From the NCBI GenBank assembly GCA_905234815.1, contig CAJOIX010000001.1:52603-116602 (forward strand): a stretch of 64,000 bases of DNA. The letters run 5' to 3'. Shown in pieces: positions 1-64,000 of the stretch. A model generated the notes under the pieces. That model saw nothing but the letters and a program-made list of their open reading frames with translations, was not told the origin of the DNA and ran no database searches. The position numbers and the translations under genes are program-made. This stretch comes from an uncultured Prevotella sp. Lineage in GTDB: Bacteria; Bacteroidota; Bacteroidia; Bacteroidales; Bacteroidaceae. The stretch's first letter is position 1. The number at the start of each line of letters is the position of its first letter.

Positions 1-1
1 G

Positions 2-892
2 TATGCCCCCTTGAAGATTGTAGGCAAGCGCCTTTCAGGAGGCGAGATTACCATGCCGGGCACCGTGTCGTCGCAATTCATCTCGGCGCTGTTGCTCATT
101 GCCCCCACCATGGAGCAGGGGCTGCATCTGCATCTCTCCTCGCCGCCCGTGTCGAAACCTTACATCGATCTGACCATCAGCATGATGGAGGCCTTCGGCG
201 TGAATGTACGTTGGCTCGACAGCGAGACGGAATTGCTGGTAGAGCCGGCCAGTTATACTGCGGTTGATTATCCGTTGGAGAGCGACTGGACCGCTGCGTC
301 CTATTGGTATGAATTGCTGACGCTCCTGAGCGAGCCCGACTGTCGCGTGGTGCTTGAAGGGTTGCAGCTCAATTCGCCGCAGGGTGACGATATGGCCAAG
401 TATCTGTTCCACACGTTTGGTATTAAGACGAAAGGCGGACGGGGCGGCATTGTGCTGACACCCCCACTCGTCATGGCCGACCACGGAGTGCTGCCACCCT
501 TTGATTTCGATTTCACCCACTATCCCGATTTGGTACCCGCAGTAGTCTGCACCTGCATAGGTGTGGGGCGGCAGTTTCATTTTGTGGGGCTCGAATCGCT
601 TCATACAAAAGAGTCCGACCGCATTGAGGCGCTGCAAGCGGAAACCCGCAAACTGGGATTTGTGCTTGAGAGTCCCTCGTCAGGCGAGCTCCTGTGGAAT
701 GGTTCGCGCTGCAAACCGACCCATGAGCCTATCGACACCCACTCCGACCACCGGATGGCCATGGCTTTTGCACCGCTCGCGGTGAAGTTCCCAGGGCTGA
801 AAATCAGCAATCCCGAGGTGGTGTCAAAGTCGTATCCTGCCTTCTGGCAGCATCTGGAACAAGTAGGCTTTGCGCTGAAAACTGAAAGTTAA
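2..892 (+). CDS. aroA: 3-phosphoshikimate 1-carboxyvinyltransferase (EPSP synthase), 5' part outside window
   Basis: Motifs SSQFISALL, KESDRI, DHRMAMAF, VSKSYPAFW; frame open to the window edge. Confidence 0.95.
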   Translation, partial: YAPLKIVGKRLSGGEITMPGTVSSQFISALLLIAPTMEQGLHLHLSSPPVSKPYIDLTISMMEAFGVNVRWLDSETELLVEPASYTAVDYPLESDWTAASYWYELLTLLSEPDCRVVLEGLQLNSPQGDDMAKYLFHTFGIKTKGGRGGIVLTPPLVMADHGVLPPFDFDFTHYPDLVPAVVCTCIGVGRQFHFVGLESLHTKESDRIEALQAETRKLGFVLESPSSGELLWNGSRCKPTHEPIDTHSDHRMAMAFAPLAVKFPGLKISNPEVVSKSYPAFWQHLEQVGFALKTES

Positions 893-900
893 ATTTTATC

Positions 901-943
901 ACTCTGAACTCTGAACTCTTCACTCTTCACTCTTCACTCTGAA
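901..943. repeat. Heptamer tandem repeat (ACTCTGA/ACTCTTC) x6
   Basis: actctga actctga actcttc actcttc actcttc actctga between aroA and the next gene. Confidence 0.85.
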
Positions 944-945
944 AT

Positions 946-3900
946 ATGTATATTCTTCTAATTGCACTCTTGCTGCTGGGACTTTTTGCCGCACTGCTCG
1001 GATGGATTACCCATCTGCGCGGCGGTTCCAATGTGCCCGTCGAGCCAGAAGGCGATTGCTCCACCTGTACCGGCGAGAACGACCGCTGCGAGCAGACCTG
1101 CATGATGGAAGCCGCAACGAGAGAGATCGAATATTTCGACGACGAGGAACTCGACCGCTTTTCCGGTCGGGATGCCGAAGAATATACCGACGAGGAACAA
1201 CAGGAATTTTCCGATGTGCTCTACACCATGCGCCCTGCCGAGGTGAAAGAGTGGCTCCGCAGTCTCACACTGCGAGGCATCGCATTGCCCAATGCACTGA
1301 AAGATGAGGCATTCGCCATCATCGACGACGCCAAGCGCTCCATGGCTCCGCTGCTCATCGTCGGTGCCTTGCTGCTCCTGGCAAGCTGCTCCACAAAGAA
1401 AAATACGGCCCAGACCCGCTGGTGGCACTCCTTCAATACGCGCTACAACACCTATTACAACGGTGCAATGGCCTATGTGGATGCTTCGCTTGAGAAGGAA
1501 AAAGGAAACCGCGACAATTTCACAGAAATCATTCCGCTCTACACGGTTGGCAATAAAACCAGTCGCGAACTGGGCAAAAGCAACTACGACCGAGCCATAG
1601 AGAAAGCCCAGAAGGCTATCCATCAGCACAGTATTCGCCGTCGGCCCGTATGGGACAAGAACCGAAGGAAAACCGCCCGCGACATCGAGTGGCTCAATCG
1701 CCGAGAGTACAACCCGTTTCTCTGGAAGGCCTGGCTGCTCATGGGTCGCTCGCAGTTTCACGAAGGAAATTTTGAAGAAGCCGCTTCTACCTTCTCCTAC
1801 ATGAGCCGTATCTATCGCACCCAGCCCGCCATCTATGGTAAGGCCCGTGCCTGGCTGGCTAAAGCCTATGTGGAGCAAGATTTGCTCTACGATGCCGAAG
1901 ACGTGATTCGCAATATGCAGCGCGACTCTATTCACTGGCGAGCCAAGAAAGAGTGGGATTATACCTTGGCCGACTACTACATTCGCAGTGGCAAATACGA
2001 AGAGGCTATTCCCTATCTACGACAGGTGATTCGCCATGAGATGCGCACCAAGCAGCGGGCACGAGAGTGGTTCCTGCTCGGACAAATCTATCAGGCCCTT
2101 GGCAATAACCAAAAAGCCTACAAAGCCTATCGCTCCGTGCTGCGCCAGAACCCGCCCTACGAGCTCCAGTTCAATGCCCGTATCGCCATGTCGGAGGTTT
2201 CGGCAGCAGGAAAAGCCAAACAGATGATTGCCCGCCTGCGGCGAATGGCCAGAAACGACAACAACAAAGAATATCTCGATCAGGTCTATTACGCCATGGG
2301 CAATATCTATCTGTCCGACGGCGACACCCTCGGCGCTATCCATGCCTACGAAACTGGTAACGAGAAAGCCACGCGGTCGGGTATAGAAAAAGGAGTGCTG
2401 TTGCTCCGTTTGGGCGACCTCTATTGGCAAACAGAACAATTCTCTCATGCCCATCGCTGCTATAGCGAAGCCATCGGACTGCTGGACAAAGACCGCAAAG
2501 ACTACCAGCAGTTGTCCGACCGCTCGCTGCTGCTCGATGTGCTGGTGCCCCATACCGACGCTGTTCACCTGCAAGACTCTCTCCAGACCCTAGCCAAGAT
2601 GCCCGAAGCGGAGCGCAACAAAGTGATTGACCGGCTCATACAGGAATACAAGCGAAAGCAGAAAGCCGAGCGGCGCAATCAAGCCGAGCAGAATCGTCAG
2701 GCCAACAGCACGGGGCTGGAGGACATAAACACTCCGCGCTCGCAAACTCCACAGACGCCTGCTGTCAACACACCCGGATCTGCCGTCTGGTATTTCTACA
2801 ACCCGCAAGCCCTGCAACAGGGAAAACTCACTTTCGAAAAACTCTGGGGCAAGCGCGAGAATGTCGATAACTGGCGGCGAAGCAACAAGACGGTGGTGGC
2901 CTCGGAAATGGCCGAAGACACGCTCACCGAGACACAGCGCGACTCAATAGCAGCCGAAGAAGCGAAGCGCGATTCGCTGGAACAGCAGGCCGACAGCGTG
3001 CAGAACAATCCCTTGCGCCGCGAATACTATCTGCAGCAAATACCTTTCACCGAAGAGCAACTCGCACAGTCAAACCTCTTGCTGCAAGATGGGCTCTTCA
3101 ATGCTGGCGTTATATTCAAGGATAAACTGGGAAATCTTCTCCTCAGCGAGAAATACCTTACCCGTCTGCAACGCGATTTCCCAACGTATGAAAACATGGA
3201 CCAGGTGTGGTATCACCTCTATCTGCTCTATTCGCGAAAGCATGATCCCGACCGGGCCAATCATGCGCTGCAAACCCTGATAGCGGAATATCCCGAGTCA
3301 GAGCTCACGCAGCTGGTGACCGACCCTTATTACTTTGAAAATGCTCGCTTTGGCGTACATATCGAAGACTCGCTCTATCAGGCCACTTACCACGCATTCA
3401 AAGAGGAGCGCTACGCTGAGGCTCGTGGCAATCTCACTGTCTCGGCTCAGCGATTCCCCGACGGGGCCCACCGCGACAAGTTCATCTTCGTCGATGGAAT
3501 GATGGCACTCAACGAGGGATACCCCGATACGTGTGTGGTACGGATGGAAGAAGTGGTCAAGCGTTATCCGCAAAGCGAACTGGCCGAAATGGCGGGCATG
3601 ATTGTCAACGGCGTGAAGGCTGGCCGCCGACTGCGCGGAGGACGGTTCGACATCGGCAATATCTGGCAACGGCGCACCGAAGTGCTCAATACGAATGATT
3701 CTACCGAAGTAAAAACATTTGTCAACGACCGTCAGACGCCCTTCCTCTTCCTCTATGCCTACGAGCCGGATTCGATAGAAGAAAACCAACTGCTCTTTGA
3801 ATTGGCCCGCTATAACTTTACATCGTATCTCGTCCGCTCGTTCGATATAGAAATCGACGGCGACGGGTCGTTGCACCGAATGAAGGTGGGCGGCTTCCGC

Positions 3901-4593
3901 AGTTACGACGAAGCGCTGCAGTATGCTCGCAACCTGTCGCAGCAGAAGCGAATAGCAACGCTCGCAGCCAAGGCCCGCCCCATCATCATTAGCGAGAAGA
4001 ACTTCGCGCTCTTGGGCACCGCCTTCAGCTACGATGATTATTCAGATTATTATCAGCAACATTTCGCTCCGCTGCAAGTTTCGACCATCCGTCTGCTCAT
4101 GGAGCCTGCTGAGCCTGCCGCCGAAGGTGAAGACCAGTCCGCTGTGGAAACTGACAGCGACCTGCCCACAGTGGAAGAAATAGACCAACTGCTCGACGAC
4201 AACGACTTCATCGACAATGGTCTCGACATCGAGCTGCCTGCCGAACCGTCAGTCGTGACGCCGGCATCATCGCTCGAAGTCCCCGTTGAGGAGACCGCGG
4301 CTCCAGTTGAAAACGCCACGCTCGAAGTCCCCGTCGAGGAAGCCCCCGCACCAGTAGAAAACAATACGCTGGAGATACCCATCGAAGAAACCGCGGCTCC
4401 AGTTGAAAGCACCACGCTGGAGATTCCTGTCGAGGAAGAATCCACTCCCCCAAATCAGCCTCAGTCGCCAGTCGAAGACATCATCGAAATCACCCCAGCC
4501 CCGACAGAGGCTCCATCGAAGCAAAACCCACCGCAAACCACCAACACTGAATACGACCTCGAAGACGAATACTACGATCTCGACGGATTCTAA
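946..4593 (+). CDS. porW: Fusion ORF: N-terminal membrane-anchored Cys-rich small domain plus PorW/SprE-like T9SS TPR lipoprotein with acidic repeat tail
   Basis: Internal lipoprotein signal MAPLLIVGALLLLASC (ATG 1342) followed by STKKNT..HSFNTRYNTYYNG, many TPR-like helices, WYFYNP..FEKLWGKRENVDNWRR; upstream of porX. Confidence 0.75.
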   Translation: MYILLIALLLLGLFAALLGWITHLRGGSNVPVEPEGDCSTCTGENDRCEQTCMMEAATREIEYFDDEELDRFSGRDAEEYTDEEQQEFSDVLYTMRPAEVKEWLRSLTLRGIALPNALKDEAFAIIDDAKRSMAPLLIVGALLLLASCSTKKNTAQTRWWHSFNTRYNTYYNGAMAYVDASLEKEKGNRDNFTEIIPLYTVGNKTSRELGKSNYDRAIEKAQKAIHQHSIRRRPVWDKNRRKTARDIEWLNRREYNPFLWKAWLLMGRSQFHEGNFEEAASTFSYMSRIYRTQPAIYGKARAWLAKAYVEQDLLYDAEDVIRNMQRDSIHWRAKKEWDYTLADYYIRSGKYEEAIPYLRQVIRHEMRTKQRAREWFLLGQIYQALGNNQKAYKAYRSVLRQNPPYELQFNARIAMSEVSAAGKAKQMIARLRRMARNDNNKEYLDQVYYAMGNIYLSDGDTLGAIHAYETGNEKATRSGIEKGVLLLRLGDLYWQTEQFSHAHRCYSEAIGLLDKDRKDYQQLSDRSLLLDVLVPHTDAVHLQDSLQTLAKMPEAERNKVIDRLIQEYKRKQKAERRNQAEQNRQANSTGLEDINTPRSQTPQTPAVNTPGSAVWYFYNPQALQQGKLTFEKLWGKRENVDNWRRSNKTVVASEMAEDTLTETQRDSIAAEEAKRDSLEQQADSVQNNPLRREYYLQQIPFTEEQLAQSNLLLQDGLFNAGVIFKDKLGNLLLSEKYLTRLQRDFPTYENMDQVWYHLYLLYSRKHDPDRANHALQTLIAEYPESELTQLVTDPYYFENARFGVHIEDSLYQATYHAFKEERYAEARGNLTVSAQRFPDGAHRDKFIFVDGMMALNEGYPDTCVVRMEEVVKRYPQSELAEMAGMIVNGVKAGRRLRGGRFDIGNIWQRRTEVLNTNDSTEVKTFVNDRQTPFLFLYAYEPDSIEENQLLFELARYNFTSYLVRSFDIEIDGDGSLHRMKVGGFRSYDEALQYARNLSQQKRIATLAAKARPIIISEKNFALLGTAFSYDDYSDYYQQHFAPLQVSTIRLLMEPAEPAAEGEDQSAVETDSDLPTVEEIDQLLDDNDFIDNGLDIELPAEPSVVTPASSLEVPVEETAAPVENATLEVPVEEAPAPVENNTLEIPIEETAAPVESTTLEIPVEEESTPPNQPQSPVEDIIEITPAPTEAPSKQNPPQTTNTEYDLEDEYYDLDGF
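4267..4440 (+). repeat. Coding tandem repeat, ~48 bp/16 aa (xxLE(V/I)P(V/I)EExxAPVE) x~4
   Basis: SSLEVPVEETAAPVE-NATLEVPVEEAPAPVE-NNTLEIPIEETAAPVE-STTLEIPVEE in the translation. Confidence 0.85.
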
Positions 4594-4631
4594 TCGCTGT
4601 TTACACTTTCACATTATCATACTCCCGATAC

Positions 4632-6197
4632 ATGACTTACCAACTCCTCTGGGTCGATGACGAAGTAGAACTGCTCAAAGCCCATATACTGTTTCTGGAA
4701 AAGAAAGGTTATCAAGTCGAAACTGTCACCAACGGTGCCGATGCCATCGAGGCTTGTCGGCAGCGCACTTACGACCTTATCCTGCTCGACGAGATGATGC
4801 CTGGCATCACCGGACTCGAAGCCCTGCAGCAAATCAAGCAGATTCAGCCTGCCACTCCCGTGGTCATGGTAACCCGCAGCGAGGAGGAAGACATCATGAA
4901 CCAGGCCATCGGCAGCAAAATAGCCGACTATCTGATCAAGCCCGTCAACCCCAATCAGATCCTGTTGACGCTGAAAAAGAATATCCACCAGCGTCAAATC
5001 GTTACTGAGGTCACACAGTCCAGCTATCAGCAGAGCTTCATGGACATCTCCATGCAGATTGCTGACAGCAATACCTGGACCGACTGGATCAAAGTGTATC
5101 AGCGACTCGTTCACTGGGAATTAGAACTTGCCGCCACACAATCAGGCATGGGCGAAATGCTCCAGATGCAAAAGCAGGAGGCCAACAATGGCTTTGTGAA
5201 ATATGTAAAGCGAAACTATCTCTCGTGGGTTGACCCCGCCAAGGAGCACCACCCCGAGCAGGACCGCCCACTCATGAGCCCCGACATTTTCCGCAGCCGA
5301 ATCTTCCCATTGCTCAACGCTGGCGAGAAAGTCTTTCTCATTGTAATCGATAATTTCCGCTATGACCAGTGGCGCGTCTTGGCCGAAGAGATTGGAGAGC
5401 ATTTCGATGTCAACGAGGAACTCTACATGAGCATCCTCCCAACGGCCACGCAGTATGCCCGCAATGCCATTTTTAGCGGATTGATGCCCACACAGATTGA
5501 GCAGCTCTTCCCCGAATTGTGGGTTGACGAAGAATCAGAAGAAGGCAAGAACCTGAACGAAGCACCCCTCATTCGCACACAAATAGAACGCTTCCGCCGT
5601 CACGACCGCTTCTCCTATCACAAAATGAACGACTCCGTGGCAGCCGAACGCTTCCTCCAGCAACTGCCCTCGCTCGAGCAAAACGACCTCAACGTGGCAG
5701 TCATCAACTTCATCGACATGCTTTCCCATGCCCGCACCGAGTCAAAGATGGTCCGCGAACTCGCCAACAACGAATCGGCCTATCGCTCCATCACCCTCTC
5801 ATGGTTCCGCCACAGCATCATCAGCGAACTCCTCACAGCCCTCGCCAATTCGGACTACAAGGTGATTATCACCACCGACCACGGCTCCATACGCGTGCAA
5901 GACCCCGTCAAAATCATAGGCGACAAGAACACCAACACCAACCTGCGCTATAAACTCGGCCGCAACCTCTCCTACAACGACAAGGCACTCTTCACCATCA
6001 GCGACCCCAAGCGCGCATGGCTCCCATCGCCCAACATCTCCACCACCTATGTTTTCGCCACAGGGCAGGACTTCCTCGCTTATCCAAACAATTATAACTA
6101 TTACGTTTCTTACTATCGCGACACCTTCCAGCACGGAGGCATCTCCATGGAAGAAATGCTCATACCCCTCATCACCCTCACACCCCGCAAGCGCTAA
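4632..6197 (+). CDS. porX: Response regulator receiver + PglZ (alkaline phosphatase-like) domain, PorX family
   Basis: LLWVDDE/LILLDEMMPG/YLIKP receiver; IVIDNFRYDQW, LPTATQYARNAIFSG, TTDHG, FQHGGISMEEM PglZ motifs; followed by tsaE. Confidence 0.92.
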   Translation: MTYQLLWVDDEVELLKAHILFLEKKGYQVETVTNGADAIEACRQRTYDLILLDEMMPGITGLEALQQIKQIQPATPVVMVTRSEEEDIMNQAIGSKIADYLIKPVNPNQILLTLKKNIHQRQIVTEVTQSSYQQSFMDISMQIADSNTWTDWIKVYQRLVHWELELAATQSGMGEMLQMQKQEANNGFVKYVKRNYLSWVDPAKEHHPEQDRPLMSPDIFRSRIFPLLNAGEKVFLIVIDNFRYDQWRVLAEEIGEHFDVNEELYMSILPTATQYARNAIFSGLMPTQIEQLFPELWVDEESEEGKNLNEAPLIRTQIERFRRHDRFSYHKMNDSVAAERFLQQLPSLEQNDLNVAVINFIDMLSHARTESKMVRELANNESAYRSITLSWFRHSIISELLTALANSDYKVIITTDHGSIRVQDPVKIIGDKNTNTNLRYKLGRNLSYNDKALFTISDPKRAWLPSPNISTTYVFATGQDFLAYPNNYNYYVSYYRDTFQHGGISMEEMLIPLITLTPRKR

Positions 6198-6227
6198 ACA
6201 CCAAAAACACTCAACCCTTTCAGCACT

Positions 6228-6653
6228 ATGCACATCAAGATACACTCCTTAGACGAACTACCCCAAGCCGCCGCACAGTTCATCAACCAGATGGGCACTG
6301 CCCGCGTCTTCGCTTTCTACGGCAGCATGGGCGCCGGCAAAACCACATTCATCAAAGCAATCTGCCAAGCACTCGGCGTACGCGAAGTCATCACCTCGCC
6401 CACATTCGCCATCGTCAACGAGTATGCACTCAACTCCCCCCAATTCTCCAAAATCTACCACTTCGATTTCTACCGGATCAAGAATCTCGACGAAGTGTAC
6501 GACATGGGCTACGAAGACTATTTCTACAGCGGACAGCCCTGCTTCATCGAGTGGCCCGAACTCATCGAACCCCTGTTGCCCGACGATGCTGTGCAAGTTG
6601 AAATCACCGCACCCGACAGCGAAACATCCGAGCGCGAAATAACCATCCGATAG
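6228..6653 (+). CDS. tsaE: tRNA threonylcarbamoyladenosine biosynthesis ATPase
   Basis: GSMGAGKTT, SPTFAIVNEY, HFDFYRI, IEWPE. Confidence 0.96.
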   Translation: MHIKIHSLDELPQAAAQFINQMGTARVFAFYGSMGAGKTTFIKAICQALGVREVITSPTFAIVNEYALNSPQFSKIYHFDFYRIKNLDEVYDMGYEDYFYSGQPCFIEWPELIEPLLPDDAVQVEITAPDSETSEREITIR

Positions 6654-6665
6654 CCACCCCACAGT

Positions 6666-8489
6666 ATGAAAATCCCAACGCTGCTCTCCCGTTTCGCCGC
6701 CCTCGTCTGGCGCCCCCTGAAGGACAATCTCCTCTTCTTCGCAGCCATGTATCTGCTCGGATGCATCGTCGCGTGGACAACAAAACTGCCCTACAAGCAC
6801 ATCACCCTCTACGAGAATCTCTACTGGGAGCTCCTGCTCGACAACTATCTCCTTTGCCTCCTCCTCACCCTCATACCCGCCAAGGTGCGCCGCTGGGTGC
6901 GGGCCGCTCTGGCACTGCTGCTCTATCTCATCGCCCTCGTCGATGTCTATTGCTTCCAGCAGTTCGGCTCCACACTCAATCCCACCATGCTCCTCCTCCT
7001 CGGCGAAACCAACACACGCGAAGCCGGCGAATTCCTCCACACCTACTTCAATCTCACACTCCTCACAGGAAAAACCGGCTGGATATTCCTCCTCATCCTT
7101 TTCCACATCAGCGCAGCCCTCACCGCCAAGCACATCCAGCCTCAGCTCCCCAGACTCAACATCCCGTCCCGCCGCCTCCAGTCGCTGCTCGGAGCCATCC
7201 TCCTCCCATTCCTCATCCTCAGCTGTGTCAACTCCGCCTTTAACAAGCAAGCCGTACTCCACATCATGACCCGCCAGAATGTCGGCGACATGGAGCGACT
7301 CCTCACAGGCAAACACCACGCCGAACTCTATAAACCCATCGACCGCCTCCTCTTCAGCATACAAGCCAATCGACTCGCCGCCAAACAGCTCGACAGGCTC
7401 ATCGAAAATCTCGACAGCGCACAGGTGGACTCATGCTCCTACCGCGTACCCTCCATCGTACTCATCATCGGCGAAAGCTACGGCAAAACCCACTCACAGC
7501 AATACGGCTATCCCCTCCCAACTACACCACGCCAAATAGCCCGCGAAAAAACAGGCCGCCTCATACCCTACACCGACGTCATAGCCCACTGGAACCTCAC
7601 ATCCTTTGTCTTCAAGGAAATCTTCTCCCTCCACACCGTCGGACAGCAAGGCGAGTGGTGCGACTATCCACTCTTCACCCAACTCTTCAAAAAAGCAGGC
7701 TACCAGGTAACCTTCCTCACCAATCAATTTCTCCCCAAAGCCAAAGAAGCTGTCTATGACTTCAGCGGCGGATTCTTCCTCAACAACCCCAAACTCTCCC
7801 AAGCACAGTTCACATACCGCAACCAGAAAACACACCGCTACGACAAAGGACTACTCGACGACTACGATGCCATTGCACCCGATAGCGGACCCCGCCTCAC
7901 CATTTTCCACCTCATGGGACAACACGTGAATTACTCGCAGCGCACACCCTATAACCGCCGCAAGTTCACACGACAATCCTACAAAAACATCCGCCACGAT
8001 CTCACAGATGGGCAGCTCGACATCCTCGCCCACTACGACAATGCTACGCTCTACAACGACTCCATTGTCGATCTCATCTGCAGCCGCTTTGAGGGCCAGG
8101 ATGCCGTGGTCATCTATATGCCCGACCACGGCGAGGAATGTTACGAGGGCAACCGGAAATTCTTCTGTCGCAACCACCAGGCAGTCATCGATTACGAACT
8201 CGCACACTACGAGTTCGACATTCCCTTCTGGTTCTATTGCACCGAGAAATTCACACAAAACCACCCAGAACTCTTCCAGCAAATCAAAGACGCACGCAAC
8301 AAACCATTCATGACCGACGCCATCAGCCACACACTCATCTACCTCGCTGGCATCAGCACACCTGCCTACCACGAACAGTTCAACATTCTCTCGCCCTCAT
8401 ACAACCAACACCGCCAACGGCTCATCAAAAACACTGTCGACTACGACACACTTACACCACCCCAAAATCTAAAAAAAACAAAAAAGTAA
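6666..8489 (+). CDS. Phosphoethanolamine transferase (EptA/CptA-like sulfatase family)
   Basis: N-terminal TM helices, ETNTREAGEF, VLIIGES, HLMGQH, YDNATLYND, YMPDHGEE. Confidence 0.88.
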   Translation: MKIPTLLSRFAALVWRPLKDNLLFFAAMYLLGCIVAWTTKLPYKHITLYENLYWELLLDNYLLCLLLTLIPAKVRRWVRAALALLLYLIALVDVYCFQQFGSTLNPTMLLLLGETNTREAGEFLHTYFNLTLLTGKTGWIFLLILFHISAALTAKHIQPQLPRLNIPSRRLQSLLGAILLPFLILSCVNSAFNKQAVLHIMTRQNVGDMERLLTGKHHAELYKPIDRLLFSIQANRLAAKQLDRLIENLDSAQVDSCSYRVPSIVLIIGESYGKTHSQQYGYPLPTTPRQIAREKTGRLIPYTDVIAHWNLTSFVFKEIFSLHTVGQQGEWCDYPLFTQLFKKAGYQVTFLTNQFLPKAKEAVYDFSGGFFLNNPKLSQAQFTYRNQKTHRYDKGLLDDYDAIAPDSGPRLTIFHLMGQHVNYSQRTPYNRRKFTRQSYKNIRHDLTDGQLDILAHYDNATLYNDSIVDLICSRFEGQDAVVIYMPDHGEECYEGNRKFFCRNHQAVIDYELAHYEFDIPFWFYCTEKFTQNHPELFQQIKDARNKPFMTDAISHTLIYLAGISTPAYHEQFNILSPSYNQHRQRLIKNTVDYDTLTPPQNLKKTKK

Positions 8490-8520
8490 GAACGTAAAAA
8501 TAAAATAATCGTCCCTCCCT

Positions 8521-9618
8521 ATGGCTCTCCTTACCCGCACAGAATGTGCCGCCCTGCGTGGCATCGCCATTCTTCTCATCGTACTCCACAACTACTGCCA
8601 CTGGCTCCACGGCATGGTCCATGAGAACGAATACAACTTCAACCCCGACAATTTTGCGGCACTCCTTCGGGCGTTTGCTCATCCCGACGGCCTGCTCTTC
8701 ATCCAGATCATGTCCTTCTTTGGCCATTACGGCGTGCCCATATTTCTCTTTCTCAGCGCCTATGGGCTCGTGATGAAATATGAAACATCGCCAGCCGCAG
8801 TGAGCGATCATCTCTTAGAAGCCATCACCAGCAAGCCTACATCCCTCCGAGCTTATCTCTCGTCAGCCTGGCGGTTCATGCGGTACCACTATCTGAAACT
8901 CTTCCGCATGATGATTCTTGGCTTCGTCTTCTTTCTCATCATCGATCGGCTCACGCCCGGCGCCCACCACTATCGCCTGGTCGATATTCTCGGACAGGTA
9001 TTCATGTTCAACAACCTCCTCCCCGAACCCCACCATGTCATCTGGCCCGGTCCCTATTGGTTTTTTGGACTCATGGTGCAACTCTATCTGGTCTATCGCC
9101 TGCTACTCTATCGCCGCCACTGGGGCTGGACACTCGCGTTGATTATTCTATGCACCGCAGCACAATACATCGCCAGACCAGGTACCGACACGCTCAACTA
9201 CCTCCGCTACAACTGCGTCGGAGCCATACTACCCTTCGGCATCGGACTCCTCTATGCACGCATGGGCCTCACCTTCCAGGGGCGTACCTACAACCTCCTC
9301 TTCTTCATCGTCTCCCTCCTGCTAATCTTCCATTATAGCGGGTCGTTCATCGGATGGCTCTTCGTGCCCATGTTTGTCTGCTCCGCAGGCTTCACCCTCG
9401 TCAAACTCCTGCCACAATCCCTCCTGACCGCTTGCCAATGGCTCGGCGGCATATCAGCCGCACTCTTCGTCATACACCCCATACTACGAAAAATCTTCAT
9501 ACCCATCTCACACCACGGCGACACCTACACAGGACTCATCATCTACCTCCTCGCATCCATCGTCTGCGCATATCTCTTCCTCCTGATACTCAATAAGTTA
9601 CCAAAACCAAAAATCTGA
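8521..9618 (+). CDS. Acyltransferase family 3 (membrane O-acyltransferase)
   Basis: LRGIAILLIVLHN, GVPIFLFLSAYGL, YWFFGLMVQLYL; multi-TM. Confidence 0.88.
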   Translation: MALLTRTECAALRGIAILLIVLHNYCHWLHGMVHENEYNFNPDNFAALLRAFAHPDGLLFIQIMSFFGHYGVPIFLFLSAYGLVMKYETSPAAVSDHLLEAITSKPTSLRAYLSSAWRFMRYHYLKLFRMMILGFVFFLIIDRLTPGAHHYRLVDILGQVFMFNNLLPEPHHVIWPGPYWFFGLMVQLYLVYRLLLYRRHWGWTLALIILCTAAQYIARPGTDTLNYLRYNCVGAILPFGIGLLYARMGLTFQGRTYNLLFFIVSLLLIFHYSGSFIGWLFVPMFVCSAGFTLVKLLPQSLLTACQWLGGISAALFVIHPILRKIFIPISHHGDTYTGLIIYLLASIVCAYLFLLILNKLPKPKI

Positions 9619-9623
9619 TTTCC

Positions 9624-9706
9624 CAAAAGCTATCCTTTTACCTTGCAAAAGCTATGCTTTCGGCGACCAAAAGCTATGCTTTTAGAGGGTAAAAGCATAG
9701 CTTTTG
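9624..9706. repeat. 22-bp-period ladder of AAAAG-N5-CTTTT quasi-palindromes, copy A (4 units)
   Basis: Units start at 9625, 9647, 9669, 9691; the last is inverted (CATAG centre). Confidence 0.9.
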
Positions 9707-9782
9707 AAAGACCACCCTTGAACGCCCTTCTCAAAAAAGCTCCGCAACCCGCTCTGCAAGCAGAAAAAACACACAGTTTCTT

Positions 9783-10793
9783 ATGAATTGGAACACCATT
9801 AGCCGCCGCCGCTCAGAATTAATGGGCTTTGCCATGCTCATCATCGTACTCTTCCACGTGGCCTTACCCCGCACCGATGCCTTCTTCGGATTGAAGCGCA
9901 CCGGCAATCTCGGTGTAGATATCTTCTTCTTCCTCAGCGGCATGGGCTTGTGGTTTGCCTGGTCGAAAGCCTGCGAGCGCAACCCCGACATCAGTTTCGG
10001 CCATCGTTACTGGCAGTTCCTGCGCCGCCGTCTCATACGCATTTATCCAGCATGGCTCATCATGGCTTCGCTCTACTATATTCCCGATTACCTTCACGGA
10101 GGCGGCCACTCCCAGTCCATACCCGACCTCCTCGGCGATATACTCCTCAACTGGGGCTTTTGGCACCACGACGAGCTCACCTTCTGGTACATACCGGCCA
10201 TTTTCGCCTTCTACCTCATTGCCCCGTTCTATATGCAGCTCATCCGCCGCTGCGAGGCATACCGCTGGCTGCCCCTCGTGGCCGTGGTCTGGTGCGTCAT
10301 GGTACAGTGGGTCACCCCCGTCCATCAGATTGTCGGTCACATAGAAATTTTCTGGAGTCGGGTGCCCATCTTCCTCATCGGCGTGAACGCTGGCGAATGG
10401 ATTCGCTCCTCGCGACAGCACGACGCCCGCGCTTGGGGCATGGTGATGCTGCTCCTGCTCCTGCCGCTACTGGCATCGCTCCACATGGAGCAATACCACC
10501 ATGGCCGCTATCCGCTCTTTGTCAATCGTATGCTCTATATACCGCTGACAGTTTCCACCTGCATCCTCTTGGCTCATCTCCTCCAGCGCGTACCCGCATG
10601 GATTTGTCGCCCGCTCGCTTTTGTCGGCACCATCTCGCTCGAGATGTATCTGATTCATGCCAACTTCGTGCTCCACTGGCTCACGCCTCACCACCTCGGC
10701 TACTGGCCCACGGCCCTGCTCTGCATCGCAATCACACTGCCGCTGGCATGGCTGCTGCACAAAACACTGGAACCGATAATCGAAAAATTATAA
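9783..10793 (+). CDS. Acyltransferase family 3 (membrane O-acyltransferase)
   Basis: RSELMGFAMLIIVLFH, GVDIFFFLSGMGL, RRLIRIYP, FWYI, GTISLEMYLIH. Confidence 0.88.
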   Translation: MNWNTISRRRSELMGFAMLIIVLFHVALPRTDAFFGLKRTGNLGVDIFFFLSGMGLWFAWSKACERNPDISFGHRYWQFLRRRLIRIYPAWLIMASLYYIPDYLHGGGHSQSIPDLLGDILLNWGFWHHDELTFWYIPAIFAFYLIAPFYMQLIRRCEAYRWLPLVAVVWCVMVQWVTPVHQIVGHIEIFWSRVPIFLIGVNAGEWIRSSRQHDARAWGMVMLLLLLPLLASLHMEQYHHGRYPLFVNRMLYIPLTVSTCILLAHLLQRVPAWICRPLAFVGTISLEMYLIHANFVLHWLTPHHLGYWPTALLCIAITLPLAWLLHKTLEPIIEKL

Positions 10794-10806
10794 TCAATAC
10801 CATACA

Positions 10807-11685
10807 ATGAAAAACCTATTTCGGCTCATTCGTCCCCATCAGTGGATTAAGAACCTCTTCGTATTCCTGCCGTTGTTCTTCGGCGGAGTGGTCTTTCAGC
10901 CCTCCTTGTTCCTCAATGGCCTGCTCGCCTTCATGGCCTTCTCGTTTGTTGCCTCGTCAGTCTATTGTTTCAACGATATTGCCGACGCCGAGGCCGACCG
11001 TCGCCACCCCGTGAAGTGCAAGCGCCCGATAGCCTCCGGAGCCGTCAGCATCGGCAAAGCCTACGTGCTGATGGTACTCATGGCCACCATCGGAGCCCTG
11101 TGCATCGTGGCCCTGACACAAGAAGAAATGAAGCGCGTGGGCATCATCATCGCCACCTACTATGTGATGAACCTCGCCTATTGCGGCCGCCTCAAGGATT
11201 TCGCCATCCTCGATGTCTGCATCATAGCCTTCGGCTTCGTGCTGCGCATCCTCGCAGGTGCCGTGGCAGGCGGAGTGCAGCCCAGTCAGTGGATTCTGCT
11301 GATGACCTTCCTGCTCACACTCTTCCTCTCCTTTGCCAAGCGACGCGACGACGTGCTCCGCATGAACGCCACGGGCGAAGCACCCCGCAAGAACACCTCA
11401 CACTACAACCTGGAGTTCATCAATACCGCCATCACCATCACCGGAAGCATCACCCTGGTGTGCTACATCATGTACACCGTTTCGCCCGAAGTGGTGAAGA
11501 ACTTCCACACCAACTACCTCTATCTCACTTCCATCTTCGTGCTCATCGGCCTCTTGCGATACATACAAATCACCGTGGTGGAGCAGAAGAGCGGCGACCC
11601 CACCAAAATCATGCTGCGCGACCGGTTCATCCAACTCATTGTCGTGGCCTGGTTCGCCGCGTTCCTTATTATTATATATATATGA
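10807..11685 (+). CDS. UbiA-family polyprenyl-phosphate phosphoribosyltransferase (DPPR synthase-like)
   Basis: RPHQWIKNLFVF, YCFNDIADAEADRRHPVKCKRPIASG, AFGFVLRILAG, FAKRRDD, SGDPT. Confidence 0.9.
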   Translation: MKNLFRLIRPHQWIKNLFVFLPLFFGGVVFQPSLFLNGLLAFMAFSFVASSVYCFNDIADAEADRRHPVKCKRPIASGAVSIGKAYVLMVLMATIGALCIVALTQEEMKRVGIIIATYYVMNLAYCGRLKDFAILDVCIIAFGFVLRILAGAVAGGVQPSQWILLMTFLLTLFLSFAKRRDDVLRMNATGEAPRKNTSHYNLEFINTAITITGSITLVCYIMYTVSPEVVKNFHTNYLYLTSIFVLIGLLRYIQITVVEQKSGDPTKIMLRDRFIQLIVVAWFAAFLIIIYI

Positions 11686-12284
11686 TCGTACATCTCTTCG
11701 ACTTCGACGGAACCATCACCACGCACGACACAATGCTGGCCCTGGCCCGTTTCCGCAAGGGACGGCTGCGGCTCGTGCTGTTCTTCCTGCTCTATATGCC
11801 GTGGCTCGTGGCAATGAAACTCGGACTCTACAGCAACCAGCGCATGAAGGAACGCTTCTTGCGCCATTTCTTCGGACGGATGTCGGTCCATCGTTTCGGT
11901 CAGCTCTGTCAGCAGTTTGCCGAAGCGCACATACAGCTCGTCCGTCCCCGGGCGCTTCGCTGCATCGCACAGGCCAACGAACGGCATGAGCCAGTGGTCA
12001 TAATCAGCGCCTCGTGTGTGGAGTGGGTCCGGCCCATGATGCAGCAGTTCGATGTGCAGGTACACATCATCGGGTCTGAACTGGAAACCGCCGATGGCCG
12101 GCTCACAGGCTGCCTCAGCGGAAACAACTGCTACGGCGCAGAGAAAGTGCACCGTGCGCAGGAATATATAGCCCAACTCTCGCCCCAGCCCTCGTCGCTG
12201 AAAACCATTGCCTATGGCGACAGTCGGGGCGACAAAGAACTCTTAGCCTATGCCGATGAAAGCCACTATAAGCCGTTTCGCTGA
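11682..12284 (+). CDS. HAD-IB family phosphatase
   Basis: FDFDGTIT motif I, ISAS motif II, NCYGAEK, AYGDSRGD motif IV; ATGA overlap with the upstream stop. Confidence 0.9.
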   Translation: MIVHLFDFDGTITTHDTMLALARFRKGRLRLVLFFLLYMPWLVAMKLGLYSNQRMKERFLRHFFGRMSVHRFGQLCQQFAEAHIQLVRPRALRCIAQANERHEPVVIISASCVEWVRPMMQQFDVQVHIIGSELETADGRLTGCLSGNNCYGAEKVHRAQEYIAQLSPQPSSLKTIAYGDSRGDKELLAYADESHYKPFR

Positions 12285-12654
12285 ATGTCACCGGCAGCAA
12301 CTGTTTGAATTGCTGCGCTTTGGCATTGTCGGCATTGCCGCCACACTGCTCCAGTACGGCGTCTATCTCCTCCTGCTGCGCTGGCTGCAGCCTGCCGTGT
12401 CCAACACCGCGGCCTACATTGTGAGTTTCCTCTTCAACTATGTGGCCTCAGTGCTCTTCACCTTCCGCGTCAAATCCTCGGCCCGCCGTGGTGCTGGCTT
12501 CGCTCTGGCCCACCTCGTCAACTATACGTTGCAGACACTCTTGCTGTTCATCATGCTCTGGCTGGGCATACCCAAACAATGGGCCCTGCTGCCAGTATTC
12601 GCCGTCTGCGTGCCCGTGAATTTCCTCCTCGTGCGGTTTTTCCTGAAACGATAA
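12250..12654 (+). CDS. GtrA-family flippase-like membrane protein
   Basis: LLRFGIVG, SFLFNY..FTF, PVNFLL..FF; four TM segments; exact start uncertain. Confidence 0.88.
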   Translation: MPMKATISRFAECHRQQLFELLRFGIVGIAATLLQYGVYLLLLRWLQPAVSNTAAYIVSFLFNYVASVLFTFRVKSSARRGAGFALAHLVNYTLQTLLLFIMLWLGIPKQWALLPVFAVCVPVNFLLVRFFLKR

Positions 12655-12682
12655 AAAAGATAAATAAATTTTCTGCGTCTGG

Positions 12683-12716
12683 TTTGTACGCACATCTATT
12701 ATTTTTTTTATCTTTG
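12683..12716 (+). promoter_or_regulatory. Bacteroidetes sigma-ABfr promoter for tdk
   Basis: -7 TATCTTTG at 12709-12716 with TTTG upstream (spacing slightly long). Confidence 0.65.
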
Positions 12717-12724
12717 TTCCCACT

Positions 12725-13309
12725 ATGGCTGTAACAATACAAGGAGAATTTCACCGTCCAGGACGGATTGAAGTAGTGTGCGGCTCCATGTTCTCGGGCA
12801 AGACCGAAGAGCTCATTCGCCGCATGAAGCGCGCCAAGTTCGCGCAGCAGAAAGTAGAAATTTTTAAACCCGCCATCGATGTCAGATATTCGGAGGAAGA
12901 TGTGGTCAGCCACGACCAGACCCATATTCCCTCTACTCCCATCGATTCGTCGGCATCCATCTTGCTCTTGGCATCCGATATTGAGGTGGTAGGCATTGAC
13001 GAGGCGCAGTTCTTGGACGAAGGACTGGTGGAAGTGTGCAACACGCTGGCCAACCGCGGCGTGCGCGTCATCGTGGCCGGACTGGACATGGACTTCAAGG
13101 GTGTGCCCTTTGGTCCCATTCCCGCCCTGTGCGCCATTGCCGACGATGTGACAAAGGTGCACGCCATCTGCGTGAAGTGCGGCTCGCTGGCATATCTCAG
13201 TCACCGACTCGTGCAATCAGACAAACTCGTGGTGCTCGGCGAAAAAGACGAATACGAACCGCTCTGCCGCGATTGTTACATGAAGGCTATAGAAGCAGAA
13301 AATCAATGA
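12725..13309 (+). CDS. tdk: Thymidine kinase
   Basis: [24 protein letters not shown], Zn-binding C..C/CRDC. Confidence 0.97.
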
Positions 13310-14418
13310 GAACAGAAATTACCTTCGATAAATTTGTCCGCTGGCTGGGCATCGGCCTGCTGGTTTGTGGCGTTCTTTGGGCCCTCAACTATCTGAGCAG
13401 CGTGTTGCTGCCTTTCTTCATCGCATGGTTCCTGGCCTATCTGTGCTATCCAATGGTGATTTTTATCGAGCGCCGGCTGCACATACGCATTCGCGCCCTT
13501 GCCATTTTGCTCACCATGTTGCTCTTCCTGCTGGGCGTGGTAGCCATCATCTACCTCATCATACCGCCCATGTTCGGACAGATGGAAAAAGTGAGCGATA
13601 TCATCACCCAATGGCTACAGGTTAAGACCCACACCAACAACCTGACGCGCTCCATTCAGGACTGGTTGATACAAAACCAAAGCGAAATAGAGCGGTTCTT
13701 CCGTTCGCGCGACTTCTCCGACGCCATAAAGACTGCCATGCCGCGCGTCTTCAATTTGCTCGGTCAGACCGCCACGGTCATCATCGGTATCGTCGGCTCA
13801 CTGATCACACTGCTCTATATGTTTTTCATCCTGATGGACTATGAGTACCTGACCAAATCGTGGATCAAGATATTCCCCAAGAGCACCCGTCCCTTCTGGA
13901 CGGAATTGATGAGCGACGTGGCTCAGGCGCTCAACAACTACATACGCGGACAAGGCACCGTAGCTTTCCTCATGGGGCTGATGTTCTGCATTGGCTTCAC
14001 ACTGATGGATTTCCCCATGGCCATCGGCTTGGGAATACTTATTGGACTGATGGACCTTGTGCCCTATCTGCACACCTTTGCCCTCATTCCTACCGCCTTT
14101 CTTGCCATGCTCAAAGCATCGGAAACAGGCCAAAGTTTCTGGGTGGTGTTCGGCATGGCTGTTGGACTCTTCATCGTGGTACAAATCATCACCGATATGA
14201 TTGTTACTCCCAAAGTGATGGGCAAGGCTATGGGACTGAATCCTGCCGTGTTGTTGCTCTCACTTTCCATTTGGGGAGCACTCTTGGGATTCATCGGACT
14301 GATCATCGCGCTGCCCGCCACCACACTCATCATGGCCTATTGGCAACGGTATGTCACACACGAACATGAGCCCAGCACCGTTGAGAGTGATAAAAAAGAG
14401 GAAACAAAAGAAAAATAA
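13306..14418 (+). CDS. AI-2E (PerM-like) family membrane transporter
   Basis: [35 protein letters not shown]; ATGA-coupled to tdk. Confidence 0.9.
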
Positions 14419-14429
14419 CACCGCAGAAA

Positions 14430-14461
14430 TTTGCACAATCAAAAAAAACACCATACCTTTG
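14430..14461 (+). promoter_or_regulatory. Promoter for tRNA-Lys
   Basis: TTTG 14430-14433 and TACCTTTG 14454-14461, 20-nt spacer. Confidence 0.8.
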
Positions 14462-14492
14462 CACACGCTTTTGAAAATAAAGGCAACGGATT

Positions 14493-14565
14493 GACTCGTT
14501 AGCTCAGTTGGTAGAGCATCACACTTTTAATGTGGGGGTCTTGGGTTCGAGCCCCAAACGGGTCA
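14493..14565 (+). tRNA. tRNA-Lys(TTT)
   Basis: Cloverleaf: GACTCGT/ACGGGTC acceptor stem, D arm GCTC-GAGC, anticodon loop CTTTTAA, T arm TTGGG-TTCGAGC-CCCAA. Confidence 0.97.
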
Positions 14566-14570
14566 CAGAA

Positions 14571-14612
14571 AAACGCAGAAAGAGGGCTTCAATATCCCTC
14601 TTTCTGCGTTTA
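14571..14612 (+). terminator. Intrinsic terminator after tRNA-Lys
   Basis: AAACGCAGAAAGAGGG / CCCTCTTTCTGCGTTT perfect stem. Confidence 0.85.
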
Positions 14613-14767
14613 TGCAATAAACTTTGATCTCGTGAACATCTTCTCAGTATGGCATCATTCAAAGGTGACTAACCTGTACATTCCGAAACTTTTGAAAAAA
14701 AGAAATCGAGGAGGTATTGGTTCTAAAAAAAAAGTAGTACTTTTGTATCCATATATATTGTCAAATA

Positions 14768-15061
14768 ATGGAAGCAAGAGAATTTTATCAATTGTTGGAT
14801 GAGCTTGAGGATCGTTTAATAAATAGAGAGCTAGATCTAGGCTTGTTGCTTGACTATGAAAATAATCAAGGAGAAAGAAGGCAGTTTAAGGTAATAAATA
14901 TTACATCCTCTCCCTATCCAGGATGCTTTGAAGCAGATTGCTATAGTGCTTATGTAGACGAATATATACAACTAGTTGCAGATATTGACGACCCAAGCAT
15001 GGCTGTGTCTAGTCATAGAACATTTAAGATTAAGAATATAATTTCGGCTAGTATATGTTAA
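14768..15061 (+). CDS. Small stand-alone WYL-like domain protein in an AT-rich islet
   Basis: LDYENNQGERRQFKV...CFEADCY...HRTFKIKNIISA resembles the WYL pattern; -7 box TACTTTTG at 14738-14745. Confidence 0.6.
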   Translation: MEAREFYQLLDELEDRLINRELDLGLLLDYENNQGERRQFKVINITSSPYPGCFEADCYSAYVDEYIQLVADIDDPSMAVSSHRTFKIKNIISASIC

Positions 15062-15324
15062 TCTCGAATTGAGTTTTTTTCCCAATTAGCTTCTGTACTT
15101 TCGCCGTGTGGGATCAGTTCAGATTTAATTATACCCATATCACGAACAAAGCTCTTTGTAGGGTCGCAAATGATGTAGATTTTGTTATTTTTTTATTCAT
15201 TATAGAATAAAAATATCCTGCAATTTTTAAAGAAGATTTTCTTATCTTTGCAGACAGCAATGGACATCCCCTGTTGTCCTCAAATTTTTCGTAAATCTTC
15301 CACTCGCACACAAAGGAAAAACGT

Positions 15325-18300
15325 ATGCACGATTTTATCCACCTACACGTTCACACTTACTATAGCCTTCTTGACGGGCAATCGCCTATTCCGCGCCTTG
15401 TTGATAAAGCCATCGACAATGGTATGCGCGGCATGGCCATCACCGACCACGGAGCAATGTATGGTATCAAAGAGTTTTTCGACTATACAAGCAAAAAAAA
15501 TAAGGAGCGTAAGGCCAAAGGATTAGAACCATTCAAACCCATCTTTGGCTGTGAAATGTATGTGGCTCATCACCGCAAAGAGGATAAAGTGAAAGAGCAT
15601 GGGGACATGAGTGGATACCACCTCATTGTGCTCGCAAAAAATCTGACGGGTTATAAGAATCTGATACAACTTGTTTCGCGTTCATGGGTGGATGGATATT
15701 ATATGCGTCCGCGAACCGACCGTGCTGATTTGGAGCAGTTTCACGAGGGACTGATTGTCTGCTCGGCTTGTATTGCAGGAGAAGTTCCTTCCAAAATTTT
15801 GCACGACGACATTGAGGGGGCTCGCGAAGCCATAGAGTTTTATCATCGCGTATTTGGCGATGACTACTATCTCGAGCTGCAGCGCCACGAGGTGAAAGAT
15901 CCTTCAATCCGGGCAAATCGTGAAACCTTCCCCATGCAGCAACGTGCCAACAGAGTGCTCATGCAGTTGGCCGAAGAGTACGGCATCAAACTGATTTGCT
16001 CTAACGACTCACACTTCGTGGATCAGGAGAATGCCGAAGCACACGACCACTTGCTCTGTCTGGCCACAAAGAAGGAACTGAACGACCCCACGCGTATGCT
16101 CTACTCGAAGCAGGAGTGGTTTAAGACGCGTGAGGAGATGAATGAAATCTTTGACGATGTGCCTCAAGCACTCACCAATACGCTGGAAATTCTCGATAAG
16201 GTTGAATTCTATAGTATAAACCACGACCCCATCATGCCGTTCTTCCCGATACCCGAAACCTTCGGAACGGAAGACGAAATCCGCAAGCAATATACTCCCG
16301 AACAGTTGATTCGCGAATTTACCACCGACGAAAACGGTGAGAACCCTTTGGACGAGGTTGCTGCAAAGAAGAAGATAGATCATCTGGGTGGACTCGATAA
16401 ACTCTATCGCATCAAGTTCGAAGCAGAGTATCTGAAGTATCTGGCCTACCAAGGCGCCCACCGTCTCTATGGCGAGAATCTCTCGCAGGAGGTTGACGAC
16501 CGCATCCGATTCGAGTTGCACATCATGAAGACCATGGGTTTCCCAGGCTACTTCCTCATCGTTCAGGACTTTATCAATGCTGCCCGCACGGAACTTGACG
16601 TGATGGTGGGTCCGGGACGTGGATCTGCGGCAGGGTCGGTGGTGGCCTACTGCCTGGGCATCACGCAAATTGACCCGATGAAATACGATCTTCTGTTTGA
16701 GCGTTTCCTCAATCCTGACCGTATCTCCCTGCCCGATATTGATACTGACTTTGACGATGATGGACGAGGAAAGGTGCTGCAATGGGTGCAGGAAAAATAT
16801 GGTTACGAGAAGTGTGCACATATCATCACCTACAGCACGATGGCCATGAAGAACTCCATCAAGGATGTGGCCCGCGTCGAAGGTCTTTCCCCTGACCGTG
16901 CCAATGCGCTCTGCAAGGCTCTTCCCGATTCTCTTCCCGACGGAGAAAAACTCAATCTGGTCAATGCCGTGCGCCATTCGAAAGAACTGCGCGATGCCGA
17001 AGCCAGTGCTGATCCGCGTGAACGCAACACCATTAAGTATGCCAAGATGCTCGAAGGAACAGTGCGCGGAACGGGTATTCATGCCTGTGGTTTCATCATT
17101 TGTCGCGACCCTATCAGCCACTGGGTTCCGCTTTCCACGGCCGATGACCCTGACTTCAAAGGCGAGAAGACCAATTGCACACAGTACGATGGTCACGTGA
17201 TTGAGGATACCGGACTGATTAAGATGGACTTCCTGGGCTTGAAAACCCTCTCCGAGTTGAAAGAGGCTGTTGCCAATATCAAACAGACGCGTGGCATTGA
17301 CATCGATCTCGAGACCATTCCCATTGACGACGCCAAGACCTACAAGCTTTATCAGGAAGGCCGGACAACGGGTACATTCCAGTTTGAATCGACAGGTATG
17401 CAGAAAAACCTGCGCGAACTCAAGCCCACGGTCTTTGAAGACCTCATTGCCATGAACGCCCTTTATCGTCCAGGGCCTATGCAGTACATCCCTGACTTCA
17501 TCAAGCGTAAGCACGATCCCTCGCTTGTTACCTACGATTTGCCCTGCATGGAGAAATATCTTAAAGACACCTATGGAGTGACCGTCTATCAAGAGCAGGT
17601 CATGCTGCTCTCTCGCGAATTGGCCGGATTTACTCGCGGTCAGAGTGATACGCTCCGTAAGGCAATGGGTAAGAAATTGAAAGAAAAAATGGCTGAACTC
17701 GAGCAGTTGTTCTACCAGGGCGGACAAGCCAACGGACATCCCAAGAAAACGCTTGAAAAAATATGGAGCGACTGGACCCATTTTGCCGAATATGCTTTCA
17801 ATAAGAGTCATGCCACGTGCTACTCGTGGGTGGCTTACCAAACAGCTTATCTCAAGGCCAATTATCCTGCTGAATACATGGCGGCCATCATGTCGCGCAG
17901 AAAGGATGATATCAAAGAAACCACCAAACTTATGGACGAGTGTCGTGCCATGAAAATCGAGACGCTCGGACCCGACGTGAACGAGAGCTACCAGAAGTTC
18001 GGTGTGAATAAGAAAGGCCAAATCCGCTTCGGCCTGGCGGCCATCAAGGGTATGGGCAACAATGCCGCAGAGGCCATCATTCAGGAGCGTGTGCAGAATG
18101 GTCCGTATAAGGACATCTATGATTTTGTGCAGCGCGTTGATTTGAGTGCGGTCAATCGTTCCTCAATGGAAGCATTGGTGCTCAGCGGTGCGTTCGACAG
18201 TTTTGGCATCCGCCGCGAAAGTTTTTATGGAGTAGGAAAGAAGGGAGGAACTTTCCTCGATACCATTATACGCTACGGTCAGCTCTATCAAAGTGAGCAA

Positions 18301-19032
18301 AGCGAGGTGCAAAATTCGCTCTTTGGCATGGGTGAGGCTGTGGAAATTGCCAAACCGCCCATTCCCGATGTCGAGGAGTGGAGTACCATTGAACGGTTAA
18401 ATCGTGAACGCGAGCTGGTGGGTATCTATCTTTCGGCTCATCCGCTCGACGAGTTCATTTCCGTGTTTAAGGTCTTGTGCAATACGCAATGTACGGAGTT
18501 GAATGACCGCGATGCCTTGGCAGAAAAATCGGAATTTACCCTTGGCGGCATTGTTACCGAAGTTCGCAACCAGTACACCAAGCGCGGAGACCCCTGTGGC
18601 TTTGTTACCATCGAAGATTTCGAAGGCTCTGGCGAACTGGCCCTTTTTGGCGAAGAATGGGGCCGCTGGCGGGGAATGTTCACCGTTGGCTGCACCATAT
18701 TCATTCGTGGAAAGGCCACCCGCAAATTTAAGAACAGCACATTTGTCAATCTCTCGCTCAGCGAAGTGCGGTATCTCCAAAATATGGAGGAAGAGCAAAT
18801 CCACTCTTTCACCATCACCCTTGATCCGTCACGAGTTGACAAGGAAATAATTCTTGAGTTCGTTCAGCTCCTGCAAAACTCCCCAGGCAAGGTGCCGCTC
18901 CACCTGCAAATACTCGATGCCAACACAGGTCTGAGTATCCCGTTAAAGTCCAAGGCCCAAGGTGTTCATCTGAACCGGCGAATCCTCTATTTCCTTGATA
19001 ATCAGGAAGAACTAAGCTACACCATCAGCTGA
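15325..19032 (+). CDS. dnaE: DNA polymerase III alpha subunit
   Basis: PHP HLHVHTYYSLLDG, GRGSAAGS, PDIDTDF, YAFNKSH, OB domain; -7 TATCTTTG near 15243-15250. Confidence 0.98.
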   Translation: MHDFIHLHVHTYYSLLDGQSPIPRLVDKAIDNGMRGMAITDHGAMYGIKEFFDYTSKKNKERKAKGLEPFKPIFGCEMYVAHHRKEDKVKEHGDMSGYHLIVLAKNLTGYKNLIQLVSRSWVDGYYMRPRTDRADLEQFHEGLIVCSACIAGEVPSKILHDDIEGAREAIEFYHRVFGDDYYLELQRHEVKDPSIRANRETFPMQQRANRVLMQLAEEYGIKLICSNDSHFVDQENAEAHDHLLCLATKKELNDPTRMLYSKQEWFKTREEMNEIFDDVPQALTNTLEILDKVEFYSINHDPIMPFFPIPETFGTEDEIRKQYTPEQLIREFTTDENGENPLDEVAAKKKIDHLGGLDKLYRIKFEAEYLKYLAYQGAHRLYGENLSQEVDDRIRFELHIMKTMGFPGYFLIVQDFINAARTELDVMVGPGRGSAAGSVVAYCLGITQIDPMKYDLLFERFLNPDRISLPDIDTDFDDDGRGKVLQWVQEKYGYEKCAHIITYSTMAMKNSIKDVARVEGLSPDRANALCKALPDSLPDGEKLNLVNAVRHSKELRDAEASADPRERNTIKYAKMLEGTVRGTGIHACGFIICRDPISHWVPLSTADDPDFKGEKTNCTQYDGHVIEDTGLIKMDFLGLKTLSELKEAVANIKQTRGIDIDLETIPIDDAKTYKLYQEGRTTGTFQFESTGMQKNLRELKPTVFEDLIAMNALYRPGPMQYIPDFIKRKHDPSLVTYDLPCMEKYLKDTYGVTVYQEQVMLLSRELAGFTRGQSDTLRKAMGKKLKEKMAELEQLFYQGGQANGHPKKTLEKIWSDWTHFAEYAFNKSHATCYSWVAYQTAYLKANYPAEYMAAIMSRRKDDIKETTKLMDECRAMKIETLGPDVNESYQKFGVNKKGQIRFGLAAIKGMGNNAAEAIIQERVQNGPYKDIYDFVQRVDLSAVNRSSMEALVLSGAFDSFGIRRESFYGVGKKGGTFLDTIIRYGQLYQSEQSEVQNSLFGMGEAVEIAKPPIPDVEEWSTIERLNRERELVGIYLSAHPLDEFISVFKVLCNTQCTELNDRDALAEKSEFTLGGIVTEVRNQYTKRGDPCGFVTIEDFEGSGELALFGEEWGRWRGMFTVGCTIFIRGKATRKFKNSTFVNLSLSEVRYLQNMEEEQIHSFTITLDPSRVDKEIILEFVQLLQNSPGKVPLHLQILDANTGLSIPLKSKAQGVHLNRRILYFLDNQEELSYTIS

Positions 19033-19105
19033 TACAATCGCGTTGGCACGATGTTTGCAGCAGAATTAGTAAGACATTATATTATCATCAATAAAATTTT
19101 GAATT

Positions 19106-19420
19106 ATGGAAGTAACAATCACAAGCGAGAATTTTAAGCAGTTGGTCGATGGAGAACTGCCTTTAGTAGTTGATTTGTGGGCACCTTGGTGCGGTCCGTG
19201 CCGTATGTTGGGTCCCATTGTCTCTCAGTTGGCTGAAGAATACGACGGCCGTATCGTTGTGGGTAAGTGCGATGTTGAGGAAAACGAAGACATTGCCATG
19301 GAGTTTGGCGTACGGAACATTCCCACCATTCTGTTCTTTAAGAACGGTCAGGTGGTTGATAAGTTTGTAGGTGCAGCCCCGAAGCCTGTACTCGAAGAGA
19401 AATTTAAGGCACTTTTATAA
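19106..19420 (+). CDS. trxA: Thioredoxin
   Basis: WAPWCGPC, VRNIPT. Confidence 0.97.
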   Translation: MEVTITSENFKQLVDGELPLVVDLWAPWCGPCRMLGPIVSQLAEEYDGRIVVGKCDVEENEDIAMEFGVRNIPTILFFKNGQVVDKFVGAAPKPVLEEKFKALL

Positions 19421-20443
19421 TTGCTCTGCCTTGTTGAAAAGTAACTGGACGAGGTCATCGTGATGAAGATTCATGATGACCTCGTCTGTTTTTTGTGGTA
19501 GCATCCGACTGATTGCATCTTCGTTGTAGGGCTGTCCGATGAGCGGTTTGACAATGGTCGCATCGATATCGCCCAATACAAAGAAATCGCCTTGCAGGTT
19601 GATGTGGCTGATGTGGTCGCGGTGCAGTGTGATGCTGGCTTCCACCTGCCCTACGTTTTTGATGTAGGCCGATTGTTGTATGGTGTAATCGGCGGAGTCG
19701 CTCTGACTTGCAGGGACGGTTGAGCGGTGCGCGTGGTGAGGAAAGATAAAGTCGTCGCTGAGGTATTGTTTTTCTATTTCGCAGATGTCCTGCACGCTGT
19801 CGGGGCTTAGCATGAGCGTTTCGTTGCAGAGATATTGCTTAACGTGGGCAATAAATTGCTGTAGGGTGAGGTCGGTGTGGTTTTTCAGCAGTGTGATGTG
19901 TGCGCGAACGCTTTCCACTCCTTTGCGCTTGAGTTTCTCGGCCGGCGGAGTGATGGCAGCCATCATGTGTTCAGCACACGTGTCGTAGAGCATAGTGCCA
20001 TGCACAATGGCTCGCCCTGGCAGGTTGTAGAAGGCATTGCCTGACACTTTTTTTCCGTCGATGAGTATATCGTTTCTGCCGCTGGTGGTGGCAGCTATGC
20101 CGAGCTGCTGCAGTGTATCGGTCACCAGTGAGATGTAGCGGTGGAAGGTTGTTTCCACTTTTTTGCTGTGGGTGATATAACTGAACATCACGTTGCTTTG
20201 GTCGGCATAGACGCATCCGCCACCCGATTTGCGGCGGAAAATCTGGATGTGGTGCTGGCGGCAATAGTTGATGTTGACCTCGTTTTCAATTACCTGATTC
20301 CGTCCTGCAATGACCGATGGTTCCACCTGCCACATGAAGAAGCAATCGTCAGTGGTCTGCACCTGTCGGGCAACGTATTCTTCCATGGCAAGATAGAAGG
20401 ATACGCGGTGGGGGTGAGAGTCGGGCAGTGCGATGTAGCGCAT
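19415..20443 (-). CDS. lplA: Lipoate-protein ligase A family
   Basis: RRKSGGGCVYAD, GRNDILIDGKKVSGNA, HGTMLYD, C-terminal GDFF. Confidence 0.92.
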   Translation of the reverse strand: MRYIALPDSHPHRVSFYLAMEEYVARQVQTTDDCFFMWQVEPSVIAGRNQVIENEVNINYCRQHHIQIFRRKSGGGCVYADQSNVMFSYITHSKKVETTFHRYISLVTDTLQQLGIAATTSGRNDILIDGKKVSGNAFYNLPGRAIVHGTMLYDTCAEHMMAAITPPAEKLKRKGVESVRAHITLLKNHTDLTLQQFIAHVKQYLCNETLMLSPDSVQDICEIEKQYLSDDFIFPHHAHRSTVPASQSDSADYTIQQSAYIKNVGQVEASITLHRDHISHINLQGDFFVLGDIDATIVKPLIGQPYNEDAISRMLPQKTDEVIMNLHHDDLVQLLFNKAEQL

Positions 20444-20472
20444 AATGAGTTGAGAGAAGTAGGATTGCTCTA

Positions 20473-20501
20473 CAAAGATATGAAAAAAATAATTATCTTT
20501 G
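20473..20501. promoter_or_regulatory. Divergent overlapping promoters (lplA / oxidoreductase)
   Basis: CAAAGATA 20473-20480 (minus -7 box) and TATCTTTG 20494-20501 (plus -7 box). Confidence 0.7.
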
Positions 20502-20505
20502 CATC

Positions 20506-22140
20506 ATGATTAAGGAATTGCAACTTCGTGTATTGCCCGAGCAGGCTGCCTCTGACACGGCCCTGCGCGCCCTACTGGCCAAAGAGCAGGGCATAGACCC
20601 CGCAGCATTGCGCGATATTCGCGTGTTGAAGCGGTCTATAGATGCCCGTCATCGCACCATCTTTGTCAATCTCACGGTACGCCTGTATATCAACGAGGAA
20701 CCCGCCGACGATGTTTTTCTGCCTGTGGATTACCCCTCGGTCGAGGGCTGCCGCGAGGTGATTGTCGTAGGTGCTGGCCCGGGCGGACTCTTTGCAGCGC
20801 TCCGACTGATTGAGCTGGGCTTGCGGCCCATCGTAGTGGAGCGTGGCAAGGATGTGCACGAGCGGAAGAAAGACCTTGCGCTGATCAAATCGACTCAGGA
20901 GGTTGACGATGAGAGCAACTATTGTTTCGGCGAGGGCGGTGCCGGTGCTTACAGCGATGGTAAGCTCTACACTCGCTCGAAGAAACGCGGCTCGGTGGAG
21001 AAAATCTTGCGTGTCTTTTGTCAGCATGGGGCTTCTACCGCTATTCTGGCCGATGCTCATCCGCATATCGGCACTGACCGGCTTCCTGGCGTGATAGAAC
21101 AGATGCGGCATACGATATTGCGCTGTGGCGGCGAGGTGCATTTCCAAACGAAGATGACCCAGTTACTCCTGAGCAAAGGCACGACCGCTCAGGGCGGTGG
21201 AAGCGCTGCAACACGCTGCTGCGAGGGCATCGTGGCGGTTGATTTGCGCAACGGAAGCGAACGGGAATTTCGCGGTCCGGTGATATTGGCCACGGGCCAT
21301 TCCGCTCGCGATGTGTATCGCTATTTGGCCGCCGAACAGATAGATCTCGAGGCAAAAGGCATTGCCGTGGGTGTGCGTCTGGAGCATCCGTCGCATGTGA
21401 TTGACCAGATACAATACCATACGCCCGCAGGCCGTGGCCGGTACTTGCCGGCGGCAGAGTATTCGTTTGTGACGCAGGTTGATGGTCGCGGGGTATATTC
21501 CTTCTGTATGTGCCCTGGCGGATTTGTGATTCCTGCTGCCACCGGGCCGGAGCAGATAGTGGTGAACGGCATGAGTCCAGCCAGCCGCGGCACCCAGTGG
21601 AGCAATTCGGGCATGGTGGTCGAGGTGCGCCCCGAAGATGTGGATCAAATGGCCGACTGCGTGCCAGCCAAGGATGTGCCGTCACCGCTGCGGATGATGG
21701 CTTTCCAAGAGGCCTTGGAGCGGCAGACATGGTTGCAGGGCAACCGTAGGCAGACGGCTCCGGCGCAGCGCATGGCCGACTTCGTGAATGGGCGGTTGAG
21801 CTACGACCTGCCGCGCTCATCGTATGCCCCAGGCTTGATTTCGAGTCCGCTCCACTTTTGGTTACCTCCGTTCATTGCAGGCCGCTTGCAGCAAGGTTTC
21901 CGCCATTTCGGTCGGGCCAGTCATGGCTTTCTGACCAATCAGGCGGTGATGATTGGCACTGAGACGCGCACATCGTCGCCGGTGCGGATTCTGCGCGCAG
22001 CCGACACGCTGCAGCACATCACCCTCGGCGGATTGTACCCTTGTGGCGAGGGCGCAGGCTATGCCGGAGGAATCGTCTCGGCCGCCATCGACGGTGAGCG
22101 CTGTGCCGAGAAGGTGGCCGAAGCAATGCCTCAGCGATAA
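20506..22140 (+). CDS. FAD/NAD(P)-dependent oxidoreductase (uncharacterised flavoprotein family)
   Basis: VVGAGPGG, FGEGGAGAYSDGKL, FCMCPGG, ETRTSSP, GEGAGYAGGIVSAAIDG. Confidence 0.9.
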   Translation: MIKELQLRVLPEQAASDTALRALLAKEQGIDPAALRDIRVLKRSIDARHRTIFVNLTVRLYINEEPADDVFLPVDYPSVEGCREVIVVGAGPGGLFAALRLIELGLRPIVVERGKDVHERKKDLALIKSTQEVDDESNYCFGEGGAGAYSDGKLYTRSKKRGSVEKILRVFCQHGASTAILADAHPHIGTDRLPGVIEQMRHTILRCGGEVHFQTKMTQLLLSKGTTAQGGGSAATRCCEGIVAVDLRNGSEREFRGPVILATGHSARDVYRYLAAEQIDLEAKGIAVGVRLEHPSHVIDQIQYHTPAGRGRYLPAAEYSFVTQVDGRGVYSFCMCPGGFVIPAATGPEQIVVNGMSPASRGTQWSNSGMVVEVRPEDVDQMADCVPAKDVPSPLRMMAFQEALERQTWLQGNRRQTAPAQRMADFVNGRLSYDLPRSSYAPGLISSPLHFWLPPFIAGRLQQGFRHFGRASHGFLTNQAVMIGTETRTSSPVRILRAADTLQHITLGGLYPCGEGAGYAGGIVSAAIDGERCAEKVAEAMPQR

Positions 22141-22184
22141 ATTGCGTGTAGATTTTCAGATATAATTCTTTCAAATAGAGAAAA

Positions 22185-23654
22185 ATGTCCAGGCGTTTGA
22201 CACTGCGTTGCATGCTGGTGTTGGTTTCATTTTTGATAATGACCACCACCTATTGGGGCGAGAAGATTCCGCTCAAGGGCGGTGCTGGCTGGGACGGCGA
22301 GCAGTATCGCGAGTTGGTGCTGCACGTCGATGAAATGTTCTTTCAGGGCGAGATAGATGCGTATCATATGCATCGGGTCTTGCCCTTTGTTGTTTCTCAT
22401 GTGGCGCTGCGCCTTACAGGTCTGCCAGCGACTGCCGCGAACGCCATGGCGGTGACCATTGTGGTGAATCAGGTGGTGCTGTTGCTGGCCATGCTGGTGT
22501 TTTTCCGCCTCTCGTCGTTGCGCCAGTGGCGATTGCCAACGGAACTGATGGCCTTTGCTGCCGCGTTTTGGAATGTGGCGGTGCTGAAGGTGTTTGGCTA
22601 TTATCCCTTCCTCACCGACGAATTGGCCCTTCTGCTGTCGCTGTTGGCTGCCTGCCATTATTTTTCGGCTAAGCGCCTGTGGCTGTTGGCCGATGGACTG
22701 CTGGCCATGCTGACATGGCCTGCGTTGAGTGTGGTGGTCTTTCTCTTGCTGGTATTTCCCGCTCCGCTGGAGGCGCACCGTGCACGCTCGGGTGGCTTGC
22801 CCGCAGGCCAGTGGCTGCGCTGGGTGGGTGTGGTGTTTTATCCGTTGCTCTTCCTGGCCTTTATATACTATAAGGTACGCGTGCACGGGGACATCCCCTT
22901 CGCCGAGATGTTCACCCTCCGTCCGGCGCGGAGTGCGTTGTGGGCTGCGGTGGCCACGGCTGTGGTGCCGGTGTTCTATTGGTGGGCTTTGCGCCCGCTG
23001 AGCGCTGTTCGCCTTTCGCTGGGACAGATGCCTTGGCGGCGCGTGGTGCTGGGAACGGCGGTGTTCGTCATTCTGTATAAACTGACGGAGTGGGGGAGCG
23101 GCGTGAGTGGTTTCACCATGGCACAGGAACTGGGTCAGATAGCCCAGCTGCCAGCCAGCGATGTGCTTGTGTTTCTGGAGACTCCTTTCATCTATTGGGG
23201 ACCGTTCTTCCTGCTGTTGCTCTGCCTGTGGCCGATGTGGCTGCGGCGGGTGGCCGAACAAGAGTCGATGGGCTATCTCCTGACGGCGGTTTTCTTCATA
23301 TTTTTTTTGGTCGATATAGAAACGCGCAAGCACGTGATGTTTTTCCCCTTCCTGCTGGTTCCGCTCATGGACGAGGTTGATCGCCTGCAGCTGCGGCGAT
23401 GGGTGTCCGGTGCGTTTGTAGCGCTTTCGCTATTGATGGCCGCCTGGTGGTATCCGTGGAACCAAGCGGGCATGGCCGAGGCGTTGAATACGTACGAATT
23501 GCGCTGCTACCTGCAGTTTCCTGCCCAGTGGTATTTCATGTTTCAAGGGCCCTGGCAGGGGCATCTGGCCTATGCCATATCGCTTGCTGCGGAAGCGGGT
23601 CTGCTGGTGGGAATTTATCTCTTAAATCGGGGTGGTTTATTAACCAAAAAGTAA
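22185..23654 (+). CDS. Polytopic membrane protein, possible GT-C-fold glycosyltransferase
   Basis: About 12 hydrophobic segments; GWDGEQY and HRVLP in the first loop, PFLTDE, ETRK. Confidence 0.6.
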   Translation: MSRRLTLRCMLVLVSFLIMTTTYWGEKIPLKGGAGWDGEQYRELVLHVDEMFFQGEIDAYHMHRVLPFVVSHVALRLTGLPATAANAMAVTIVVNQVVLLLAMLVFFRLSSLRQWRLPTELMAFAAAFWNVAVLKVFGYYPFLTDELALLLSLLAACHYFSAKRLWLLADGLLAMLTWPALSVVVFLLLVFPAPLEAHRARSGGLPAGQWLRWVGVVFYPLLFLAFIYYKVRVHGDIPFAEMFTLRPARSALWAAVATAVVPVFYWWALRPLSAVRLSLGQMPWRRVVLGTAVFVILYKLTEWGSGVSGFTMAQELGQIAQLPASDVLVFLETPFIYWGPFFLLLLCLWPMWLRRVAEQESMGYLLTAVFFIFFLVDIETRKHVMFFPFLLVPLMDEVDRLQLRRWVSGAFVALSLLMAAWWYPWNQAGMAEALNTYELRCYLQFPAQWYFMFQGPWQGHLAYAISLAAEAGLLVGIYLLNRGGLLTKK

Positions 23655-23733
23655 AAGCTATCCTTTTGGCTTGCAAAAGGATAGCTTTTGGCGTTCAAAA
23701 GGATAGCTTTCGGAGGGCGAAAGCTATGCTTTT
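23653..23733. repeat. 22-bp-period ladder, copy B (4 units)
   Basis: Units at 23653, 23675, 23697, 23719 with centres CTATC, GATAG, GATAG, CTATG. Confidence 0.9.
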
Positions 23734-23769
23734 AGAATGGTGTTTGTAACTGATTGAAAATCAGCTTTT

Positions 23770-25185
23770 TTATTTTGTTGTTTTGTGGGATACGAGCATA
23801 TTCTTTGGGTTGAGTGCTTGGTCGAGCTCTTCTTTGGTCATGAGTTTTTGCTCGAGCACAATGTCGTAAACGGAGCGGTTTGTTTCGAGTGCTTCCTTTG
23901 CGACTTTTGTGCAGGTTTTGTATCCGATGTATGGGTTGAGTGCGGTTACGATTCCGATGGAGTTTTTCACCATCTCGTAGCAATGCTCTTTGTTTACGGT
24001 AATGCCTTCGATGCACTCTTTGGTGAGGGTGTTGATGGCATTTCTCAGCCATGTGATGCTCTCAATGATAGACTCGGTGATGACGGGTTCCATGACATTA
24101 AGCTGGAGTTGTCCGGCTTCTGCTGCGAAGTTGACGGTGGTGTCGTTGCCAATGACTTTGAAGCATACTTGGTTGGTCACTTCGGGAATGACGGGGTTGA
24201 CCTTACCGGGCATGATGCTTGAGCCGGGCGCTTTGGCAGGCAGATTGATTTCGTGGAGTCCGCATCGTGGTCCACTGGCCATGAGTCGGAGGTCGTTGCA
24301 TATTTTTGAGAGTTTGATGGCGAGTCGCTTGAGCGCTCCCGAGTAGGATACGTATGCTCCGGTGTCGGGTGTTGCTTCGACGAGGTCGCTTGCTGCGACG
24401 AATGGTTCGCCTGTGAGTTTGGCCAGCCGGTCGGCACAGATTTCGGGGAATCCCGGCTCGGCATTCAGACCAGTACCAATAGCCGTTCCGCCCATGTTGA
24501 TTTCGTGCAGCAGTTTTACGTTGCGGTCGAGGTTGAGGATTTCTTCGGCGAGGTTGTTGGCGTAGGCGTTGAACTCTTGTCCGCTGGTCATGGGCACAGC
24601 GTCTTGCAGCTGTGTGCGTCCCATCTTGATAACGTCTTTGAATTCCTCACCTTTGATGCGCAGAGCGGTGATGAGTGCGGTGAGTGCTTCAACGAGCGAT
24701 TTGTTCATTCGAATCATGGTGAGACGGATGGTTGTGGGATAGACGTCGTTGGTTGATTGTCCGCAGTTGACGTGGTCGTTGGGATAGCAGTATTGGTATT
24801 CTCCGCGCTGGTGTCCGAGTATTTCGAGTGCTCGGTTGGCAATGACTTCGTTGGCATTCATATTGACAGATGTGCCGGCTCCGCCCTGCATCATATCGAC
24901 GGGGAACTGATCGTGCATCTTGCCGTCGATGATTTCTTCGCAGGCTTGGCTGATGGCGGCGGTAATCTCGTCGTTGATTACTCCGAGCTGGTGGTTGGTC
25001 TGCACGGCGGCCAGTTTTACGTAGGCAATGGCGATGACATAGTCGGGATAGTCGCTCATTTTTTTGCGCGAGATGTGGTAGTTGTTCAGCGCGCGCTGTG
25101 TCTGTACGCCATAATATGCCTCGGCGGGCACTTGGAGTTCACCCAGAAGGTCGGACTCTACACGGAATTTCTTGTTTGTTTCCAT
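23770..25185 (-). CDS. aspA: Aspartate ammonia-lyase
   Basis: QGGAGTSVNMNANEV, GRTQLQDAVP, GSSIMPGKVNP, AGQLQLNVMEP. Confidence 0.96.
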   Translation of the reverse strand: METNKKFRVESDLLGELQVPAEAYYGVQTQRALNNYHISRKKMSDYPDYVIAIAYVKLAAVQTNHQLGVINDEITAAISQACEEIIDGKMHDQFPVDMMQGGAGTSVNMNANEVIANRALEILGHQRGEYQYCYPNDHVNCGQSTNDVYPTTIRLTMIRMNKSLVEALTALITALRIKGEEFKDVIKMGRTQLQDAVPMTSGQEFNAYANNLAEEILNLDRNVKLLHEINMGGTAIGTGLNAEPGFPEICADRLAKLTGEPFVAASDLVEATPDTGAYVSYSGALKRLAIKLSKICNDLRLMASGPRCGLHEINLPAKAPGSSIMPGKVNPVIPEVTNQVCFKVIGNDTTVNFAAEAGQLQLNVMEPVITESIIESITWLRNAINTLTKECIEGITVNKEHCYEMVKNSIGIVTALNPYIGYKTCTKVAKEALETNRSVYDIVLEQKLMTKEELDQALNPKNMLVSHKTTK

Positions 25186-25197
25186 AGTTGTATGATT

Positions 25198-25875
25198 TTA
25201 TAGTTTTTCGATTTCTATTACTCTGAGTTCATTGTTGTTGACCGAGAAGCGGACATTGTGGCGGGCAAAGGCCATTCCGTAGAGCTTTGTCGGGTCGTTG
25301 TGATAGTGTGGTCGCGGGTCTTCGGCCAAGACTTTCTTCAGTGCGAGCAGCTCTTGCGGTGTGAAATTGTCGGCGGCGGATGCGGGCAGTATCACGTTGA
25401 GGGGCAATAGCTGGTGGCTGTCAACGAATCCTGATTGTGCGTCGGGGTGTGCATCGGCATAGACAATGTAGGGCTTGATGTCGATGATGGGTGTGCCGTC
25501 CATGAGGTCGGCTCCGCCTATGTGGAGCACCGGCCCTTGGGGTGTGTCCCAGTCAACATGAATCAACCGCACGCAGGAGAGCCCGATGGGGTTCGGTCGG
25601 AACGGCGACCGCGAAGCAAAGACGCCCACTCGCTCGTTGCCACCCAGCCGCGGCGGGCGTACGAGCGGGGAATGGGCTGCATGGGGATTGGCTGAAAACT
25701 CCCAGAGCAGCCAAAGGCGGTCGAACGCTTCAATGCCGCGCAGGTAGTCGGGCTGGCGAAAAGCGGGCTCGAAGACGATGGTGCCCTCAAGCTCTTCTAC
25801 CAGACCGCTCTGCTTCGGAATACCAAATTTGGATGGGAAGGGCGACTGGAAATGTGCTATTGTCTGTAATTTCAT
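25198..25875 (-). CDS. trmO: tRNA (N6-threonylcarbamoyladenosine(37)-N6)-methyltransferase
   Basis: SPFPSKFGIPKQ, GVFASRSPFRPNPIGLS, DLMDGTPIIDIKPY. Confidence 0.93.
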   Translation of the reverse strand: MKLQTIAHFQSPFPSKFGIPKQSGLVEELEGTIVFEPAFRQPDYLRGIEAFDRLWLLWEFSANPHAAHSPLVRPPRLGGNERVGVFASRSPFRPNPIGLSCVRLIHVDWDTPQGPVLHIGGADLMDGTPIIDIKPYIVYADAHPDAQSGFVDSHQLLPLNVILPASAADNFTPQELLALKKVLAEDPRPHYHNDPTKLYGMAFARHNVRFSVNNNELRVIEIEKL

Positions 25876-25919
25876 CGTCGATGAAAAACATTCTCGCTGC
25901 GAAGATACGATAAAAAATT

Positions 25920-25960
25920 AAGAATGTAAAAATGTAAGAATGTAAAAATGGGAGAATGTA
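25920..25960. repeat. Octamer tandem repeat AA(G/A)AATGT x~5 in a divergent promoter region
   Basis: aagaatgt aaaaatgt aagaatgt aaaaatgg gagaatgt. Confidence 0.75.
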
Positions 25961-26003
25961 GGAATTTTAAAAAAAATATAGTACCTTCGCGGGTGAATAG
26001 GTT

Positions 26004-26834
26004 ATGAAAGTCTTTATGAATTTTCCGCATATATCTAAAACTCGATATTTACAAGGCTTTTGCGTGGTTGTGCTCATCCTGGCCATTGTGCGATGCAACA
26101 GCGACCGAAAGCAATCTCCAGCGCAGGAAAGTGCAGTTACCGATACGCTGACCACTGAAATCTCGGTAACAGAAACGGCCGTTGCCGACAGCATGACACA
26201 GGTTGGCGAACTGCCCAAATTGGTTGCACAGGAAGGGACATCCATCTGGAGCGACCCAACGGTGGGGCATCACCGGATATACAGTGTGCCAAGCTATGCT
26301 GAGGAGTTTCCCGATACGAATGCCTTGCAGATGACGGCTGCGCACAAGTGGGGCATACGGCCCGTGCAGAACCGCGAAGAGGCAGAGCGGCGCAAGTCAG
26401 AGCTCGTGTATGTCGGGAGCAATCCGTATTTTGAAGTGGAACGACTCTACCGGAGTATTCCCTATCTCGTTCCGCGTGCCGCCGTGTTGCTGCAAGACAT
26501 TGGCCGCAGTTTTGCCGACAGTCTCTATATGAAAGGCGTGCCTCTGCACAAAATCATTGTGACGAGTGTGACGCGAACGAAGGAGGATGTGCAGCGACTG
26601 CGCCGCTATAACCACAATGCCACGGAGAATTCCTGCCATATGTATGGCACGACCTTCGATATATCGTACAACCGCTACCGTACAGTGGAAACACGCGAAG
26701 AGCCACGCCGCGCCGTGCGGAACGACTCGCTGAAGTTCATCCTCTCTGAAGTGCTTCGCGATCAGCGCAACCTGGGCAAGTGTTACATTAAATACGAACG
26801 GAAACAGGGCTGTTTCCACATTACTGTGAGATAA
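26004..26834 (+). CDS. DUF5715-like protein, membrane-anchored, peptidase M15-like motifs
   Basis: SIPYLVPRA, VTSVTRT, SCHMYGTTFDI, KYERKQGCFHITVR. Confidence 0.75.
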   Translation: MKVFMNFPHISKTRYLQGFCVVVLILAIVRCNSDRKQSPAQESAVTDTLTTEISVTETAVADSMTQVGELPKLVAQEGTSIWSDPTVGHHRIYSVPSYAEEFPDTNALQMTAAHKWGIRPVQNREEAERRKSELVYVGSNPYFEVERLYRSIPYLVPRAAVLLQDIGRSFADSLYMKGVPLHKIIVTSVTRTKEDVQRLRRYNHNATENSCHMYGTTFDISYNRYRTVETREEPRRAVRNDSLKFILSEVLRDQRNLGKCYIKYERKQGCFHITVR

Positions 26835-26895
26835 AATCACTACACCTTCTTTTCGTGCCGCTGAGGGCTGAACAGGAAGGGTAGGCCTCAAGAAT

Positions 26896-27840
26896 ATGAA
26901 CGAACGCCATTTCATCCTCGACGAGATTGACCCACAGCTGTTCTACGGTGTGGGCAATAGCCACATGCAGATGCTCAAATCGCTCTATCCGAAACTGCGG
27001 CTGACGGCTCGCGGAAGCGTTGTCAAAGCCCTTGGCGATGAGCAAGAACTGCAGCGATTCGCGCAAACCGTGGAACACATCACGAACCACATCAGTCGCT
27101 TCAACACCATCAGCGAGGCGGATATCATTGACATTTTCAATGGTCATCCCTCGAAAGATGAGGCTGTGAAAGGGGTTGTGGTCTATTCCACATCGGGCAC
27201 CCCCATCAAAGCACGCTCGGAAAACCAGCAGCGGCTCATAGATGCTTACCACGAGAGCGATATGATTTTTGCCGTCGGTCCAGCCGGAACCGGCAAGACC
27301 TATCTGGCTATTGCGCTGGCCGTGAAAGCGCTCAAAGAGAAAACGGCCAAGCGGATTGTGCTCTCGCGACCAGCGGTTGAGGCTGGCGAGAAGTTAGGAT
27401 TTCTGCCCGGCGACATGAAGGATAAGATAGATCCGTATCTGCAGCCACTCTACGATGCGCTGGAAGATATGATACCCGCTGCCAAGCTACAGGACATGAT
27501 GGAGAAGCACATTATACAAATAGCACCGCTGGCCTTCATGCGCGGCAGAACTTTGAACGATGCCGTGGTGATTCTCGATGAGGCGCAGAACACGACCGGC
27601 GCACAGATAAAAATGTTTCTCACACGCATGGGGTGGAACTCGAAGATGATTATCACTGGCGATATGACTCAGGTAGATTTGCCGCACGACAAAAAGAGCG
27701 GACTGCGCGAAGCCATCACCATACTCAATGGCGTGGAAGGAATCTCAATCATCAACCTCACGCAGCAAGATGTGGTAAGACACCGACTGGTGAGCCGTGT
27801 GGTGGAGGCTTGGGACAAATACGATAAGGGAAATGTATAA
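26896..27840 (+). CDS. phoH: PhoH family ATPase
   Basis: GPAGTGKT, RPAVEAGEKLGFLPG, AFMRGRT, LDEAQN, DVVRH. Confidence 0.95.
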   Translation: MNERHFILDEIDPQLFYGVGNSHMQMLKSLYPKLRLTARGSVVKALGDEQELQRFAQTVEHITNHISRFNTISEADIIDIFNGHPSKDEAVKGVVVYSTSGTPIKARSENQQRLIDAYHESDMIFAVGPAGTGKTYLAIALAVKALKEKTAKRIVLSRPAVEAGEKLGFLPGDMKDKIDPYLQPLYDALEDMIPAAKLQDMMEKHIIQIAPLAFMRGRTLNDAVVILDEAQNTTGAQIKMFLTRMGWNSKMIITGDMTQVDLPHDKKSGLREAITILNGVEGISIINLTQQDVVRHRLVSRVVEAWDKYDKGNV

Positions 27841-28582
27841 GCAAGAAGAGATAAAACCCTACTCAGAGAAAGGCGAAAAAGCCGTTCAGGTGGAGCAGAT
27901 GTTCAATCATATCGCTCCCACTTACGACACGCTGAACCACCGGCTCTCGTGGAACATAGACCGCTACTGGCGGCGGAGGCTCATCAAGTCGATTCCCCGC
28001 AGTGCGGACAATCGCTCGGCGCTTGCGATACTTGATGTGGCTACCGGAACTGGCGATTTGGCCATCAGCATGGGGCAAGCATTTCCAGAAGCGAAAATCA
28101 CGGGTGTGGATTTGGCAGAGGGAATGTTGACCGTGGCAGAAAAAAAAGCTGAAGAGAAGCATCTTCAAGACCGGTTGTCGTTTCAGAAAGACGATGCCCT
28201 GAATCTTTCTTTCGCCGAAAATAGCTTCAATGTGGTGACAGCCGCGTTCGGCATCAGAAACTTCCAGGAACTGAACAAGGGGCTCAGCGAAATGTATCGT
28301 GTGCTGAAGCCTGGCGGACACCTTCGCATAATCGAACTGACCACGCCAGTGAGTTTCCCTATGCGTTGGCTCTTTTGGATTTATTCCCACACGCTGCTAC
28401 CCCTGTATGGGCGAATGTTGTCGAAGGATGCGAGCGCTTACAGTTATCTCACCGCCACGATCGAGGCTTTTCCGCAAGGAAAAAAGATGATGGAAATTCT
28501 TCAATCGGCCGGATTTACGCACACTGCCTTCCGACGACTCACATTCGGTATCTGCACGCTTTATATGGCCGAGAAGCAGTGA
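27833..28582 (+). CDS. menG: Demethylmenaquinone methyltransferase
   Basis: MFNHIAPTYDTLNH, LDVATGTGD, FGIRN, RVLKPGG, AYSYL. Confidence 0.93.
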   Translation: MYKQEEIKPYSEKGEKAVQVEQMFNHIAPTYDTLNHRLSWNIDRYWRRRLIKSIPRSADNRSALAILDVATGTGDLAISMGQAFPEAKITGVDLAEGMLTVAEKKAEEKHLQDRLSFQKDDALNLSFAENSFNVVTAAFGIRNFQELNKGLSEMYRVLKPGGHLRIIELTTPVSFPMRWLFWIYSHTLLPLYGRMLSKDASAYSYLTATIEAFPQGKKMMEILQSAGFTHTAFRRLTFGICTLYMAEKQ

Positions 28583-28600
28583 GCTTATAATTTTCAACCT

Positions 28601-29341
28601 ATGAATAGAGTTTACGGACTTGTTGGCTATCCGTTGAAACATTCGTTTTCGGCACGTTTTTTCAACGATAAGTTCCATCGTGAAGGCATCGATGCTGAGT
28701 ATCATAATTTTGAGTTGGAAGATATAGGCCTGTTGCCTGAGTTGTTGCAACAGGAGAAAAACATCTGTGGGCTGAATGTAACGATACCCTACAAAGAAAA
28801 AATCATTCCCCTGCTTACCAGTGTTTCGCCCGAGGCGCAGTCTGTCGGAGCCGTCAATGTGGTGCAGATAGAGCGTGACGGTGAAGCCGTTCGGCTGCAG
28901 GGCCACAACACCGATGTGATTGGTTTCAGAAAAAGTATAGAACCGCTGCTGCGTTCTACACATCAATCGGCACTCATTCTTGGAACTGGAGGGGCGGCGA
29001 AGGCCGTTGTGTTCGCCTTGAAGCAACTCGGATTGGCAACGCAATTAGTGAGCCGGACAGCCAAAGCCGGCTGCATGACTTATGGTGATTTGACACCTGA
29101 ACTGATGGGGCAGTACCAAGTGATTGTCAACTGCACGCCGCTGGGTATGTTTCCCCATGAAGACGGTTGTCCAGAGATTCCCTATGAAGCGATTTCCACG
29201 CAACATCTGCTTTACGATTTGGTGTATAATCCGGCGGAAACGCTCTTTCTCCGTCAGGGTAGGCAGCAAGGCGCCTTGACGAAAAATGGTCTTGAAATGC
29301 TCCACCTGCAAGCCCTTGCTTCGTGGCAGTTGTGGCGTTAA
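28601..29341 (+). CDS. aroE: Shikimate dehydrogenase
   Basis: HSFS, NVTIPYK, GAVN, NTDVIG, LGTGGAA, DLVYNP, GLEML. Confidence 0.95.
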   Translation: MNRVYGLVGYPLKHSFSARFFNDKFHREGIDAEYHNFELEDIGLLPELLQQEKNICGLNVTIPYKEKIIPLLTSVSPEAQSVGAVNVVQIERDGEAVRLQGHNTDVIGFRKSIEPLLRSTHQSALILGTGGAAKAVVFALKQLGLATQLVSRTAKAGCMTYGDLTPELMGQYQVIVNCTPLGMFPHEDGCPEIPYEAISTQHLLYDLVYNPAETLFLRQGRQQGALTKNGLEMLHLQALASWQLWR

Positions 29342-30579
29342 TTTTCCCATGCAGCCAATAGGCGCCAGGTGCGGTCGCCCGTTCGGCGGTAATAGACAAG
29401 CATGGTATAGGTATTTTCCGTCTGAAAGAAGTTGCCTTCGGTAGGCACTGGCATCAATTGGCCGTCAGTGGTCTTCCAAACATACTGGTAAGAATAATAA
29501 CCCAGTTTTAGTAGCAAAACCTTTTCGTAGGCTTGCGTCTCCCAGTTGTAGTCCATTCGGTAGGAAGAGGAGAAAGAATCGTACGTGGCTTGTCCGTTCA
29601 CATATACTTCGCCGCGCAGATAGGGCGATGGCAATTGAAAATGAACATAGACATAGTCCGACTCTGTCTCGTTCTCTGTGTTGTCGGAATTGCGTATCAG
29701 AAAGGCTCCATTGGCATCCTCGTCGTAGATGTAGGAGGGACGGGAAAGGTCGGGATAGATAAAGGCATGATAGTGTGAGCCATCCCACTGCATGGATTCA
29801 AGGCCGAGTGTGGTGTGGTCGGTATCGAGCAGTTCAAATTTGTGGTACTCGTTCCAGCCGTTGAAGATGTAATCTCTGCAGTGTTCCCATCTGAGTCCGT
29901 CGCTCATGGTATATTGTGGCGCTGCATCCCATACAGCTGTTGACCATCGGTGGTTTTGCAGCACAACGGTTTTGATTTCTTCTTTCGGATTGGTTACAGT
30001 GATTCCACTATAGTTTAAAGCGACAGCGAGTTGCTGGTGTCGGCCATTGATGTCGCGGTCGGTGTTGGTTTTCACGGTGCCATGCACCCCCATGAGTGGC
30101 TCTACCACCATGAAGCAGACCTGCGCCACGGGTCGGTTGTTTTCATTCTCGTCGGTAATAGTGACGCGGTAGTTGCCGCTCATTTTTAGTTGGCAGCGGC
30201 TGTTGGGCAGCGAGAAAGAATAGTGCGTGTAGAGAAAGTTGGTGTTGAGGGATTCCTCCACGTCATCGATGGTGTTTCCTTCGGCGAATCCATTGAGATA
30301 ATCGGCTGTGAAGATTCCTGTCGAGGGTTGCCAATCGGCTTCACAGTGTTCGATGGAATAGACATATCGATGATACTCGTGGGTCATGTCGTCGAACGAG
30401 ATGTTGATTTGCTCTGCGCCGTTGAGCTGAATGATGGGCATATCCAGCCACCGTTCTCCCGCCACGACCTGCACAGTGCGAATCCTGTCGTTGAAGATGC
30501 GCACTTGCTGGGCTGTCAGCCTGAGGGGGGAGAGTCCTGCAAACAGAAGCAGGAGGCATGAGATGAGCAGTTTATTCAT
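29338..30579 (-). CDS. DUF5103-like secreted/periplasmic protein
   Basis: Signal peptide; ISFDD, HCEADW, YTHY, SGNY, GYYSYQY, EGNFFQTENTY. Confidence 0.75.
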   Translation of the reverse strand: MNKLLISCLLLLFAGLSPLRLTAQQVRIFNDRIRTVQVVAGERWLDMPIIQLNGAEQINISFDDMTHEYHRYVYSIEHCEADWQPSTGIFTADYLNGFAEGNTIDDVEESLNTNFLYTHYSFSLPNSRCQLKMSGNYRVTITDENENNRPVAQVCFMVVEPLMGVHGTVKTNTDRDINGRHQQLAVALNYSGITVTNPKEEIKTVVLQNHRWSTAVWDAAPQYTMSDGLRWEHCRDYIFNGWNEYHKFELLDTDHTTLGLESMQWDGSHYHAFIYPDLSRPSYIYDEDANGAFLIRNSDNTENETESDYVYVHFQLPSPYLRGEVYVNGQATYDSFSSSYRMDYNWETQAYEKVLLLKLGYYSYQYVWKTTDGQLMPVPTEGNFFQTENTYTMLVYYRRTGDRTWRLLAAWEN

Positions 30580-31042
30580 GGTGATAGGGTTCTCCTTTTA
30601 TGATTGTGCAGGCACGATAGAGTTGCTCAAGGAAAATCATGCGTACCATCTGGTGGGAAAACGTGAGCCGTGAGAGGCTCATGAGTTCATTGGCACGGGC
30701 TTTCATTCTTGGCGAAAAGCCGAACGGCCCGCCAATGATGAAGACCAACCGCTGGGATGCCATTTGTCGTTTCTCTATCCATGTGGCGAGTTCAACGCTG
30801 CGCGGCTCCCGTCCGTGTTCATCAAGCAGCACCACATAGTCGGCCGGGCGTATGAGTTTAAACATCATGTCGGCTTCTTGTTCCATCTGAACTGCTGGCG
30901 TAAGACCCTTCACACTGCGCACTTCCGGCAGAATGTTCAGTTCTATCGGAACATAGTGCTTCAGTCGCGACAGGTAGTCGTTAATGCCGCGCTCAATGTA
31001 ATCGATGGAGGTTTTACCGTTCCAGATACATGCTATCTTCAT
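30572..31042 (-). CDS. rlmH: 23S rRNA (pseudouridine1915-N3)-methyltransferase
   Basis: LLDEHG, FIIGGPFG, SRLTFSHQMVR, EQLYRA, GEPYHH. Confidence 0.96.
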   Translation of the reverse strand: MKIACIWNGKTSIDYIERGINDYLSRLKHYVPIELNILPEVRSVKGLTPAVQMEQEADMMFKLIRPADYVVLLDEHGREPRSVELATWIEKRQMASQRLVFIIGGPFGFSPRMKARANELMSLSRLTFSHQMVRMIFLEQLYRACTIIKGEPYHHE

Positions 31043-31391
31043 CTTCTTTTCGCTTGATATTTGGCAATGGGCAGATGCTGTCATCGTGATTGAGCGGATG
31101 ATACTCTGCAGCGCGTTTTTTGTTCATCGGGAACCAGCCTTTTTCTACGCGTTTTTTCTGTGCGAAGAGTTCGCCAATGCTCCACAACAGCGATGCTCCC
31201 ACCACACCGAGAAAGGCCGATAGGATGAGATTGGGCGTGAGCAGTGAGGCTACAATCGCGCAAATGCCCAGCAAGAGGAATATCCACCAGGGGCGCGTGC
31301 CGTAATAATATTCCGTTTTAATCACTAAGGGGTGGAATAATCCAATCACAAGGAATGTGCCTATGGCCAGGAGAAGTCCGGAGAAGTACAT
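31014..31391 (-). CDS. DUF4491-like small membrane protein
   Basis: IGLFHPLVIKTEYY, WSIGELFAQKKRVEKGWFP. Confidence 0.8.
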   Translation of the reverse strand: MYFSGLLLAIGTFLVIGLFHPLVIKTEYYYGTRPWWIFLLLGICAIVASLLTPNLILSAFLGVVGASLLWSIGELFAQKKRVEKGWFPMNKKRAAEYHPLNHDDSICPLPNIKRKEDEDSMYLER

Positions 31392-31433
31392 GGGTAAGTT
31401 GGAGTTGAAGCAGGAGTTATGGGGTTAAAGAAT

Positions 31434-32234
31434 TTAAGAATTTAGGGTGCTGAGGAGTCGGGCTACGATGATATCGATTTCCTTGTCCATGCGTGGAAGT
31501 ATCACGCGGCGATAGGAGGGGTAGTCGGGATGGAGCACCACGAGGTTCATGCGGCTGATGGCGATGCCATAGTTGCGCTCAAGTATATAGCGGTAGAGGT
31601 TTTGTTGCAGGCAGTAGTGGTGGTAAACGGTGTCGGAGAGAAATTCCAGACCGTTGATTCCTGAATTCCAGCGGTTAACTTCTTGCGGGTCTATGCGGTT
31701 GGAGCGTTTCCAATCGAAGATTTCGTAGGTGCCGTCGGGACATTCGCAGAGGAGGTCGATGGTGCCCGCCATGCGTGTATCATCGTCATAGACACCCCAT
31801 TCGGTGCGAAATGGCGTGAATTGATTTTCGTGGCAGAAGCGCTGGAAATACTCCCATTCGGTGGCAATGCTGATATGCTTGTCCAGTTGCACATAGTCGC
31901 CGTGGTATTCTACATGGCAGTCTAACTTTGGCTGGGCGCCAGTATTGAGAAAGTTTTCAATCTGAGCGTGCATATGTGTGCCGCAGACTGACGAAATTTG
32001 TCCTTTTGCAGCCCATTCTTCGCGCAGTGCTGCTGCGGCAATGGGATTGTCGTGACACTTGCGCAGACTGATGCCTTCAGCGTCGAAGGGCTTGAAGAAC
32101 TGGCTGATGATGTTGCTGACAGAGGTGAATATTCCCAATCCGTCAACGGTGTAGGTGTGGGTTGACTCTTCAAAATGAAGTTTTTCGTCGCGTGGGAAGG
32201 TGAGTTCTGATGAGTTGAGATTTTGTTTTATCAT
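31434..32234 (-). CDS. PD-(D/E)XK (RecB/Cas4-like) nuclease
   Basis: FEESTHTY, SVSNII, GTHMHAQIE, TEW, MAGTIDLL, IFDWKRS, YCLQQNLY; true start ATG 32234. Confidence 0.8.
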   Translation of the reverse strand: MIKQNLNSSELTFPRDEKLHFEESTHTYTVDGLGIFTSVSNIISQFFKPFDAEGISLRKCHDNPIAAAALREEWAAKGQISSVCGTHMHAQIENFLNTGAQPKLDCHVEYHGDYVQLDKHISIATEWEYFQRFCHENQFTPFRTEWGVYDDDTRMAGTIDLLCECPDGTYEIFDWKRSNRIDPQEVNRWNSGINGLEFLSDTVYHHYCLQQNLYRYILERNYGIAISRMNLVVLHPDYPSYRRVILPRMDKEIDIIVARLLSTLNS

Positions 32235-32239
32235 GTTTG

Positions 32240-33013
32240 TTACTGTTTTTCTTGTCTTTGTCGCACTGCTTCGAACAGCAGAATAGCTGCCGATACCGAC
32301 ACGTTGAGCGAGTCTAATTGTCCCATCATGGGTATGCGGATGTGGCGGTCGGCTGCCGTGCGCCATTGTTGGGTGAGCCCTGTCGATTCTGTGCCCATGA
32401 CAATGGCCGTTGCGCAGTGCATGGGTGTGTGGTAGTAGAGCTCGGAATCTTGCAGTTGGGCAGTGAGTATTTGAATGTTGTGGGCTTTGAGAAAGTTGAT
32501 ACACTCTGCCGATGTGCAGGCCACGGTGGGCACGGTGAACCGCGCTCCGATGCTGCTGCGTATGAGGTTGGGATTGTAGAGGTCGGTCAGCGGGTCGCAA
32601 ACGATTACGGCGTCGGCTCCGGCTGCATCGGCCGAGCGGAGCACGGCACCGAGATTGCCGGGCTTCTCCACGCTCTCGAGCACCACAAGGAGGGGATTTT
32701 CGCTTAGGGTTAAGTCTGCGAGTGTCTGTTGCTTGGCCTTTATCAGTGCGATGCATCCTTCGGTTGAACCGCGATAGGCCACGCGCTGATATACTTCGGG
32801 CGATACCAGTTCGAGATGCTGGCAGGGCAGCGTGACAGTGCCGCCCAGCGATTCGCAGCAGAAAATGGTTTCTGCCTCATAGCCGCTGGCCAGTGTGTGC
32901 TCCAGTTCGCGGCGGCCTTCTACCACGAACAGCCCTTGCCGCCGCCGCTCCGACGATTTTTGTTGCAGGAGCAGGAGTTGTTTTATCTTCGAGTTTTGTG
33001 TGCTGGTAATCAT
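32240..33013 (-). CDS. TrmH/SpoU family RNA 2'-O-methyltransferase
   Basis: ITSTQN, EKPGNLGAVLRSADAAG, MGTESTGL, IPMMGQLDSLNVS. Confidence 0.93.
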   Translation of the reverse strand: MITSTQNSKIKQLLLLQQKSSERRRQGLFVVEGRRELEHTLASGYEAETIFCCESLGGTVTLPCQHLELVSPEVYQRVAYRGSTEGCIALIKAKQQTLADLTLSENPLLVVLESVEKPGNLGAVLRSADAAGADAVIVCDPLTDLYNPNLIRSSIGARFTVPTVACTSAECINFLKAHNIQILTAQLQDSELYYHTPMHCATAIVMGTESTGLTQQWRTAADRHIRIPMMGQLDSLNVSVSAAILLFEAVRQRQEKQ

Positions 33014-33043
33014 GACGCGATGTTGCAATTAGCTGGGGTGCAT

Positions 33044-34801
33044 TTATCTGACAATGATTTTCTTTCCTTTGTAGATATAGATGCCCTTAGGCAGCTGAGC
33101 GTTTGTTGCCGGGAATTGAATGTCGAGCTTGCGGCCGTCGATGGTGTAGATGGCATCGTCGTAGCGGTCTTCTCTCTGGCCGTAATTGTCGATTGTGGTA
33201 ATGCCCGTGGTGCCTTCTCCCCACTGCTGGCGCAGATAGTTTGTTTTCTGTGCCAAACAATTTTTAAATTCGTTTTTCTTGCTTTCTATATTGTTGGTCC
33301 CGTAGGCTGGCCAGCGCTCTTGGTCGGCTATGGCTGCTGCGGAAATTTTCTCGGCAAACTCGTCGATGAAGTTGTCGAGCGTCGGATATTCCGTGCCGAA
33401 GAAGGGTCGCCATATTTCTTTCACTTTGGCTTGGAAGCGGGGGTATTTGGCTATTTCTCCAATCCAAGTTTGTCCGAACGGCGGATCTACATAGATGAAT
33501 TTATTGTATCCGCGGTGGAAGGAGTTTCCAAAATCCCACACAGGCCCGAAGATGAGTTTCGAGTCAGCACCGAGGTCTTTGTGCATATAGCAGGAACCGT
33601 GGAAGGATTCGGCATTGTCCATCACTTCCTGTACGATGTAAAAACGCACCAGTGCATCGAGGTCTATGTAGTTTTCCCACGCGGTGGAGTTTTTGTTGGA
33701 GGCGTAGATGGCAGAATTGACATCGCTGATCAGATCGGTGAGATAGTTTTTCTGTGCCTCGGAGAGAATCTCGGGCGCATGGTAAGTGATCCAAAGCGAG
33801 GCGCCATTGCCTTCGGTGAGCTGTATCTGCTGGTCTTCGGCGTAGTTGTTGATTTCGAGCAGCCATCCGCCGGTGATGAGGTCAGCGTCGGTTTCTTGGT
33901 CCAGTTGCTCGGTGATGTTGACGCGGTCTTTGGCTATTCGTATATTCTCGGTGAGGAAGTATAGTCCGATATAATTGCCGTTGAGCACCACTTCCACTGG
34001 TTCTTGTGCGGGGGTATAGGCCAGTCCGATCAGTCGGCTCAACTGGAATCCCACGGTGTTGCGGAGGAAGCCCAGATTGTCGTCGGCATGGGCCAGCAGC
34101 ACGAAATGTCGGCTTTTGTTCATGCCCAGCGGTGCGGCTTTCTGGTCGAACTTCAGTCGGTACGGCTTTTTATCAAATCCCGTCCAGGTGTAGTTACCGC
34201 GCCCCTTGATGAGCAGCGACAGCGGTGCTTCTTTCGTGCCGAGGTTTTCGTACCCGTCGAGGTTCAGCGCGTCGATGTAGTAGGTGCCGCTGACGTAAGT
34301 TTCTTTCGATGTGACGGGCTCAGCGGTGTTGATGTAGAGCACGGGCAGCGTGCCGGAGTAGGCCGTGCCGTTGTAGGCGTTCCATGTTTTCCACGCGCCC
34401 TGAGCCCAGTTGTCGCCGCTGCTGGGTACAAACACTCCGCCCACAATGATGGCATCGCTGCGGGTAGCAGTGCGCAATTCATTGCGCGAATTACTGATGT
34501 TGTCTTTCACCGTGTTGAAATTCTGGTTCTGTTCGCCGTCGGGCAGTGTGGTCTGGGCAAAGGTGTAGCGGTACATATCGGTCACCTCGGCAGGGATGGT
34601 CACACTCCAGAGCGACCCTTCCTCCTGCTGCATGGTCACGACGGTGCACGTTTGGCGCTGGTCGCTGCCATAGACAAACTTGATGTATGTATAGCCTGTC
34701 AGCGAATTGTCGAAATAAAATTTACCTGCCGGAATGGTCAGGGCCCAGCCGTGAACACTCAGCATTGTCAGAAAATAGAGCAAAAGCGTCAGTCGTCGCA
34801 T
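33044..34801 (-). CDS. Secreted CotH-family kinase with T9SS-type C-terminal sorting domain
   Basis: Signal peptide; KGRGNYTW, KKPYRLKF, GLYFLTE, GPVWDFG; C-term TGITTI..IYTIDGRK..LPKGIYIYKGKKIIVR. Confidence 0.85.
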   Translation of the reverse strand: MRRLTLLLYFLTMLSVHGWALTIPAGKFYFDNSLTGYTYIKFVYGSDQRQTCTVVTMQQEEGSLWSVTIPAEVTDMYRYTFAQTTLPDGEQNQNFNTVKDNISNSRNELRTATRSDAIIVGGVFVPSSGDNWAQGAWKTWNAYNGTAYSGTLPVLYINTAEPVTSKETYVSGTYYIDALNLDGYENLGTKEAPLSLLIKGRGNYTWTGFDKKPYRLKFDQKAAPLGMNKSRHFVLLAHADDNLGFLRNTVGFQLSRLIGLAYTPAQEPVEVVLNGNYIGLYFLTENIRIAKDRVNITEQLDQETDADLITGGWLLEINNYAEDQQIQLTEGNGASLWITYHAPEILSEAQKNYLTDLISDVNSAIYASNKNSTAWENYIDLDALVRFYIVQEVMDNAESFHGSCYMHKDLGADSKLIFGPVWDFGNSFHRGYNKFIYVDPPFGQTWIGEIAKYPRFQAKVKEIWRPFFGTEYPTLDNFIDEFAEKISAAAIADQERWPAYGTNNIESKKNEFKNCLAQKTNYLRQQWGEGTTGITTIDNYGQREDRYDDAIYTIDGRKLDIQFPATNAQLPKGIYIYKGKKIIVR

Positions 34802-34932
34802 TTTCTTGGGGGATTTGTTGCAGTCGTTAAATAAAAATTATCAAGCGCAAAGATAAAAATTTTATCCAAAAAAATCACCACTTCTGCCAGTCTTATTTAG
34901 ACCCATTTATTTTTTTTTCTATAGACTACAAC

Positions 34933-35008
34933 AATACCACAGTTCTGAATAAGAGTCATCGAAACAGCATAAGTTGTTTCAGCAACTCTTACCCCGAACT
35001 GGGGTATT
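34933..35008. repeat. 76-bp imperfect palindrome (36-bp arms, ATAA loop)
   Basis: Arms 34933-34968 and 34973-35008, 27/36 complementary. Confidence 0.8.
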
Positions 35009-35049
35009 CTTAATTTTTTGATTCGCACCACAAAACTATTTTCGTTAGA

Positions 35050-35090
35050 AAACAAGCGGGAAGTAGTAAAAAATACTGTTCCCGCTGATT
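35050..35090 (-). terminator. Intrinsic terminator downstream of the deiminase gene
   Basis: AGCGGGAA/TTCCCGCT stem with T-rich tail on the minus strand. Confidence 0.7.
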
Positions 35091-35154
35091 TATTAACGAA
35101 ATAATTGGATTTAGGGTATTTTTATGGTATGTAATCCTTAAGTGTCTATAAAAG

Positions 35155-36417
35155 TTATATTCTATAGGTCCACGTTGAACAATTTAGGACTCCACCTTCT
35201 AATGCCACATCGTTATAATTTATTGTCTCAATAATCTTTTCGGGGAATATCTGTTTAAAGGTTGCGATAGCCTCAGCATCCTTATTACCTTCAACCTCGA
35301 AGACAGGGAGAATTATCAGATTACCTACTTCCAGATAATTAACGTAAATTCCTATAGCGTTGTCAAGATGCTTAGGATCCTTATACCCATAGAAGAAGGG
35401 CACATCAATATACTTGAGGTTATTTTCTTTTAAAACCTTTTCAATGCCATTGACCCAATACTTGTATTCATCTGCGCGATTGTTTCCCAATATCGTGTCG
35501 TGGTTTACAAAGCGAACCATGCCATCTGCATGGCCTGTATAATCGTCATTTTGGGCTGGAATAATGATTACTTCTGCCTCAAGCAAATCTGATAGTTCCT
35601 TGACTAGTTGCTCTTTGTTTGTGTATTCAGGATTCTCTGTGAAGATTCTGTCTGATATAATTGCACGACCGGAACAAAGTAAAACATTCCCACCGTCAAG
35701 GTTAATATTCGAAAATACAGGCTCAAATCCATTTTCCCGACACACCTCTCTCCAGTCAGAACGTGAATCTTCCCATTCTTTTTTGCCTTTCAGATAAGAC
35801 GGCTCGTAGCGGAATTGTATTAACTTGCCAGATTCGGTTTGTATTGGCATGTAATCCCTGCACCAAATATCCTTTGTACCTTTCAGCAGTCGATAATCTA
35901 TGCCATGCTTTTTCAAGATGGCGGTCAACCGATTGAAGCACTCAGGGAAATGCTCTTCAAGCAGTTCGGACAAATAGACTGTCTCTTTTTCTTTTTGATC
36001 TTCTGTTTTTTCAGTGGCTTCAGAAAAAGTCTCTTGTTTTTTAGCGTTCTTATTTTTCAGATCCCAATATTTCGTTCTGATTGTTGGATAATCATTGTTC
36101 ATAAACATCTCACACAGTTCCTTGGTAGGTTCCCAGTCATGTTTCAAGCACAAATCTGTAAAGACCGTCTCCTTGCCTCGCTTATTCAAAACGAAACTGT
36201 TTATGTAGTCAGATGATATGTGCTTACCAGCACGCAGAAGTATCCTATTCATTTTCCGAAGGACCTTCCGATGAGCCTTCGTCGATAAACTGCTATCAAC
36301 CAGGCTTTTCATCAATTCGCTCAGTTTAGGCTTTTTTACCCATTCGACAGCTTTGCCAATGACGGGAATGATACCAATCAATCCGATAATTGTTCCGATG
36401 ATGAACTCTGTACTCAT
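35155..36417 (-). CDS. Agmatine/peptidyl-arginine deiminase family protein with N-terminal TM helix and extra domain
   Basis: IWCRDYMP, LDGGN, TGHADG, YVNYL, GGVLNC; AT-rich. Confidence 0.85.
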   Translation of the reverse strand: MSTEFIIGTIIGLIGIIPVIGKAVEWVKKPKLSELMKSLVDSSLSTKAHRKVLRKMNRILLRAGKHISSDYINSFVLNKRGKETVFTDLCLKHDWEPTKELCEMFMNNDYPTIRTKYWDLKNKNAKKQETFSEATEKTEDQKEKETVYLSELLEEHFPECFNRLTAILKKHGIDYRLLKGTKDIWCRDYMPIQTESGKLIQFRYEPSYLKGKKEWEDSRSDWREVCRENGFEPVFSNINLDGGNVLLCSGRAIISDRIFTENPEYTNKEQLVKELSDLLEAEVIIIPAQNDDYTGHADGMVRFVNHDTILGNNRADEYKYWVNGIEKVLKENNLKYIDVPFFYGYKDPKHLDNAIGIYVNYLEVGNLIILPVFEVEGNKDAEAIATFKQIFPEKIIETINYNDVALEGGVLNCSTWTYRI

Positions 36418-36421
36418 ATGG

Positions 36422-37087
36422 CTATTTCTTTAATTTATTGTATTCTTCTGCTGATATTTCCTGAATATAATCTAATACATTCAACTTAGAGGAGGCCTTT
36501 TTCGTGCCATCCCAATCTACAAAAGTAATAAGGCGTCCACCACCACTTATCCAATAACTTGTTTCTATAATTCTGTGCTTCTTTTTCCCAGCTGTATAAC
36601 TATTGTCTCTTGTTATTTTAATCGATTTCAGGAATAACGAATTATGATTTATAGAAGCATTAATATACACATATTCGGATGTGCATTGATACTTATCTCC
36701 CCTATCTGTTTCAGTCCACTTGAAAGATTTGTCTTTATCAGGAAAAGCAAAAAGAATGAGTCTGTCTTGATACTGTGTACTCCCTGTTAATTTGTTCTGG
36801 CGAAGTTGGACATCTGAAATTACGGCATTCCCTTCTATGTGGTATCTATAGGTATTTTTGGCCGACATGGCCCCATACCCAATGTAGGTTTCTGCTACAA
36901 GATAATTGTCGTAGGCATAAGATTCAAAGCTGTACTGAGTTACCGACAAGAGCTTTCCATTACTGTCTGGCGAGCCGTATGTTCGGAAGCCGATAGGATA
37001 AAAATAATCCTCAAAATTATATTGCTGTGCGTGTACAGATATACCACATAGCATAATTGTCGCTAAAAGAAGAAATGATTTTTTCAT
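36422..37087 (-). CDS. Hypothetical secreted protein
   Basis: Signal peptide MKKSFLLLATIMLCGISVHA; aromatic/beta-rich; AT-rich; 4 bp from the next gene. Confidence 0.75.
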   Translation of the reverse strand: MKKSFLLLATIMLCGISVHAQQYNFEDYFYPIGFRTYGSPDSNGKLLSVTQYSFESYAYDNYLVAETYIGYGAMSAKNTYRYHIEGNAVISDVQLRQNKLTGSTQYQDRLILFAFPDKDKSFKWTETDRGDKYQCTSEYVYINASINHNSLFLKSIKITRDNSYTAGKKKHRIIETSYWISGGGRLITFVDWDGTKKASSKLNVLDYIQEISAEEYNKLKK

Positions 37088-37148
37088 TATCAGTAAGTTT
37101 TGTGTGCCTATAGACAATCCCGAGAGTTGGTCGTGAGTATAAATGAAA

Positions 37149-37378
37149 GACGTGGGTGTCTCTACTTATCTTATCCCACATCTGGGCTCTAGCATGCCTC
37201 GCAACAGGATAAGCAACTCGATAAAGCCCACGTCAGTGTGATATTGTAGAGATTTTACCTTATTATATATATAAGGAAAAGGTACAATACACCCAATGTG
37301 GACGTTCGTGGTTGCGATATCTTCAGTTGCTTGAATGTGCTAGATTCAGATGTTGAAGATAACGTTCAGTAAACGTCC
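37149..37378 (-). ncRNA. Candidate structured leader RNA with two long hairpins and complementary loops
   Basis: Hairpins 37149-37234 and 37300-37378; loops TCTAGCAT / GTGCTAGA. Confidence 0.55.
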
Positions 37379-37433
37379 TTTTCCAGTAAAAATATATGAC
37401 CCTCATGCCCTTACAGGCTCATCGAGTCTGTTG

Positions 37434-37465
37434 CAAAAATACGACTATATGGAGAAAACACCAAA
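37434..37465 (-). promoter_or_regulatory. sigma-ABfr promoter driving the islet operon
   Basis: Minus strand TTTG (37462-37465), 20 nt, TATTTTTG (37434-37441). Confidence 0.75.
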
Positions 37466-37522
37466 GGTATTTCGTATTTTTTAGCGCGAGCAAGTTAATA
37501 TAGTTGAGAGTTTAGAGTTTAT

Positions 37523-37918
37523 TTTTGTTAATTTTCGTGTTTTGATTTAACACTTCATTTTCGACTGTTTTAGCGCGGAAAATGATGTTTTGTTGGCCCA
37601 AATGCGACCTTTTTCGGGGCGATTTACCCGAAAATGTGACCAAAATGCACTGTTTTTACCCTCCAAATGCTAACATTTTGCGGTGCAAAACGTAAGCTCT
37701 TGCCGACCAAAAGCTATGCTTTTACTCAGCAAAAGCATAGCTTTTGGAAATCAACGGACGGCGAAAAAGTGCACAAAATCGTGTAAGCAATTCAGTATCA
37801 GTTGCTTAAATAAAACGTCGAAATTTGGCGTTATTTGGGCGCTCATCTGTTTTTGGTTCCAAAAAACGCAAAATAACGGCAGCTTGGAGCTGAAAAATCG
37901 GCGAGAAAATTAACAAAA
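37523..37918. mobile_element. MITE-like non-coding unit bounded by perfect 14-bp inverted repeats
   Basis: TTTTGTTAATTTTC 37523-37536 / GAAAATTAACAAAA 37905-37918; encloses ladder copy C; no TSD seen. Confidence 0.4.
37686..37746. repeat. 22-bp-period ladder, copy C (degenerate leftwards)
   Basis: Units at 37687 (degenerate), 37709 (CTATG), 37731 (CATAG). Confidence 0.85.
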
Positions 37919-38024
37919 TTTCACACTAATTAAGAAATGTGGCTGTCTAACCGCTTGTAAGTAGTTTTCACATGTAATTCTCACGAATGAGGCATTAATA
38001 AAAAATGAGCAACGAAAAAAACAA

Positions 38025-38121
38025 GGAAAAATTTGTGGCAACATAATAAATTTGTAACTTTACGCTTACTTGCGATTTGAAAAGGCCTTGATGACCAATC
38101 TGCAAGAATCGCTACCCAAAG
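38025..38121 (+). repeat. Direct-repeat copy of the glycogen-operon promoter and 5' CDS (lacking RBS and start codon)
   Basis: 38045-38066 = 40735-40756; 38066-38121 = 40795-40850 (56 bp identical). Confidence 0.92.
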
Positions 38122-38180
38122 GGACACAGTTGGCCCCCCCCTTCCCCTCCCTAAGGGATGGGCGATAGATTACTCTCACT

Positions 38181-38279
38181 ATGTGTGTGTCTATTTGCGT
38201 ATCTATGTGTGTATCTCCGAAGTCAACTTTCCTTTATCCATGCGGCTTCGCGTGGTGTTATGTGTGTATGTGCGTATCT
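38181..38279. repeat. Iteron-like 12-mer ATGTGYGTATCT repeats
   Basis: Three tandem units 38181-38216 plus 38260-38279. Confidence 0.7.
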
Positions 38280-38342
38280 TTTTTTAATTCCCTATAAAAC
38301 AAAAATCGTCAACTTCTTTCAGGGTTAAGATATTTCCCAATG

Positions 38343-38377
38343 TAAAAAATCGGCAGGAGGGTTGCTCCTGCCGATTG
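38343..38377 (-). terminator. Intrinsic terminator of the lipoprotein gene
   Basis: AATCGGCAGGAG / CTCCTGCCGATT 12-bp stem with T run on the minus strand. Confidence 0.85.
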
Positions 38378-38429
38378 GCGTATTGTTTATTTTGCTGCGC
38401 TGGCTGAATAGCCGCGCAAGAGATAAATT

Positions 38430-40175
38430 CTACTTGACCTCACGCACGAGGCGCACATTTCGCCCGTAGCTGCGATTAGCGCTGGTAAACTTCACTTCGT
38501 AACTGTTGAAGCGCATTTGGTAGGCTGAAATGCTACTGCTATTATTACTCGACCAGTAGTACCCTTGGGAACCTGCATCCTTCACAGTCGTGCCCTCCGT
38601 GCCCGCGCGGTTGCCCCCAGCCGGCAGGAAGACACAACCTTTGGCCTCAAGAGCCGTCCACTGGGCGGAAGTACACTTGGTAGCCCAATTACTGATGCCA
38701 TTGACGCGGTCGAGGTGGGCGAACTCTGAGGAGGCGAAGTCAACGCCGTCGGGGAACAGGATGATACCATTCACACCTGTGTCGTCGGTGTCGTCGGTGT
38801 AGATGGTTGCCTCGGTATAGCGTGCTTGGTCGGTCTCGCCCACCTTGCCGCCTGTTTCGCGGGTGTTGAACAGGAAAGCCCATTCTCCGTTAGCGCCGCC
38901 AGTCAGCGTGCGCCATCCGCTGTTGGCGGCATTGCCGCCGTTGGTGATGGCGAGGTTTCCCCAGTCATCCATCAGAGCTTCATTTGCGACGGTGCCGTAG
39001 TCGCCTTGCGTGGTGCTGTTGTTGATGCCGTACCATTTGGTTTCTTTGGAAGTAGTTGCCTTAACAAGGGAGGAAGCGCCTTCATAGGCGAAGAGGTCGA
39101 TGGTGCCGGCTGCACTGAGCATGAGTACGCCGTTGACTGTGATGTTGCCATTGCCATTGGCTGTCTTAGAGGCATCACCGATGTAGTCGTACTGATGCTC
39201 GGCGAACTTCCACGTCCAGTCTGAGAGTGCATCGCCGTCACCGTCGTAGGTTGCCTGCAGGTTACCCTGAGAGAAGTACACCTGGGTGCCGCTGGCATCT
39301 ACGGTGAACTTTCCGCCGATGGCACCCTCGGGCAGGCTGCTGCTCTGCCGTGCCATGCTCACGGTGATGGGCCAGAACTCTGCGTTGCTGAAGGTGATGC
39401 CAGTTTTCTCAAAGGTATAGGTGGTCTCGTCAACGGTAGCGGTGAGCGAGATGGTGGCGCTGCTGCCCGAGGCGGGGAAGGCTACATAGATAATGCCGTC
39501 GCCATTGGTGGTGTAGGTGCTGCTGGGGATGTCGCTCAGCGTCATGGTAGATGTGCCGTCGCTGATGGTGAAGGCCGAGGGGTTGATCGTCGCAGCGGTG
39601 CTCGCGTCCTTCAGGGTGAACTTGATGATGGCCTGCTGGCTCTCGAACGTGGCGATCTCGTTCACGGTGAACGACGACGAGGTCACGCTGCTCACGGTTA
39701 CCGTTGCGGTGGCGTAGTCGCAGTTAGCAGCGATATAGGCGAGCGTGCCATTCTGGCTGGTGTAATCGTCGCTGCAGAACTTCAGCAGGAGTTCGTCGCC
39801 AGTCTTGATGGCTGTTTCGCTGGTGAGTTCGCCCTTGAGCACGACGCTCTCGCCAGACGACTGGGCTGTGAGCGTGCCTGTGAGGGCTGCGCTCTGCGTG
39901 TTGTTATATACGGTTACCTCTTCGCCCGCTGCCCATGTGGCCGTGAGCACGTTGCCCGATTCGGAGAGGGCGCGGAGTATGCCTTTGTCGTTGGCTGCAA
40001 TGCCGCTGGCGTCGCTGCCCTTCGAGGCGTCCAGGGTGACAAAGTAGGTGTGGGCCGTGGGGTTTACCTCGGGCTCATCGATGACTGCGTTGCTGCTGTT
40101 GTCTGAGCAAGCGCTGAAGCCGAGACCTGCTGCGAGCAAGGTGGCCAGACTGAAAATCCTTGATGTCGTTTTCAT
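38430..40175 (-). CDS. Surface lipoprotein, fimbrillin-like N-terminus with C-terminal CLec-like domain
   Basis: Lipobox FSAC; WAAGEEVTVY, VYFSQGNLQ, WRTLT..EW, CVFLPAGG, GYYWSS, RSYGRNVRLV. Confidence 0.8.
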   Translation of the reverse strand: MKTTSRIFSLATLLAAGLGFSACSDNSSNAVIDEPEVNPTAHTYFVTLDASKGSDASGIAANDKGILRALSESGNVLTATWAAGEEVTVYNNTQSAALTGTLTAQSSGESVVLKGELTSETAIKTGDELLLKFCSDDYTSQNGTLAYIAANCDYATATVTVSSVTSSSFTVNEIATFESQQAIIKFTLKDASTAATINPSAFTISDGTSTMTLSDIPSSTYTTNGDGIIYVAFPASGSSATISLTATVDETTYTFEKTGITFSNAEFWPITVSMARQSSSLPEGAIGGKFTVDASGTQVYFSQGNLQATYDGDGDALSDWTWKFAEHQYDYIGDASKTANGNGNITVNGVLMLSAAGTIDLFAYEGASSLVKATTSKETKWYGINNSTTQGDYGTVANEALMDDWGNLAITNGGNAANSGWRTLTGGANGEWAFLFNTRETGGKVGETDQARYTEATIYTDDTDDTGVNGIILFPDGVDFASSEFAHLDRVNGISNWATKCTSAQWTALEAKGCVFLPAGGNRAGTEGTTVKDAGSQGYYWSSNNSSSISAYQMRFNSYEVKFTSANRSYGRNVRLVREVK

Positions 40176-40233
40176 CTTTTAATTTTACGATTTTACAATT
40201 TGACAATTTTACTACAGACGTTTCGCAGGTTCA

Positions 40234-40377
40234 TTACCAAACCTGCTCTTCCTTCGATGTGTAGCCGCCGCGCGTGGCAGTTACCTGCTGTCCGCTCTCT
40301 GAGGCTTCCATGAGCATCTGCGAATTCTCTACGCGCACGGTTTTCATCGCCGGCGTTGTGTACTTGTTGTGTTTCAT
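40234..40377 (-). CDS. Unannotated 47-aa peptide with YxxP leader-like motif (alternative in-frame start at 40404)
   Basis: MKHNKYTTPAMKTVRVENSQMLMEASESGQQVTATRGGYTSKEEQVW; A-rich TIR; directly upstream of the lipoprotein. Confidence 0.7.
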   Translation of the reverse strand: MKHNKYTTPAMKTVRVENSQMLMEASESGQQVTATRGGYTSKEEQVW

Positions 40378-40421
40378 TTTTGTTTTAATTTTAATGTGTT
40401 TCATTTTTGTTTTAATTTTAA
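40368..40421. repeat. Perfect 27-bp tandem duplication covering the peptide start region
   Basis: TGTGTTTCATTTTTGTTTTAATTTTAA x2. Confidence 0.9.
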
Positions 40422-40459
40422 ATGGTTACTTATTATTGTTTCATTATTTCACACACGCA

Positions 40460-40655
40460 AGCAGCACGCCTGCAGGTGCTGTGGTGCTACCTGCAGGCGT
40501 GCTGCTGCGGGCCGCTGCGTGCGCAGCGGTCGGTATATGAGCGCAGGTTACTTGCGCTTTTTGGGGGGGGCGAATTTAAAGCCTGTGTTTGATGAGGTCA
40601 TTTTTGACGTAAAACTTTGGGGGCGAAAGTAAGTAATAATGCAGAAATGAACAAA
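40460..40655 (-). promoter_or_regulatory. Promoter and structured leader (17-aa uORF with C8 run, three hairpins)
   Basis: TTTG-N20-TACTTTCG (40624-40655); uORF 40548-40601; hairpins 40540-40558, 40512-40529 and 40460-40506 (18-bp perfect stem). Confidence 0.6.
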
Positions 40656-40789
40656 AAAAACAATGAAAAAAATGAAACCTGAAACCAGAAACCTGAAACA
40701 CTGAAAAAAAGAATGGAAAAATTTGCAGTGAAACAATAAATTTGTAACTTTACGCTCAGAAACCTAAACTATACAATTAATATTTTCCT

Positions 40790-42733
40790 ATGAGTTACTT
40801 GCGATTTGAAAAGGCCTTGATGACCAATCTGCAAGAATCGCTACCCAAAGAACTTCTGCGCACCAATCGCTCCGGCGCCTATTCGTGCTCGACGATTGTT
40901 GATTGCAACATCCGCAAATACCACGGACTGTTGGTAGTGCCTGTTCCCGAGTTGGACGATGAGAACCATGTGCTGCTCTCATCGTTCGATGCCACAGTGG
41001 TGCAGCATGGCGCAGAGTTTAACCTCGGCTTGCACAAGTATCAAGGCAACGTGTACAGTCCTAATGGGCATAAGTACATCAGAGAATTCGATGCCGACAA
41101 AATTCCTACCACCATCTATCGTGTGGGCGGTGTCATACTGAAGAAGGAATTTCTCTTCCAGAACTATGAAGACCGCATCCTGATTCGCTACACACTGATG
41201 GATGCCCACTCGCCCACGACACTGCGCTTCCGCCCGTTCCTGGCTTTCCGCAGTGTGCGCCAGTTCACACACGAGAACCCTGTGGCATCGCGCGAGTATC
41301 ATGAAGTGGACAACGGAATCACCACCTGTATGTATGCAGGCTACCCCAACCTCTATATGCAGTTCTCCAAGAAGTGTCAGTTCATTTTCCAGCCCGACTG
41401 GTATCGCGGCATAGAATATCCCAAAGAGCAAGAGCGCGGATACGACAGCCGTGAAGACCTCTACGTGCCTGGCTATTTTGAGCTGCCGATTAAAAAAGGC
41501 GAGAGCATTGTCTTCGCCGCAGGTACCTCCGAAATTAAAACCTCCGGGCTGAAGAAACTCTTCGACCAAGAAGTGTCCTACCGTCCGCCACGCGACAATA
41601 TGTTCCACTGTCTGGTCAATGCCGCCCACCAGTTCCACCTGCGCATGAAAAACGATGATCGCTACCTGCTGGCCGGCTATCCCTGGTTCAAGTGTCGCGC
41701 GCGCGATACCTTTATATCATTACCCGGTCTGACACTCTCCATCGGCGAGCGCGACTACTTCGAATTAGTCATGCAGACGGCCGAACGCGAACTGCGCAAC
41801 TTCATGGACGGCAAACCGCAAGGAAAAATCACCGAGATAGATATGCCCGATGTGCCCCTTTGGGCAGTATGGGCCATTCAGCAGTACGCTCGCGAAGTGG
41901 GAAAGGAAGCCTGCTTCGAGAAATATGGCGCGCTGCTCAAAGACATCATTACCTATATAGAAGCAGGGAAACACCCCAACCTCCAGCTTCACGACAACGG
42001 ACTCCTCTATGCCAACGGCCGCAATCGCGCCATCACCTGGATGAACTCCACAGCCAATGGCCGTCCCGTGGTGCCGCGCACTGGCTACATAGTAGAGTTC
42101 AATGCCCTCTGGTACAATGCCCTGAAATTCGTGGCCAGCTTGGCCGAAAACCAAGGCGACAAGAAGTTTGCAAGCCGATTGGAAAAACTGGCTGCCAAGA
42201 CGCAGGAGTCGTTTGTAAATACCTTCCTCAATGAGTATGGCTACCTCTACGACTATGTGGATGGCACGGTGGCCGACTGGAGCGTGCGGCCAAACATGAT
42301 TTTTGCCGTGGCACTCGACTATTCGCCGCTGACACAGGAACAGAAGAAATCGGTACTCGACATCTGTACGAAAGAACTCTCTACGCCGAAGGGACTGCGC
42401 ACCCTCTCGCCCAAGAGCGGCGGCTACAACCCGATGTATGTGGGTCCGCAAGTGCAACGCGACTACGCCTATCATCAGGGCACAGCATGGCCCTGGCTGG
42501 GCGGATTCTATCTTGAAGCCTGTCTGAAACTCTACAAGCGTACACGATTGAGTTTCGTAGAGCGGCAAATGGTGGGTTACGAGGACGAAATGGCTTACCA
42601 CTGCCTCGGAAGCATCAGCGAGGTGTTCGACGGCAACCCGCCGTTCCATGGCCGCGGTGCAACATCGTTCGCCATGAATGTAGGCGAGATACTCCGCACG
42701 TTCGCGCTACTCGAAAAATATAAATACCAATAA
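40790..42733 (+). CDS. Glycogen debranching enzyme / amylo-alpha-1,6-glucosidase family
   Basis: RKYHGLL, AGYPWF..ARDTFISLPGL, TWM, VEFNALWYNAL, RPN, GLRTLSP, YHQGTAWPW. Confidence 0.92.
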   Translation: MSYLRFEKALMTNLQESLPKELLRTNRSGAYSCSTIVDCNIRKYHGLLVVPVPELDDENHVLLSSFDATVVQHGAEFNLGLHKYQGNVYSPNGHKYIREFDADKIPTTIYRVGGVILKKEFLFQNYEDRILIRYTLMDAHSPTTLRFRPFLAFRSVRQFTHENPVASREYHEVDNGITTCMYAGYPNLYMQFSKKCQFIFQPDWYRGIEYPKEQERGYDSREDLYVPGYFELPIKKGESIVFAAGTSEIKTSGLKKLFDQEVSYRPPRDNMFHCLVNAAHQFHLRMKNDDRYLLAGYPWFKCRARDTFISLPGLTLSIGERDYFELVMQTAERELRNFMDGKPQGKITEIDMPDVPLWAVWAIQQYAREVGKEACFEKYGALLKDIITYIEAGKHPNLQLHDNGLLYANGRNRAITWMNSTANGRPVVPRTGYIVEFNALWYNALKFVASLAENQGDKKFASRLEKLAAKTQESFVNTFLNEYGYLYDYVDGTVADWSVRPNMIFAVALDYSPLTQEQKKSVLDICTKELSTPKGLRTLSPKSGGYNPMYVGPQVQRDYAYHQGTAWPWLGGFYLEACLKLYKRTRLSFVERQMVGYEDEMAYHCLGSISEVFDGNPPFHGRGATSFAMNVGEILRTFALLEKYKYQ

Positions 42734-42753
42734 ATCAGGGAGGAAGAAAAACT

Positions 42754-44022
42754 ATGAAAGTACTAATGTTTGGATGGGAATATCCTCCTCATGTGTTTGG
42801 CGGACTCGCAACTGCCAACTATGGTATCAGTGAAGGCCTCCATGCCCAGGGCGATATGGACATCACGCTGTGTCTGCCAAAGCCCTTTGGCGACGAAGAG
42901 CAGGACGCCTGCCGCATTGTGGGCATGAACTGTGTGCCCATTGCCTGGCGCGACGTCAGCCGCGAATATGTGGAGAGCCGCATCGGAAATATCTGCAGCC
43001 CGGATCTCTATTACGAACTGCGCAACCATATCTACAGCGATTTCAACTACATGCACGTCAACGATCTCGGCTGCATGGAGTTTGCAGGAGGCTATCCGCA
43101 AAACCTGCACGAAGAAATCAACAACTATTCCATCATAGCAGGCGTCGTGGCGCGCACCTTCGACTTCGATATCATTCACGCTCACGACTGGCTGACCTAT
43201 CCCGCAGGTATCCATGCGAAGAAGGTAAGCGGCAAACCTCTGTGCATACACGTTCATGCTACCGACTTCGACCGTTCGCGCGGAAAAGTGAACCCCACGG
43301 TGTATGGAATAGAAAAAGACGGTATGGACAATGCCGACTGCATCATGTGTGTGTCGGAACTGACACGCCAGACCGTGATTCATCAGTATCATCAAGACCC
43401 GCGCAAGTGCTTCACCGTGCACAATGCCGTATATCCGCTCAAGCCGGAGTTCGATGCCATCCCGCGTCCCGACCATACCGGAAAGGAGAAAGTGGTGACC
43501 TTCTTGGGGCGAATTACCATGCAGAAAGGTCCGGAATACTTTGTCGAAGCAGCCAATATGGTGCTTCAGCGTACGCGCAACATCCGCTTCTGCTTTGCCG
43601 GCAGTGGCGACATGATGGAAGCAATGATCTATCTGGCAGCCCAGCGAGGCATTGCCGACCGATTCCACTTCCCCGGATTCATGCGCGGAAAGCAAGTATA
43701 TGAGTGTCTGAAAGACTCCGATGTGTATGTCATGCCATCCGTGTCAGAGCCCTTCGGTATCTCGCCGCTCGAAGCAATGCAGTGCGGAACGCCCACCATT
43801 ATCTCCAAACAGAGTGGCTGTGCTGAAATCCTTCACAACTGCATCAAGATTGACTATTGGGACATTCACGCACTGGCCGACGCCATCTACTCCATCTGCA
43901 ACAACGAAAGCCTCTTCCATTATCTGCAGGAAGAGGGTAAACGCGAAGTAGATCAAATCACTTGGGAGAAAGTTGGCGCTTGGATACGCACCCTCTATCT
44001 GCGTACCCTCGGCTGGAACTGA
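42754..44022 (+). CDS. GT4 glycosyltransferase (glycogen synthase-like)
   Basis: MFGWEYPP..GGL, HAHDWLT, GRITMQKGP, PSVSEPFGISPLEAM. Confidence 0.92.
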   Translation: MKVLMFGWEYPPHVFGGLATANYGISEGLHAQGDMDITLCLPKPFGDEEQDACRIVGMNCVPIAWRDVSREYVESRIGNICSPDLYYELRNHIYSDFNYMHVNDLGCMEFAGGYPQNLHEEINNYSIIAGVVARTFDFDIIHAHDWLTYPAGIHAKKVSGKPLCIHVHATDFDRSRGKVNPTVYGIEKDGMDNADCIMCVSELTRQTVIHQYHQDPRKCFTVHNAVYPLKPEFDAIPRPDHTGKEKVVTFLGRITMQKGPEYFVEAANMVLQRTRNIRFCFAGSGDMMEAMIYLAAQRGIADRFHFPGFMRGKQVYECLKDSDVYVMPSVSEPFGISPLEAMQCGTPTIISKQSGCAEILHNCIKIDYWDIHALADAIYSICNNESLFHYLQEEGKREVDQITWEKVGAWIRTLYLRTLGWN

Positions 44023-44121
44023 GAAATAACGAAAAGAAAAAGTAAAAAAGAAATAATTTAGGCCCATGCTCCTGTCTGCGGTCTTCCCCCAAATCGGGGG
44101 ATATGAGGGGGGCTTCAATTT

Positions 44122-45555
44122 ATGAAAGCAATCTGTTTATATTTTGAGATTCATCAGATTATTCATCTCAAGCGGTATCGCTTCTTCGATATCGGTACCG
44201 ACCATTATTACTACGATGACTATGAGAACGAGCGCACCATCACCGACACGGCCGAACGCTCGTACATGCCGGCGCTGAACACGCTGCACGACATGATAAA
44301 GGCCCATGGCAAATACTTTAAAGTGGCCTTCTCTATCTCGGGTGTGGCTATGGAACAACTGGAATACTACGCTCCGCAGGTGATTGAAAAACTGCAGGAA
44401 ATGGCCAAGACCGGCTGCGTGGAATTTCTGGCAGAGCCTTACTCGCATGGCCTTTCGTCGCTGGCCAACGAGGAAACCTTTGCACTTGAAGTGAAGCAGC
44501 AGGCCGCCAAGATGGAGGAATACTTCGGACAAAAGCCGAAAGTGCTGCGCAACTCATCGCTTATCTATAACGACCAGATTGGTTATCAGGCCTACGAGAT
44601 GGGTTTCAAAGGCATGTTGACCGAGGGAGCCAAGCATGTGCTCGGCTGGAAGTCGGCACACTATGTCTATAACTGCGCCTTGGCGCCGAAGTTGAAACTC
44701 CTGTTGCGCGACATTCAGCTCTCCGACGACATCTCGCTGCGTTTCAACAACTCTGAGTGGGACGAGTATCCGCTGTTTGCCGATCGCTACTTGGACAAGA
44801 TCATGGCGCTGCCCGAAGAGAAGCAGCTGGTGAATATCTTTATGGAACTCTCGGCCATTGGCATTGCTCAGCCGCTGTCGAGCAACATTCTTGAATTCCT
44901 CAAGGCTATTCCAGTCTGTGCCAAAGAGCGCGGCTGCGTGTTCATGACTCCAACAGAAGTGATCACCAAGATGAAGTCTGTGGGCGACTTGAACGTTCCC
45001 GATACGCTTTCGTGGACCGACGAAGAGCGCGATGTCAGTTGCTGGCTCGGTAATCCAATGCAGCGCGAAGCCTTCGAAAAACTCTATTCCGTGGCCGATC
45101 GTGTGCGAATTGCCAACGACCCGAAAATCAATATGGACTTCTCCTACCTTCAGGCATCGAACAATTTCCGTTTCATGACTACCAAACCGTCGAATATCGG
45201 GCTGAACATGGGCATCTATTCCAGCCCCTTCGATGCGTTCACCAACTACATGAATATCCTGGGCGACTTCATTTCTCGCGTCAATGAACTTTATCCCGAA
45301 GAGATTGACAACGATGAACTCAACGCACTGCTCACCACAATCAAGAATCAGGACGATGAGATTACTCGACAGGAAGAGGAAATTGAGCGTCTGCGTTCGA
45401 AACTCATGAAACTCGAATCGGCTGAAGAGGAGAAACCAGAGGCAGAGGTGAAGCCGCAAGAAAAGCCCGCCAAGGCTAAAAAAGTGGCTCCCAAAAAGCC
45501 TGCTGCAGCAAAGAAAACAACTCCGAATTCTAAAAAAGAAGTGGTGAAAAAGTAA
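44122..45555 (+). CDS. GH57 family alpha-amylase with coiled-coil/Lys-rich tail
   Basis: YFEIHQ, SYMPA, FSISG, AEPYSH, LSDDISLRF, SWTDEERD. Confidence 0.9.
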   Translation: MKAICLYFEIHQIIHLKRYRFFDIGTDHYYYDDYENERTITDTAERSYMPALNTLHDMIKAHGKYFKVAFSISGVAMEQLEYYAPQVIEKLQEMAKTGCVEFLAEPYSHGLSSLANEETFALEVKQQAAKMEEYFGQKPKVLRNSSLIYNDQIGYQAYEMGFKGMLTEGAKHVLGWKSAHYVYNCALAPKLKLLLRDIQLSDDISLRFNNSEWDEYPLFADRYLDKIMALPEEKQLVNIFMELSAIGIAQPLSSNILEFLKAIPVCAKERGCVFMTPTEVITKMKSVGDLNVPDTLSWTDEERDVSCWLGNPMQREAFEKLYSVADRVRIANDPKINMDFSYLQASNNFRFMTTKPSNIGLNMGIYSSPFDAFTNYMNILGDFISRVNELYPEEIDNDELNALLTTIKNQDDEITRQEEEIERLRSKLMKLESAEEEKPEAEVKPQEKPAKAKKVAPKKPAAAKKTTPNSKKEVVKK

Positions 45556-45563
45556 GATAAAAA

Positions 45564-45739
45564 TTTGTCAGTACCTGACATAAGACTTATATTTGTAGCA
45601 CTTTTAATTCCGCTATTCTCATTAGATAGAAAGCGATGTCCTTCGCCTTCCAATCTATAAGCGGATTTTTAGGATTTCGTTATTATTTTCCGAAATCACA
45701 GTATGAGGTTGGCGCTTCCTGTGCCAACCTCTTTTCTTT
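45564..45739 (+). ncRNA. Candidate stand-alone sRNA (~140 nt) with own promoter, palindromic operator and terminator
   Basis: TTTG 45564-67, N20, TATATTTG 45588-95; hairpins 45606-68 and 45673-97; terminator 45705-39. Confidence 0.6.
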
Positions 45740-45830
45740 ATACAGATCACGAAGGTTGGTTTTGCGTAAAGGAAAAAGTTGTGTACCTTTGTGGCAGAAA
45801 CATTCAACCGTTCATTCCTTAGATAGAATC

Positions 45831-47222
45831 ATGGCAAAGGATAAAGTGATGTATGTCTGCGAAAACTGCGGACAAGAGTCAGGTCGCTGGATAGGCAAGT
45901 GCCCCAGTTGCGGCCAATGGAACACTTTTAAGGAAATCCGCGTGGCAGCCGGTACGGGCCAGCAGGCCGCCAAATCGGCTGCAGCCGCAGTGCGTTCGCG
46001 CCATGGAAGCGAGAACAAGCCTTTGCGTTTGAAAGATATCAGCCGCCAGGATGTGCCGCGCATTGATATGTGCGATGAGGAATTGAACCGCGTATTGGGC
46101 GGAGGATTGGTTGTAGGTTCGCTTGTGCTCTTGGGCGGCGAGCCCGGAATAGGCAAGAGTACGCTCACACTGCAGACCGTCTTGCATCTGCACGACAAGC
46201 GGGTGCTCTACGTCAGCGGCGAGGAAAGTGCCCACCAGCTGAAGATGCGTGCCGAACGGTTGGCTCAGGGGCCACTCCCAGACAATACGCTGATACTTTG
46301 CGAAACATCGCTTGAAGCCATTCTCGATCATGTGCAGAACGAACTGCCCGACTTGATGATTGTCGATTCCATTCAGACCATTGCTACAGAAGAAGTGGAC
46401 TCGTCGCCAGGCAGCATATCGCAAGTGCGTGAATGTGCCGCAGCGCTGTTGCGATTTGCCAAGTCGAGCAACATTCCCGTCATCCTGATTGGCCACATCA
46501 ATAAAGAAGGAACCATAGCCGGTCCCAAGATTTTGGAGCATATCGTAGATACGGTCATACAGTTCGAGGGCGATCAGCATCATCTCTACCGCATCTTGCG
46601 TTCCATAAAAAACCGCTTTGGCTCCACCTCCGAACTGGGCATCTACGAGATGCGCCAAGACGGTTTGCGGCAGGTGAGCAATCCGAGCGAGCTTCTGCTC
46701 TCTACCGACCACGACGGACTCTCCGGCGTGGCCATCAGTTCGGCCATCGAGGGAGTGCGTCCTTTCCTGGTTGAGACACAAGCCCTGGTGTCAACAGCGG
46801 CCTATGGCACACCGCAGCGTTCAGCCACGGGATTTGACCAGCGGCGGTTGAATATGCTGCTGGCCGTTTTAGAGAAACGCGTGGGCTTCAAACTGATACA
46901 GAAAGACGTGTTTGTCAACATTGCCGGCGGTCTGCGTGTAACAGATTTGGCCATGGATCTCAGCGTCTTGGCAGCCGTTTTGTCGAGCAATGTCGATACG
47001 CCGATCGAGCCAGGCTGGTGTATGTGCGGCGAAGTAGGGCTGAGCGGCGAGGTGAGACCCGTGAGCCGTATTGAGCAGCGCATAGCTGAAGCCGAGAAAC
47101 TGGGTTTTACCGATATGATTCTGCCGCAAAACAACATGACGGGCATTGACCCGAAGAAATATAAAATACGCCTGCATCCGGCCCGGAAAGTGGAAGATGC
47201 ATTCCGCGCCTTGTTCGGTTAG
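45831..47222 (+). CDS. radA: DNA repair protein RadA/Sms
   Basis: CENCG..CPSC Zn finger, GEPGIGKST, KNRFG, Lon-like GEVGLSGEVR; promoter TACCTTTG 45784-45791. Confidence 0.97.
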   Translation: MAKDKVMYVCENCGQESGRWIGKCPSCGQWNTFKEIRVAAGTGQQAAKSAAAAVRSRHGSENKPLRLKDISRQDVPRIDMCDEELNRVLGGGLVVGSLVLLGGEPGIGKSTLTLQTVLHLHDKRVLYVSGEESAHQLKMRAERLAQGPLPDNTLILCETSLEAILDHVQNELPDLMIVDSIQTIATEEVDSSPGSISQVRECAAALLRFAKSSNIPVILIGHINKEGTIAGPKILEHIVDTVIQFEGDQHHLYRILRSIKNRFGSTSELGIYEMRQDGLRQVSNPSELLLSTDHDGLSGVAISSAIEGVRPFLVETQALVSTAAYGTPQRSATGFDQRRLNMLLAVLEKRVGFKLIQKDVFVNIAGGLRVTDLAMDLSVLAAVLSSNVDTPIEPGWCMCGEVGLSGEVRPVSRIEQRIAEAEKLGFTDMILPQNNMTGIDPKKYKIRLHPARKVEDAFRALFG

Positions 47223-47277
47223 TTCAAAAAATAGGGGCTACGCTCAATAATTGCGCTTGCCCCCCGTTCACAAAACA

Positions 47278-47868
47278 ATGAAACATCCAGCCATCATAGT
47301 TCCCGAAGGACTGCACCGCGTTGTGCTCCACGCTTGTTGTGCCCCCTGCTCGTCGGCCATTGTAGAGTGGCTGGTGGCCCACGATATTGAGCCCACGATT
47401 TTCTATTTCAATCCAAACATCTACCCGCAGGAAGAATATATTCGCCGGAAGGATGAAAGCAAGCGCCATGCCGAGCAGTTATGCATACGGTGGATTGACG
47501 GCGATTACAACCATGAGGACTGGCGCTGCGGCATCAGCGGACTGGAGTCGGAACCCGAGCGTGGTGCCCGTTGCGAGCGCTGTTTCTCCCTTCGGTTGTT
47601 GGAAACGGCTAAACGTGCTAAATCGTTGGGTATCCGTCATTTCGCTACGACGCTGGCCTCGTCGCGCTGGAAAAGCCTGACCCAGATTGAACAGGCCGGC
47701 CAGTGGGCCGCCGCACAAGTGGAAGGCACAGAATTTTGGGCACAAAACTGGCGCAAGGGCGGACTTCAAGAGCGGAGAAATCAGTTGCTGCGCGAGTATA
47801 ATTTTTACAACCAACAGTATTGCGGATGCGAATTTTCTATGCCAAAAACTCTATTTCCGGACTCGTAA
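47278..47868 (+). CDS. queH: Epoxyqueuosine reductase QueH
   Basis: LHACCAPCS, YFNPNIYP, EPERGARCERC, YNQQYCGCEFS. Confidence 0.92.
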   Translation: MKHPAIIVPEGLHRVVLHACCAPCSSAIVEWLVAHDIEPTIFYFNPNIYPQEEYIRRKDESKRHAEQLCIRWIDGDYNHEDWRCGISGLESEPERGARCERCFSLRLLETAKRAKSLGIRHFATTLASSRWKSLTQIEQAGQWAAAQVEGTEFWAQNWRKGGLQERRNQLLREYNFYNQQYCGCEFSMPKTLFPDS

Positions 47869-47982
47869 ATGGCTGAAAACACACTTTTTAGAAAAAAAGT
47901 TTTGTCAGTTAAGGGAAAATGTATAATTTTGCACGCTGTTTGGAATATAAGCCAAAAAGAAAAACAAAAATACAGAATAAAG

Positions 47983-48246
47983 ATGTCAAAAGTTTGTCAA
48001 ATTACCGGTAAGAAGGCACAAATCGGCAACAATGTGTCTCACTCGAAGCACCGCACCAAGCGCTCCTTCGATGTTAACCTCTTCTCGAAGAAGTTCTATT
48101 ACGTGGAAGAGCAGTGTTGGATTAGTCTGAAGATCAGCGCCGCTGGTCTGCGTTTGATCAACAAGGTGGGTCTCGATGCAGCCCTCCGTCAAGCCGTAGC
48201 AAAAGGCTATGTTGATTGGAAAGACATTAAAGTTATAGGAGATTAA
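47983..48246 (+). CDS. rpmB: 50S ribosomal protein L28
   Basis: [20 protein letters not shown]. Confidence 0.97.
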
Positions 48247-48252
48247 TGCATT

Positions 48253-48441
48253 ATGGCAAAGAAAGTTAAAGGAAATCGCGTGCAGGTGATTCTCGAATGC
48301 ACCGAGATGAAGGATAGCGGTCTGCCCGGAACCAGCCGTTATATCACAACCAAGAATCGTAAGAACACAGCCGAGCGCCTGGAGTTGAAAAAGTACAACC
48401 CCATCCTCAAGCGTATGACTGTGCACAAGGAAATCAAGTAA
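48253..48441 (+). CDS. rpmG: 50S ribosomal protein L33
   Basis: [27 protein letters not shown]. Confidence 0.97.
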
Positions 48442-48473
48442 GAATCCCTAAGCTAAAATAAAGATATTAGACT

Positions 48474-48632
48474 ATGGCAAAGAAAGCGGTTGCTACCCTC
48501 CACGAAGGTTCGACGGACGGTCGCGCATATACAAAAGTAATCAAGATGGTTAAGAGCCCCAAGACTGGCGCTTACATCTTCGACGAGCAAATGGTGCCCA
48601 ACGAGGCAGTGAAAGATTTCTTTAAAAACTAA
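48474..48632 (+). CDS. DUF4295-like small protein (missing from the ORF track)
   Basis: MAKKAVATLHEGSTDGRAYTKVIKMVKSPKTGAYIFDEQMVPNEAVKDFFKN; usual position after rpmG in Bacteroidetes. Confidence 0.9.
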   Translation: MAKKAVATLHEGSTDGRAYTKVIKMVKSPKTGAYIFDEQMVPNEAVKDFFKN

Positions 48633-48667
48633 GAATCTTATACAATATACATTGTGTAATATATAAG

Positions 48668-48707
48668 AAAAAATCGCGAGCAGTAACCCTGTTCGCGATT
48701 TTTTTTT
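48668..48707 (+). terminator. Intrinsic terminator of the rpm operon
   Basis: AATCGCGAGCAG / CTGTTCGCGATT stem with T run. Confidence 0.88.
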
Positions 48708-48717
48708 GCCCGCTTTT

Positions 48718-48800
48718 CAAAAGCTATGCTTTTACGTTGCAAAAGCTATGCTTTCGGCCGCCAAAAGCTATGCTTTCAGAGAGCAAAAGCTATGCTTTTG
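48718..48800. repeat. 22-bp-period ladder, copy D (4 direct units)
   Basis: Units at 48719, 48741, 48763, 48785, all CTATG. Confidence 0.9.
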
Positions 48801-48855
48801 GAAAATCATTGTTTTTTTCTTTTTCATCTTGTGGCGAATTTGTATTTTTGCACTT

Positions 48856-49749
48856 ATGAAAAGACTCCCCCTATACACTCTGTTGATGGTCTGCGCGCTG
48901 CTCCTGACAAGCTGCGGCGGCTCATCGTATAAAGAGAAAGTTGCCCTCCGCAAAGAGCAGACCAAGGTGCAGCAGCGTTTAGAACAGAAGGCGCTCAAGA
49001 TTGGCATCACGCCCACGATCGACTGCCTCCCCGTGCTCGTGGCGCAGCAGGAAGGCTATCTCGTTGGTATGCCCGACAGTTTCCGCATACGGCTCATGCC
49101 GCTGGCCATTGAAATAGACCAAGCCCTTGTTCAAGGGAAACTCAATGTCGGTGTGAGCGATGTGAAGCGGCTGGAACGCGCCAATGCCAAACAGCAGCAG
49201 TTGCTCTCGCTCGGCAAGACCAATCTCTACTGGCTGCTCGTGGCCAGCAAGTCGTCGCGCATAAAAGAACCGCGGCAGTTGGGCGATAAGCTCGTCGGTA
49301 TGACCCGTTTCTCGGCCCTCGACTATCTGACCGATCGCGTCTTGGCCGACCATCCCACGAAAGAGGCCGTATATAAGATACAGGTGAACGACCCGATGCT
49401 TCGCCTGGAAATGCTGCACAACAGTGCCGTTGATGCGCTGTGGCTGCCCGAACCCCAAATCACAGCAGCCCGCCTTGCCGGTTATCCCGTACTTGCCGAT
49501 AGTCGCAAGTATGAGCAGCAACTCGCGCTCTTTGCAACCCGTGCAGCCGATTTGAAGCAAAGCACCCGCAGCGCACAGCTGCAACAATTCGTAGAGGCCT
49601 ACAACCGCGCCGCCGATTTGCTCAACAAGCAAGGCTGGAGCGCCTATGCACCGCTGATGAAAGAACAATTTAAAATCACGGATGCTGCGTTCGAAAAATT
49701 GCCCAAGTTCACTTTCACACACCTAACCGTTCGGCCCGATGCCCAGTAA
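48856..49749 (+). CDS. ABC-type substrate-binding lipoprotein (NMT1/SsuA-like)
   Basis: Lipobox LTSC; LKIGITPTIDCLP..VAQQEG, VDALWLPEP. Confidence 0.8.
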   Translation: MKRLPLYTLLMVCALLLTSCGGSSYKEKVALRKEQTKVQQRLEQKALKIGITPTIDCLPVLVAQQEGYLVGMPDSFRIRLMPLAIEIDQALVQGKLNVGVSDVKRLERANAKQQQLLSLGKTNLYWLLVASKSSRIKEPRQLGDKLVGMTRFSALDYLTDRVLADHPTKEAVYKIQVNDPMLRLEMLHNSAVDALWLPEPQITAARLAGYPVLADSRKYEQQLALFATRAADLKQSTRSAQLQQFVEAYNRAADLLNKQGWSAYAPLMKEQFKITDAAFEKLPKFTFTHLTVRPDAQ

Positions 49750-51910
49750 TCGATACAGTGCTCGGCTGCTGCCCGTCATTGCTATCGACCGACAGTTGGG
49801 CGCGGCCATTGAAACACTCCTCAAACATCTGCCGGCCACCGCGCCAGACGACCGGCGAGAAGCGCTCGACGAGGTGGTCGAAGCCTATCGGAATATGCAG
49901 CACTACTTCCGCGAAGGCATTGCCGATCCCGACCGGCAGCGCATTTACGTGCGGCTGCTGAGGAAAGTTTATACCATCGCCGCCGACAGCCTTTGGGAAG
50001 ACCGCGTGGCGCAGATGATCATCGCGCGACGGATGTACGGTTCAATGCCCCAACCGGGCAAGTCGCACTTTATTAACGCCGAACCGCTTGAGCGCTATGT
50101 GCAAGACCGCGCACTGCTTGCGCTGAATATCGGCAACACACAAACCACAGCCGAGCAGCTCTATTATCAGCACCACGACTATCTGAACCGATGCTTCATC
50201 GACACGCTGCTCATGCCCCAGTGGGACAATGCTCAGCTCGAAGCCTACTACAAGCTGATGCTCGCCAATACGATTGATGAATCCGACCGTGCCGTATTGC
50301 TCACAGCCGTGACCATCAATTGCATCAGTTCTTTCGATATACTCAAACTCCAACTGCTCTACAAGACTTATACTGCCATCGAGGAACCGCTCCTACGGTG
50401 CCGCGCCTTCATCGGATTGGCCCTCGCCTGGTCGCCCATGGCTCGGCTCTACGAGACCAATACCGAGATTGAAAACGCGCTCCGCTCCAATGCCGAAGCA
50501 CTTGTCGAACTGCTTCAGCTCATGATTCGTTCCAATCAGTCTGACCAGGATGCTGCAAAGATTCGAAATGAGATACTGCCCAACATCATTGAAGCACAAA
50601 AACAGGGCATCAACCTCATGGATATTGACGATTTGGAAGGTTCCTCGCTCAATGAAATTCTTGAACCCGAAAAGACCGAAGATACCATGAACCGGTTGGA
50701 GAACGGGATGCAGGAAATGGTAGATATGCTCAAAGGTGGTGCCGATATTTATTTCGGACAGTTTGCCCAAATGAAGCGTGGAGCATTCTTCGGCACATTG
50801 GGCAACATTGTAAACTGGTTTCTACCTTTCGATCCCGAACTACCACCGCTCAACGCGGCAGCAACAACACCTACGGGTAAGCAGGTGCTCCGGCTGCTCA
50901 GCCTTACGCCCACGTTCTGCGATAGCGATAAATATGCGCTGGCACTGAATATCAATCGCTTCATATCCATGCTGCCGGCCAATGCCGTGGAAGCGCTCTC
51001 ACAGATAGAAAATCTCGGCCCCATGGCTGCCGGCAGTGTATCATCATCGCCATTGATTGACCCAGGCTACGTGAAAGATCTCTACCGCTTCTTCCGACTC
51101 AACGATTTTAGAAAAGATTTCACCGACCCCTTCGACCTGTTCTATTTCGATACTTCGCTGGCTCACATCATCAGTCTGCTGCCTATCGAGCCCGACGGAA
51201 TCTTGTTCCAGCTCCTGCAGAAGTGCTATAAAGAAGGACTCTACGAATATCTCCACAGCTTTTTTCATCAGCACGCCGATACGCATATACTCTCGCTGGA
51301 ACTCCTGCGCGGGAAATATCTCATCGCAACAGGAAATAACAAAGCGGCGCGCGAGACCTTCGAGCAACTCTACGAAACTTATCTCACGCACCCACAAGTG
51401 ATGCTTGGATTGGCCTATGCCTATTTCCGCTGCCAGCAATATGAAAAAGCAGAACAGTTCTACACCGTTCTGCACCAGCAAATGCCCAGTCATTTGCGCA
51501 TTACCTATGCCCTCTGCCGCACTTGGCTCTACTTGGGGAAGGCCCAAGACGTGGTCAGTCTGCTCAGCGCCGTAGCCTATCAGCATCCCAAAGAAATAGC
51601 GGCCAAGCAGCTGCTGGCCCACGCCTATCTGCTACAAGCAAAACCGGCGCAAGCACAATCACTGCTTGCAGCCATAGCAGATGCCAATGAGTTTACAGAA
51701 TTTGATACGCTCTTGATGTCACTCTCCGAAGCGCTGCAAGGGCAGATAGCAGCTGCTCGGCAACGATTGCAGCAGAGCAGCCTTCAGCCCTCTGGACAAT
51801 ATGCCGCAGAGGTGAATGCAATACTCTCGGCCAATGGCAAGGACGACATTGAGCAGCGGCTACTCTTGGATGCGCTCAACACGAATTTACGCATCCTCGA
51901 TGGCGACTAA
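49739..51910 (+). CDS. TPR-containing hypothetical protein
   Basis: GIADPDR, GADIYFGQFAQMK, NWFLPF, FCDSDKY, YVKDLYRFFRL; C-terminal TPRs. Confidence 0.75.
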   Translation: MPSNRYSARLLPVIAIDRQLGAAIETLLKHLPATAPDDRREALDEVVEAYRNMQHYFREGIADPDRQRIYVRLLRKVYTIAADSLWEDRVAQMIIARRMYGSMPQPGKSHFINAEPLERYVQDRALLALNIGNTQTTAEQLYYQHHDYLNRCFIDTLLMPQWDNAQLEAYYKLMLANTIDESDRAVLLTAVTINCISSFDILKLQLLYKTYTAIEEPLLRCRAFIGLALAWSPMARLYETNTEIENALRSNAEALVELLQLMIRSNQSDQDAAKIRNEILPNIIEAQKQGINLMDIDDLEGSSLNEILEPEKTEDTMNRLENGMQEMVDMLKGGADIYFGQFAQMKRGAFFGTLGNIVNWFLPFDPELPPLNAAATTPTGKQVLRLLSLTPTFCDSDKYALALNINRFISMLPANAVEALSQIENLGPMAAGSVSSSPLIDPGYVKDLYRFFRLNDFRKDFTDPFDLFYFDTSLAHIISLLPIEPDGILFQLLQKCYKEGLYEYLHSFFHQHADTHILSLELLRGKYLIATGNNKAARETFEQLYETYLTHPQVMLGLAYAYFRCQQYEKAEQFYTVLHQQMPSHLRITYALCRTWLYLGKAQDVVSLLSAVAYQHPKEIAAKQLLAHAYLLQAKPAQAQSLLAAIADANEFTEFDTLLMSLSEALQGQIAAARQRLQQSSLQPSGQYAAEVNAILSANGKDDIEQRLLLDALNTNLRILDGD

Positions 51911-52845
51911 GCGGGTATAATAAAGTTGATTTCTTCCTGCTCTACGCGGATAGTGAACGGCACCCGCGGGGCATTCATCAAGCGGCCGTCTATGCTCACC
52001 AGCGCGTGTTTTGCCTTTTCGATGGTGAGTTCACGTGTGCGATATGGGTGCACACTCTTGTGGTTTAAGAACTTGCCCCGAATGAACAAATAGATACCCT
52101 CAAAGAGTTGCATCATTTCAGGGTGGTACACCACCGACACATCCAACAATCCGTTATAGGGAACAGCATTTGGAGTCTGCCCATATCCTTGGGCATTGCC
52201 AATGCAGACGGTCATTACGCGTCGCTCAATCTTCTCGGTATCGATGAGTATCCGCATCTTGTAGTCCAGCCGTTGGAAAATCATCAGGATGAATGAGAAG
52301 AAGAACGACAAAGTGCGCGAACCGAAATAATGGCGCGTTTGCCGGCGGAGGTTCATGATTGTAGCCACGAGTCCAATGTTCACACAATTCAGAAAATAGC
52401 GGTGCGAAGGCTCACCATTGCTGCTGGTGTAGTTGATTCGTCCTACGTCGATGCGGCGGATGCGTCTCTTCTGCAGCCAAGTGATGGCCTCTTCTATATC
52501 GTCATCGTGGAAACCCCAGAAGTGAGCAAAGTCGTTCATCAGTCCATTGGGAATCACGCCGAGTGCAATCTCATTGCGTACGCTGCGCTCTGTTTGCATC
52601 AGACAGTTCACGGCATCGTTCAACGCAGAGTCGCCGCCCACAATCACAATGGTTTTATAGCCATTGTTGATGAGCATTTTCACCAATCGTTCTACACTTC
52701 CCATGCTTTCGCTCTGCACGTGGTCGTAAGCGATATTGTGGGCTTTCAGTGCTGTTTCAATCTTTTCCCAGCGTTTGCCCGACTGAAACCAGCCATTGCG
52801 TGGGCAATACAGGATACCCCAGCGGTTGTCTTGTTCTGTGTTCAT
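51907..52845 (-). CDS. Diacylglycerol/lipid kinase family protein
   Basis: IVGGDSALNDAVN, IPNGLMNDFA, IDVG, GLLDV, IDG. Confidence 0.88.
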   Translation of the reverse strand: MNTEQDNRWGILYCPRNGWFQSGKRWEKIETALKAHNIAYDHVQSESMGSVERLVKMLINNGYKTIVIVGGDSALNDAVNCLMQTERSVRNEIALGVIPNGLMNDFAHFWGFHDDDIEEAITWLQKRRIRRIDVGRINYTSSNGEPSHRYFLNCVNIGLVATIMNLRRQTRHYFGSRTLSFFFSFILMIFQRLDYKMRILIDTEKIERRVMTVCIGNAQGYGQTPNAVPYNGLLDVSVVYHPEMMQLFEGIYLFIRGKFLNHKSVHPYRTRELTIEKAKHALVSIDGRLMNAPRVPFTIRVEQEEINFIIPA

Positions 52846-53756
52846 TGTTGAGTGATGGTGAGTATTTGGTTGATTTTTTCCTCCGTTGGGAGCGTGGCGT
52901 CAATCCAGTGGATGGTGAATCCGCGTCGCTCCATGCCGCGAAACCATGTCATCTGTCGCTTTGCAAACTGATGAATGGCGATTTCCAGTTGGCGGAACAT
53001 CTCGTCGAACGAGAGTTTGCCTATGATGTGCAGCGTGAGGTATTTATATTCGAGACCGTAGTAAATCAAATCTTCGGCAGCAATGCCTTGTTTGAGCAGT
53101 TGCCGGATTTCATCGAGCATCCCGTTGTCGAGTCGTTGTCGCAGGCGGGTTGTGATTTTCTCGCGGCGCAATTCGCGGTCAATGTTCACTCCGAAGATGC
53201 TGCTTTCCACGGCGGGCAACTCCCGTTCAGGCAGTGGATGCAGTGCGTTGTACTGTTCAATCTCTATGGCACGGATGGCGCGTTGTGCTGTATCTACATC
53301 GGTGCGGTTGTGCATTGTCGTGCCGTTCTTTTCTTTCAGCGCAACCAGCATCTGTGTGAGTTCCTCCAGCGATTTGCCTTCCAGTTCCTGTCGCAGCGCG
53401 TCGTTTTGCGGCACGGGCGATAGGTGGTAGCCTTTCAGCACGGCTTCAATATAGAGTCCTGTGCCTCCGCAGAGTATGGGTTGCACCCCGCGGGCATTGA
53501 TGTCAGTGTAGGCATCGAAGAAATCTTGCTGATATTGGAAGAGATTATACTTCGTTCCTGGCTCGCAGATGTTTATGAGATGATATGGCACACCATCGTA
53601 TTCGCTCAGATCTTTCCCTGTGCCGAGATCCATCTGTCGATAGATTTGCCGCGAATCTGCACTCAGTATCTCGCCGCCCAGCCGTTTGGCCAGTGCCACA
53701 GCAAGCGTTGTTTTTCCGCTGGCAGTAGGTCCGAGTATGGTGATGAGCCGTTTCAT
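52842..53756 (-). CDS. miaA: tRNA dimethylallyltransferase
   Basis: GPTASGKT, SADSRQIY..DLGTGK, GGTGLY, FAKRQMTWF. Confidence 0.95.
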   Translation of the reverse strand: MKRLITILGPTASGKTTLAVALAKRLGGEILSADSRQIYRQMDLGTGKDLSEYDGVPYHLINICEPGTKYNLFQYQQDFFDAYTDINARGVQPILCGGTGLYIEAVLKGYHLSPVPQNDALRQELEGKSLEELTQMLVALKEKNGTTMHNRTDVDTAQRAIRAIEIEQYNALHPLPERELPAVESSIFGVNIDRELRREKITTRLRQRLDNGMLDEIRQLLKQGIAAEDLIYYGLEYKYLTLHIIGKLSFDEMFRQLEIAIHQFAKRQMTWFRGMERRGFTIHWIDATLPTEEKINQILTITQQ

Positions 53757-53787
53757 CTATCGGCAAAGATACGAATTTATGGAGAAA

Positions 53788-53828
53788 TAAAAAAAAGAAT
53801 GTCCTCCACATTTCTGCAGAGGACATTC
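53788..53828 (-). terminator. Intrinsic terminator of gap
   Basis: GAATGTCCTC / GAGGACATTC stem, T tail on the minus strand. Confidence 0.85.
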
Positions 53829-53852
53829 CAATATTTTGCTTTAGCAATTATC

Positions 53853-54878
53853 TTACTTCAGCTCTGCGAGGTACTTAATGGTGCGAACCATCTGAGAAGT
53901 GTAAGAGTTCTCATTGTCGTACCAAGCAACTACCTGTACGAGAGAGTTGCCGTCGCCAATCTTGCTTACCATGGTCTGGTTAGCGTCGAAGAGCGAACCG
54001 AACTTCATACCGATGATGTCGGAAGAAACGAGCTTCTCTTCAGTGTAGCCGAAGCTTTCGTTGGCAGCAGCCTTCATGGCAGCGTTGATGTCCTCAACAG
54101 CTACTTCACCCTTAACAACAGCGTGCAGGATGGTGGTAGAACCTGTGGGAGTAGGAACGCGCTGAGCAGCACCGATGAGTTTGCCGTTCAGTTCGGGGAT
54201 AACCAGGCCGATAGCCTTAGCAGCACCGGTAGAGTTGGGCACGATGTTCTGAGCACCGGCACGAGCGCGCTGCAGGTCACCCTTGCGCTGAGGACCATCG
54301 AGAATCATCTGGTCGCCAGTGTAAGCGTGTACAGTGGTCATGATACCGCTCTGGATAGGAGCAAAGTCGTTCAGGGCTTTGGTCATAGGAGCCAAGCAGT
54401 TGGTGGTGCAAGAAGCTGCAGAAATAACTGTATCGGCAGGTGTCAGGGTCTTGTGGTTCACATTGTAAACGATGGTGGGCAGGTCGTTGCCGGCAGGAGC
54501 CGAGATAACAACTTTCTTAGCACCAGCCTGAATGTGAGCAGAAGCCTTTTCCTTAGAGGTGTAGAAACCTGTGCACTCGAGCACTACGTCAACACCCAGC
54601 TCGCCCCAAGGCAGTTCAGCAGCGTTGGGCTTTGCATAGATGGTAATCTTCTTACCGTCAACAACGATGAAGTCTTCGCCAGCTTCAACAGTGTGCTTGT
54701 TTTCGCCGAACTTGCCGCAGAAGCCACCCTGAGCGGTGTCGTACTTCAGCAGGTGAGCCAACATCTTAGGGTTGGTCAGGTCGTTGATAGCTACTACTTC
54801 GTAACCTTCAGCTTCAAACATCTGACGGAATGCAAGACGACCGATACGGCCGAAACCGTTAATTGCAATTTTAATCAT
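53853..54878 (-). CDS. gap: Glyceraldehyde-3-phosphate dehydrogenase
   Basis: [31 protein letters not shown]. Confidence 0.98.
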
Positions 54879-55042
54879 GATTTTTTTGTTTTAGTTTATG
54901 TTTATAAAAAAGAATTTAAAAAAGTTTTTCTGGCTTTCGCACGCAAAATTACAAAGATTTTCTATATTTGCAAAAACATTCATACAGATATTTCGCATTA
55001 TTAAATAAAAGTTTTATTTAAATCAATTAAAAAATCAGAATT

Positions 55043-55435
55043 ATGAGTTTCGCTAAAGAATTTAAAGAGTTTGCCATGAAGGGCAATGTACTTGACATGG
55101 CAGTCGGTGTAATCATTGGTGGTGCCTTTGGCAAAATCGTTTCAAGCTTGGTTGATGACATCATCATGCCGCTCGTAAGTGTTGTTACTGGCAATGTTGA
55201 TTTCACCACGCTGGCCGTTGAGTTTGGCGAAGGTGATTTTGCTGCTAAGCTGACTTATGGCAATTTTATTCAGAACGTGGTTGATTTCTTGATTGTGGCC
55301 TTCTGTATTTTCTGCTGCATCAAGGCTATCAACAAGCTGAAGAAGCCCGAAGCTCCTGCAGAACCTGAGGCTCCTGCCGGTCCTACACAGGAAGAGTTGC
55401 TGGCCGAAATTCGCGACTTGCTTGCCAAGAAGTAA
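55043..55435 (+). CDS. mscL: Large-conductance mechanosensitive channel
   Basis: [41 protein letters not shown]. Confidence 0.97.
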
Positions 55436-55477
55436 GAAATTTTTAGTCTCCCTAATTTGTTGGGGAGCGATTGAGAA

Positions 55478-55523
55478 AAACAAATCAGAGCGGATTCTTT
55501 TTTTAGAGTCCGCTCTGATTGTT
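55478..55523. terminator. Bidirectional terminator between convergent mscL and murU-like genes
   Basis: AATCAGAGCGGATTCT / AGAGTCCGCTCTGATT stem. Confidence 0.8.
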
Positions 55524-56285
55524 TATATCTGCCAGAAATTTCTGGGCTTCGTGCAGGGTGTTGAGTTTGCCCACATCGAGGAGCCGGAGGTTGTCCAGCG
55601 GCAGGGCTTTGATGCGCGCTGTGGCACATTCCTGCAGGTAGAAGTCGATGATGGGGAAGCGCTCTGGGTAGTTACTCATGCGCTCAAGGAGTGTGGGCGA
55701 GATGACGTGTATGCCGCTGAAGGCGAATCGCATTGTGTTGTCCTGCTCTTGCAGTTGAGGACGAGTGGGCTGGGCGGCAATGGGACCACGCACTTCGCCG
55801 GTCTGTATGTTGGTCCAGCCTACGAGGTTTCGCTCTGGGGTGAAGAGCAGGTATCGGCTGGTTTCCCGTTGACTCACCACCAGCAGGGCGTCGCTGTCGG
55901 CTGCGGCTTGGTAGGTGGCGGCCAAATCGATGTTGCTCAGAATATCTACATTGTGTATCAGCACGGGGCGTTCAGGGTCGAACAAGGGAATGGCCTTTTT
56001 TATGCCGCCGCCTGTTTCGAGCAGCATTTCGCGTTCGTCGCTCACGCTGATGTCGAGTCCAAAGTTTTGGTGCTCGGAAAGAAAGTCAATAATCTGCTCG
56101 GCAAAGTGGTGCACATTGACCACGATGCGGGTGAATCCTGCACGGGCCAGCTTCTCGATTACGTGCTGCAGGAGCGGTTTCCTGCCGACGGGCACGAGCG
56201 CTTTGGGCATCCGGTCTGTCAGCGGCCGCAGGCGTGTGCCGAGCCCAGCGGCGAAAATCATGGCCTGGTTTGTTTGATTATGCAT
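55503..56285 (-). CDS. Nucleotidyltransferase, MurU-like
   Basis: AMIFAAGLGTRLRPLTDRMPKALV, LLETGGGI, HNVDI, DVGK. Confidence 0.85.
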   Translation of the reverse strand: MHNQTNQAMIFAAGLGTRLRPLTDRMPKALVPVGRKPLLQHVIEKLARAGFTRIVVNVHHFAEQIIDFLSEHQNFGLDISVSDEREMLLETGGGIKKAIPLFDPERPVLIHNVDILSNIDLAATYQAAADSDALLVVSQRETSRYLLFTPERNLVGWTNIQTGEVRGPIAAQPTRPQLQEQDNTMRFAFSGIHVISPTLLERMSNYPERFPIIDFYLQECATARIKALPLDNLRLLDVGKLNTLHEAQKFLADINNQSGL

Positions 56286-56295
56286 GATGTGTTGT

Positions 56296-57744
56296 TCAGA
56301 GTTGTGTGGTGATGCCTTGTTCGCGGTGGTTGATGATTACATCCACGCCGTATTTCTTGTGCAGATACCGCCCTACGTGCTCTGCACAATAGACTGAGCG
56401 GTGCTGCCCGCCTGTGCAGCCGAAGGAAATCATCAGCGAGGTGAAGCCGCGCTGGAGGAATCGCTCCACGTGGTGGCTCACCAGCGGATAGACATGATCG
56501 AGGAAGGAGAGGATTTCACCGTCGCGCTCGAGAAAATCAACGACTGGTTGGTCCAGACCCGTGAGTTGCTTGAATGGCTCATAGCGCCCCGGGTTGTGGG
56601 TGCTGCGGCAGTCGAAGACATATCCGCCGCCATTGCCGCTCTCGTCGGCGGGAATCCCTTTTTTGAACGAGAACGAGTTGACGCGCACCGTGAGTTTCCC
56701 GCCGGCGGAGGTGGGCTGGGGCAGATTTTCCTGCGCCGCCGTCGGTTCGGAAGGCTTGGTCTGTTCCGGCGATTTGAGTTCGGTTAGGACTTGCTGCAGT
56801 TCGGGGTAGGGTGCAAACACGCCTGTTTGGAGCAGTTCGGCCAGGTTGCGCAGGGCAGGGGGGATGCTCTCAATGAAATAGGGCTTCCGCTCAAAATAGC
56901 CGCGATAGCCGTAGGCGCCCAGCACTTGCAGCAATCGGAAGGCAACAACGAGTTGCAGTTCCCGCTCAAAGGTTTCGCGCAGTGGCGGTGTGGTGAGTGT
57001 GGCGAGCTCGTTGTAATAGACGCTGATGAGGTGCTGCCGTTCTTCGTTGGTGAATCCTGCCGATGCTTGCCAGAGGAAGGAGGCCAAGTCGTAGTGAAGT
57101 GGCCCGCGGCGGCCGCCCTGATAGTCAATCAGCAGTGGCTGCCCATCGGGCGAGAGCATGACATTGCGCGACTGGAAATCGCGATACATAAACGCGTTGG
57201 CAGGCAGCTGTAGCAGCGCATCGGCCAAGCGGCAGAAATCTTGCTCCAGGCGCGACTCGTTGAAATCGGCGCCCGAGGGTTTCAGAAAGCAGTATTTGAA
57301 ATAGTTGAGGTCGAAGAAGATGCTTTCTCTGTCGAATGTCGGCTTGGGATAGCAGACAGTCCAGTCCAACCCTTCCGCCCCTTCTATTTGTATGTGGGGC
57401 AGGAGCCGGATGGTGCGTTCGAGCAGCAGTGGCAACTCAGGCGTGCGGCTTTTGATTTGTTCATGTAGCGAGCGGGTGCCGAGATCGGAGAGCAGGTAGC
57501 GCATACCATCGTCGCTCACGGCCAAGACTTCAGCCACGGGCAGATGCTTTTCGCGGAAATGGCGGGTCAGATAAAGAAAGGCCTGATTCTCTTCGCGACT
57601 GGTGCCCCGAACGCCTATGACCGATTGCCCTTGCCTGTTGAAGAACCGCACGTACTGGCGGTTGCTGCCAGCCTGTGTCAGCGGCTCGATGTCGCGTGCA
57701 TCGGCGCCGCTCCATGTGCGATAAAGAGTTTTGAGGAGTTCCAT
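56296..57744 (-). CDS. AmgK-like APH phosphotransferase fused to a RapZ C-terminal-like domain
   Basis: AGSNRQYVR, YRDFQSRNVM, IDYQGGRRGP, YDLASFL; C-term SFSFKKGIP, VFDCR..NP, FGCTGGQHRSV. Confidence 0.88.
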   Translation of the reverse strand: MELLKTLYRTWSGADARDIEPLTQAGSNRQYVRFFNRQGQSVIGVRGTSREENQAFLYLTRHFREKHLPVAEVLAVSDDGMRYLLSDLGTRSLHEQIKSRTPELPLLLERTIRLLPHIQIEGAEGLDWTVCYPKPTFDRESIFFDLNYFKYCFLKPSGADFNESRLEQDFCRLADALLQLPANAFMYRDFQSRNVMLSPDGQPLLIDYQGGRRGPLHYDLASFLWQASAGFTNEERQHLISVYYNELATLTTPPLRETFERELQLVVAFRLLQVLGAYGYRGYFERKPYFIESIPPALRNLAELLQTGVFAPYPELQQVLTELKSPEQTKPSEPTAAQENLPQPTSAGGKLTVRVNSFSFKKGIPADESGNGGGYVFDCRSTHNPGRYEPFKQLTGLDQPVVDFLERDGEILSFLDHVYPLVSHHVERFLQRGFTSLMISFGCTGGQHRSVYCAEHVGRYLHKKYGVDVIINHREQGITTQL

Positions 57745-57747
57745 CGG

Positions 57748-57966
57748 TCAGTTGTTTTCGTCGTCGTCATCGTCGTCGTAGGAGATTTGCTGGCGCTTTT
57801 CCCAGATAATGAGCAAGCGCTCCACTACCAGCAGGATGATGAAAATGCCTGCCGAGAGGGCCAGCGAGCCGCTGCGCGTCATGCCCAGTGCACGGGTCAG
57901 AATCAGCAGACCGACAGCCACGATAATATACACGAAAAACTGAAACCAGTTGAATTTTTCCTTCAT
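57748..57966 (-). CDS. Small two-TM protein with acidic tail
   Basis: Two hydrophobic helices, DDDDDE tail; first gene of operon behind -7 TAAATTTG. Confidence 0.7.
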   Translation of the reverse strand: MKEKFNWFQFFVYIIVAVGLLILTRALGMTRSGSLALSAGIFIILLVVERLLIIWEKRQQISYDDDDDDENN

Positions 57967-58106
57967 ACGAGTGTTTAATTTTGGTAATTCGATACAAATT
58001 TACGCAAATGCTGCCTAACGGCAAAATCTTTTTTCGCGGTGCAGTTGTGAGGTGTATTTCTTGGTTTTCTAACCAGTTGAATTTCTGGATGTTATGTTTC
58101 CTGTTT

Positions 58107-58189
58107 CAAAAGCTATGCTTTTAGGCTCCAAAAGCTATGCTTTTACAACGCAAAAGCTATCCTTTTGGCGGGCAAAAGGATAGCTTTTG
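58107..58189. repeat. 22-bp-period ladder, copy E (4 units)
   Basis: Units at 58108, 58130, 58152, 58174; centres CTATG, CTATG, CTATC, GATAG. Confidence 0.9.
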
Positions 58190-58260
58190 AAATTCCGGGC
58201 GATAAGACCTTGTCGGCGGAACAGTTTTTTGTGTGTTTTTTAGTGCGTGAGAAGAACTTT

Positions 58261-61167
58261 TTAATAGCCGAATACTTCCTCGAGCGAGATGCGCCGCACG
58301 GGTGCGATTTTCTCCAGCGCCTCGATGTCGAGATTCTTCTCATCGCCAAGGATGAGGTAGCGCATGGGCTTGTTGGCCATGTTAGCCTTTTCGAAGTTTA
58401 CAATGTCCGAAAGCTGCAGTGAGGGCAGCTGTTCGTAGATTTTCTGGTTCAGGCTGCAGTTGATTCCGAGTCGCTTGGCAGCGAGGTAAGCGTTGATGAT
58501 GGAGAATTTTGTGGTGCGCTGCGATGCGATGGACTTGGCGATGGCATCCTTAGAAATTTGGAAGGCTGTTTCGCTGGCAGGCAGCTCGTTGAGAATCTCG
58601 TGGAACACGCGTATGCAGTCGAGCATCTTGTCGTTTTGTGAGATGATATGGGTGTAGAACGACTCTTTCTCGCCAGCCTTTCCCGGGCGCTGATAGCGTG
58701 CCGATGCGTTATAGGCCAGTCCGCGTGCCTCGCGCAGTTCTTGGAAGACGATGCCGTTCATGCCTCCGCCGAAGTATTCGTTGAAGAGTCGAATGGTGGC
58801 AGCCTCGTTAATGTTCCAGTCGCGGTTTTCGTTGTGGAACATACGCATATAGATGTTCTTGGCATCGTAGGGTGCGAGCCATACCTCGTTTTGGTTGGCG
58901 AGTTGCTTCACGTAGGGCTTGTTCTCGCGTGCAGGCAGCAGTTTCTTGGCAGTTGGGTGCTGCTTGCTGACAACTGCAGCAAGATCCTTGACCGAGAGGG
59001 GTCCGTAGTAGAGCACGGTGTGCTGGTACTGCTTCAGGTTTTTGATGAGGTCGATGAGGGCTTGAGGGTTGGTGGTCTTCATCTCTTCCTCGCTCAGGTT
59101 GTTGCGCACGGAGTTGTAGGGCCCGTAAACACCGTAGGTGAACAGGGCGTCGAAGCAGGCGCGCTGGTTCTTCTTTTCGTCGGCGCGGGCTTTGAGCCAG
59201 AGTTCCACATCCTTGTTGTAGGCATCCTGGTCAACGGTGGCGCTCTGCAGGAAGTTTTCCAGGAGCGCCAGTGCTTCGGGCATGGATTCGTTCAAGCCGG
59301 AGAGCGAGATGTTGATGGCATCGTCGCCCACACCTACTTGATAGGAGCAAGCCAGCTGGTAGAATTTCTCTTTCAGTTCTGTGGCGCTGTATTTGTCTGT
59401 GCCGAGATAGTTGAGATAGTCGGCGGCGAGCTCTAAGCGCTTGTCGGCCTGCTGTCCGAACTCGAAGCGGAACACGAGGTTGAAGAGGTCGTTTTCGGTG
59501 TTTTGCTTGTAGATGACGGGCAGTCCCTTCTTGGTCTTGGCAAAGGTGAGTTCCTTCTGGAAGTCAACAAATGCGGGGAGGATGGGTTCTACCTTGGCGT
59601 TCTGCACATCCTTGACAAATTGCGACATGAGGTCGCGGTTGGAGGGAATGGGGGTGATGGCGGGTTTGTCAATTTTCTTTTGGCTTTCGTCGATGCCTTG
59701 TTTCTTGTAGATGGCGACATAGCCCGGGGTGAAGAACTTATTGGCAAAGGCGACGACGTCGGCTTTAGTTATCTTTGCCATGCGGTCGAGCTCGTGGACG
59801 GCATCTTCCCAACTTTCTTCGTTGATGAAAGCATCGACGAACTTGTCGGCGCGATTTTCGTTGCTATCGAGCGAGCGGAGGAAATCCAGTTTTTCGTTCT
59901 TGATGATGGCCGGTATGAGTTCGTCGGAGAACTCGCCGCGCTTGAGTTTTTCAATCTCTTCAAACAGCAGGGCTTTCACTTCGTCGAGTGTCTGGCCCTC
60001 TTTGGGTTGACCAATGAGGATGAATCCGCCGAGGTCGTGCATCAACTCCTCAGAAGCACCAGCCCCTTGCAGTTTCATCTGCTGATTCAAATCAAGGTCG
60101 AAGAGTCCGGTGCGGCCGTTGGAAAGCACACTGCTCATGAGCTTCAGTGTGTCGGCTTGGGCCGATATTGCATTCTCTGCACGCCAGCCAAGCCAGATTT
60201 GCTCGGCCTCCTGACCAATCACGATGCTGTCGGTGGGCTGGGTGAGCGCAGGCAGTGGGGCGAATTTAGGCTGTTGCACATCGGCGCCGGGCTGCCAGGC
60301 GGAGAAGTACTTGTCGATGATGGCGATGGTCTTGTCGAAGTCGAGGTCGCCAGCCATACATACGGCCACATTGTTCGGGCGGTACCACTTGTTGAAGTAG
60401 TTCTTGATGTTCACAATCGAAGGGTTCTTCAGGTGTTCCTGTGTGCCGATGGTCGATTGTGTGCCGTAGGGGTGGTTAGGCCAGAGCTTGGCGGTGAAGG
60501 CTTGGAAGAGTTTCAGCTGGTCGCTGGCCAAACCGATATTGTATTCCTCATATACGGCTTCGAGCTCGGTGTGGAAACCGCGAATCACCATGTTCTGGAA
60601 GCGATCGGCCTGGATTTTTGCCCAGTTGTCAATCTCGTTGGAGGGGATGTCCTCGGTGTAGCAGGTAACATCGTTCGATGTATAGGCATTGGTTCCTTTC
60701 GCACCGATGGCAGCCATGAGCTTGTCGTACTCGTTGGGGATAAAGTATTGGGCGGCAATTTGGCTGATGGAGTCGATTTCGTGATATTTCTGTCGGCGCA
60801 GCTCGGGGTCGGTGATGAGGCGATATTCCTCGTAGCGCTTTTCAATCTCGTTGAGTAGCGGAGCCTCGGCAGCGGGATTGTTGGTACCAAACTGCTTGGT
60901 CCCTTTGAACATGAGGTGCTCCAGATAGTGAGCGAGACCGGTTGTTTCGGCGGGATCGTTCTTTGAACCAGTGCGCACAGCAATATAAGTCTGTATGCGG
61001 GGCCGTTCTTTATTTACCGAGAGATAGACTTTCAGTCCATTGTCGAGCGTGTAGATGCGAGCCTGCATAGGGTCGCCCTTCACGGTTTCATACTTGTAGT
61101 CCTTGGCGCTTGCAGAAAGGATGAAGAGGCAAGCAGCCAGCAGCAAAAGAAATTTGTTTGTTTTCAT
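58261..61167 (-). CDS. Secreted M16 family zinc peptidase
   Basis: Signal peptide; GLAHYLEHLMFKG, NAYTS, LREARGLAY. Confidence 0.93.
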   Translation of the reverse strand: MKTNKFLLLLAACLFILSASAKDYKYETVKGDPMQARIYTLDNGLKVYLSVNKERPRIQTYIAVRTGSKNDPAETTGLAHYLEHLMFKGTKQFGTNNPAAEAPLLNEIEKRYEEYRLITDPELRRQKYHEIDSISQIAAQYFIPNEYDKLMAAIGAKGTNAYTSNDVTCYTEDIPSNEIDNWAKIQADRFQNMVIRGFHTELEAVYEEYNIGLASDQLKLFQAFTAKLWPNHPYGTQSTIGTQEHLKNPSIVNIKNYFNKWYRPNNVAVCMAGDLDFDKTIAIIDKYFSAWQPGADVQQPKFAPLPALTQPTDSIVIGQEAEQIWLGWRAENAISAQADTLKLMSSVLSNGRTGLFDLDLNQQMKLQGAGASEELMHDLGGFILIGQPKEGQTLDEVKALLFEEIEKLKRGEFSDELIPAIIKNEKLDFLRSLDSNENRADKFVDAFINEESWEDAVHELDRMAKITKADVVAFANKFFTPGYVAIYKKQGIDESQKKIDKPAITPIPSNRDLMSQFVKDVQNAKVEPILPAFVDFQKELTFAKTKKGLPVIYKQNTENDLFNLVFRFEFGQQADKRLELAADYLNYLGTDKYSATELKEKFYQLACSYQVGVGDDAINISLSGLNESMPEALALLENFLQSATVDQDAYNKDVELWLKARADEKKNQRACFDALFTYGVYGPYNSVRNNLSEEEMKTTNPQALIDLIKNLKQYQHTVLYYGPLSVKDLAAVVSKQHPTAKKLLPARENKPYVKQLANQNEVWLAPYDAKNIYMRMFHNENRDWNINEAATIRLFNEYFGGGMNGIVFQELREARGLAYNASARYQRPGKAGEKESFYTHIISQNDKMLDCIRVFHEILNELPASETAFQISKDAIAKSIASQRTTKFSIINAYLAAKRLGINCSLNQKIYEQLPSLQLSDIVNFEKANMANKPMRYLILGDEKNLDIEALEKIAPVRRISLEEVFGY

Positions 61168-61209
61168 TTATTTAAAGAGTTGTGGATTGTGTGTGTGAAG
61201 GGTGTTGCA

Positions 61210-63063
61210 TTATTTCTTTTCGTCTTCAAATTCGATTTCGCGGTCGAGTTGTCCGAGGAACTTGTCGAGCACCTCGGGGTCCACATCGCCAAGTTCAAAT
61301 TCTTTCTCGGCATCCTTTCGAATCTCTGCTATCCAGGCGCGGCGGGCTGTGATGTAGTCTTTCTTGACCTGTGCAGCCACTTCAGGTGTGATTTCGGAGA
61401 CACCGTAGTATTCCTGAATCATGCGATACGTCCAAGCCCAGCGGTATTCGCTGTAGTTTTTGTGAATCTCCTGGAAGCGTTGGAGCACCTGGCGGATGTC
61501 GCTGAGCTCACCATTTTCAATGTCGTTGATGAGTCGCTGCTCTTCGCTTTGTGGGAGGAGCAGACCCGAGAGGTCGTTCCACTGGCCTAGACCAGCTTCG
61601 TTAGTGGGCTTTTCGAGTGCGTGGCGCTTCAGCACGGCTCCCATGTATATGCGCAGTGCAATGTCGTAATACTTGATGCCTTTGCGCAGCGAGGATGCTT
61701 TGATTACGTATTCGTGATAGTTGTAGGTGGAAACATTGTCGCCAGATGCTGCCCGAAGCTGTTCGAGAATTTCTTTTCCTTCGAGAATTTCACCAACGGA
61801 GAAAGGTGAGAGCCAGTCGAAATTGACGATTGACTTCTGGCCGCTGACGGGTCGTGCATCGCGATTCGGCCATTTCCGGATGTCGCGATAGAGTCCCACG
61901 GTGGTGAGGTTGCGCCCTGGCACGAGGTACATCGTGTCGTTGTAGGCGATGAGATAGGCGAAAGGCAGGCGTCGGGTGTCGGGGTGGTACATCAGTTTTC
62001 CGAAGCATACGCTGAATGTTCCAATCTTAGCCGGCATGAGAACGTAGGCGCCAGATGCGGTTTTCGTGCCGCGCTCGAGCACTCCATAGTGCATGGGTCC
62101 CATCTTGTAGGCGTGATTGGAGAAGTTGGTGTTGGAGCCGGCATTGTAGAACGAGAACTCGGCGCCAATCAGGAGCGAGCACTTGTGGTGTGAGGCGCTG
62201 AACGGTCCGCAGAAAGCAGCGCAGGCTTCACCGTTGGCCATAAACGAATTGGCGAAGAATACGCTCGCTTCGGCAGTGAAGCCATTGGTGATTTGGCAGG
62301 CTTCGCCCACGAAGCAGTTTTCAATCTTGGCCGAATTGAGCACTTTCGTACCGTTGCAGATGATGGAATTTTCGCAGATTACACCACTGCCTATCACTAC
62401 TGGCGCACCCTGTACGCTCTTGATGGAGCAGTTAGACAAGCGTGTGGCGCCCTCAATTCTGCACCCTTCGTTGATGTGAGTGTTGATAATCATCGAGGAA
62501 TTGATGATGCGCACGTTGTTGCCAATGACGCCATGCTTTGGCGTTGTGCGTTCAATCTCTTCCTTGATGAGTGCAGAGAGTTTTGCAATCAGAGGTTTGT
62601 TTTTCTCGTGTTTAACCATGAAGGCGGCCAGTTGTGAGGTGAGCCCGTCGAAGAGCATCACGTTGCCATCGCCCACTTCGTTGAGCACGGAGATGGTCTG
62701 TCCCTGGCCGAAGTTGGCTTGGGCATTGGTTTCGAGCAGATTCACATTCGTAATCACGCTGTGTTCGCCAATGGTGTAGTTGTTGATGCGGTTGCCGATT
62801 TTCTCAATCAGGCAGTTGTCGCCAATGGTGACGTTGCGCAGGGTAGCATTTTGGACACCGCTATGTTTTTGAAAATCATCGCTGAGGGGAATCATTTCGT
62901 CGAATCGGCCCATGTGTATGGTGCCATAGAATTCAACGTTTCGCACGTAGTCCGGCTTGAAACCATCGGTTACAAACACTTGCTGCCAGTCTTCGGCTGT
63001 GCAGTTTTGTTGTTGGAGCTGAAGTTTTTCTTCGTTGGTAAGAAGTCGATAATTTGTTTCCAT
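61210..63063 (-). CDS. DUF4954-like protein (left-handed beta-helix repeats)
   Basis: YRLLT, NEVGDG, NGEACAAFCGPFSASHHK, NAGSNTNFSNHAYKMGP. Confidence 0.8.
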   Translation of the reverse strand: METNYRLLTNEEKLQLQQQNCTAEDWQQVFVTDGFKPDYVRNVEFYGTIHMGRFDEMIPLSDDFQKHSGVQNATLRNVTIGDNCLIEKIGNRINNYTIGEHSVITNVNLLETNAQANFGQGQTISVLNEVGDGNVMLFDGLTSQLAAFMVKHEKNKPLIAKLSALIKEEIERTTPKHGVIGNNVRIINSSMIINTHINEGCRIEGATRLSNCSIKSVQGAPVVIGSGVICENSIICNGTKVLNSAKIENCFVGEACQITNGFTAEASVFFANSFMANGEACAAFCGPFSASHHKCSLLIGAEFSFYNAGSNTNFSNHAYKMGPMHYGVLERGTKTASGAYVLMPAKIGTFSVCFGKLMYHPDTRRLPFAYLIAYNDTMYLVPGRNLTTVGLYRDIRKWPNRDARPVSGQKSIVNFDWLSPFSVGEILEGKEILEQLRAASGDNVSTYNYHEYVIKASSLRKGIKYYDIALRIYMGAVLKRHALEKPTNEAGLGQWNDLSGLLLPQSEEQRLINDIENGELSDIRQVLQRFQEIHKNYSEYRWAWTYRMIQEYYGVSEITPEVAAQVKKDYITARRAWIAEIRKDAEKEFELGDVDPEVLDKFLGQLDREIEFEDEKK

Positions 63064-63085
63064 GCCTATTGAAATTGTAGTTTGT

Positions 63086-64000
63086 TTATGCTTCAAATTC
63101 GTAAAGAAAATCGTTGTAGGGATATTTTTGCACGTGAAGTTGGCGCACGCGGCTATAGATGGCATTGCGGAACTCGTCTAAGTTCTCTCGCTCCCGTGCA
63201 GAAATGAAGATGCAGTTGTCGTCGAGACGGGCCATCCAGGTTTCCTTCAGTCGGTCGATATCTATATTCTCTCGCGTTTCGGGCGTGAGGTCGTCGGCTT
63301 CTTTTTCTACCCACTGATAGGCGTCAATCTTGTTGAAGACAATCATCGAGGGCTTGTCGGCACATCCGAGATCGGCCAGCGTCTTTTCCACCACCTGTAT
63401 TTGTTCTTCAAAATCGGGATGGGAAATATCTACAACGTGGAGCAGGAGGTCGGCTTCGCGCACCTCGTCGAGTGTAGATTTGAAGGAGTCAACCAGATCG
63501 GTGGGCAGTTTGCGGATGAATCCAACGGTGTCGGCCAGGAGGAAAGGGAGATTTTCCACTACCACCTTGCGCACGGTTGTGTCGAGGGTGGCAAAGAGTT
63601 TGTTTTCGGCAAACACGTCGCTCTTGGAGAGGAGGTTCATGATGGTCGATTTGCCTACGTTGGTATATCCCACGAGTGCCACGCGGATGAGTCGCCCGCG
63701 GTTCTTGCGCTGTGTGGTTTTCTGCTTGTCTATTTCCACAAGGCGTTCTTTCAGCAGCGAGATACGCTGGCGAATGATGCGCTGGTCCATTTCCAACTGT
63801 GTTTCGCCTGGTCCGCGCAGACCTACCGAACCTTTTCCTCCGCCGCTGCCGGAGCCGCCACCTTGTCGTTCCAAGTGAGTCCAGAGCCGCTGCAAACGTG
63901 GCAACATATAGCGATACTGTGCCAGTTCTACTTGTGTTTTTGCTGCTGCTGTTTGGGCACGCATGGCGAAAATGTCGAGAATGAGCGAGGTACGGTCGAG
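63086..64000 (-). CDS. hflX: Ribosome-splitting GTPase HflX (5' part outside window)
   Basis: DRTSLILDIFA, RGPGETQLE, GYTNVGKST, LFATLD, DTVGFI, NKID. Confidence 0.97.
   Translation of the reverse strand, partial: LDRTSLILDIFAMRAQTAAAKTQVELAQYRYMLPRLQRLWTHLERQGGGSGSGGGKGSVGLRGPGETQLEMDQRIIRQRISLLKERLVEIDKQKTTQRKNRGRLIRVALVGYTNVGKSTIMNLLSKSDVFAENKLFATLDTTVRKVVVENLPFLLADTVGFIRKLPTDLVDSFKSTLDEVREADLLLHVVDISHPDFEEQIQVVEKTLADLGCADKPSMIVFNKIDAYQWVEKEADDLTPETRENIDIDRLKETWMARLDDNCIFISARERENLDEFRNAIYSRVRQLHVQKYPYNDFLYEFEA

Follow-up and report, generated by a model that had tools for sequence, protein, structure and literature searches.

A conserved, strand-specific and intricately paired RNA lies in cis between a promoter and a variable set of cargo genes in Prevotella and related genera. 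The copy studied here is on the minus strand of the window, a stretch of 64,000 nucleotides from an uncultured Prevotella sp. (contig CAJOIX010000001.1). There, the region is best explained as the 5' leader of the two-gene messenger of a genomic islet. The leader probably serves as a cis-regulatory gate of some kind, acting either on termination versus read-through or on access to the start region of the downstream gene.

The initial annotation had placed a minus-strand promoter at 37434-37465, followed by two large hairpins with complementary apical loops. An exact Bacteroidota promoter was found at this location, and all of the listed stems and loops of both hairpins were recovered at their coordinates on the minus strand (Table 1). 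The islet operon had been put at about 340 nt from the promoter. The leader is indeed long, with about 345 nt between the promoter and the start codon in this copy and about 330 nt of RNA in the family, but the distance had to be corrected, as the start codon lies 347 nt from the -7 box. The leader had also been described as heading a horizontally acquired islet, and this agreed with the base composition, since the leader and both cargo genes fall within an islet of 38% GC in a genome of about 52% GC. The proposal of a cis-acting leader RNA was likewise upheld. The TAnnTTTG motif of the -7 box was unchanged in all 44 aligned copies, similarity to other genomes in a BLAST search with the leader started precisely at this box, and the conserved element ended about 10-25 nt before the start codon. 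The two hairpins, described there as alike in architecture but different in sequence, are not independent designs and behave as an inverted duplicate of each other.

Table 1. Positions in the window of the promoter, the leader parts and the two cargo genes
Feature	Position	Strand	Sequence and remarks
Bacteroidota sigma-A type promoter	37434..37465	minus	-33 TTTG 37465-37462, -7 TATTTTTG 37441-37434; read from sequence
P0 hairpin	37398..37428	minus	GACUC...GGGUC around GCC-loop-GGC; pair counting on 44 copies
Hairpin 2	37300..37378	minus	a GGACGUU / a' AACGUCC, b UAUCUUC / b' GAAGAUA, apical GAAU/AUUC
Hairpin 2, middle stem at the DNA level		minus	TATCTTCA/TGAAGATA
Hairpin 2, unpaired segments	c 37353-37347, loop e 37344-37338, f 37330-37326	minus	
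Middle domain	37242..37290	minus	helix UAUUGUA/UACAAUA enclosing a hairpin of variable length
Hairpin 1	37149..37234	minus	g GACGUGGG / g' CCCACGUC, h GCUUAUCC / h' GGAUAAG(A), GGC/GCC
Hairpin 1, stems at the DNA level		minus	GACGTGGG/CCCACGTC, GCTTATCC/GGATAAG(A), GGC/GCC
Hairpin 1, unpaired segments	f' 37205-37201, loop e' 37194-37188, c' 37184-37178	minus	
c with c'	37347..37353 with 37184-37178	minus	ACAUCUG with CAGAUGU; hypervariable inter-hairpin helix
Loop e with loop e'	37338..37344 with 37194-37188	minus	UCUAGCA with UGCUAGA; kissing loops
f with f'	37326..37330 with 37205-37201	minus	GCAAC with GUUGC; second hypervariable inter-hairpin helix
U-rich tract	37141..37148	minus	UUUCAUUU, directly 3' of hairpin 1; terminator-like arrangement
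Conserved tail module	37105..37122	minus	CGGGAUUGUCUAUAGGCA; family consensus GCYGAAUCUGGGnnGCUAUAGGCA
First cargo gene	36422..37087	minus	221-aa predicted lipoprotein (MKKSFLLLATIMLCG...); ATG at 37087; no Pfam match
Second cargo gene	35155..36417	minus	420 aa, PAD_porph-type deiminase domain (Pfam PF04371, E = 1.3e-26)

The N-terminus of the 420-aa protein is hydrophobic and, judged by eye, is probably a membrane helix. Components of type IX secretion are encoded in the genome of the window according to Pfam matches. Within the leader element of the window, the list of open reading frames held no ORF of at least 60 aa with a start codon. A stop-free frame of at least 60 codons was present in 39 of the 44 copies, a count that is uninformative on coding potential. 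Two further features were observed upstream of the leader. One is a near-perfect palindrome of 20+20 nt at 37707-37747 (CCAAAAGCTATGCTTTTACT / AGCAAAAGCATAGCTTTTGG) in the AT-rich spacer. Several other contigs of a DNA metagenome run matched only that piece and had higher depth, which suggests that it may be a dispersed repeat. The other is a strong terminator-like hairpin on the minus strand at 38348-38376, with 12 pairs followed by TTTTACATTG. It stands directly after a gene for a 581-aa protein (38430-40175) that had no Pfam match.

The structure was evaluated on an alignment of 44 distinct full-length copies, and then on 120 non-redundant copies. Covariation was ranked by corrected mutual information; uncorrected all-against-all screens were swamped by one-sided variation. 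The family consensus consists of the promoter, P0, hairpin 2, the middle helix, hairpin 1, the U-rich tract, often a small variable hairpin, and the tail module, which was kept in nearly all copies. The 361-nt leader folded at -97.9 kcal/mol, compared with -77.5 +/- 4.6 kcal/mol for shuffled sequences (z = -4.4). On the 44 homologues, 97.6% of the cells of the full structure were paired, compared with 92.0% after shuffling, and control structures slid along the sequence paired in merely 35-50% of cells. Double-sided changes amounted to 156 against an expectation of 44.7, and none of 500 shuffles reached this value. About 60% of the positions were near-invariant across copies, and many unpaired positions were among them.

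Covariation was also seen in individual stems. The apical stem of hairpin 2 covaried in the 120 copies, with counts of AU110/GC10 and GC51/AU36 at its pairs. Stem b:b' of the same hairpin covaried too, and h:h' of hairpin 1 showed compensatory changes. In the middle domain, the pair of columns 162-194 was occupied as GC59/AU45/GU14 over the 120 copies. The hairpin enclosed by this helix varied from 0 to about 60 nt between copies, and in the window it corresponds to the small AT hairpin at 37276-37258.

The most striking covariation was found between the two hairpins. Helices c:c' and f:f' gave the top mutual-information pairs of the whole element, and their sequence differed in almost every copy. 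In c:c', all 6 tested pairs changed on both sides in 12-28 of the 44 sequences, while 98.1% of cells remained paired; its 32 distinct versions comprised 208 Watson-Crick pairs, 6 GU and 5 AC. The 34 distinct versions of f:f' comprised 199 Watson-Crick pairs, 7 GU and 2 AC, and columns 121-123 with 234-236 of this helix had high mutual information over the 120 copies. The kissing loops e:e' were more conserved than either of these helices. They form seven Watson-Crick pairs in the window copy, 99% of their cells were paired in the 44 copies, and compensatory changes were present at three of the seven pairs in the 120 sequences. The repeats shared by the two hairpins are not continuous but contain conserved blocks that are not complementary, with AA facing GCC.

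The match between the two sides was specific to each copy. When the X and Y segments of the 120 non-redundant copies were combined, matched partners had a mean energy of -26.1 kcal/mol and mismatched partners -15.6 kcal/mol, and the matched partner was the best one in 82 of the 120. The corresponding values in the 44 copies were -29.0 and -16.3 kcal/mol. The same was observed within one genome. A profile search revealed three leader copies in the incomplete genome of the window, whose loop pairs are UCUAGCA/UGCUAGA, CUUCGCA/UGCGAAG and UCUGGCA/UGCCAGA. Their matched combinations had energies of -26.0, -33.0 and -36.3 kcal/mol, and the cross combinations ranged from -9.2 to -21.0 kcal/mol. The complementarity of the apical loops, which the initial annotation had estimated at about seven Watson-Crick pairs, is exact in the window, and it is conserved and covarying across the family and within the genome itself. 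A check of loop covariation among homologues had been proposed together with it, and the loops covaried in both the 44 and the 120 copies. The related idea of a loop-loop kissing contact needs qualification. The pairing is real, but it is only one of three inter-hairpin helices, and the flanking helices between the internal loops carry most of the covariation.

A further long-range contact, termed PK0, may connect P0 with hairpin 1. The 5' internal loop of P0 (GAUGAG in the window) could base-pair with GCUUUAUC, a segment of the 5' internal loop in hairpin 1. Over the 120 copies, columns 30-216 were occupied as UA53/AU13/GU11/CG5 and columns 31-215 as UA89/CG10/UG8, and matched partners were more stable than mismatched ones (-4.4 vs -2.4 kcal/mol). 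We regard this predicted contact as moderately supported.

The inter-hairpin helices are compatible with more than one global arrangement. In 41 of the 44 copies, the nested, pseudoknot-free minimum-energy fold was one long rod that is held together by c:c', e:e' and f:f'. The two-hairpin state, when forced, was 11.5 kcal/mol less stable on average, a difference in which the kissing helices were not credited. The helices specific to the rod (b:h', b':h and a':g) were tried and had no covariation support. Because the sequences of stems a, b, g and h are nearly constant, covariation does not discriminate between the hairpins and the rod at these positions. In two shortened natural copies that lack the middle (L137 and L185), only the rod can form. 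On a reading of the topology, all supported helices could be accommodated in two stacked four-way junctions with linkers of 0-1 nt. The data are compatible with hairpins zipped side by side, with the rod, and with switching between these two states.

Hairpin 1 and the tract that follows it have a terminator-like arrangement. The tract following g' contained on average 5.5 U in 8 columns (range 4-7, 120 copies). It is interrupted, and a simple terminator scan did not call the stem and tract because the loop is too large for such a scan. A competing pairing was also noted. The flank of g' (AGACACCC, 37161-37154) can pair with the tail segment GGG..UGUCU (37121-37112), at the expense of g:g'. Matched partners of this pairing had -11.2 kcal/mol and mismatched partners -9.8 kcal/mol in the 120 copies. 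Its weak covariation may reflect merely the relatedness of subfamilies. As the tail segment lies downstream of the U tract, it is a poor fit to a classical antiterminator.

The leader is widespread in Prevotella. In a BLAST search, 91 of 400 other Prevotella genomes had a match (92 of 401 including the genome of the window), with identities of 67-79%, and nearly every full-length match began at the -7 box and stopped where hairpin 1 ends. A scan with exact motifs over one genome per prokaryote species found at least 120 contig stretches. The matches listed were mostly from Prevotella, and others came from Paraprevotella, Alloprevotella, Leyella stercorea and Bacteroidaceae metagenome-assembled genomes from rumen and gut. 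The cultured carriers among them include Prevotella sp. tc2-28 and Leyella stercorea DSM 18206. Several copies occurred in some Prevotella genomes. The two additional copies in the genome of the window, at C2:69863-70194 (+) and C51:3680-3974 (+), are more diverged, and each has matched c, e and f segments; the first heads a 108-aa predicted lipoprotein, and the second is truncated where its contig stops.

Neither Rfam 15 nor the literature searched contains the family. The comparison with Rfam that had been suggested for the leader found no matching family. At gathering thresholds, Rfam 15 identified only a tRNA (14493-14565) in the whole window, and a permissive search of 37000-38450 gave only chance matches (HOTTIP_1 at 15.7 bits and SurA at 10 bits). 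A keyword search of the literature found no description of the element, and the only occurrence of two conserved blocks was a chance one, in a paper on peony. With the leader as query, BLAST found nothing in collections of plasmids and phages, and the motif scan of viral contigs was equally without hits.

Variant copies suggest that the leader is subject to recombination. Seven truncated copies (L168, L124, L143, L157, L084, L146 and L080) keep the promoter, P0 and stems a and b, and they break after stem b or just after loop e, beyond which the sequence is unrelated. The clustering of these breakpoints suggests recurrent recombination inside the leader. The truncated leader of L168 runs into an ORF that by eye resembles HEPN-domain proteins, and that of L124 runs straight into an ORF. 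A mosaic copy was also found. The flanks of L036 are 100% identical to a paralogue in the same genome (L013), its paired segments X and Y share 98% and 92% identity with those of L043 from another genome, and its middle matches neither. Leader copies were often located within about 1 kb of a contig end (for example L035, L036, L037 and L049), which suggests a neighbourhood whose repeats or variation between strains make it hard to assemble.

Different copies of the leader are followed by unrelated genes, which mostly encode surface proteins, and in most cases the ORF begins 50-90 nt past hairpin 1. The commonest cargo consisted of surface proteins with BspA-type leucine-rich repeats (LRR_5), often behind a small ORF without a known family. 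Other cargo included Peptidase_C10, caspase, Tubulin_2, CotH, GH43, methyltransferase and PAD_porph proteins, together with many that have no family. A few cargo proteins matched models of defence systems. A five-gene cargo operon recurred in L038, L042, L046 and L073, encoding proteins of about 400-420, 147-157, 465-471, 1049-1127 and 152-227 aa, the first of which has a vWA-like motif by eye. This operon, which looks like a conflict or defence-type module, is probably the source of the Tubulin_2-family matches (3 of the 58 scanned cargo proteins). On the other side of the leader, the nearest upstream genes in about 40 loci were unrelated housekeeping genes. No recombinase was present among the 25 commonest of 127 Pfam families of the upstream neighbours, and no NusG-like gene was present among the 25 commonest Pfam families of the cargo.

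Public metatranscriptomes contain contigs from this region. One of them covers 37107-37413 (X15 record 2), and another spans 36607-37355 and joins the leader to the ORF (X16 record 4). These contigs were assembled from RNA libraries that may contain DNA, and they are weakly consistent with transcription of the leader. Upstream of 37459, there was no RNA cover in three RNA runs, while a DNA run covered this part. The lack of RNA cover is not evidence for a start site because the contigs stop at different places.

Taken together, these features suggest how the gate might operate. Transcription would start just past the TAnnTTTG box. The RNA folds into P0 and two hairpins of about 80 nt, each presenting a 5' internal loop, an apical loop and a 3' internal loop. 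Through c:c', e:e' and f:f', the hairpins are either zipped side by side or, after a full strand exchange, merged into the rod. The tail before the start codon could pair with the 3' strand of hairpin 1, after which the U-rich tract is located. In this way, the leader would gate the expression of any accessory gene placed behind it, by early termination versus read-through or by access to the start region. The gating would probably follow recognition by a shared cellular factor rather than by a cargo-specific metabolite. A usual metabolite riboswitch is unlikely because the cargo has no common theme. The neighbouring genes point to no ligand, protein partner or signal.

Some of the same features could be accounted for without such a gate. 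The leader might load a processive antitermination factor, so that the RNA or a pause modifies the polymerase or recruits a NusG-type factor, and the polymerase would then read through long AT-rich foreign accessory operons. The occurrence of the same leader ahead of unrelated, often long, low-GC operons of accessory and surface proteins fits this model, and the strong conservation of unpaired regions suggests a shared trans-acting partner. Bacteroides is also known to use leader-specific NusG paralogues (PMC11685472). However, the capsule-operon leaders of that genus rely on a short pause site and a hairpin and not on a 300-nt fold (PMC11685472), and the commonest cargo families lacked a NusG-like gene. 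We consider antitermination an unlikely, though not a negligible, explanation. The leader might also be a constitutive structure that does not switch at all, protecting the messenger from RNase, insulating its translation, or both, as part of a portable expression cassette. A module that extends from the promoter to about 10-25 nt short of the ATG, and that is combined with a wide range of cargos, would suit this role; so would the mosaic recombination of leaders, the truncated copies that still head ORFs, and the fact that all well-supported helices fit one fold. Against this, near-invariance at about 60% of positions, many of them unpaired, is more constraint than a stabilizer needs, and the competing pairings (g:g' vs g':tail, and rod vs hairpins) are conserved. 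A purely structural role seems unlikely.

The arrangement of a promoter of its own and, in every copy, a long stable stem followed by a U-rich tract could also indicate a separate, stable and trans-acting small RNA of about 285 nt, whose transcription would mostly stop at the U tract, with read-through being incidental. The RNA contig of X15 record 2 roughly corresponds to the leader alone. Yet conservation extends beyond the U tract up to the start region, in most copies the distance to the following ORF is short and fixed, and the other RNA contig bridges leader and ORF. Moreover, the variable segments pair with each other and not with an outside target. A trans-acting RNA is rather improbable. 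Finally, the element might act at the DNA level. Its complementary segments could be the inverted repeats of an invertible switch, or they could serve as a site of recombination or as a hairpin signal of single-stranded DNA, for instance a transfer origin or single-strand promoter. The inter-hairpin segments are near-perfect inverted repeats, and some copies are truncated or deleted with breakpoints at a loop. However, G-U pairs outnumbered A-C mismatches by 1031 to 82 over all helices, and by 34:7 and 30:9 within the inter-hairpin helices alone. No such asymmetry is expected from repeats in duplex DNA or from the opposite strand; the folded molecule is therefore the sense-strand RNA. In addition, all 153 full-length copies (from 190 loci) were colinear, with the middle inverted in none. 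The assembled contigs of four runs contained no strand-switch joints. The promoter sits outside the inter-hairpin repeats, and there were no recombinases among the commonest upstream families and no matches in plasmids, phages or viral contigs. An inverton or DNA repeat was rejected on the G-U/A-C asymmetry, the colinear copies and the lack of recombinases among those families, and a DNA-level role of any kind is highly improbable. One resemblance was noted in this connection. The reverse complement of ACGAACGUU matches at 9 of 10 positions what we take to be the core of the Mpi recombinase repeat; it has no inverted partner in the element, and this candidate was dropped.

Prevotella and its relatives dominate the rumen and many human gut communities. 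To our knowledge, almost nothing has been established about how these bacteria control their variable surface and defence genes. The leader matched in about a quarter of the Prevotella genomes that were searched, and the horizontally acquired operons that it precedes are numerous and unrelated to one another. Such a distribution points to shared regulation of the accessory genome. The RNA also has an unusual architecture: three helices join the two hairpins, and two of these helices are hypervariable while remaining almost perfectly complementary. It provides a natural example of internal-loop kissing, so far known mainly from designed RNA, and the hypervariable matched helices amount to ready-made compensatory mutations. 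More speculatively, the zipped hairpins might form a closed fold similar to a double-crossover tile, or defined dimers, in which the c and f segments act as barcodes that prevent mispairing between paralogues. The fold would then be the recognition platform of a yet unknown Bacteroidota system, although we consider this a long shot. If it were true, the platform might for instance be an antitermination RNA that modifies the polymerase, or else a sensor to which a dedicated protein binds, and the system would govern the pool of accessory surface-protein and defence genes in Prevotella of gut and rumen.

The leader can be distinguished from two kinds of RNA regulator described in Bacteroides. 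FopS and GibS are trans-acting small RNAs of about 65-70 nt, whose R1 seed targets the start regions of susC genes (PMC11697453). Both the size and the architecture of the present RNA differ, and identity with FopS/GibS was set aside on the basis of this description (PMC11697453). The leaders of Bacteroides capsule operons comprise a short pause site and a hairpin, and work with leader-specific NusG paralogues (PMC11685472); this is a different thing from the 300-nt fold found here (PMC11685472).

Among classical systems, the leader shares several features with terminator/antiterminator leaders and riboswitch platforms, which are likewise cis-acting structured 5' leaders between a promoter and a start codon. 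As in trp-type attenuators, mutually exclusive pairings are predicted (g' with g or with the tail; rod or two hairpins), and a stable stem is followed by a U-rich tract. Unlike these attenuators, the leader has no leader peptide, is far larger, and contains three inter-hairpin helices and a pseudoknot. In contrast to riboswitches, its cargo has no metabolic theme, so no ligand can be inferred. Fully complementary apical loops of 7 nt are also found in ColE1 RNA I/RNA II, in R1 CopA/CopT and in retroviral dimer initiation sites. As with antisense kissing loops, covariation keeps the pairs matched, and paralogues match each other poorly. Unlike in ColE1 and R1, the contact extends to both internal loops, over about 20 bp, and has no context of replication control. 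Both loops lie on the same strand, 150 nt apart in one leader, which argues against sense-antisense control.

Models for antitermination are provided by the HK022 put RNA, the Bacillus EAR element, RfaH, LoaP and UpxY leaders. Like the leader described here, put and EAR are structured, cis-acting elements with two stem-loops or a pseudoknot, located in the leaders of long surface or accessory operons. They are shorter, with about 70 nt for put and about 120 nt for EAR (an Rfam family), compared with about 330 nt, and there is no sequence or Rfam similarity. The large orphan RNAs raiA, ROOL, GOLLD, OLE and HEARO, some of which self-associate through kissing loops, gave no Rfam match even at a permissive E-value. 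They resemble the leader in being long, highly conserved multi-helix RNAs that emerged from comparative genomics. However, these RNAs are mostly free-standing genes, whereas the leader described here always stands directly before an ORF.
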